Of a stretch of DNA of 64,000 bases, positions 1 through 64,000 are shown one piece after another. The notes below the pieces were generated by a model. The model was not told the DNA's origin. It ran no database searches and worked only from the letters and a program-made list of their open reading frames with translations. Each line of letters begins with the position of its first letter. The stretch's first letter is position 1. A program made the position numbers and the translations under genes. Source of the stretch: Leucoraja erinacea (Eukaryota); NCBI RefSeq assembly GCF_028641065.1, contig NC_073377.1, forward strand, positions 155,620,001 through 155,684,000, in the 5' to 3' direction.

Positions 1-3000
1 ATTGTAGTGCAGCAGTTCCATTGACATAGCCTAGTTTCTGCTGTGGGGTGGAGGTGAATCAGACATTTTTAAGACCCATTGCACTATTTTTGTATTTTAA
101 CTCACACATACTATAACATATGTCACATGTGTGCTTTGGACGACTGATGTTTCTGTGAGACGTGTAACATCAACATAAGTTGTCAAGTTGCCGTAAAGAT
201 AATAAAGGGTCATTAACCTGAAATGTTAACTTTGTTTCTCTGTCCATAAATACTAACTGACAAGCAGTTTTTTCAATATTTTCTATTTTATTTCAGATTT
301 CCAGATTGTGTAGTTCATTGATTTTTAATAGAGTTAAGAAGTTCAAACAACCTACAGGATGACCTGATATGATTGAAAGCAATATGTGGGGGGGGGAGAG
401 GGGGCTGCGGAATGCACAAGTGATCAGAATTGGAGGATTGTGGAGTTCTCAGAGGATGTAGGACTAGAGAAGGTTGCAAGAATAAGAAAGGGTGTGACCA
501 TAAGGGAGCGAGATGAGAATATTAAATTTAACTTGTTGGGCGAGAAGAACAATATTTGTTAATGAGCACTGAGATGATAGGTGAACAGTGCATGTTGGCC
601 AACTGGATAAAATCAACATAGTTTTGCGGGGGGTTGTGGTTTATAGAGGATGGCATATAAAAATGTCACAATAGCATATTGTTAATTAACTCTAAAGATG
701 ACTGTTAAATAAATCAGTATTTTTTGGCAGCAGAACTGAAATGAATGAATGAGACTCAGGCTGAAGATTGTTTTTTTTCACAATGTATTTAATTTTGAAG
801 AAATTATGGCAGATTTTCAAGTTTGTTGTGTTGCTTCGAGGGAAGCATGCTGACACCAGAAAAATGGTGTCCCCATGCACCTGAAGCCCTTGTCCAATAG
901 AGTTTGTAGTTGTGGAAAGTAGGTGATGTGGAGTAGGCTCGGCGAATAACTAAGTACAATTTAACGCTGATAATCTGGCACAGTCAGGACTTTAGTGCTG
1001 TTGGACTAACAGATTCACCAGGCTATTAGTTGGTATTTCTATTCCAACTGAAACACGCTTTTAATTATTGTATTGTATTGTATTCAAATTTATTGTCATT
1101 GTCTCAATTAGAGACAACAAAATGAATTTTCCTTACAGGCAGTATCATAAAAATAAATAAATAATAAATAATAAAACATATTTTAAAAAAATTATTATAT
1201 TAAAAATGTATATTATATTCAAAATTAACTTTTTTTAGATGTTACACAGAAATATAATAACCTATATAGTGAGCCAGATAGGTTTAAAGGGGGCACAGGA
1301 TCTAGTGCCCCAGTTTGACCAAGATGGCGCATAACCCAGGCGAATATTTGTGTGCTAGCCACGGAAGCAGATCTACAAATTCGCATTACAACCACTCCAC
1401 ACTATTAAATCTCTATCCCTACAGCAACCTTTCTTACTTTGACTATGATCTTCTTAAACTCCTCTTGGACTTTGCTGGCTTTACCTTGCGCTAAACGTTA
1501 TTCCCTTATCATGCATCTGTAAACTGTAAATGGATCGATTGTAATCATGTATTGTCTTTCTGCTGACTGGTTGGCACGCAACAAAAAGCTTGTCACTGTA
1601 CCTTGGCACACGTGACAATAAACTAAACCGAACTGAATGGTAAGTGAAAAGGGCATGCTTTAACTGGGGTCTAATGAATCGAAATGGAGCTTGAGGTCTG
1701 GGCACACAGTAAGTAAAAAGGGGCCATGGCTGAAGCAAAGAGTGTTTGGCCCAATGCCCCAGGAGGTAGAATGGGAGCCAGGGCCACTGCGAGTGGGAAG
1801 GGAGAATGGCAAACATTGTCCATTGACACAGGTGCTGAGTCATTGGGATTTCCAAATTGTCATGTCAAGAGTCAAGAGTCAATTTAATTGTCAAACGAAA
1901 TGCCGTCTCAGCAGCCATACATTACACACAAATAGACCCCAGACACAACATAATTACATTTAACATAAACATCCATCACATTGCTGTGATAGAAGGCAAA
2001 AAAAAACGTATCTGTCCCCCCCCACCCCCCCCCCCACCCCCCCACACACACCCCAACATAGATGAACTACATTGAGTTTCTTGAGTGTAAAATAACAAAA
2101 ACGCGGACAGGCTGCAGAGGCCGCTGCTGGCCAGAGCCGCGCCGTCTACCGCCATCATGTAGAAGATTATTGGAGATTTACTGTAAATTTTATAGATGAT
2201 CTACATTGAGTTTCTTGAGTGTAGGTAATGAAAGCATAAAGCTGTCATAAAGGCCAAAGATAATGGCTTCATTCTTCCCTTAACTGCTGGAATAACAATG
2301 CACCCAGGACTGGATGCTGGTAAACGGTTTGACGGCATTAGGGACAAGAGAAGGGGGCAGTAGCTGGAACCAAGAATGACAATCTAGATCTATTCAGAAT
2401 AGATTCCACCAACTTTTTGTCTGCACGAAACAGGGGAAATTATAACATTTAATTTGCTATTTGGAAAATAAAAAGTGTGGGCATGAAAAACTGCTTCAGC
2501 ATCGAAAACAAATATTCCATCTCTTTTCACCTTTTATATAAAGCCTAGGAAGAAGATGGTTTTTCCTTAGTTTGGAATGTGATCATTCAGGTTATTAAGT
2601 ATTGGTTGGTATTAAAATAGATGACCCCTTGCCCCGACAGTTCACTTAACTCAATGGGCTAAATGACTGTTTTTTGTCCCCATAAAACCTGAATCTAGTT
2701 AAAAGATTGTATCGTGCTTTGAAACATTCTCAACTTTTTGAACATTCTGGATTTTCACTAAAACGAACTGCACTAATTTTAGATAACACATACACACTAA
2801 ATGTTTATGCTATTTTCTAACCCCTTCCCTACTAATCTTGGCACTGCATCAGCCAATTATTGCAGCTTTAGCAGGCCCAGGCTCATTACATCAGATTTTA
2901 TTTAACCTTCACTGAAGTACTTGATCTCTTGTACGTCCAGAAACCTTCTTGACAGAGTTTGTCAATTAGAGCTTCTCAAAAACTGTATTCTTTAGCACTG

Positions 3001-3596
3001 TACTACAATCCTCTGGTATTTTGGGACACATGTCCCATTGTCTCCATTGCTATTAATTTTCCTTCATTTCATGCATCTGCCAAGATACCTCAAATAATTT
3101 CTACCTTCTGATGGTGTGTGGTCATCGAGAGAATCAGTAGGTAGACAAAAATGCTGGAGAAACTCAGCGGGTGCAGCAGCATCTATGGAGCGAGCGAGGG
3201 AATCTGTAGACCACATGACCATTCTTCGCATACACTGCTGATGGATCATTTAAGGAACACCCCTAAACCAGGGACTTGAGTCAGTGGTGATCAATGGCCT
3301 TGTCACTATCTTTTAAAAATGATCAGAAACAAGGCTATTCTTTTAATGCTCGTGCTAATATAAATATGCTAATATGAAATTAATCTCTTTTGAAGGAAGT
3401 GTCAGAAATTTTTTGGTCATTTAATCTGGATGTAAGGCAAGGCATCTTGAGAGAGAGAAATTATGTTTCTATTTTGTCATTGTTTAGGGCAGGTTGAGAT
3501 CAAGAAGGAGGAGGTGTTGGTGATCTTAAAGAGCATTATGGTGGATAAAACCCCAGGGCCTGATGGGATCTATCCCAGGTTATTGGATTAGTTAAC

Positions 3597-3856
3597 ATGG
3601 TGGCCCAGCAGCAGAGTTGCTGCCTTACAACGCTAGAGACCCGGGTTTGATCCTGACTACGGGTTCTGTCTGTATGGAGTTTGTACGTTCTCCCCGTGAT
3701 CGCATGGGTTTCTAAAGACATACAGGTTTTTGTAGGTTAATTTGGTAAAATTCGGTTAAAATTGTCAATTGTCCTTGGTGTGTAGGGTAGTACTCGTGTA
3801 TGGGAATCACTGGTCGATGCGGAGTCGCTGTATCTCTAAAGTAAACAAAACTAAAC
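3597..3856 (+). mobile_element. tRNA-derived SINE (elasmobranch type)
   Basis: A/B-box-like head tggcccagcagcagagttgctgcc..gacccgggtttgatcctgact; body tgtatggagtttgtacgttctcccc; tail tgtatctctaaa. Related copies at 19625-19912(-), 22225-22825, 39045-39342 and 46290-46590(-). Confidence 0.75.
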
Positions 3857-4084
3857 TATTGAGGGAGTCAAGAGTGTTTTATTGTTATATATCCCAGATA
3901 GAACAATGAAATTCTTACTTACTGCAGCACAACACAATATGTAATCATAATACATAACTAAACTAAGTGGGACCCGTTGGGTCCCATTCACACGGGAGGC
4001 CTGGTCCCCCCAACGCAACCCATCATCCAACGCAATATTCCACAACTCACCTGTTCCCCCAACGCAACCCGTTCCCCCAAAGGT

Positions 4085-5135
4085 CAGCAAGCAGTCAGTA
4101 TGCTCTCTACTGTGCACCTGCATAAGTTCAAGAGAATCTCCTTTGACATACCGAATCTCCGTAATCTTCTCAGGAAGCAGAGGCGCTGATGTGCTTTCTT
4201 TATGATTGCATGAATGTGCTGGGTCCGGGAAAGTTTGTCGGAAATATTCACGGCAAGAATTTAAAATGTTTGGCTCTCTCCACCATCGTCCCATTGATGT
4301 AAACAGGATTATGGGTCCTCATCCTTCCTCTTCCAAAGTCCACAATCAGTTATTTGGTTTTGCTGATATTGAGAGGCAGGTTGTTGTGCTGACACCATAT
4401 GGTCAGTCGGTCTCACTTCTACACTCTGACTCATCACCATTTGTAATTCGTCCCACAACGGTGGTGTTGTCAGTGAACTTGAAAATGGAGTTTGCACTGT
4501 GTCCGGCTACACAGTCATGAGTATAGAGTGAGTATAGCAGGAGGCTGAGCACACAGCCTTGAGGTGTTCCCGTACTGATTGTTACTGAGGATGAAGTGTT
4601 TCTGCCAATTCGAACAGACTGTGGTCTGTGGATGAGGAAGTCGAGGATCCAATTGCAGAGGGATGCGCAGAGACCCAGTTCCGTGAGTTTCGTAACCAAC
4701 TTGGAGGGGATGATGGTATTGAACGCCGAGCTGTAGTCTATAAACAACAGCCTGATGTAAGTGGATTTATTGTCCAAGTGGTCCAGTGTGGAGTGGAGAG
4801 CCAGTGAGATCGCATCCTCAATGGACCTATTGTGACGGTGGGCAAACTGTAGTGGGTCGAGGTTCTTATTGAATTAGTTATTGATATGCACCATAACCAA
4901 CCTCTCCAAGCGCTTCATCACCACAGATGTTAGTACCACTGGTCGATAGTCATTGAGGCACATCACCTTACTCTTCTTGGGCACCGGTATTAATGATACC
5001 CTCTTAAAGCAGGGGGGGACCTCAGACCTCAGCAGTGAGAGATTCAAAATGTCCTCAAGACCCCTGCCAGGGGGTCTGCACAGGTTTTGAGAACTCGACC
5101 GGGGATACCATCAGGTCCAGGCAAGAGGGTAGCGT
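4085..5135 (-). mobile_element. Rex1/Babar-type LINE RT fragment
   Basis: [47 protein letters not shown] in ORF 4403-4777(-). Confidence 0.85.
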
Positions 5136-5199
5136 GCCCAGAGAATAGAATGCAGGGGCTTTTGTTGCCTCTCCAGTCCCGGATGACTCAATGTGATCG

Positions 5200-6720
5200 C
5201 AGAAACTATAGGGTGGTAGGGAAACTATTGGAGAAGATTCTTTGGGATAGCATTTACTCTGATTCAAAAGAGTATGGGCTACTGAGGAACAGTCAGCAAG
5301 GCTTTGTCGGTGAGACATCATGCCTTCAAAACTTGATTGTGATTTTTTGAAGAGTTGTTCAATGAAGGAGCACTATGCTACAAACAGTGACAAAACAATG
5401 AACTGTCTTGATTGCACTAGTGACTTTGGGCTTTTGTTTTGCACTAATATTATTTTATTTTAATGTATTGAATTTTATTTTGTTTCTTATGTTATCTATA
5501 TGTTTACAGATCTGTTAAGCTGCTGCAAATAATAATTTTAATGTTCCTTTTTCGGTACATTTTTATGGCAATTAAATGCTTTTGATGAGGGGAGGGAAGT
5601 GGAAGGGGTCTACATAGATTTTAGTAAGGCATTTGATAAAGTGCTCCATGGTAGGCTGATCCAGAAGATTAAGATGCACAGGATCTGTGATGATTTAGCC
5701 GTTTGAATGAAGAACTGGTTTCCTCATAGAAGACTGAGGGTTATGGTGGAAGGGTATTAATCTGGCTGGAGATCTGTTACCAGTGGAGTTCCACAGGGAA
5801 CTCTGGTGGGACTTTCATTGTTTGTGATATATATAAACGACTTGGACATAAATGTAGATGCGTTGATTAGTAAGTTTGCAGATGACACCAAAATTGGTGG
5901 AGTTGTGGACATTGATGTAGGCTGTTATAGTATCTAGCGGGATATAGATCAACATTAATTTACAGTGGGACCATGGAGTCCAAGTCCAAATCTCCCTGAG
6001 AGTGACAACACAAGTAGATAGTGATAGAGAAGACGATGGTATGCTTCCCTTCATTGGTTGGGGCATTGAGTGTAAGAGTCAGGGAGTTATGGCGTAGCTT
6101 TATAAGACAATGGCCGCGCCGCATTTGGAGTATTATGTGTAGTTCCTGTTGCCCATTACAAGAATAATGGGGGGTGCAGATGAGTTTTACCAGGATGCTG
6201 ACAAAATTAGTAGGATAGTGTGAATATATGCAGGGATCGTCGGTCCGCGTGGATTCGGTGGGCCGAAGGGCCTGTTTCTGTGCTGTATCTCTAGACTAAA
6301 TTAAAAATTAGAGGAAATTGCCTAGAAGGAGAGGTTGACAAATTTTGATGTTTTTCCCTCTGGAATATCAGAGGTTGAGGGGAAGCAATACAGAAGTATA
6401 TAAAATGATGAGAGGCATAAAGAGGGAAGGCAGTCAGAACATTTTCCAGGGTGGAGATGTCTAGTCATAGCTTTAAGGTGAGAAGGGCAACGTTTATAGA
6501 AGATGTGCAGGGCGATATTTCAAAACCGAGAGTGGTGAATTCCTGAAATACACTGCCAAAGATGGTGGTAGAGGCAGATACTGTGGTGGTATTTAAGAGA
6601 CTTTTAGATAGACACCGGGATGGAATGGAGGGAATGGAGGGAAATGGATCATGTGCATGCAGATAAGATTAGTTTAATTTGGCATTATGTTCGATACGGA
6701 CATTATAGGCCAAAGGACCT
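5200..6720 (+). mobile_element. Old degenerate CR1 LINE (RT to 3' UTR) with internal insertions
   Basis: Remnants of GKLLEKIL..SQQGFV, DFSKAFDKV, SGVPQG and KFADDTKIGG motifs with stops and frameshifts. Confidence 0.8.
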
Positions 6721-7962
6721 GTTCTACGTTTAGCATTAAATTGAATAAAAAGATCAACCGTTAAGAATCAACCACGTAGATTTGCCACATTGATCACATC
6801 TCAAAAATATTTAATTTGTACTTTAGGGAAATCCCGCGATTTGAAAGAAGTAAAATATATATATATTTTTTTCATCCATCAGCAGCGGCAATAAAATCTG
6901 TCATTGCTTTCTGGATGAGTGGCACAGCTTAAAGATTAATGTAAAATATAAAATAATATTTGAACCAAAATAGAAGCCATCTAAATCAAAGTATTGTTTG
7001 CTGAGATAACCACTCTTATTATGCTGTAATGTTTTTCAGTTTTCAATGGTCCCAAGTGTGCCAGTTTACGTGGCAATCATTGTTTCAAATGCCCCCTTAA
7101 AACATACTTTTAACAATTTTAAAGATCTATTTGTAGTAGTTTCCAATTTTGGTAAATCATTTTCTTAAGTTTTATATTGTCAAATATATTTCCACGACAG
7201 ATAAACACAATAAGATGATATTACTGAAATTTAAACTTAATCGAATTTTATCGGCAAGAGTAATAAGACTATTCCAAATTACAAAACAGGAACATTTTGA
7301 GTTTGGTGACAAACCACATAAGCTTTTAGCTCGCCAATTGAAAAAACAAGAAAAGGAAAATACTATAACCAAAATTAAATCAGAGAAAGGTGAATTACTA
7401 ATACTACCTAAAGATATTAATAATAGATTTGCTCAATTTTATCAAAACTTGTATACATCTAAAATTAAAATAGAAGATAGTAAAATTAAAAAAAAATTAG
7501 ATAACTGTAATCTTCCAAAACTGGACCTTTTGGAACAAGAGGAACTTGGAGCTCAAATTACAATCAAAGAAATAGGTGAAACAATAAAATCGTTGAAAAA
7601 TGGTAAGACACCGTGACCAGATGGTTTTAGTAATGAATTTTATAAAAAAATGTCATGAGATAACGGCCCCTTATTTATTTAATTTATACTCCCATGCTTT
7701 TAAAGAAAACAAACTACCTGAAACACTAACAGAATCAACTGTTACGCTTATTCCAAAAAAAGATAAAGATTTAGAAGATCCAGGCTCATACAGAGCTATA
7801 TCACTTTTAAATACAGATCAGAAAATCTTAGCAAAGACTTTAGCAAGAAGATTAAGCAAATATATTAGTAAATTGATAAACCCTGATCAAACAGGGTTTA
7901 TACCCAAAAGATACTCATTTAATAATTTGAGACGTCTGTTTAATATAATGTACTCGCATAAG

Positions 7963-8790
7963 ATGTGCAGTATAATGTGGATAAATGTGAGGTTATCCAT
8001 TTTGGTGGCAAAAACGGGAAAGCAGACTATTATCTAAATGGTGGCCGATTGGGAAAGGGGGAGATGCAGCGAGACCTGGGTGTCATGGTACACCAGTCAT
8101 TGAAGGTAGGCATGCAGGTGCAGCAGGCAGTAAAGAAAGCGAATGGTATGTTAGCTTTCATTGCAAAAGGATTTGAGTATAGTAGCAGGGAGGTTCTACT
8201 GCAGTTGTACAGGGTCTTGGTGAGACCACACCTGGAGTAATGCGTACAGTTTTGGTCTCCAAATCTGAGGAAGGACATTATTGCCATAGAGGGAGTGCAG
8301 AGAAGGTTCACCAGACTGATTCCTGGGATTTCAGGACTGTCTTATGAAGAAAGACTGGATAGACTTGGTTTATACTCTCTAGAATTTAGGAGATTGAGAG
8401 GGGATCTTATAGAAACTTACAAAATTCTTAAAGGGTTGGACAGGCTAGATGCAGGAAGATTGTTCCCGATGTTAGGGAAGTCCAGGCCAAGGGGTCACAG
8501 CTTAAGGATAAAGGGGAAATCCTTTAAAACCGAGATGAGAAGAACTTTTTTCACGCAGAGAGTGGTGAATTTCTGGAACTCTCTGCCACAGAGGGTATAT
8601 TGAGGCCAGTTCATTGGCTATATTTAAGAGGGAGTTAGATGTGGCCCTTGTGGCCAAGGGGATCAGAGGGTAGGGAGAGAAGGCAGGTACGGGATACTGA
8701 GTTGGATGATCAGCCATGATCATATTGAATGGGGGTGCAGGCTCGATGGGCCAAATGGCCTACTCCTGCACCTAATTTCTTGTTTCTATG
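7963..8790 (+). mobile_element. CR1-clade (HER1-like) LINE 3' fragment nested inside the L1
   Basis: MQYNVDKCEVIHFG..RDLGV..LVRPHLE..QRRFTRLIPG..RLRGDLIETYK..FFTQRVV; ends in the CR1 3' UTR and TTTCTATG tail. Confidence 0.9.
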
Positions 8791-10703
8791 TTCTACCCAA
8801 ACTATAAAGAAGAGGAAGAAAATATATCAATTATTTCTTTGGATGCAGAGAAAGCATTTGATCAGGTAGAGTGGCAATACTAAAAAAGTACTAACAAAAT
8901 TAATATGAAGAACCCAATTTTATATATGGGTAAAATAAGAATTTGAAACAAATAAACCGGGCAAGAAAATTAAGAAATAACATCAATGTTATCTCAAAAC
9001 CCTTTATTTACTATCAGGGGTAATAGGCATATAACCAATGGCCCCTGCGGATTAGAAGGATCAGGATATGAACCCCTGGGGAAAACCTATAAGAATTCCA
9101 TCCGAATTTCAGGGCTAAAATACCAGGGACTTAAAAACAATAAAATCTCATTATATGCAGACGATATGATTTCATGATTACAAAGTCACAAGCGAGCATA
9201 CCAAATAATTCCTGATTTAATAGAGGAATTTGGGTCTTTTTTGAAGATAGAACAAAAATGGAATATCATATGAAATCATGACATTAAAAATCAAGAACCT
9301 ACACACTTATTGAAGTTCCCCTTTAAAATCGCAACAGAAAAATGATAAATATTACGAAGATTACTAGAAAATGTAAAGCATATATTCAACGCTAATTTCA
9401 TACCTTTATTAAATAAACTAAATCAATGATTAAATTTTGGAAAACACTTCCTTTATCATTATTAGGTAGATTAAATGCAATAAAAATGATCTTCCTACCA
9501 CAATTACTATACCTATTTCAGTCTATATACCAAAATATTTTTTTATTAGACTCTAATATCACTAATTTTATTTGGGACTATAGATCACATAGAATTAAAA
9601 AAAAACACTTATGTAAACCAAAAGAGGTCGGGGGACTTTCACTTCCGAATTTTATATATTATTACTGGGCAGTGCATATTAAGAATATAATTTTTGGCTG
9701 GATAGTTCTGCCCACCAAAGACAGAATGGCCAAAAATGGAGAAAACGACCCACGGTTGTCCCATCCTTGTAATATAGGAACGATCCCCTTCTCCCCCGAA
9801 AAAAGACGCTGAATAACAAAATATTGCTAAAAGAACCCAATTAGTTTGGAGTACAATAAGATGTGGAAACAAATAAAAAGGGGTAAACTTTAAAATCTAA
9901 GAAATTTATCATTGTTAATGCCAATAGCAAATAACCCTTTATTTAAACCATCTCTTATTGATAAAACATATAACCAATGGGAAAGTCTCGGAATTAGAAG
10001 GATCGGGGATATGTACGAAATGGGAAACCTACTATCATTCCAACAATTACAATTAAAATTTAAACTGAAAAACAAACAATATTTTAAATATCTTCAGATT
10101 TGCGATTTCATGAAAAAATATATACAAGGATATCAAAAAATAACTCCTGAATTATTGGAAGAAGCAATGAATATTGAAGCTGACTCACAAAAATTAATAT
10201 CATATTTATATAATAGTATTCTAAATATAGTCCTAACATCGACAGAGGTGCTTAGAGAAGAATGGGAACGGGAATTAATGATAAAAATTACGAAGGTTAC
10301 ATGGGAAAAGTATTTGATATATATTCACAAATGTTCGATTAATGTAAGACATCATCTAATTCAATTTAAAATTGTACATAGATTATATCATTCAAAAACA
10401 AGATTGAACAAATTTTATCCAAATATATCCCCCATTTGTGATAAATGTCTATCCCAAAACGCAACTATAACACACTCCTTAGTTTCCTGCACAAAACTTT
10501 ATAGATTTTGGAGTGATATTTTCGAAATATTTACAAAATTATTCTAGATAAGAATGGAACCTAATACTGAAATTATTATATTTGGAGTAATGGAAGATGG
10601 GAATAAATTGACCACATCTCAAAATTTATTTTTTAACTATGGTTTAATAATAGCAAAAAAATTAATACTTAAATTTTGGAAAAATACATCATTACCAACG
10701 CTT

Positions 10704-11010
10704 CCAGGACAAACAGACTCAGGAATAGCTGCTTCCCGAGAATTATATCTACCATAAATTCAAATCCACACATGCACTGACTACACCGCCCAACACGGAC
10801 TTCCATCTGTATATATGTATATATGTATGTAGCGCCGGAAATCCGAAAATGTGCACCTATTCCCCCCCCCCCCCTGGTCCCAAGGCCTTCGGTTTTGTTT
10901 TGCTGTTGTATTTTTTTGGAGTAAATGAAATGTATGCACTGAGTACGAGCAGCTTTCAGTTTCACTGTACATGTATAGTGACAATAAATGGCATATCTAT
11001 CTATCTATCT
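10704..11010 (+). mobile_element. Short LINE 3' fragment (Rex/L2-like tail, ends in (TATC)n) nested in the L1 3' region
   Basis: Interrupts the L1 reading TSLPTL|KMWIAS; ends tttcactgtacatgtatagtgacaataaa then tatctatctatc. Confidence 0.55.
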
Positions 11011-11633
11011 TGAAATGTGGATTGCAAGTATGTTGGACACCGCACATCTAGAGGAAATGTGATTCCTCCTAATGTATAAATTAGACCAATTCATAACGAG
11101 TTGGTCTCCATTTGTCGTCTTCTTGGAATCATATGGTGCAACACAATTGTAAAAACTAACTGTTTCAGGACTGGACGAGGGTTGGTCAAGATTATAAACA
11201 ATTATCTCTTTTTTTTCTTCTTTCTTTATGTCTTATTCTCTTTTTTCTATTTCTTTTCATCAACTTTCTTCACTCATTCGTCTTTCTTCTTTTTCTTCAC
11301 ACACTATATATCTCATGCTTTTCTATCCTTTACTATCTAATTTCTTTTTCTTATTCCAATCTTTCTTTAATATAACAAAAAAAAAATTAGAAGCTGTACA
11401 TAAAATGTATTATGCAATATATATTAGGCACTTTGGTGCCATGTGATTGTACTTACTTCTAATAAAATAAAATATTAATTAAAAAAATTTAAAAAACATA
11501 CTTTTAACAATTTTAAAGATCTATTTGTAGTAGTTTCCAATTTTGGTAAATCATTTTCTTAAGTTTTATATTGTCAAATATAAAGTCATAAAGTGTAAAT
11601 GTAGCAGATATCTCTTTCTAATGGACATCGGAA

Positions 11634-11947
11634 TCTATATACTATTAAAACTCTGTGCGTGTGTGTGTGGGTGTATGTCATCGCCCACCCACTCCACCCC
11701 CCCCCCGCCCACGTACTCGGGATCTGAAGCGCCGAGGATGCGAGGCCATGGAGCTGACATTCACTCTGAGGCCGACAGCTGCTGGGCGGCCCTACCCCTC
11801 TCCTCCCTCACTTCTTAATATAATATCAATGGGGGTGGTTGGTGTGTGTGGGTGGGTTGGTTAGTGTGTGTGTGACGCCTCAGGCCGCCCCCTCCCCTGC
11901 AACCGCGCATTGCGGGAACAAACCCAACGGGTCTGCACTTGGTCTAG
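11634..11947 (+). mobile_element. Non-autonomous Helitron-like element
   Basis: Starts A|TC(TATATACTATTAAAACT), ends with subterminal hairpin ACCC-AAC-GGGT and CTAG|T. No target-site duplication. Confidence 0.7.
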
Positions 11948-13477
11948 TAACAATTAAATTTTCTCAGTCTGCATATTTATGACGATCTTCAGAGATTAGC
12001 TTTTTTTATGTACCAATCTTTTTTAATTCAATTAAGGTTCGTGAATTAGCATGCTGTGATTTGTACTCGTTTCCTTCTTATTTTTGGCCCATTAAACCAG
12101 CCTCTATTTTATCATAAATGAACATCAGTAAATGGAGTTGTTCAATAGTGTTAGTGAACTGTGTTAGCAGATTGCAGGTTAAAATCCAATTCCAAACACG
12201 TAATCTGCGCAAGTACCTTCAACTATGTACAAGAGCAATCTGTTGTTTTGCTATTACAGTTAAATAACTTCACAATGATTTTTTTTAGATGAAAATGTTC
12301 ACATTCACATTAACAAGTGTTTAAATATAGATGGCTTAGAATTTTCACATTTAATTTTAAACATTCTGGTCCACTGCATTCAAACATTCCAGCCTGAAAT
12401 ACTAACAACAGATTTACTTGATTTGATTGCTTACTGTATATGGACCCGTCTCCCAAAATATCTGAGATCTTACTGTTGCAGTCACATATTTCCACCCATT
12501 CCCAGCTTTGCACTTAAACAGATTTGCTCGCACCTACCGATGTTTCCAAGGACTACTGCAGCCAGACCCATCCTCACCTTCACAACGTCTATTATAAGGG
12601 TCTCACCAACACCAAGGCTTACTATCATTTCACCCAATACATGGCAGCACTCACTCCCTGAGAACTACTGGCAGGAACTATCTACTGACACAAGGGCTGG
12701 CAGCTGGAATGATGAGCTCAATGGAAAGCTCAGAAGAACAACACATTCAACTGTTGGATCTTCCGATCACAACAGCTGGTGGGAATAAGAAGTTCACAAG
12801 ATTGCCACCAATTAAATGCTTTTTTTTTTAAAATCCCTGAAGTCCAGGAAATAAAAAGATTCTTCATTAGGAAAGGAAATGTAGTATTGTTTAGTTTAGA
12901 GATACTGTGCGGAAACAGGACCTTCGGCCCACCTAGTCCACACGGACCAGCCATCCCCGTACGCCAAAAGGCTGGAGTGTTTTAGATTCATTAACGGGAA
13001 TGGGAATTTTGTGAAAGCCTAACCTTTTATTATTTTAGATTGAGAGAGTTTCAATTTCCCTATTCTTCCGAGCCACAACCAGTATCGACAGGTTTCGGTA
13101 TAACATCAGGAATAGAGAAGGGTCTTGCAAAATTATACAATGCTCCAAAAATATCCTTCTGGTTCCACACTTCAGTTCAATTGTAAAGTATGCCATGCAA
13201 TGCCAGGATATCATTCGAACAAATTGAAATTGCTAAATCTCCATTCCCTAACGGCAAAACGTATTTGAAACCTTTTCTTAAGAAATCCTTGAAAAGTAGC
13301 ACCACATGTAAAAAATAATAAGTCAAAAGCTAAAAGAGAAAAATGTTGAATTGTTCAATGTATTGTTTGCACCAGTTTCTTGACTTTTAATGGATTATAT
13401 TACTCACGGTAAAGATGTTTTGAATGATTATCTTATTTGTCAGTCGTGCTTTTTAATCACTCCTTGCTTTTACTTAG

Positions 13478-13599
13478 GTGTGCAGTGGATCACCATCTTA
13501 GAGACTCCACTGGCAATCTGACCATACTTTGTTCAGAGTCAAATACTTGGAATAAGTCATCAGGAAGAATAATCAAGATAACAAGGGGAAAAGATTATG
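13478..13599 (+). CDS. HHIP: HHIP internal coding exon (equivalent to human exon 8), beta-propeller: (R)CAVDHHLRDSTGNLTILCSESNTWNKSSGRIIKITRGKDY
   Basis: Acceptor tacttag|G, donor G|gtaatt; 122 bp, phase 2 to 1. Translation matches recalled human HHIP CAVDRHPTDININLTILCSDSNGKNRSSARILQIIKGKDY, with the NLT and N-x-S sequons kept. Confidence 0.95.
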
Positions 13600-13847
13600 G
13601 TAATTGCAAATCTCAAAGCATAATTATATTTTTGAACAGCTGCTCGTAAATTTGACATTGATGTACTGGAAATGTTAAAAAAAGATTATAACTTCTTTGT
13701 TATTGTTAAAATTACAAACAGTACATTAGAAAATGATCCTACCCCCAAACGTTACATGGAGAATCCAGGAAAAGCAATTGTATTTCTGATATGTGTATCA
13801 TTTGGCTAACATTTCTTGTCATTTTAATGCTAGTTTTTGCCTTTCAG

Positions 13848-13971
13848 AAATAGAGCCTCCAGCAATTGAATTCAAATCGTCTAGCCACAGTCCTTTAGTG
13901 GGCGGCTTCATATACAGAGGATGCCAGTCCAGAAGACTATTTGGAAACTACATTTTCGGAGATCGAAATGG
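13848..13971 (+). CDS. HHIP: HHIP internal coding exon (human exon 9 equivalent): EIEPPAIEFKSSSHSPLVGGFIYRGCQSRRLFGNYIFGDRNG
   Basis: Acceptor ctttcag|AA, donor GG|gtatgt; 124 bp, phase 1 to 2. Matches human ESEPSLLEFKPFSNGPLVGGFVYRGCQSERLYGSYVFGDRNG. Confidence 0.96.
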
Positions 13972-14354
13972 GTATGTCTAATAATTTTCCATGAAGTCAT
14001 CCACACAGTTAGCTGGTATTTGTTTGCCACTGAACTAAATGTTGCAAGCAAATAAAAATCACTTCAGTGATGAAGAATCTTCTAGGTTCATTGGGCAAAG
14101 AAGAGTATGCTCATCTGAATTATACCAGGGCTAAAAGAATTAAACTATGAGAATAGAGTACACTGACTCGGCTTGTGCTCCCATTTGTACAAATGATCTG
14201 ATGGAACTGTTTTTGAAGATTAAAGAAATTGATAAAGTAGTTGAAGCAAAACTATTACCTGATGTCCAAAGCAAGTTGATACTTAAAGCTACTACATCGC
14301 ACTCACCACCAAGAACCTATTTACATTAATTCTACATCAATCCCACTTTATTTT

Positions 14355-14462
14355 CCTCATATTCCCACCATCTCCCCTCATATTCCCATCATCTCCCCTC
14401 ATATTCCCATCATCTCCCCTCATATTCCCATCATCTCCCCTCATATTCCCATCATCTCCCCC
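14355..14462. repeat. 21-bp minisatellite (CCTCATATTCCCATCATCTCC) x about 5
   Basis: Tandem copies read directly. Confidence 0.9.
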
Positions 14463-14545
14463 TTAACAGGGGGAACATAAAATGGACTATTTTCCCAGCC
14501 TGAGATATTTAGAACCAGTGTCACTATTTCAAACTAAGAACATTA

Positions 14546-14726
14546 TGCCCCTGTCCCACTTAGGAAACCTGAACGGAAACCTCTGGAGACTTTGCGCCCC
14601 ACCCAAGGTTTCCGTGCGGTCCCCGGAGGTTTTTGTCAGGCTCACTACCTGCTTCCACTACCTGCAACCTCCGGCAACCACCTGCAACCTCTGGGAACTG
14701 CAGGTTTCCTAAGTGGGACAGGGGCA
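14546..14726. mobile_element. PIF/Harbinger-like MITE
   Basis: Terminal inverted repeats TGCCCCTGTCCCACTTAGGAAACCTG / CAGGTTTCCTAAGTGGGACAGGGGCA; TWA flanks; internally deleted relative to the copy at 45713-45938. Confidence 0.75.
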
Positions 14727-16124
14727 TAAGGAATCAATGTAGTAGTCGGCCTCTTGGACCCTTACGATTGCTCTGTTGCTCAATAAGACCATGACTGAAC
14801 ATTTTCCTCGACACCAGTTCCCCGCACCACGACCATGTCCCTTGATTCTCTTTATAATTAGAAGATCACAAAAGCATTTGTGACTGTATTAAAAATAATT
14901 GTTCAATTAGAGGGTAATGGATCGTTGGAACTCTCTTCCCAAGGCTTAGTAACTGAGTATTTTCAAGACACATTAAGATTTTTGTTTATTAGTGGAATCA
15001 AGGGCCATGGCTTAGCGAGGAAAGCACCATCATGACAGGCCGTAAATCTTTTAAGCAGGAAAGATGCAGAGAAGATTTTTGAGGATGTTGCCAGAACGTT
15101 AGGGCCCAAGCTATAGGGAGAGATAAGGTAGGCTAGCTTATTCTTTGGAGAACAGCAGGATGAGGAGTTACCTTTGTCAATAACGTGTTTTTTTTGCCTG
15201 TGTCTTTCCAGCATTTTTTGCTACAATTTCAATTATCCAGCAAGTGCATTTTGTTAATTTTCTGCTGTTGGAAGGGTTATGTTTAGTTGTATGAAGTGAA
15301 CAAATTATTCATGGTAAACTTTGCCATAATCACGAATTATCAAGCTATCTTAACCAAAAAGCCAATTAATCTTGTTGTAGTTGCCATCTGTCCAACTGCA
15401 AGAGATGATGGTGGCTTTGATGTTGTCCTGCTCGCAGCGGGAAATGTTTCATCTGTGGTTGCATTTCCTGCTGTGGCTGACTAGGTCTATCCTTGCCAGG
15501 CTGACTCTCCCACAGCATCCACAGGTGAAGTTGTCTCTGGTTGTTGGATTGAGGAGCATGTTGCTGTTGATCATGTTGTGGCATTGACGCTTGGCCTTCA
15601 TGGGTCTTGAACCCCATGCTGCCCTTGTGCTTCATACCCACTGGAGGTCCTTTATCCACCTCCCCCGGACCTCAGACATACCTTATTGACTGGGCGCTGC
15701 TCAGGTTGAGGCGGGCAATAGCTAACCATTAGGACCTGATGATCCTTCCCATTGTCGGACTCCCTGTGCCATTCCATTTAGACCTGTAACCTGCAACTGC
15801 AACTTCCCATGATTTTCTTTCCTCGCTGTGATCAGCAAGGATGAAGTATCATCTCCATTTGATTGGCCGCAAGACGGGGCGGATAATTGAAAACACAGAC
15901 TTGCCCAGCATCTGCATTCCCCTCTCGACCCGATAGACTGATTCCAGGGGATTATCTAGGGCCTACTTGGTCACAGGAGTTGCTGCAAGATGAATGCACG
16001 AGGAATCAACTGACCACCTGTAAGGACTCCAGCTCCAGTGCTTGGTTCTCCTGAACCTTATCCACAAGACAATGTCGTGCTATTTGACCCATTGCTGGGA
16101 GCTGGTTGATGGACGCTAGGGCGT

Positions 16125-16466
16125 ATCCGATGTTCCCGATGTTGGGGAAGTCCAGGACAAGGGGTCACAGCTTAAGGATAGAGGGGAAATCCTTTAGGAC
16201 CGAGATGAGAAAAACATTTTTCACACAGAGTGTGGTGAATCTCTGGAATTCTCTGCCACAGAAGGTAGTTGAGGCCAGTTCATTGGCTATATTTAAGAGG
16301 GAGTTAGATGTGGCCCTTGTGGCTAAAGGGGTCAGCGGGTATGGAGAGAAGGCAGGTACAGGATACTGAGTTGGATGATCAGCCATGAACATATTGAATG
16401 GTGGTGCAGGCTCGAAGGGCTGAATGGCCCACTCCTGCACCTATTTTCTATGTTTCTATGTTTCTA
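16125..16466 (+). mobile_element. CR1/HER1-like LINE 3' end
   Basis: FPMLGKSRTRGHSLRI..FFTQSVVNLWNSLP; TTTCTATG tail. Confidence 0.9.
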
Positions 16467-17789
16467 TCCACATGCCTGCGGGCCTACATGTTGCATACCT
16501 GGGGGCCAACGTTCCTCCAACATCCCCACGCAGTGATACAGAGACTGAATTAGTTTTCTTCAAAACGTAGAGATCTCAGAAAAGCTGAAATTGAACTCTT
16601 GGAGAAAAAGAACAGGAAGGTCCGAGCTCACCTGACCAAGAGATTGATAACTAGCAGATATAATTTCATGTTACAAAGTTTCGAGTTGAGTTGTTAAGAA
16701 AATCTCCATGCAAATATCTGTAAATGGTGTGAAACCCATTGTCTGAAAGGCTAGTAAAGGTGAAGACCTTTATGTTAAAAAGATGCCCAGATGATTATTT
16801 GAAAAGCAGTAACCCAGGGGAGCTGTGAAGTGGGAGTTACCCAAATAGATTTATGTTTGACCAGCATTGACAAGAAAGGTTGAATGTGTTGGAGTCATAT
16901 CCACGCTGACAGTCGCTAGCCTTATTTGTTTGAGCTTTGCCCATATCCCTCTAAACCCCTCCAATTCACGTACCCGGCTTTTAAATGTTGTAATTGTACC
17001 CACCTTTACCATTGACAGCTCGTTCCAAAATTCAGCTGGTTTTTTTTAAGAGCTTGGATGAAGTGTTAATTTCGCATGCCACCATATCTATATCAGTTGA
17101 CTGAATGTATCATAGGTTGTGTGGGAATTATCAGGGGACCATTTCTCTGCCTGAATAATTCAGAGAATGTGAGTTCAAATCCCACTGTTGTAGTTTGAGA
17201 ATGTAATAGTTTGAAATGAATTGAATTTAGCACAAGGTAATATTGAAGTCATGTTATGGAAGTGGTAATCTAGATCCCTGGACTAGTGATCTGGTGAATG
17301 AATTCAAAATCCCACTACAGCAGTTGATGAATTTAAATTCAGAAAAGTAATTAAATAAATAAGCTTTAATGGAAATGTTAGCATCAATATAATAATTATC
17401 ATAAAATTATCAGTTTGTCGTAAAAACCCAATTCAGTAATGTGGCATTTATTTGCCCTATAAATAATTCCAGTCTCATACCAATTTTAACAAACTTTATG
17501 GAACGTTAATAGCAAGCTAATTCTTTCAAGCATCTCTAAAGTCTGCCTTCACAGCCGAGCTATTTACTTTTCACCATAGAAAAACTGATAAGCCAAATAG
17601 CTCTTTAAGATTACTGTAGGTCTGGTCATATTTTCTCATATCTTTTTGCACCTGGCTTCCACGCTGCTTTATGGAATGCAGGGGCAATTATTCACTTGGA
17701 TGCTGAGCCACATATTATGATTTTGACTATCTCTGTGAAGTGAGTGATTTTGTATTGCGTTTTGCAAACTGGGTTACTACTTTGGATGT

Positions 17790-18207
17790 CAGCTGATTTA
17801 CATCGGTGAGACTAAGCTCTGACCTCACGGTGGCTCAGCACTTCAACTCCCCCTCCCACTGCGTCTCCGACCTCTCTGTCCTGGATCTCCTCCATGGCCT
17901 CAAAGAGCAACACCGGAAATTGGAGGAACAGCACCTAATATTCCGCCTGGGTAGCTTGCATCCGGATGGCATGAACATTCAATTCTCCCAATTTTGCTAG
18001 CCCTTGCTGTCTCCTCCCCTTCCTTAACCCTCGAGCTGTCTCCTCCCATCCCCCCACCCTCGGGCTCCTCTTCCTCCCTTTTTCCTTCCTTCTCCTCCCC
18101 ACCCCCCATCAGTCTGAAGAAGGGTTTCGGCCCGAAGCGTCACCTATTTCCTTCGCTCCATAGATGCTGCTGCACCCGCTGAGTTTCGCCAGCATTTTTG
18201 TGTACCA
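17790..18207 (+). mobile_element. Penelope-like element 3' fragment with terminal repeat
   Basis: VAQHFNSPSH..KLEEQHLIFRLGSLHPDGMNI followed by the CTGAAGAAGGG..CCCGAA terminal motif. Confidence 0.85.
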
Positions 18208-18921
18208 CTTTGGATGTTATTTTCCTTTCTCAGAAACAGCAGTCATGAGGTTGAGATTTCGCTTCTTCTCAGCATGTGCTTTGAAAGTTGTACTTGCTCT
18301 AAGGAACATAGAATAAGGAATGGTTGTTTACAAGTAGTATATGTAGGAGTGTCTCTACCTGATGTTGTGAATGCTGAAGTACTTTTGGCATTTGCTACGG
18401 CAAAGTTAAGTTGAACAGCCACATAAATGTCCAAAAGACAATAGACAATAAGTACAGGAGTAGGTGATTCGGCCCTTCGAGCCAGCACCACCATTCAATG
18501 TGATCATGGCTGATCATCCCCAATCGGTAACCCATTCCTGCCTTCTCCCCATCTCCCCTGACTCCGCTATTTTTAAGAGCCCTATCTAGCTCTTTCTTGA
18601 AAGCATCCAGAGAACCTGCCCCCACCGCCCTCTGAGGCAGAGAATTCCACAGACTCACCACTCTCTGTCCACTTGGTTACTAGTAAACAGACATCACTAC
18701 TAATTGAACACAATGGGAAGTTTTCATGTACCATGAAATCCCTCAGCAGTATTTTTCACCAATTTTGTTCAACACAAATGCTGTAATATGCTGCCATTGA
18801 TGTCAATTCAGATGTTCACAGCAATATCCATGTCAGAAATAATTGGTGCAATTATTTATCTGTGTCTCATACATACAACTATTTATTTTTGATCTGTTTT
18901 TTGGGGGATGTGGGACAAGGC

Positions 18922-19375
18922 CAGTCTTTCATATGAAGAGAAACTGGATCGACTCGGCTTATACTCGCTAGAATTTAGAAGATTGAGGGGGGATCTTATA
19001 GAAACTTACAAAATTCATAAGGGGTTGGACAGGCTAGATGCAGGAAGATTGTTCCCGATGTTGGGGAAGTCCAGGACAAGGGGTCACAGTTTAAGGATAA
19101 AGAGGAAATCCTTTAGGACCGAGATGAGAAAAACATTTTTCACGCAGAGAGTGGTGAGTCTCTGGAACTCTCTGCCACAGAAGGTAGTTGAGGCCAGTTC
19201 ATTGGCTATATTTAAGAGGGAGTTAGATGTGGCCCTTGTGGCAAAAGGGATCAGGGGGTATGGAAAGAAGGCAGGTACAGGATACTGAGTTGAATGATCA
19301 GCCATGATCATATTGAATGGCGGTGCAGGCTCGAAGGGCTGAATGGCCTCCTCCTGCACCTATTTTCTATGTTTA
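18922..19375 (+). mobile_element. CR1/HER1-like LINE 3' end
   Basis: SYEEKLDRLGLYSLEFRRLRGDLIETYK..; same 3' UTR as the other copies. Confidence 0.9.
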
Positions 19376-20559
19376 TTGAATGTCCATTTAAAAGAAAATG
19401 CTTAACAACCCTCTTGAACTACTGCATCCTTTCTGGTACACACAGTGCCGCTGGAAGGATGTTTTAGGATTTGGATCCAGTAGTGATGAAAGAATATATT
19501 TCCACGTCAGAATGGTGTATGGTTTAGAGGAGAACCCGCAGGAGGTGGTTCCCCTAAGCATCTAATGGCCTTGTCCTCCTTAGATCTGGAGATTATGTTA
19601 GGAGGAACTGACAGAGTCGTGTCAGTTTAGTTTGGTTTACAGGTACAGCATGGAAACAGGCCCTTCGGCCCAATGAGTCAGTGCTGGTCATGACCACCCA
19701 TGCACTAGTTCTATTCTACACACTAGCGACAATTTACAGAGGCCAAGTAACCTACAAACCTGCACATCTTTGGGAGTGGGGGGGGGAAACTGGAGCACTC
19801 GGAGATAACCCATGCAGTCACCGGGAGAATGTACCAACTCCGTACAGATATCACCCGCAGTCAGGATCGAAACTGGATCTCTGCCGCTGTAAGGCAGCAA
19901 TTCTACTGTGTAGCTGAATAACTGTATTGTATTTGTAGGTGGCACTCTCAGTTTGTGAGGCAGTAATGGGGGAATGAATAACAGGGTGTTGATAGAACAG
20001 CAATCACCGTCGTGTTTCCTTCTTGAAGCGCATTCACTTTTATTTCACTAGGACTTCTTAATTCCACACTGCATTGGTGAATTGTCACTCTCATCTCACC
20101 TATCCAATCCCATTCTTTGTTCCATATCTGAATGAAGTTTGTGATGAGATCTAGAACCATGGTCCTGGCAAAGGTACCTTCAGTTGATACTTTGTTCTAG
20201 GTACCTTCAGTGCCCTTTCCGTGTGTTGGCAAAGAACACTGATTCAGTAGCAGGTGGAGGACATTAAAAAGTAATCTGGAGGAGGTTTTGTTGCTCCTAT
20301 TTGACCTGCAGTTGTGTTACGTGGTAGGGTCTGAAAGCAATGTAAAAGACTCTCAATACCACACTCTCCTAACTATATCTCAATACGCTGCCCCTGCTGG
20401 TGGGACAGACGTACCTAAGGATTGTGACTGAGGAGTTGGACACAATTGTCAGATATTATTCTGTGAGCAACTCAGCGGGATAGAAGGAATGGGTGACGTT
20501 TCGGGTCGAGACCTTTCGTCACACCTTTCGACCCAAAAAGTCACTCATTCCTTGTATCC

Positions 20560-20775
20560 CAGTGGTTCTTAACCTTTTTGGCATACGTACGCGCATAGAT
20601 TCAAGATTCAAGTTTCAATTTATTTGTCATTTGGGCCCCTTGAGGTCCAAACGAAATGCCGTTTCTGCAGCCATACATTACAAACAAATAGACCCAAGAC
20701 GCAACATAATTTACATAAACATCCATCACATCGCTGTGATGGAAGGCCAAAAAAACATATCTCTCCACTGCACTC

Positions 20776-20810
<35 letters not shown>

Positions 20811-21203
20811 ATGTCAGAGTCAAAGTCAAAGCCCCCGGCTGGCGATGGCGATTGTCCCGCAGCCATTAAAGCCACGCCGGGTGGTGCGAGGTCGCACACC
20901 GGGTTCTTGATTTTAGAGCCCTCGGCGAGCGCTCGCAGAGTCCCGCGGCCATTCCAAGCCGCGCGGGGCGGTGATGTTAGGCCCCGCTCCAGGAGCTCTT
21001 CGACCCCGCAACTCGGGCGGGAGAAGTCGCCGTTGCGAGAGCCCTGAAATTACGCGAACTAAATATTATATGTGGTATGTACCTTTGTTAGGTTCCTAAA
21101 AATGGGCTCAACAAATGGATATGATATTTATGACCACGTCCCCCAGTAAAGCCCCAAACAACCCCCCATGGGGGTCCCGACCCCTCCGGGTTAAGAACCA
21201 ATG
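20560..21203. mobile_element. hAT-like MITE with nested LINE-tailed element (about 20598-21047)
   Basis: TIR CAGTGGTTCTTAACC / GGTTAAGAACCAATG; 8-bp TSD TTGTATCC / TTCTATCC. Confidence 0.75.
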
Positions 21204-21282
21204 TTCTATCCAAAGGTGCTGCCAGTTCCCGCTGAGTTACTCCAGCATGTTGCGTCTTTCTTTGGTTTAAACCAGCATCTGG

Positions 21283-21755
21283 GATTCTTGGGATGTCAGG
21301 ACTTTCATATGAAGAAAGACTGGATAGACTCGGCTTGTACTCGCTAGAATTTAGAAGATTGAGGGGGGTACATTATAGAAAATTACAAAATTCTTAAGGG
21401 GTTGGACAGGCTAGATGCAGGAAGATTATTCCTGATGTTGGGGAAGTCCAGAACTAGGGGTCACAGTTTAAGGATAAGAGGGAAGTCTTTTAGGACCGAG
21501 ATGAGAAAATCATTTTTACACAGAGAGTGGTGAATCTGTGGAATTCTCTGCCACAGAAGGTAGTTGAGGCCAGTTCATTGGCTACATTTAAGAGGGAGTT
21601 AGATGTGGCCCTTGTGGCTAAAGGGATCAGGGGGGTATGGAGAGAAGGCAGGTACAGGATACTGAGTTGGATGATCAGTCATGATCATATCGAATGGCAG
21701 TGCAGGCTCGAAGGGCCGAATGGCCTACTCCTGCACCTATTTTCTATGTTTCTAT
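21283..21755 (+). mobile_element. CR1/HER1-like LINE 3' end
   Basis: Same family and tail as 18922-19375. Confidence 0.9.
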
Positions 21756-22380
21756 CTGCAGTTCCTTCCTATGTTATTCTGCAAGCATGGTTTTGTCAGA
21801 CTGACGGGGCTGTAGGACCGTTCTCCCAATGTGGTTGCTTGTCCCCAGATGTATGCTTTGCAGGGTTCATGTCATCTGCTCAGATACGATTTCATCTCAC
21901 TGCAGAAAATTCCTCCATGGTAAATCTAACAATGAAGAGGGTGTTTTTTGCCACTATTTATGTCCTTATTTTCTATTCCAGGCTCAGTGCCTGCCTTAAG
22001 CTTTTGTCTCTCCTGCCATGTGTTGTGAGGGGACATTAACAAGGCTGGCGGGTGAATGGAATTGCAAACAATATGGTCCAAGCAGGGAAAAGCAATAAGC
22101 CCAAGGCCACAAACATGCAGGTCCGGAATATCCTTTGCTTTTCTATTTCCTGTCCAGGGTCTGACAATAGACAGGAGGTTAGAAAAGCTGATATAGTAGG
22201 ACCTTTGGAAGTGGAATCTTTAGGGCTGCACAGTGGTTCCAGCGCCAGAGACCCGGGTTAGACCCTGACTACGGGTGCTGTCTGCACGGAGTTTGTACGT
22301 TCTCCCCGTTACCTGCATGGATTTTCTCTGAGATCTTCGGTTTCTCCCCACACTCCAAAGACGTACAGGTTTGGAGGTTA

Positions 22381-22700
22381 AAACCCTGTCCCACGGTATG
22401 AGTTCATTCCAAGAGTTCTCCCAAGTTTGCCCTGATTCGAACTCGGAGATTTACGGTAATGGCCACTCGTCGGTACTCGGGGCTCTCGTGGACATTTTTC
22501 ATCATGTTGAAAAATCTTCACGAGTCTTCCCGTGCTTACCTGCCTTTAGCGAGTCTTCCCGAGTACCTGCCGTTAGCGCTAAGAGACGTCCCCGAGCTCC
22601 AAAGTACCCGCTACGTTCATTCTCCGTGCTTACCACGAGTTTGATTTTTTTTAAACTTGGGAGAGCTCTTGGAATGAACTCGCACCGTGGGACAGGGCTA
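22381..22700. mobile_element. Harbinger-like MITE nested in a SINE
   Basis: CCCTGTCCCACGGT / ACCGTGGGACAGGG inverted termini, TTA flanks; interrupts the SINE sequence ggtta|attggc. Confidence 0.7.
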
Positions 22701-24132
22701 TTAATTGGCTTGGTATAAATAATAAAATGTAAATTATCCCTAGTGTGTGTAGGGTAGTGTCAATGTGCGGGGATCGCCGGTCGATGCGGCCAAAGGGCCT
22801 GTTTCCGCGGTGTATCTCTAAACGAAACAGAGTGGTTCTGGTGATCAAGATTGAGATAAGAGAAAGGGAAGTTTAATTATTGGGGATATGAGGGAGGAGC
22901 CATGATTTAGGAGGAAGGTCGGTAATCTGGGTCTGAGCAGCTGGGCACAGGGGGGTTCTTTAACAGTTAGCACCATTGGATTATCGCCAAGTGGAGAAAG
23001 TGTAAATTATGCCAATGATTTTACTCTCCGTCAATAACTGCAACCTTATTTGTAACAATTATAGAGTGTAGTTACACTTGATCCAGATTTTGATTTTTTT
23101 TTTTCTCAGTTAAAGTCCATTGGATAAAATAATGTTTGCTTAATGTTCCATTGTATGTCTTTTGGATTATTTGGGTGGAAATGTTATGCTTTTTGCTTTC
23201 ACAACTATTCCGTTTTCCAAGCATGTGTTCTTCAAGTTGTAGCAGTTATTCAAAGGATCTGGGCGTCTTTGTTTATACTTGCAGCTTTGTGCCAGTATAA
23301 TAGTAGTATTGATCTCATAACTATATAATGCTGCCAATATAAACACAAAGGAACCATAAAAACTGCTCTGAATGTGTTCAAAAAAACTTACCACCCAAGA
23401 TCTGGCTTTTGGATGGCTTCAACCCAACACTGTGTAGGTGAGAACACCTGTGGAATTGAAATTGGCCTGAAAGTTTTCATGACACTCAGCAGCCCTTGCA
23501 ACCATGTATTGATGCAGTTGGCAGTTAAACAAAAAAATGATTGTAATGGTCTTTAATATTTGCAGAGCGCCAGTGAAATTTAGAATACAATTAAATACAT
23601 CTGATTAAAATTATTGTGTTTATTCTTGCAATTAAAGATACAGATTTCCAATGCATTTTGCAATTACCAGAGGAATTCATGATTTAAGTTTCAAGGGATG
23701 ACAACTCATGTGCACATTGGTGTATAGAAACAATTGGTATAAACACAGCTGAAAGAGGTGGCGTGTAAATTAATACCCAGTTTCACAGATGAATTAGCAC
23801 TATGTTATAATGTAAGCAGACTTATTTGTGCCTCATTTGTTGACATGACTCTGGGTTTGGATTGGGAATCACTTATGTTTTGTTAGTGCAGTTATTAACA
23901 TGATCTGTTTGACATTGCTGTGATTAAGTTTAATTCCTAACTAGTACGAATTTATAGCTGTCGAGTGATTTAACATCGTTCAAATTTCCTTGTGCCAAAG
24001 AGTAAAAGTTTAAAGGCATCATAGAAAATTTTCAGAGTTGTTTCAGAAGTCCATGTAAGATTGAGGGGGCTGCACTCAAAATATTTGATAAGTTCATCTG
24101 TAATGACCCATGTTTTTTACATCTGATTTCAG

Positions 24133-24275
24133 GCAACTGATGAGCCTTCAACAAAGTTCTTTGAACAAACAGTGGCAAGAACGAGCTTTGTGCCTTGGCA
24201 GTGGCACGACGTGCAAAAACTCACATAGCGGTCAGATCTCAGGAATGGTTTTGGGATTTGGAGAAGATGAGTTAG
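24133..24275 (+). CDS. HHIP: HHIP internal coding exon (human exon 10 equivalent): QLMSLQQSSLNKQWQERALCLGSGTTCKNSHSGQISGMVLGFGEDEL(G)
   Basis: Acceptor gatttcag|G, donor G|gtaatg; 143 bp, phase 2 to 1. Matches human NFLTLQQSPVTKQWQEKPLCLGTSGSCRGYFSGHILGFGEDELG with a 4-aa insertion. Not in the ORF track. Confidence 0.95.
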
Positions 24276-25748
24276 GTAATGAATGACCCTAATGTTTGTA
24301 ACAATTATTGCTGTGAAATATCTGTTCTCGTTTACTGGAAATGAACTTAATCAAATAAACAGAATTGCTGCTTGGCAAAGTGCTAACAGCAGCAAAATAT
24401 TTTAGTGATACCTCTAATCATGTATTTAGTAAAATATGGCCTTATAAGACTACTTGCCTCCCAATATGCCACATATTCAATACTATTGTTTAGTCAGGGG
24501 GTGGTGAATCTGTGGAATTCTGTGCCACAGAAGGCTGTAGCAGCCACGTTAGTGGATATTTTTATGGCAGAGATAGATAGATTCTTGATAAGTACGGGTG
24601 TCAGAGGTTATGGAGAGAAGGCAGGAGCATGGGGCTAGGAGGGGGAGATAGATCAGCCATGGTTGAATTACGTAGAATTGATGGGCTGAATGGCCTAATT
24701 CTACTCATATTCCTTATGTCCTTATTGATATACACTCTGCAATTTTGGATTTGCTTCAACCATTCATCATGCCTGCTATCTGGCCCATATGTAGAGACTG
24801 GGGATTCAATTTCATCAATGAAAAATGAATTCATCTCAGATAAGGGTGTTGCTTTGAAACAAGGGAAACTTCCACCATGGCCAAGCTGTGCCAGAATCCT
24901 GTCAAACAAGAGCATCCTACTTGTATGGGTGACACAAACATCCTTGCAACATGTTTTATGTACTGCAAGCTTGTTTTCAGGCATTGCGATTGTCGTATTT
25001 TGCAACCTTCATCAGTTTGCACATAATTTGTGAAAGTATAGTGAGATCATATTGCAGAATATTTTATTCTGGAATGAGATCAAGAATTAATGGACCATGT
25101 CAGTGCTTGGCAGGTTTTTACAATTTTTATGATGTGGTGAATCATCACATATGTATCTGCTGAAAATAATTGGCCACTACGTTTTGATTTCACAGATTAG
25201 TCCGCTTGAAGCAGCTGTGAATTGGTCTTTAGCATGATGACCTCACTGCATAATTATGGGCATGTCAGCTTCTATTTCTAACAAATTCCATTTATGCAAT
25301 ATACATTTTTTTCACATTCACCCATGTACCCAAAACAACATATTTTCAAGCTCTGGTCTAAATTATATATATTAACGAAGAGTGTCTTTATCAGAACCTT
25401 TGCTTTCTCCTTATTTTTTCTTCTTTATAAAATTTTCCAGATATTGCTGTTCACACTTTTTTTGTCCAATTTTCCTTCCATTGGTGTATATAATTTATTT
25501 CAACACTGTTATCGCAAATGAAACCATTTTAAAACAGATTATAATTTGGTTGATTTTTAAGCCACTTAATAATTGTTCGTGTTAGTAATAGCAGTTTTGA
25601 CATTTTAGTCTACATAAAATTAAGTTCGTCTTTGAGGGAACAGAAACACTGAAATATTTTCAAAGTGGTACAAATTGATGCATTTAAAGATAATAATATC
25701 AGACTGCGCAGGACTAATAATTGAGCATTTTCCAATTTGTGTTTGCAG

Positions 25749-25830
25749 GTGAGATCTACGTTGTAGCGAGCAGTAAAAGTGTGACGCAAGTACACAGTGG
25801 GAAGATCTACAAATTAATGGATCCAAAAAG
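25749..25830 (+). CDS. HHIP: HHIP internal coding exon (human exon 11 equivalent): (G)EIYVVASSKSVTQVHSGKIYKLMDPK(R)
   Basis: Acceptor gtttgcag|GT, donor AG|gtaagg; 82 bp, phase 1 to 2. Matches human GEVYILSSSKSMTQTHNGKLYKIVDPKR. Confidence 0.95.
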
Positions 25831-40184: not shown

Positions 40185-43100
40185 TTAGAATTGAATAAAC
40201 TATTCCTAATATCAATATGAAATCAGAACGTACTGCGTTTTAAATGAGATGGCACAATCGGCTTCCATTGTAATTGCTTGAAATAGATTCCCAGGTTCCA
40301 TTGGCTGGACTGACCATAATACCTGCTGTTTGTGGATATTTATTCAGACGTGGGAGTTGCGGCAGATTTTTATATCGTTCAAGAGATTACTCCCGCTAGC
40401 CGCTAAGTGGACTACATGTTTAAGGAGAATGACGTAATACGCATGTGAGCTTTCTGTCAGAGACCTTCAGAGCTCCTTCATAGATAAATCTTCATAACAC
40501 AGTCTTTTAATTAATAGATTTTTTATTGTTGATGAAAAACAATAAGGTACATCCAAACTTTTTCCGACTCGTACACTATAATCTTCTTCAAACTCCAGCA
40601 TACCTCTTTAAAGGTTAGAAAACTCCTCGTGTCTCCGTTACACTTCGCATGGTCAAAGGGTATGTCTTCCTCATGCTGGTCCAAAACTAAACTAAAAACT
40701 AAGCTTCTGCGCAAGAAACATAGCTCCAAACATGCCCTAAAATACGTCATGAATCCCACCCACAATATAACGGGCAGTCTAAAATTTAAAGACACATGCC
40801 ATAATTAATGACAGACAAAACAAGCCAAATGGCCACTACAGTAGGTGAATATATTTTAGTTTAGAACATGACACAGAATCATAGAGTGGTTTTTGATGTA
40901 AATTCATGGGATCAAATTAATTTCTATTGTGAAAGAAAATCATGGCTAATTAGGTGGGGGGAAAACTCAAGATTTCTATGACTATGTTACACATGTCTTT
41001 GCTTATTTTTTAACTGTGCCCCTCACTGAAAAGTTCTTTGCAGAAGATAAATAAGCACTTAAGTTAGAAATAATGTAAACTGAATGAATTAATTTGGCAA
41101 GTGGGCATGTACCTTATCACACCAATTATCTTTAATAATTGTAATTCATAGCATGCTTCTTATTTATAAAAGATATATAAATCAATATTTTTTAAACAAA
41201 CTAAACCTGTGGTATTACAGAACATGCTGAAAATATTTAGTGTGTCAGCATCTATCGAGATAGAAGCTATTGTTTTGAAATCAGATAATGTGAACATTTT
41301 CATATGCAGATCATACAAAAAAGCAATTTTACCAGGGTTAGATCACATGAGTGATCTCTTCTGGGTGAAATCACACCCATCAGGAAATGAGAGTGGGCAA
41401 TTTCAAGCGTGATTTACCTGACCCTGACTGATGTTTCACTAAATGGATTTGTGCACTTATTGACCCCACAACCTGTGTGTTGCACGATTTCTACCCTTCT
41501 GACATGAATTGGAGTCTTGGGTGAAACCTACAATCAGTTACAGAAAAAGTAGATTGCAGTACGCATTATGGCCAACAATGAGGCTTCAGCTAATGGGTCA
41601 GTACTGTGTCGTTAGCATCTTGCATACAGTATCTGCTAGTAAATACAAAAGTAGAAACTGCAGTAATCAATTCTCCTCACTGTTCCCAGCCTTTTGTACA
41701 ATCACATGAGGGATGCATGCTGTGATCTCTTCTCTCTCGAACACATCACACCCCAGAGTGCTGTGAGGCCATTGGGTACTCGACCTGAGCTATAGGGAGT
41801 GGTTGGATCAGCCAGGACTTTATTCCTTGGAACGCAGGAGACTGAGGGATGATATTGTAGAGGTGTATAAAATCATGAGGAGAATAGAAACGCACGGAGA
41901 TTTTATTCCAGAGTTGGGGAATCAAGAACTAGTGGGCATAGGTTTCATGCGAAAGGAGAAAGATTTAATAGGAACTTGAAGGCAAATTTTCACACAGAAG
42001 GTGGGGACTCTATGGAACGAGCTGCCAGAGGAAGTAGTTGAGGCAGATACAATAACAACATTTAAAAGACATCTGGAGAGGTACTTGTATAGGAAAGCTC
42101 AAAGGGATATAGGCAAAACGTGAGCAAATGGGATGTTTCAATGGGGCATCTTGGTCGGCATGGACAAGTTGAACCAAAAGGTTTTTTCTTCCCATGCTGT
42201 GTGACTCTGGAGTAATTTGCAGCAGAGCTCAATTGGAGTAGATCATCGCAGAGGAGTTTCAAACCCACAGGAGATAAAAAGGTATCCTTCCCCTGCGTTT
42301 TCCTCTGTAGTGTTTGCAGCTGCTCTATGGCTGCCCGAGAGGGAGAACCTGGAAGGTTGGATGTTGATCAAGTTTTTCATGCAATTCCCAACAGGTTCAG
42401 ATGTAAAACATGATCCTGCAATCTTGCATGCACATCACCTTAGCCCTGCTTTTATTTCATAAACTAAGGGTGTGGTCCTGATTTCTGCAACCTACCTCAT
42501 TTGTAGCCCACCCACTTTTAATCTTTGAAGCTATAACGCTGTAACATTATATTCTGTACTCCAGTGTTTTTTATCTTTGTACTGCCTGCTGGACTTGTAC
42601 GTGGCTTGATTGTACCCATGTGTGGTATGTATGGACTGCATAGCAGCAAGGATATTTGCTCTATCTTGGTACACGTGGCAATAATAAGCCAATACCATAT
42701 ATGCTGAATAATTGCAATGGTCAGAATAGATGACAGCATCAAATGGAGCATCTATTTAGCACCTCAAAAAAGGATGTTTTTTTTAATCACCCTTTCCCTA
42801 GCATTTTCTGTTTATTTCAACTTTTTTTGCATCTGCATTTCTTCTAGCTAGTTTGCAACATCCCATTCCTGGGATTGAAGCGTCTGGATCAACTCTCAGG
42901 ATATTTAATCATTTTAGTCCCCATTGGAATTCACAAGAAAGTATGAGATCCATAGGAATACATTCCATTTAAAATACTATAATTTTCACCCATTTTATGA
43001 AATAAAAATTAACTTTCTAGATCTCTTTACCAACTTGACCAAAATCCTTTGCATGTGTAGTTGCCATAAAACTGTATTTTTGTGTCTGCTGAAACTTTAT

Positions 43101-45712
43101 TTAGCTTTCTTCTATTCTAGATCCTTTATATTGCTTGAAACAACACCATATATCTGTCTCTTTTTTTTGTCAGACTGTATGTCCAGCACCCATGTGGGAT
43201 ATTTGTTAATTTACTTTAGATAAATATTGAAAACCAAATAGACAATCTTTGGTTTCCACAACAAAGTCAAGTCTTTCACCACTGACTGTTTACCTCAGAT
43301 TGATATTCCAACTCCGCATTTAGATCCATTTTCATATTATCAGCCTCTTTTGCTGCATCTTCATTCCATTTCCTCCTCAAATCCATGATTCTGACATGCC
43401 CATCCTTTGTTACGCCAGTGTTTTACAGGAGAGTCTTTCTCCCTCCGTCCTCCCCACCATTGCCACGTCTTCAAGCTTGCAATCATCACCATTCAATTCT
43501 CTTTTATATTTTGCCTCTGACGCATTGCCGCCTCTTTATTTGGCCCCTTACTAATGGGACTGGGTCATGATAGAATGTTAAACTTTGCAAAGAATAAGAA
43601 ATTGAGGATTATAACTTATAACAGGGAGATCTTCCTTAAAGTTCAATGAGGAATAAAGAAGCGTACAGCGTGGACAGACAAATAAGAACAATATCATTAA
43701 ACATGAGCAAGAGGAAGGCTTTTTATTTCCTGAAGGCAAGAAACCAAATTTTGTAGAAGTGCAAAGAGAAGAGAGGACATCAATACTAAATACAAATACA
43801 TTTAAGAGGTGTTTGAATTTACCCAATGGAAGTGCAGGGGGATAGAGCGATATGGATAATGTACAGGCAGATGAGTAGACGAAACGTCGCCTATTCCTTC
43901 GCTCCATAGATGCTGCCTCACCCGCTGAGTTTCCCAGCATTTTTTGTCTACAGGCAGATGAGATAAGTTTAAGTTGGCATCATGTTCAGCACAAACATTG
44001 TGCACTTTACCGTTCTGTTGGTCCTTGTTCACCGAGTAATTTAGAAGCAGAAGGTTCTGCAAGAATTTCATGTTAACCTCTTCTGGAGGGCATGGTTAAA
44101 CAGTTATGAATGTAAATGCAGGTTCATAACATAAGGTGATAAGTGATGGGAGCAGAATTAGGCCATTCGGCCCATCAAGTCTACTCTGCCATTCAATCAC
44201 GGCTGATCTATCTCTCCCTCCTAACCCCATTTTCCTGCCTTCTCCCCATACCCCCTGAACATGCTTGTTAATTATTGTAACGGCCGGCTGCATTACCCCT
44301 GTTTTCCTCATTGTTTCATAATTCATCTGCCCCCATGCCCCTATCTGTTTAGGAGAGATTTTAGAATGATGAGACTATGAAACTAGCTATGATGTAAAGT
44401 AGGTAATTGTGGCTGATTGTGATGGTTGATTTAATGAGATACAGGTACTCATATGGGTTGGATTGAACGGCCTATCCTGAATATTCTGTAAACCCAATTA
44501 AGATAAAGTCAACTTAATAATATTAAAATATATCAAAACAAATGATCGTGAATGAGGTTACTGTTTGGTGGCTCCAAAGCGCGGCCATGGCAAGATAGGT
44601 AAAGTAATTTGCATTACTCTAAGTGTTAATACAGGGGATTGCAGTGACTGTTTAAATTAAACCATTTGGTCACTTCCAGTGGTCAATCTGCATTTGGTAT
44701 TGGTAGACAGGAAAGCACAAAGCTTGCACGGAAGATAAAAAGTAACTTGATCCTGTATGATTTACAATAGAAGCGACTCTGTGTTACTTTAAAAAATATG
44801 GTGTGATGCTTTTATTATGTATGCAAACTGTTTAGTCTGTTTTAAACATCAATGTAAATTCTTCATACAAATGCCAGTCATCCGACATGATTTCCATTTA
44901 ATCACGCAACCAGATTTTTCTTTTTTGCATAACTTAGCCATGAATCTCTGAGCATTATATCACCAAGCAAGGTTAGTGCCAGTCCACGTACTCCAGGAGC
45001 CCATCAGTTTCATTCAGCTTCCATTTCGAGAACATGTTCAGTTTTACATTAAAATATATTGTGTTTTGGACGTCTCCATTCCAGAATGCGTTCTTTTATT
45101 GTTGTGTAATGTCATTATGTGTCATCATCAATCCATTATGTAAAGTCTATTCAGTCTGTCAGAGATTTATTTAATACTGAGTCTATTTACAATCATATTG
45201 TAATATTAACTTCCAAGCAATAACGTAGAAAATTACACTTGAGAAGCCACTATTGCATTTGAAATAAACTGAATAACCTTCTGTTAAAATAGCATGCAAA
45301 ATAACATCTCAGATTACTACAGGAACCCAAGTTTGAAATGTTTGCATATGCATACTTGAACACTTTTTAAAGTCCCAAACTTACATTCAGCTGTTCACTG
45401 GTGTTTTTCCAATTGTATTTTGACACTGAAGTTCTGAATTGCAGAGATTGCCCATCACATATAGAAGGAGAAATATTTGACGTCCTGTGCCAGGGTAGAA
45501 TTGGCATAGGTAGTTCTTTTCTATTCGCTCCAAAGTAAATTACTGCAAGGGACCATGATATGAATATGTAACTTTAGTTATTAGTAATTGCTTGAATTTA
45601 TTGACAATTTTTATTTTTCACAATTATAATCATATTTCAAAATGTAATAACTTGAATCAGTTTTAACTGATTTTAACTGCCAACTTGTCAAAATTGTAAC
45701 ATATGACATTAA

Positions 45713-45938
45713 TGCCCCTGTCCCACTTAGGAAACCTGAACGGAAACCTCTGGAGACTTTGCGCCCCACCCAAGGTTTCCGTGCGGTTCCCGGAGGTTTT
45801 TGTCAGTCTCCCTACCTGCTTCCACTACCTGCAACCTCCGGCAACCACCTGCAACCTCCGGGAACCGCACGGAAACCTTGGGTGGGGCGCAAAGTCTCCC
45901 GAGGTTTCCGTTCAGGATTCCTAAGTGGGACAGGGGCA
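45713..45938. mobile_element. PIF/Harbinger-like foldback MITE
   Basis: Long near-perfect inverted repeats; TAA duplicated at 45710-45712 and 45939-45941. Confidence 0.8.
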
Positions 45939-47000
45939 TAAGTTTCTTTCAGCTGTTTTGTGGTGGGACTAGTTGTTAGCATCTCATCTCTTGCTATTTT
46001 GACCATAAATAACTATTCATCATAGAGGATCAGGTGAGCTTCTTTTGGCAGGTTCTGGCTGGGGAACGACATAATGTACGGGTTCATAGGTCAGCGACAA
46101 GCCCAAAAATGGTTCAACAATGCCTGTAAATTCTGGGCATTGTCATACAGGCACAGCGTGTTTATTTGTGATTGTTTCATCCTTAAAATAAATAGTGTTT
46201 CAAAAGATAGTGATTGATCTGAATGATTGAATTGGTTCTGTCGATAATAGTGCCAGAGTTCAAATCATGACCTGTGTTGGCTTTGGACTTTACTTTAGAG
46301 ATACAGCGCGGAAACAGGCCCTTCGGTTTGGTACGCGCCGATCAGCGATCACACTATACACGAACACTATCTTACACCCTAAGGACAATTTACAATTTTA
46401 CCGAAGCCATTTAACCTACAAACCTGCACGTCTTTGGAGTGTGGGAGGAAATCGGAGGACCTGGAGAAAACCCACACGGGTCACCGGGAGAACGTACAAA
46501 CCTTGAACAGACAGCACCCATAGTCAGGATCGAACCTGGGTCTCTGGTGCTGTAAGGCAGCAACTCTATCGCTGTGCCACTGCGCCCCCTTGAGTTTGCA
46601 CATTTGCCCTGTGGCCACATTGATTTCCTCTGGGTGCTTCCAGTTAACTCCCACATAACAAACACTCGTGAGTTGGTCGGTTAATTGGTCACTAAAATGG
46701 CCTCATTCTGTAGGTGAAAGGTAGAATCTATGAAGAGAATGTAGGGAGAATAAAAAATGGGATTAGTATAGGATTAGTGTGTTAGGACGGTGGGCGTGGA
46801 CTCATGGGCTGAAGGGCCTGTTTCTGTGATGTATCTCTCTGAGTTGGATGATAAGCCATGATCATATTGAATGGCGGTGCAGGCTCGAAGGTCCTGCACC
46901 TATTTTCTATGTTTCTATGACTATAAACCAGCAGAGATTTGACATATTGCTTTTTCACCAAACAGAATAAACATTTGTTATTATTTTTACTTTAAACCAG

Positions 47001-47149
47001 ACCGTTGGTTCCAGAAGAATGTAAGAAATTAGTGTCGCCTCCACAACCATTGGCAGCAGAGTGCTCGCATCTGTGTAGAAATGGACTTTGCACGCCTACA
47101 GGAATATGCTGCTGTGATCCAGGCTGGGATGGAGAATTCTGCAGAGAGG
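47001..47149 (+). CDS. HHIP: HHIP exon with EGF-like repeat 1 (human exon 12 equivalent): PLVPEECKKLVSPPQPLAAECSHLCRNGLCTPTGICCCDPGWDGEFCRE
   Basis: Acceptor taaaccag|A, donor G|gtaggt; 149 bp, phase 2 to 1. Matches human PLMPEECRATVQPAQTLTSECSRLCRNGYCTPTGKCCCSPGWEGDFCRT. Confidence 0.96.
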
Positions 47150-48339
47150 GTAGGTAGATTTTCTTTTATTTGTAAGCAAATCAGCAATGAATATAGAACA
47201 AATACCATGGAAGGTGCAATTTATTGCTTTGTACAATTAAATGCCAAATCTTCCTATTCTACAATATTATATATCATTCATTTCATACCACATTATTTAT
47301 ATTTTTATACCAGTTCTAAAACAAAATTAAATTGCACACTCGATCGTGTCTGTCTATGCATAACGTATGCAATGGGAAGAGAACTTAAGTCACACTGCAT
47401 CCTGACACTTCCATATAGTTTCAGTACTCTAAACAACACAACAATGTCACTTCTCCTCAAAGCAGCATCAAATTACGTGTATGTCTGATTTTAAGCAACA
47501 CCTTTTAATTAATATCATATACCTCTGAAATTGATGGTCAAAAGTGAGGCTTCCTTTTAGTGTTCCAAGTTCCAAGCATAAAGAGTTAGCGTAACACAAG
47601 GTAGAAGTGGCAAATTATTTCACTTCTAGCCTCAGAATTAGCTACATCACATTCCATCTTAATGAGGTATTCATTCAGAAGTTTAAGGGTAACATGAGGG
47701 GGAACTTCTTTACTCAGAGAGTGGTAGCCGTGTGGAATGAGCTTCCAGTGGAAGTGGTGGAGGCAGATTCGATTTTATCATTTAAAAATAAATTGGATAG
47801 GTATATGGACGGGAAAGGAATGGAGGGTTATGGTCTGAGTGCATGTAGATGGGACTAGGTGAGAGTAAGTGTTCGGCACGGACTAGAAGGACCGAGATGG
47901 CCTGTTTCCGTGCTGTAATTGTAATTTGGTTAATACAGTCACAATCACAATTACAATCACAATAATACTTGATTAGCCAGTTATGTTTTGCAACACACGA
48001 GGAATTTCATTTACCAAGTCAGTCATACAAATAAAAAGCAATGGAACACACAAAATACATTTTAACATAACCATCCACCTCAGTGACCCCTCCACATTCC
48101 TCACTGTGATGGAAGGCGAAAAAGCGTTCAAATCTCTTCCCTTCTTTGCTCTCCCGCGGTCGGGGGCCTTGAACCCTCCGTTGACGGGACGATCTTGACC
48201 CGTAGCCGGCGGTGTTTTTGGCCCTCCGCATCGGGGCGATCAGTTCCTGCATCGGGGGATGTCAGCTCCTCCACTCCGACGATCGCACCCCGCGTCGGGG
48301 CCTCTCCCGAGACTGCGAGCTCTCGATGTAAAGTCCGCA

Positions 48340-49420
48340 GATAGACACAAAATGCCGGAGTAAGTCAGCGGGTCAGGCATTTTCTCTGGCAAAACCGGAT
48401 AGGGGATAGTGACCCTTCTTCAGACCACCTCCAACGGAATCCCACCACTAGCCACATCTTCCCATCTCCACCCCTACTGCAGAGACCGTTTGCTCCGCAA
48501 CTCCCCTTTTCACGCATCCCTTCTCACCCAAACCACCCTCCCCACGTACTACCCCCTGCAACTCCTGTCCCCTATACCTCCTCTCTCCATCCGGGGACCC
48601 TGACAGTCCCAGAGATTCACTTGTACCTCCTCCAACGTCATCTATTGCAGTGATTCCCAACCTGGGGCCATGGCAAAGGCGCCATGGCAAATTTCAGGGG
48701 GGCCACAGAAAAATTTGGGGATTTAGGGGGCCACAGGTTCAATGAAGGGGACACTTTTTTCCCCGCTAATAATGTCAGCGGGGGGGCACAGAAAAATTAA
48801 AGAGCCCAAGGGGGCCATGAACTAAAAAGGTTGGGAACCACTGATCTATTGTATCGCTGGTCCAGGTGTGGGCTCCCATATATTGTCGAGACCAAGCGTA
48901 GTCTGGGCGATCGTTTCACTGAACACCTCTGCTCAGTCTGCCTTGGCCCAGCAACCTCCCAGTTGCCAAACATTTTAACACACCTTCCCATTTCTTTACC
49001 GACCTTTCTGTCCTGGGCCCCCTCCACTGTCAGAGTGAGGCCACATGCAAATTAGAGGAACAGCACCTCATATTTCACTTGGGAAGCTTTCAACCTAGTG
49101 GTATAAATGTTGATTTTTGAGTAACCCCTGCATTCCCTCTCTGCTCCTCCCCACCCTAATCGTCCTGCCAGTTTTGTTGCTCACATCCATACATCCCTTC
49201 ATTATCACCTGTTCCACAGCCAGCAATGGACCTTTGTGGGCTCCATCTTTCCTTGGTCATTGCTGCTGACTCTGACTTGTTCTGAACCTTTTCATTCCTC
49301 TATTTTCCCTCCTCCCTGACTCTCAGTCTGAAGAAGAGTTTCTACCCGAAACGACACCTCTTTCTTTTCTCCAGGGTTGTTGCCTGACCCGCTGAGTTAC
49401 TTCAGCATTTTGTATCTATT
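48340..49420 (+). mobile_element. Degenerate Penelope-like element fragment, flanked by terminal-repeat segments in opposite orientations
   Basis: YIVETKRSLGDRFTEHL motif; terminal repeat pieces at about 48340-48425 (reverse) and about 49325-49420 (forward). Confidence 0.75.
48648..48843. mobile_element. hAT-like MITE inserted in a Penelope-like GIY-YIG region
   Basis: TIR CAGTGATTCCCAACC / GGTTGGGAACCACTG; perfect 8-bp TSD ATCTATTG. Confidence 0.85.
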
Positions 49421-50074
49421 TTTGATCGTCTTATTTTCCTGTTTCTCGTAAACTGCCAATTTTAGAATCGAGGTTCCTGGCTGTAAAAAGCAAAGCTTCT
49501 AATTCTAGGTACAGTGTGCTTATGTAGGAATTTTAAACAGTTCTGTTTCGGCTCATAAATCTGATCAGAATTCCGTTCGTTCTGGGAAAAGAATTTCGGA
49601 AAACAATTGTAACATTCAGTTCTCTAACAGCAAACCTGAAACATAACATTCTGCATAACCTCCTGGCGCTTGCATGGCATTTAAATGTGGCTTTTCACCT
49701 TAATGTTTTTCCCATTTGAGCTGCAGTGAATTCTTGACTACTTGTTCTCGATGTTGGGGGAGCCCAGAACCAGGGTCCACAGTTTAAGAATAAGGAGTAA
49801 ACCATTTAGAGTGGAGATGAGGAAATACTTTTTCACACAGAAAGTTGGGAGTATGTGGAATTCTCTGCCTCAGACGGGGGGTAGAGGCCGGTTCTATGGA
49901 TGCTTTCAAGGGAGAGTTAGATAGAACTCTTAAAGATAGCGGAGTCAAGGGATATGGGGAGAAGGCAAGAACGGGGCACTGATTGTGGATGATCAGCCAT
50001 GATCACATTGAATTGCGGTGCTGGCTCGAAGGGCCAAATGGCCTACTCCTGCACCTATTGTCTATTGTCTAAAG

Positions 50075-50435
50075 CAGTGGTTCCCAATGTGGGGCGTATT
50101 TGATTTATTTGATTTGCCTCACACAGGGGGGCAATTTGATTTTTAAGGGGGGCAATTTCCACCTAATGTTTTTTTCTTTTTTTTTTTACAATTTTTTAGT
50201 AATTTCTTGCTCAGAACTTTAACTGTCTTTTGTTTATTTCATTTTTCTTTTTCATGGATGCCATGTTCTTTTGAAGCTTGTTTAAACCAAGGTATTGGCG
50301 TTTTAAGCTTCTTCAGCTGAAACGGAGTTCACTTTTTAAATGATAAGAATTATATATCACCACATGGGGGGGGGGGCATCAGGATTTTAGAGGTGATTAG
50401 GTGGGGCATGGCCAAAAAAAGGTTGGGAAACACTG
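50075..50435. mobile_element. hAT (Charlie-like) MITE
   Basis: TIR CAGTGGTTCCCAA / TTGGGAAACACTG; perfect 8-bp TSD GTCTAAAG. Confidence 0.85.
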
Positions 50436-51324
50436 GTCTAAAGTAACAAATTTGCTGTTCTCAGCCTGAATTTTAGCACTGAAGGAATGGTAGTCAACAT
50501 TCAATTTGTTGAAAAGAGCCACTGCGAAACTACATTGTGCATTCTATTTCATACAAGTTTTTTAAAATGGACATTTGGTCCAACGAGCCACCTTACCCTC
50601 CAACCCATAAATAGTCTGACACCTGATAGAAAACGACACCCTCCATAGGCTGTCTGTTGTACGCATAGAGTTATATAGTGTGGAAACAAGCCCTTCAGCC
50701 CAACTTACCTATGCTGACCAACATGCCCCATCTATGTTAGTCCCATCTGCCAGAGTTTAGCCCATATCCCTCTAAATCTATCCTATACATGTACCTGTTT
50801 AACCCCTACGACTGTTCCGCTGAACACTTGCGCTCAGTCCGCCAAGGCCTTCTGGATATCCCCTTGCTAACCATTTTAACTCCCCTTCTCATTCCCGTAC
50901 TGACCTTTCTGTCCTCGGCTTCCTTCACTGCTAGAATGAGGCCACGCACAAACTGGAGGAACAGCATCTCATACTTCACGGGTAGCTTCGAGCCTATGAA
51001 TATTTAAGTTGCCAATCTTTAGGTAACTACCTACAAACAGACCCCATCCTTATACAAGTTGTGTAACCTTCGATTCTCCAGCATCTGCAGTTCCCTCTTA
51101 AACCCCATCCTTATCCCCTTTCCTCAACTCCCCTTCCTCACCTTCCTTGAGGTGCACCTAGACATGCACACACTTCTCCCCTCTCCCTTCCACTTTTATT
51201 CCTTTATAAGGCTTCATAATTTCCATTTATTTTATTATCTCTCACCTTTTGTCTTTGCATCTCTGGTCTTTGTCCAAACATCTGCCTAGCAAACGCCTCG
51301 CAGCCCACCTGTATCTACCTGTCA

Positions 51325-52180
51325 TAGAAACTAGGTGCATGAGCTAGCTGATCATCCTAAATCAGTATCCCGCTCCTGCTTTCTCCCCATATCCCTTGAT
51401 TCCTTTAGCCCAAAGAGCTATATCTAACTCTCTCGTGAAAACATCCAGTGAATTGGTCTATACTGCCTTCTGTGGCAGAGAATTCCACAGATTCACAACT
51501 GTCAGGGTGAAAAAGGTTTTTCCTCATCTCAGTCCTAAATGGCCTAACCCTCAAGGGCCCGTCCCACTCGGCAGTCATTCGCGCGCCATTTATGCAACCT
51601 TCCAGCGTGTGGGTAGCGCGCGGGACAGGCGCGTGGTGTGGAGGAGTGTGAACTTCGTCCTGCACAAAATCAGACTGAAGAAGAGTCTTGACCCGAAAAC
51701 GTCATCCATTCCTTCTCTCCAGAGATGCTGCCGGTCCAGCTGAGTTACTCCTGCATTTTGTGTCTATCTTCAAATGACGTCACGCGCTCCAGACGGCTGT
51801 GCGGACACATGATGACGAGCACGACCAACACCCGACCATCGCGCGTCAGTCACTACCAGCCTGTCACGTAAATGACGGCCAAGTGGGACAGGCCCTTTAT
51901 TCTTAAACTGTGACTCCTGGTTCTGGACTCCCCAACATCGGGAATTTTTTTTCCTGCATCTAGCCTGTCCAATCCCTTAAGAATTGGACATGTTTCTAAA
52001 AGAACCCCTCTCATCCTTCATAAGCCCAGTCAACCAATTCTTTCATCATATGTCAGTTCCGCCATCCTGGGAATTAACCTGGTGAACCTACGCTGCACTC
52101 CCTCAATAGCAAGAATGTCCTTCCTCAAATTACGAGACCAAAACTGCACACAATACTCCAGGTGTGATCTCACTAGGACC
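51325..52180 (-). mobile_element. CR1 LINE 3' fragment interrupted by a MITE
   Basis: LVRSHLEYCVQFWSRNLRKDILAIEGVQRRFTRLIP in ORF 52030-52332(-). Confidence 0.8.
51554..51896. mobile_element. Harbinger-like MITE inserted in a CR1, itself carrying a Penelope terminal fragment (about 51665-51771)
   Basis: AGGGCCCCGTCCCACTCGGC / GCCAAGTGGGACAGGCCCT termini; the CR1 sequence resumes on both sides. Confidence 0.7.
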
Positions 52181-52719
52181 CAGCGGGATGTTGCATGACC
52201 CGCTGAGTTACACCAGCATTTTGTGTCGTTTTTCCATGTATAGCTGTTGTGGTTTATGATCCAAGAAGATATCCTCTGTGCCAATAATTTTAAATGCTGT
52301 TGGTTTGGGAAATTGGCTGATGACCTCTCCAAATTGGTATGGACTTCTCATCAGGTCCAGGCCACTTTTTTCTTTTTTTTTTCCACTTTGCACACATTGA
52401 AGTATAATGAAGTTGAATAATTTGAAACTCACCTTATTTAGTACAGAACAATGAAAATAAAATCTGTTCATCTGTTGAAAGTGAACATTTTGGAAGAGAT
52501 TATGGCTGGTTTAAAGTTGAGGGCAGAGCAGGAAGTGGATTGCACTGCAGTGTTGCAGACAGGCATGTTCAGTGCCTGGTGACAGCTGCACTGTTGCGTG
52601 ATGTCCCAAGGTCATTTTGTGTTTCTGTTCCTTGAGGCAAATAAAAACGACAGAGCGGAAAAGAAAACATCTCCATTCAAGGTCAACTCTCCAAGAGTTC
52701 TTAAATATACATTCACACT

Positions 52720-52990
52720 CATACGTACAGCCGATAGCCAGGCTAACATCTGTAGCATTGGTGACCCGCGTTAGTCAGCAGCCTATGTTGGATAGGCTAC
52801 GCCATTTGCATGCCGGACACCAGACTCCCCAAGCAGATATTCTGGGCTCTGTCGTGGAAGGAAGTTACTAGGCAAACACGGGTATATGCTCAAAACCTCT
52901 CTGAACAAGTGCAACAACTACAGGGACTCCTGGTAACCTCTGTCCCATGGCCACTCAAAGTAGAAAATGTCCATTCGAGATTGTATCGTG
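52720..52990 (+). mobile_element. Old RTE-clade LINE 3' fragment
   Basis: WIG..MPDTRLPKQIFW motif typical of the RTE ORF C-terminus. Confidence 0.6.
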
Positions 52991-53514
52991 AACCTCGTGT
53001 TAGTGCAACACAGAAACCTGCATAAATATTGGAAGAATTATTCACCTCACAAACTATTGGTTCTTTTACTAATAAAAGAAGAACCAATTTAAATAAAATT
53101 ATACAAGAACATCAGTTTATTTTTTAGTATGCGCCTTTTTCAAAGCTAAAGGTTATTTTCTTCTGCATCCTTTACAACGACCAAGGTTTAACAGATTTGC
53201 AAATTTAGGTTGCAACATTTATGTAAATGTTTGATTAGATTTTAAATTTGCTGGTTATCTTACTGATAATTTCTTACAACATAAATAATGTGGAATTTTA
53301 ATTTGTTGACTATTTGCTTCCATTTTCTGGTCGGTGGGTCGTGATGTCAAAAGCCGATGTGTAACCTTGTGCTGGATGATTAATTATGAAACAACATTTC
53401 TATTCGCTTTTCTGCTTCATGGAATAAAACAAATATTTTTAAGCGCGATTTTTCAATTAATGATCAAATATATTAAAATACTGAAATAGCCATGTTTCTG
53501 GAATTGTAACATTT

Positions 53515-53999
53515 TTTTTTTTTTTAATTATGTGAAGTAAGTACAATAATACGGTACCATAGATACCTGGTATATATTGACATGTTGCAGTTCATGTACA
53601 ACTTTTTTTAAATTTTTTTATTTTAACAATAAAAGGGAGACAGAAAAAGAATAGAAAAGAAATAGAGAAGTGTGTGATATCAGAAAGTGAGAAATGGAAA
53701 ATGAGAAAAGAGAGAAAAGAAGCAGAGGTGGAATGCAGAAGAATAATGTGGCTATATTTAAGAGGGAGTTAGATGTGGCCCTTGTGGCTAAGGGGATCAG
53801 GGGGTATGGAGAGAAGGCAGGTGCGGGATACTGAGTTGGATGATCAGCCATGATCATATTGAATGGCGATGAAGGCTCGAAGGGCCGAATGGCCTACTCC
53901 TGCACCTAATTTCTATGTTTCTATGTAAAGGAGAGATAGCTATTTGTTATTCTTGACCACCATTTGCTTGTAAGAAGTCAACAAATGGAGACCAAATCC
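53515..53999 (-). mobile_element. Short L1 3' end (poly-T on +) with 17-bp TSD and a nested CR1 tail (53746-53926, +)
   Basis: CTGGAATTGTAACATTT at 53498-53514 and 54000-54016; internal sequence is reverse-similar to the L1 3' UTR at 11100-11470. Confidence 0.75.
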
Positions 54000-54939
54000 C
54001 TGGAATTGTAACATTTGAAAGTAGCATAAACATTTTGTTGTGGAATGGTGAAAATTCACACGGTGGTTTTCAGAAATATTCTTCACACCACCAAGGACAG
54101 AACTCCCTTGATCTCCCTATTTTATGCTTTCTCACAACTCCCCCTTCTCATCCTCCACAGCAAGAGGGCAAGTGCTTCATTTCTACACCGCATTTCTGTC
54201 AGAGGCAGCTGAAAGAACACCAGGAGGAAGGCAAGGGCAACTGGTCATATGGGGAAATCCTGCCCAGATAATCACCAAAGGCAGCAGGGTTAAGCACACA
54301 GTGGAGCAAACATCATAAGGTTTCAGAAGGTCATAAGTAATAGGAGCAGAATTAGGCCATTTGGCCCATCGAGTCTATCCCACCATTCAATCATGGCTGA
54401 TCTACCTCTCCCTCCTAACCCTTCTCCCCATAACCCCTAATACCCGCACCAGAGAAATAATCTTATCTTTCTCTACCTTAAAAATATCCATTGGCCTCCA
54501 CAGCCTTCTGTGGCAGCGAATTCCACATTCACCTTTCCTCGACTCCACTTCTGAAATGTAGTTCTATTCTCTTCAATTTTAGTCTAACTTCAAAAGTAGT
54601 GCATAATATAGTGCCATTAAAATAGGCTGGGATCGATTTTTCCCAAAACAGAAAAAAATGATTGACCTGAGAATGACGCAAGTCCCAGAACATGTGTGCT
54701 CACCAGGATTTCTGTAATACTGAGCATTGTTCCTCATTCCCAAGTTTGCCACATATATGGAACTATGACCCGTTTCCAACAAATGCAGAAAAACTTGACT
54801 TTTCAACATTAAGATATGTTTTTGTTTTCTAAACAGGGTATTATATTTTTGTCTTTATCTACATATTCTAATCTTTAAGCTAATGTTAATTTTTTGATGT
54901 ATTAAATGTATTTTTGATGTATTTCTATTTTTTTAACAG

Positions 54940-55091
54940 CGAAGTGCGACCCAGTTTGTCAGCATGGTGGTGTGTGCGTGCGACCAAATAAATGCTTGTG
55001 TAAGGAGAGCTACACTGGACCACAGTGCGAACAAGTGGATAGAAACATTGAAAGAGTGGCAAGAGCAGGTATTATTCAACTGGCAGATTAA
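54940..55091 (+). CDS. HHIP: HHIP exon with EGF-like repeat 2 (human terminal exon 13 equivalent): (A)KCDPVCQHGGVCVRPNKCLCKESYTGPQCEQVDRNIERVARA. It then either splices after 55068 or reads through GIIQLAD to TAA (55089-55091)
   Basis: Acceptor ttttaacag|CG, phase 1. Matches human AKCEPACRHGGVCVRPNKCLCKKGYLGPQCEQVDRNIRRVTRAG. Internal donor GCAG|gtatta at 55068/55069. Confidence 0.95.
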
Positions 55092-55105
55092 TGTATATAT
55101 ATATA

Positions 55106-55571
55106 CACCAGACTGATTCCTGGGATGTCAGGACTGTCTTATGAAGAAAGACTGGATAGACTTGGTTTATACTCTCTAGAATTCCAGAGATTGAGAGGGG
55201 ATCTTATAGAAACTTACAACATTCTTAAGGGGTTGGACAGGCTAGATGCAGGAAGATTGCTCCCGATGTTGGGGAAGTCCAGGACAAGGGGTCACAGCTT
55301 AAGGATAAGGAGGAAATCCTTTAAAACTGAGATGAGAAGAACTTTTTTCACACAGAGAGTGGTGAATCTCTGGAACTCTCTGCCACAGAAGGTAGTCAAG
55401 GCCAGTTCATTGGCTATATTTAAGAGGGAGTTAGATGTGGCTAAGGGGATCAGAGGGTATGGAGAGAAGGCAGGTACGGGATACTGAGTTGGATGATCAG
55501 CCATGATCATATTGAATGGCGGTGCAGGCTCGAAGGGCCGAATGGCCTACTCCTGCACCTAATTTCTATGT

Positions 55572-55577
<6 letters not shown>
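55106..55577 (+). mobile_element. CR1/HER1-like LINE 3' end inserted into a (TA)n tract just after the HHIP EGF2 exon
   Basis: SGLSYEERLDRLGLYSLEF..; flanked by (TA)n on both sides. Confidence 0.92.
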
Positions 55578-55610
<33 letters not shown>

Positions 55611-57080
55611 GAATAATAATGTACTAACTTGCTTTAGTAGTTAATGAGACTTTTGCAAAATATTTTTAAAATTACCTATTTCACAGATTGAGTAACAGTA
55701 GTAAACACAAGGAACTATAGATGCTAGAATCTTGTGTGGACCACAAAGTCCTGTAGTAACTGAGGTCAGGCCCCAACTTCAGTTTGAACATGGGTCCTGA
55801 CCCGTAACTTTCCGCAGAGACCGCTCCCTCCATAACTCCCTGGTCAATTCGTCCCTTCCCACCCGAACCACCTCCTCTCTGGGTATCCTGCAGTGAGCGA
55901 CTCCCTCTTCATATGCCAAAGCCTTTCCACCATCCCAGGGTAGGAGAATCAGGAACCATAGGACATACGTTTAAGATAAGGGTGGGAAGATGTAATAAGA
56001 TCCTGAAGGGCAACTTTTTTACACAAAGGATGGTAGCTATTTGGAACGAGCTGACAGATGAAGTAGACACAAAATGCTGGAGAAACTCAGCGGCTGAGGC
56101 AGCGTCTATGGAGAGAAGGAATTGGCGATGTTTCAGGTCGAGACCCTTCTTCAGACCTTCAGAGGAAGTAGTTGAGGCAGGTACTGTCACAACGTTTGAA
56201 AAATATTTGGACAGGTAAATGGATAGGATAGGTTTAGAGGGATATGGGCCAAACTAAAGCAGGTGAGACTATTGTAGATTGTGTATGTTGGTTGGCATGG
56301 GCAAGTTGGGCCAAAGGGCCTGTTTCCACGGTGATTGACTGCGACAATAATTCTCTACGACCATTCAAAGGTTACAAGGCAGGAGTGTGCTGGAACATTT
56401 GCATTTGCCTGGATGCATATTGATTCAGTAATTGTCAAGCTTGACTGGTACCCCTGTCCATCATCCTAAATATTCATTCCTCCCAGTGTGCCAGTTCACA
56501 GCAAGTATGGTATGCAGCAAATACCAAAGGCATGAATGTTACTCGCTCTTCCAACTGCACCTCCCAAACTGCACAGTCTACCTCCCAGAAAGCTGAGATT
56601 CCAGTTGCATTGGAACGCTGCCCCGTGTAGATTCCTCTTCAAGTTATACACCATCCATAATTGAAAGTATGTTGCCATTTTATTCTCACCACCAATCTCG
56701 CCCATTCCCAACAGCACGGTGAGGGCAATTTCATGAAAAACACTGCATTGGTAGAAGGCAACAGCTCACACCCCCAATGCCCATTTGGCACGGTCAATAT
56801 ACGCTGACCTTGCCCACAAAACCTTCATCCGGCCAAATTACAATCTACTGCCACAATTCTTCAAACAAGAACAGTTCAGTTTCCTTGCTTACCTATTGTA
56901 ATGCATCAGAGTAGACATCGCTTTGTCTTGGAGATGTATTTATTCTAACTAGCATTATTTGTTTCATTTGTTTATTTACATTGAATACAATAAATTAGTT
57001 CCATTAGAGTGTTGTTAAATGATTAATCTCAAAGTTAGCAAAAGGAAAATGCTGCAGATGCCAGAAATTTGAAATGAATA

Positions 57081-57299
57081 NNNNNNNNNNNNNNNNNNNN
57101 NNNNNNNNNNNNNNNNNNNNNNNNNNNNNNNNNNNNNNNNNNNNNNNNNNNNNNNNNNNNNNNNNNNNNNNNNNNNNNNNNNNNNNNNNNNNNNNNNNNN
57201 NNNNNNNNNNNNNNNNNNNNNNNNNNNNNNNNNNNNNNNNNNNNNNNNNNNNNNNNNNNNNNNNNNNNNNNNNNNNNNNNNNNNNNNNNNNNNNNNNNN
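57081..57299. other. Assembly gap (219 N)
   Basis: Run of N in the intron between the HHIP EGF2 exon and the Kunitz exon. Confidence 1.
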
Positions 57300-57304
57300 A
57301 CACT

Positions 57305-57358
57305 CATACATACGTACGTACATATGTACATACATACATACATACATACATACATACA

Positions 57359-57388
<30 letters not shown>
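57305..57388. repeat. (TACA)n microsatellite beside the gap
   Basis: Direct reading. Confidence 0.95.
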
Positions 57389-57390
<2 letters not shown>

Positions 57391-57644
57391 AATGCTTTAA
57401 ATAGCTGGCTAGACAGACACTACCTACAGAGGACATCCTTAATGTTTCAGACCAACAAATTTTCATCTGAATATTTCGTAGTTGAACCATTGTAGAGGAA
57501 GCCAGGAATGATAAGCACTTTGGATTGCATTCAATTCTATGAAAAGTACTACACAAATAAAAGTTATTATATATTCAAAAAAAATGCAATCAGAATCTAT
57601 CACCGTAAATAATTACAGTAATAATTCGGGCCCGATCCCCGAAC

Positions 57645-58796
57645 TACCTCCGCTACATCGACGACTGCGTTGGTGCTCCTCCTGCACCCACACACAACTC
57701 ACTGACTTCATCCATTTCACCACTGATTTCCATCCGACACTCTAATACACCTGGACCATTTCCAACATTTCCCTACCATTTCTTGACCTCACTATCTCCA
57801 TCGCAGGTGATAGACTACTGACCGACATCCACTATAAACCCACTGACTCCCATGGCTATCTGGACTACACTTCTTCCCACCCTGCTTCCTGTAAGGACTC
57901 CATCCCCTACTCCCAATTCCTCCGTCTACGCCGCATCTGCACCCAGGATGAAGTGTTCCACACCAGGGCATCGGAGATGTCCTCATTCTTCAGGGAACGG
58001 GGGTTCCCCTCTTCTACTATAGATGAGGCTCTCACCAGGGTCTCTTCTATACCCCATGACTTTGCTCTCACTCCCCATCCCCCCACTCGTTACAAGGGCA
58101 GAGTCCCCCTTGTCCTCACCTTCCACCCTACCAGCCGTCATGTACAACAAATAATCCTCCGACATTTTCGCCACCTCCAACGTGATCCCACCACTTGCCA
58201 CATCTTCCCATCTCCTCCCCCGTCTGCTTTCCGCAGAGACCGCTCCCTCCGTTACTCCCTGGTCAATTCTTCCCTTCCTACCCGAACCCACCCCCTCCCC
58301 GGGCACTTTCCCTTGCAACCCCAGGAAATGCTACACTTGTCACTTTACCTCCCCCCTTGACTCTATTCAAGGACCCAAGCAGTCTTGGCAGAGGTTCACC
58401 TGCACCTCCTCCAACCTCATCTATTGCATCCGCTGTTCTAAATGTCAGCTGCTCTACATCGGTGAGACCAAGCGTAGGCTTGGCGATCGCTTCGCCCAAC
58501 AATTCTGCTCGGTTCGCAATAACCAACCTGATCTCCTGGTGGCTCAGCACTTCAACTCCCCCTCCCATTCCAAATCCGACCTTTCTGCCTTGGGCCTCCT
58601 CCATGGCCAGAGTGAGGACCATCATAAATTGGAGGAGCAGAACCTCATATTTCGCTTGGGTAGTTTACACCTCAGCGGTATGAACATTGACTTCTCCAAT
58701 TTCAGGTAGTTCCTACTTTCTCCTCCCTTCTCAGCTCTCCCTCATCCCACTGGCTCCGCCTCGTCCTTTCTTCTTTCCGCCCCCCCCCACACCCCC

Positions 58797-58828
<32 letters not shown>

Positions 58829-58955
58829 ACATCAGAAGGGTCTCGACCCGAAACGTTGCTTCTTTCCTTCGCTCCATAGATGCTGCCTCACCCGCTGAGT
58901 TTCTCCAGCATTTTTGTCTACCTTCGATTTCCCAGCATCTGCAGTTCCTTCTTAA
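57645..58955 (+). mobile_element. Penelope-like retroelement 3' portion (RT thumb, GIY-YIG endonuclease, pseudo-LTR)
   Basis: YKPTDSHGYLDYTSSHP..SIPYSQFLRLRRIC; NLIYCIRCSKCQLLYIGETKRRLGDRF..HF..EQNLIFRLGSL..GMNID. Terminal segment gggtctcgacccgaaacg..gatgctgcctcacccgctgagtttctccagcatttt. Confidence 0.9.
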
Positions 58956-59059
58956 ACATCAAATAATTCTGTCATTTCATTCATCTAATAATTTGGATTT
59001 CTAAAACAATTCATTTGGCTTTTTATTCAGAATGATTTTTTCATTGTATTCTTCCACAG

Positions 59060-59268
59060 CAGTTTGCCAGCAGCCCCGGAAGATTGGGAAGTGCCACACC
59101 CCGACATGGCGCTGGTTCTTCATTGTGGACACCAGGCAGTGTGAACAGTTTGTTTTTAGTGGTTGCCAAGGAAACAAAAATCGATTCAACACTCAAGAGG
59201 AGTGCGAGAAAACCTGCTTACCAGGAAACTATCAAGGCACAGAACTGATGCAGAGGATGGATATATAA
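59060..59268 (+). CDS. BPTI/Kunitz-type protease-inhibitor domain exon, putative extra terminal exon of HHIP: AVCQQPRKIGKCHTPTWRWFFIVDTRQCEQFVFSGCQGNKNRFNTQEECEKTCLPGNYQGTELMQRMDI*
   Basis: Exact Kunitz spacing C-x8-C-x15-C-x7-C-x12-C-x3-C plus the FxFSGCxGNxNRFxTxEEC signature. Pyrimidine-rich acceptor tcattgtattcttccacag| in phase 1, matching the HHIP donor at 55068. No signal peptide. Stop TAA at 59266-59268. The Kunitz identity is firm; the link to HHIP is inferred. Confidence 0.88.
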
Positions 59269-59900
59269 ACTCTTGACCACCCATCTTTTAGTTTCTTCCA
59301 TAATGACAGAAAAATCAAATACATTTCATACTTTTGATGTATATTTTACATGGGACTAAAAGATTTTAACATTCAGAAATGGGGAAAACAGGTTACTTCA
59401 GGTTTTTATTATCTAACCTTAAATTTATTTTAAAATAATGTGTAATATCTGAAGTGAAATTTTAGAAACAGTGACATCTGAAACAAAAATGGTCAAACTG
59501 TATAAGCTCATAACTGGTCGGCCATCGCCAGATTCTAATTGGTGTACGTAGATTTAAAACAAAGACATTTAAATGTATAATTTCTTTTTAAAATTTAATA
59601 TATTGTTTATGTAAATGCATGCTTAATGTCCTCAAGAATACAGTATTATACTGTGACCATTGAGCTGATAAATTGTATTTTTAAACATTATCTGTTACAT
59701 ACTGTATTGCATCTGTTATTATACTATATGTAAGCTGCAGCAGATATGCTAAAGTATATTTTTATTACAGTAGCTACAAAAGTAATTGACCACTGGTAGT
59801 TCTCCTAAACTTCTACAGGCTCTCTTTGTGGGCCCATATCTTAATGATCATTAAACTGTAACCTGTAAATTTTAGCGACGAAACCATTGATGTCAAATAC
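59269..59900 (+). other. Putative 3' UTR of the Kunitz-containing terminal exon
   Basis: AT-rich, repeat-free sequence after the stop; ATTAAA variant polyadenylation signal at 59850-59855. The end point is uncertain. Confidence 0.4.
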
Positions 59901-60518
59901 CATGTTTGTCAAGGACTAATTATCATCAAGTCTTTAAATGTTCGGAGGTGAGATCTCATAATGCTGCTGGAAAGATCAAATGCCGAGAAATTGTGTGTCA
60001 CTTTTTTTTGTTGTTGCTCTATACATGCATTGCATATGGCATTAACGCTCACTCAGATCTCCAGAAAATGTTTCTTAAAGCAGTGCAATGAGTTTTGCAC
60101 ACAGAATCACGCACTAGAACAGGATTTTATCAGAAGCTAAATATGGAGTTCGTAAACCTCTCTGCTGTTTACGCGTTGACCACTCGGAAGTGAGGTGTTG
60201 CTTTCAAGTCAAGTCAATTTTATTTCTATAGCACATTTAAAAACAACTCTCGTTGACCAAAGTGCTTTACATCAGCACAGGTACATTGTGAACCCTTCCC
60301 CCAACAGCCGCCAAAAACGCCACCAAAAACACTGCTGTGGAGGTGAGGCAAAACACAGGTCGCTAAACATTCTTGTTAAATTGGGCATCCGGTAGTTAAT
60401 GGTCTAACCTGGTCTAGACCCATGCTGCCATGAGGTGCAGGCTAGGCTAAGCTTGCAGCTCAGAACCGATTTGAATAAAGAGCCTGTGGTCCATTGAATC
60501 ATTGCCCATAATGCTGAT

Positions 60519-61158
60519 CAGGGCCGGATTTACATATAAGCTAGACAAGCTTTAGCTTAGGGCCTCGAGATCTAGGGGGGCCTACTCACCTCGCTGCCTC
60601 ACCAGACACGTCGAACCTCGCCCCCCCCCCGCCACCGACCATCCGCCCACCGGGACCTCCTACTCTTTGCCCGCTGACCCTGGCCACTCCACCGCCCTCC
60701 AGCAGCCGTCGCCTTACCTGCAGCCTGGACTCAGCACCGGGCCTGGTGTTTCCACGCTGCAGACTCTCACTCCCTCGGGTTTGACTGCGCTGGGTCCTAG
60801 TGCTAGTCCCCCAATCCCTGGTAATCCCTGTGGCTGTTCCACTGGGTCTTCCCCATCCCCCTCAAACCAGGTGACCCCAGCACTTCCCCACCCACACTAC
60901 AGCCCTCATACCCCCTGACCACCCACCACACCTCCAGGTAAAGCATCTCCCGTTCCGCGGTGAATCTAATATGTATTTTAAAACCAACTGTTTAATGACA
61001 ACATACAGTAGGATCTAAAAGTGTCACACTGTCACTGTAAGGTAGTCATGGTCCTCTGGTCGTGGGGGTGGGGGATTGGGAGGGAGGGGGGGTGGGGGGG
61101 GGGGGGTGCTTCACAAGTGAAATGGCTTAGGGCCTCCCTTCATCTAAATCCGGCCCTG
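60519..61158. mobile_element. hAT-like non-autonomous DNA transposon
   Basis: TIR CAGGGCCGGATTTA / TAAATCCGGCCCTG; perfect 8-bp TSD ATGCTGAT; subterminal GCTTAGGGCCTC motifs. Confidence 0.85.
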
Positions 61159-62494
61159 ATGCTGATCATTGGAAACTGAGGCTGGCAGATATTTTGTGCT
61201 ATTAGTTGAGCTTTTTTTTTTTCATTTCCATATCTATGTATTCCTTGGATTTTCTGTGAGCAGTCAGTCAAGGTCTTTGATCCCACCAAGAGTTTCCATT
61301 TACACCAGAAGTGGAACAAATGCATTTGCATAACCTCTGGTATCATTAAATACAGGCCGTCGCTGGACAAATGTCAATCCCACTGAGGTGAACAGTGCAC
61401 AGAACTCCCCAAAGCAAATTCCCATGGGGGTGGAATGTCATCCAAAAATGATCACTAAACCAAGTTAACCAAAAGAAGCAGCATTTGTGCATAGAATGAG
61501 AAATAATAGATCCAGTATCTAGGCAAGGAATTGCTTTCTCCCAACCCTTATCCATTTATACGCAGCAAACCCCCAGCATTTTCACATAAATAAAAGGATA
61601 TCCTGCTAAGAAATATTTTCCTTTCCCTTGTATTAATTTAATTGACAGATCCACTTTGCCAGACTTGTATTCATGCAATATTCCATCCTAATTAACAGTT
61701 TGTTTTGGACTTTACCTTGTATATTCAGCACGTAAATACAGCAATTTAACTGTGAACTTGAGTACAGAATATGAGAAAAACTGAGTTAATATGTGGTTTG
61801 GTGAGGCATTGCTGCAAATAGTTATGCAAAGTATTATTAAATGTTTTGTGTAAAAATTGCTTCTTTATATCATCACTTCATAATCATGAGATTTCATTTG
61901 GTCCTGTTAAATGTATCAATTCCGAGCACGTAAGTGGAAACAATTGACAAGAAACTGGGAAAAAAAAAAGTAGATTAGTATTGAGTTCAAAATTGCTTCT
62001 CTTGAAATACTTGGTAATAAGTCTAACAATAACCATTCAAAGTGACGGTAATAACCAGAACTGTATGTAACAAGTTGCAAGGCACTATTTTCTGGTGCTA
62101 CTAAACCAGGGAAAGAACAAAGATTAACATTTTTGGTTATTTTATTGATGATCGCTGAGACTACACTAAAGTAGGGTCTCGACCCGAAACATCTCTCCAG
62201 AGATGCTGCCTGTCCCGCTGAGTTACTCCAGCATGTTGTGCCTATCTCCATTTCAGGTGTTGGCCAAGTACAATATTTTAAAATGTCACCATAAAACTAA
62301 ATTGAGACGTTTGCATTTTTCTTTATTTTATGAATTGAAAGTAATTTAAATTAAGAAGATTAAAATGAGAATCCATCAAGTGCTGACCTTTTTCTAAAAA
62401 TAACCATTGAGGTATTGTGTCTATGGAATAACAGAGCCTCGTAATATCCCCCCCCCTATTAACCGATCAGTGTAAGCCATGACAATGATAGTGG

Positions 62495-63203
62495 CATTCA
62501 ATAAAAATGAATTCAATTCAGAGTATTGGTGATTTCAGCAGCATTTTTCACTGCACATGTTGTAGTGTTTCTGGTGTGCAGCCCCAAATTCCAAACGTGG
62601 AACGGATATAATTGCAGCAAATGCAACGCACTTTGTGAATGATACTATTGACTGAACTCAATGTTCCAATGTTTGGACCAATGTTAATCATTAATGGAAA
62701 ATGATTGCAAGTGGAATGAAAAATGGACCGCCTTGTGCGATACAGCAACAGGTAAACTAATGAATTAGTTACATTCAATAAAAATGAATTGGAAGAGAGT
62801 ATTGGTGATGCAGCAGCCACATTTCAGTTGCAAAAAAATACTAGTGTTTTCTGGTGTTGCAGCCCCAAATTGAAACGTGCAACTTTCAGGAAGGCCTCGG
62901 GGCAGCAAATTCAACGCACTTTGTGAATGATACTATTGACTGAACTCAATGTTCCAATGTTTGGACCAATGTTAATCATTAATGGAAAATGATTGCAAAG
63001 TGGAATGAAAAATGGACCGCCTTGTGCGATACAGCAACAGGTAAACTAATTTAATTTAAGTTACATTCCTAAAGGGCTGAATTGGAGGATCTTAACCAAG
63101 TAGCACCAGCCACATTTCAGTTGAAAAAAATACTCAGTGTTTTCTTAATTGTTGCTTTGAGACACCAAGCTGAAACCTGCAACTTTCAGGAAGGCCTCGG
63201 GGT
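62495..63203. repeat. About 290-bp imperfect tandem duplication (about 2.4 units)
   Basis: The block gcagcaaat..gatacagcaacaggtaaactaat occurs at about 62614-62761 and about 62903-63050, nearly identical. Confidence 0.85.
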
Positions 63204-63534
63204 TGGCCATTTCTTCCTCAAAAAAGGAATGGCCAACAATTTCCTCTCAACCAATGCCCCTCCTCTATCTGACAGAACTTGCCGTCAACCTTTCTTCTGA
63301 TTCCTCTAACTTTCTTCAAGTTAAAGGTGTAGCCCTTTGCTTTTGCCTGGGTCCCAGTTATGCTTAACTTTTTGTTATCTACATTAACCTCTATTGAGGG
63401 AGTGCAGCATAGGTTCACGAGGTTAAATCCCACCCTGTCTCGTACAAGGATGTCATCCCTTCTCATTGTTTCTCCGTCTCCATCGCATTTGAGATGTTAC
63501 AAAAATGTTGAATACCCCCCTCCCATCCCCTAAC

Positions 63535-64000
63535 AGTGGTGGATGGAGCCCTCATCCCTATCTCTCGTGTTCCCACATTCCCGCCCTTGGCCCCCCTCAT
63601 TCTCAGGCATATTTGCCAGCTTCGACTCAATACCAACACCAGTCACATCTTCCCTTCCCCACCTCTTTCTGCTTTCCACAGAGACCATTTTCTCCATGGT
63701 TTGCATATCCCTCCCTACATATACTGGGCCCTCCTGGGCACTTTCCTCCTGAAACTGCAGAAGGTTGCAACACTGATCCCAACTCCTGCAACCTCCATCC
63801 AGAGACCCAAAACGCCTGTCGAGGTAAGATATTCAAAAGGTCACACACACGTGCCTTCGCTAACCTCATCGACTACATTTGGTGCACCCGATGTGGCCTC
63901 CGTAACTTCGGCGAGGACGAGGCCATCGTTTCACCGAACACGTATGCTTGGTCTGTTAAGACTTGTTTAATCTCCTGGTTGACAGCCATTTTGACTTCCC
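63535..64000 (+). mobile_element. Old Penelope-like element fragment (runs off the window end)
   Basis: ILRHICQL..TSHIFPSPPLSAFHRD, homologous to 58150-58250. Confidence 0.7.

Follow-up and report, generated by a model that had tools for sequence, protein, structure and literature searches.

The window, by which we mean the whole 64,000-nucleotide stretch of DNA analysed here (Leucoraja erinacea NC_073377.1:155620001-155684000), contains the 3' exons only of HHIP (Table 1). The skate protein is composed of a CRD, a propeller and two EGF repeats and takes a tree position apart from HHIPL1/2. Its C-terminal residues, as read from the window, are identical to those of the little skate RefSeq model P0140, which ends in QRMDI. 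The exon encoding the second EGF repeat (EGF2) has HHIP as its top PDB matches (E 1e-14), and every named protein that matches it is HHIP, save one 'hypothetical'. The letters at its 3' junction are AGA (55062-64), GCA (55065-67) and G (55068) / GT ATT ATT CAA CTG GCA GAT TAA, with the stop at 55089-91; this is the sequence that an earlier, sequence-only reading had given for 55060-55091. Translation of the EGF2 exon together with the unspliced intron start yields ...RVARAGIIQLAD*.

A Kunitz exon is located about 4 kb downstream of the EGF2 exon. It encodes a complete domain, in frame whichever CAG of the tandem acceptor is cut, and matches PF00014 with an E value of 2e-19 and 69.9 bits, against a curated cut-off of 21, over profile positions 1-52 of 53 and with the six-Cys pattern. 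The first cut of the tandem acceptor is the one used in contigs, and both forms are annotated in relatives. A spliced contig extends into the 3' UTR as far as 60257, and more pieces reach about 60500.

Table 1. Features at the 3' end of HHIP in the skate window, and the loci of a separate Kunitz cluster
Feature	Position	Strand	Remarks
HHIP exon, EGF1	47001..47149	+	phase-1 donor after 47149; its end corresponds to loose contig ends before 54940
HHIP exon, EGF2 and linker ending RVARA	54940..55068	+	129 nt, phase 1 at both ends
Main splice donor CAG/GTATTA	55066..55074	+	cut after 55068; within the Gly codon at which the helix of bony vertebrates starts
Second donor (GC), AGA/GCAG	55062..55068	+	putative; cut after 55064, 4 nt upstream; from frameshifted isoform models
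Intron start, GIIQLAD* if unspliced	55069..55091	+	translation; contigs matched here never enter
Multi-copy repeat	55106..55604	+	starts 15 bases past the read-through stop; overlapped by as many as 12 matches from other parts of the window
Tandem acceptor CAG CAG	59057..59062	+	both cuts in frame (RAAVC or RAVC)
Terminal Kunitz exon, coding part	59060..59268	+	six Cys 59065-59217; stop 59266-68
3' UTR of the Kunitz exon	59269..60500	+	ATTAAA 59850, AATAAA 60474; extent from contigs
Kunitz loci of the separate cluster	L003, L007, L011, L012, L014-L016, L019-L021, L026, L029, L031	both	105.9-106.2 Mb

Two further observations concern the surroundings of the junction. Before it, at 55053-55064, stands R-V-A-R, a motif kept in tetrapods and most sharks, which fits a minimal proprotein-convertase motif. 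Furin release at RxxR is unsupported: the motif is absent in Chiloscyllium and Hemiscyllium (GVAR) and in ray-finned fish among the models listed, and cleavage is not needed for HHIP secretion according to PMC4460154. Downstream of HHIP, at about 62480-63230, a segment of about 290 bases is repeated in tandem, with two copies almost complete and a third partial, as judged by eye.

Splicing at the 3' end of skate HHIP

We compared 8 of 24 candidate sequencing runs with the locus. Since the runs carry no RNA label in their records, their RNA origin is shown by spliced joints. In contigs from three runs (X6, X5 and X2, with three organism codes and from three studies) the end of the EGF1 exon is followed by 54940-55068 and then by the exon at 59060, so that the joint from 55068 to 59060 is present in all three RNA-type runs, in X6 at a depth of 187. 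Additionally, a single 3238-base contig of run X1 contains both the EGF1 exon and the Kunitz exon, and the gap between them fits the 129-nt EGF2 exon. Raw reads of another run, X24, have zero depth over unique HHIP exons. The GT at 55069 is a used donor and no chance dinucleotide: past 55068 the unmatched contig ends carry the first letters of the exon at 59060. In skate HHIP the final EGF exon is thus joined by a cut after 55068 to a terminal Kunitz exon, and the Kunitz isoform that the sequence-only reading had suspected is real.

The same reading had also proposed a short isoform, and a functional one ending in GIIQLAD could be made in the skate by polyadenylation within the intron. In favour of such a form, the main donor departs from the consensus at positions +4 to +6, and a genomic run from a related genome (X23) is identical over 55065-55104, that is, over 40 bases in one close relative. 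Contigs entering the intron after 55068 are found in none of the three RNA-type runs, the deeply covered one included; contigs drop rare variants, and the absence of a read-through form is therefore not proven by this count. Against the short form there is also the position of the first AATAAA past the donor, at 56989, which is 1.9 kb after the read-through stop and behind repeats. No batoid RAG read-through model occurs among the models listed, and the peptide is not the same in Callorhinchus or, provided that its model represents read-through, in Heptranchias. We consider a functional GIIQLAD isoform very improbable, and its existence in the skate is unsupported.

A second donor, of the GC type, is suggested by models whose tails are frameshifted; these come from sharks, rays, lizards and a snake. 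Cutting the window sequence at 55064 reproduces the annotated frameshifted tail, and three relatives carry a G at 55064. Forms with this cut, 4 nt upstream of the main one, account for 16 chondrichthyan and 3 squamate models among those listed, and the cut was not seen in the contigs matched to the exon. The cut may reflect genuine tandem splicing, or else an annotation artefact that recurs among the models.

Endings of HHIP among chordates

We made a census of HHIP tails in gene models, which are redundant and do not represent independent events; lineage labels were set by hand from names. Nine rows were left out: two multi-Kunitz invertebrate proteins, five of the nephronectin/EGF type, one distant member of the GSDH family and one 52-residue fragment. 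The 62 chondrichthyan models listed comprise 38 with an in-frame Kunitz tail, one Kunitz form that skips EGF2, 16 with the shifted donor and seven with read-through-like RAG tails (six Callorhinchus, one Heptranchias); none of the 62 has the helix tail. The in-frame Kunitz tail is found in 19 named species among the models listed, a chimaera included (P0146), and 39 of 52 residues of the Kunitz core are identical between the skate and Callorhinchus. In a Heterodontus model (P0045) the EGF2 exon is skipped and EGF1 is joined in frame to Kunitz.

A query with the canonical helix tail found no exon in the window, where a run of N in the intron is unreadable, yet the contigs join 55068 directly to 59060. 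In the whole skate genome the same query returned only the read-through of the EGF2 exon (E 0.55). Tail queries of the window and the genome thus gave no separate exon for the tail, within the intron or outside it, and the skate lacks the canonical tail, as had been proposed. What had been taken for a trait of one species is common to all chondrichthyans sampled. RefSeq models already show the Kunitz ending, and what is new therefore lies in the interpretation. No title on a Kunitz ending of HHIP was found in the literature at the level of titles and abstract openings, where subscription papers are poorly covered, and the available portion of PMC6071037 makes no mention of HHIP.

In mammalian HHIP the tail is a 22-residue amphipathic stretch, A679-V700 (PMC4460154), and in PMC8660895 the helix is defined as 671-700. 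The human tail had been given correctly by the sequence-only reading, in that it ends the tetrapod and coelacanth proteins compared. The same reading had placed the donor exactly at the start of the helix; on the 22-residue definition it is within one residue of it, in the next codon (Gly), and on the 671-700 definition it is about ten residues inside. Of the Gly-Ile start that had been aligned with GT-ATT, Gly is forced by G/GT and Ile needs just AT next. Helix tails open with Gly in 191 of 204 cases, with Gly-Ile in 175 of 204 and with Ser in 13 of 204.

The 253 bony-vertebrate models listed are divided into 205 with the helix, 28 that are tail-less and 20 without the EGF2 motif, and a Kunitz tail is present in none of the 253. 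All 28 tail-less models listed diverge at the Gly codon or 4 nt before it, and none elsewhere: 16 change at the Gly codon, three squamate models use the cut 4 nt upstream, and nine stop or change immediately after RAG, a pattern that agrees with donor use and is not diagnostic of it. The tails that change at the Gly codon read RADIT* in five mammals (a marsupial and four placental mammals) and two snakes, and RADII* or longer in lizards; others are from salamanders and flatfish. The RADIT* models and one lizard RADII* model are P0044, P0183, P0229, P0231, P0232, P0330, P0334 and P0173; their conserved alternative ending comes close to the engineered deltaC22 construct. By our reading of the peptides, the paired tails of snakes and lizards fit two reading frames of a single exon, as in the skate. 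Because every tail-less model leaves the canonical sequence at or near this codon, the position of the donor looks conserved across jawed vertebrates at the protein level, which supports the sequence-only reading.

One fish genomic locus (L001, from 218 candidate stretches) has the helix contiguous with the EGF2 exon, in agreement with the earlier suggestion of a tail formed by read-through. It is the sole bony-vertebrate genomic locus found, and it carries Ser at the position of the Gly codon and no GT. Two fish models (P0055 and P0061, one of them from Alosa) have a longer diverged tail with the first half of the helix pattern only. We also searched the downstream exons of lizards, salamanders and flatfish for a Kunitz remnant; none of 15 tails scored above shuffles (in the best case 64 of 300 were as good).

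All ten lamprey and hagfish models with EGF2 among those listed end in RAG followed by hydrophobic residues and are Kunitz-free. After RAG, a short hydrophobic motif is common to lamprey and hagfish (P0120, P0128); it differs from the helix of bony vertebrates and is possibly a separate read-through tail. Apart from their forced Gly these tails are unlike the helix, and many controls scored as well as they did (193 and 143 of 216). Since the Gly is forced by G/GT and the rest is unlike the helix, we dropped the cyclostome RAG tail as proof of an ancestral helix.

A query with HHIP free of EGF and Kunitz parts recovered a single Kunitz-bearing protein among 147 new representatives, XP_019621383 of the lancelet Branchiostoma belcheri, which consists of a CRD, a propeller, two EGF repeats and one C-terminal Kunitz domain. 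It grouped with vertebrate HHIP at 100/100 when EGF and Kunitz columns were excluded (midpoint root, 24 rows). HHIP is called vertebrate-specific in PMC8660895. The lancelet protein is one predicted model, in a cluster of 1, without about 120 propeller residues, and lancelet gene models are described as error-prone in PMC4967905. The same lancelet model (P0341) has a long charged insert between the CRD and the propeller.

Comparison of the Kunitz domains themselves gave mixed results. Trp at BPTI position 19 occurs in the lancelet and in 8 of 15 distinct shark cores, against none of 56 other Kunitz domains. The lancelet and shark domains are not best matches of each other, ranking 8 of 43 skate Kunitz matches in one comparison and 19 of 58 in another. 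In a tree of 51 columns they come together in 0 of 200 bootstrap trees, a single clade of the two is not rejected (p-AU 0.25), and one branch of 32 is starred; the shark HHIP domain is placed, with weak support (85/84), among other skate Kunitz domains. The loop is Lys-Ala in the lancelet versus Asn/His-Thr-Pro in sharks. Elsewhere, a dense cluster of Kunitz exons with near-duplicate copies on both strands is located at G000:C2:105.9-106.2 Mb (Table 1), together with one more match that has an internal stop. A search of the atlas gave a single match at 0.76, a lead only.

Origin of the Kunitz and helix endings

We think it probable that the Kunitz ending is ancestral in chordates and that the bony-vertebrate helix came later from read-through intron, the Kunitz exon having been lost. 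The combination of an ancestral Kunitz exon and a read-through helix is favoured because lancelet HHIP also ends in EGF-EGF-Kunitz, and shared ancestry most easily explains why both orthologues have one Kunitz domain at this terminus. Of the two directions left by the sequence-only reading, exonisation of the intron after Kunitz loss is therefore the one favoured by the lancelet protein, and it is not proven. On the strength of that one model, Kunitz would have come first and would have been lost twice, in jawless fish and in bony vertebrates; two losses are needed because all ten cyclostome models are Kunitz-free. In bony vertebrates, loss of the Kunitz exon would have been followed by read-through of the donor into the intron, giving rise to the helix. 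Gene models suggest that the same donor would still be active there, joining Kunitz-free exons (RADIT* in mammals and snakes) and producing a natural helix-less HHIP. The fuller account, with a Kunitz domain of inhibitor type in lancelets that turned non-canonical in sharks, a near-invariant surface-binding helix that came from the initial 66 bases of the intron, and the old donor serving in mammals and reptiles as a switch to a conserved HHIP that has no helix and is released more freely (RADIT), is a proposal to which we give slightly less than even odds. Several points count against an ancestral Kunitz domain: the lancelet model is single and gapped, the Kunitz domains are neither best matches nor grouped, two losses are required and the bony-vertebrate tails scored yielded no Kunitz relic. 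To these are added the weak likeness of the skate read-through to the helix, the lack of GT in the sole bony-vertebrate locus, and the redundancy of the model counts.

The main alternative is that early chondrichthyans captured the Kunitz domain from another gene through a cryptic donor in the Gly codon of an old read-through tail, which then decayed; the lancelet domain would be an independent gain or a fused model. The Kunitz-free cyclostome endings in RAG and hydrophobic residues would fit such a capture, as would the separate placement of the lancelet and shark domains, the grouping of the latter with other skate Kunitz domains, weak as it is, and the different loops. Kunitz modules and their like, when mobile, typically have a phase-1 acceptor, and so has the Kunitz exon. 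However, the orthologue must then have received a single Kunitz domain at this end twice over, and even a mis-fused lancelet model requires a Kunitz exon just downstream of lancelet HHIP. The Trp19 common to lancelet and shark, and the cyclostome tails that are unlike the helix past their Gly, also argue against capture, which we regard as unlikely. It is also conceivable that both endings coexisted in the ancestor of jawed or of all vertebrates, with splicing giving Kunitz and read-through a hydrophobic helix, and that bony vertebrates kept the helix while cartilaginous fish kept Kunitz, GIIQLAD being a decayed helix. If one gap is allowed, the skate read-through can be aligned with the helix at Gln and Asp, a weak likeness that was equalled by 10 of 216 controls over 6 codons, 8 of 216 over 19 and 1 of 216 over 11, the 11-codon window having been picked post hoc and spanning a TA microsatellite. 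The hydrophobic RAG tails, alike in lamprey and hagfish, would agree with this coexistence, and the bony-vertebrate models are an example of splicing and read-through at one donor side by side. No likeness to the helix is seen, however, in the read-through of Callorhinchus (105 of 216 controls as good) or in the RAG form of Heptranchias (193 of 216), and the helix is missing from every chondrichthyan model listed. We find this coexistence distinctly improbable and retain the ancestral Kunitz ending as the preferred reading.

Predicted function and related systems

HHIP has been described as the one secreted Hedgehog antagonist (PMC8660895), and its cell retention or release has been tied to the C-terminal helix (PMC4460154). 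Removal of A679-V700 in a mouse construct (deltaC22) releases HHIP from COS-7 cells, and heparan sulfate binding also retains the protein (PMC4460154). Multimerisation, one of the roles that the sequence-only reading gave for the helix, is only predicted, in the form of a zipper-type assembly (PMC8660895). By orthology, shark HHIP would bind Hedgehog via its propeller as in mammals. Since removal of the tail releases the mammalian protein, shark HHIP would be without helix-based surface retention, relying on glycosaminoglycan binding.

Canonical Kunitz inhibitors have a basic or large hydrophobic P1 residue and a small P1'. The shark HHIP loop has P1 Asn in 15 cases and His in 3, and its P2' residue is Pro in 18 of 18, against none of 56 other Kunitz domains; by these residues the loop departs from the canonical inhibitor pattern. 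Because P1 Asn/His and the invariant P2' Pro are unlike trypsin-type inhibitors and differ from the lancelet Lys-Ala loop, a binding role is likelier than inhibition, and the domain is most likely a binding or matrix module and not a trypsin-type inhibitor. If the helix is an exonised intron, it would plainly exemplify how a functional element under strong conservation can derive from non-coding sequence, here on the bony-vertebrate stem. Skates and sharks, which are Hedgehog models for fin and gill-arch patterning, would then also use a differently built antagonist. In amniotes the annotated RADIT isoform would be a natural way to release HHIP, and one that can be tested.

Mammalian HHIP (HHIP1) has, like the skate protein, a CRD, a six-bladed propeller and two EGF repeats, and the linker is conserved to R-A. 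The two differ in that the skate protein ends in a 69-residue Kunitz exon and the mammalian one in the 22-residue amphipathic helix A679-V700 (PMC4460154). The engineered proteins HHIP1-deltaC22 and HHIP-deltaHx are cut at or near the same junction as the skate donor; unlike them, shark HHIP swaps the helix for a folded domain. The amniote isoforms RADIT* and RADII* would be natural equivalents of these constructs, made with this donor. Branchiostoma belcheri XP_019621383 resembles skate HHIP in its CRD-propeller-EGF-EGF-Kunitz order and is sister to vertebrate HHIP; it differs in its canonical Lys-Ala loop, in a linker that is 12 residues longer and in a model without part of the propeller.

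The matrix protein collagen VI alpha-3 also carries a single C-terminal six-Cys Kunitz domain, C5, which is not known to inhibit proteases and is among the best single-domain PDB matches of the skate domain (1knt, E 1e-12). Unlike C5, shark HHIP has P1 Asn/His and an invariant P2' Pro, and the Kunitz tree ties it to no single Kunitz gene. Composite terminal exons, in which a 5' splice site is read through and the protein gains a new C-terminus, provide a parallel for the junction itself. In the skate contigs the read-through form is absent from all three runs, contigs being prone to drop rare forms, and in the fish locus L001 the tail is contiguous with the upstream exon. As in such exons, one donor in HHIP leads to a spliced or a read-through ending; unlike in the usual case, the read-through product of HHIP appears to be the canonical, near-invariant tail of a whole lineage.
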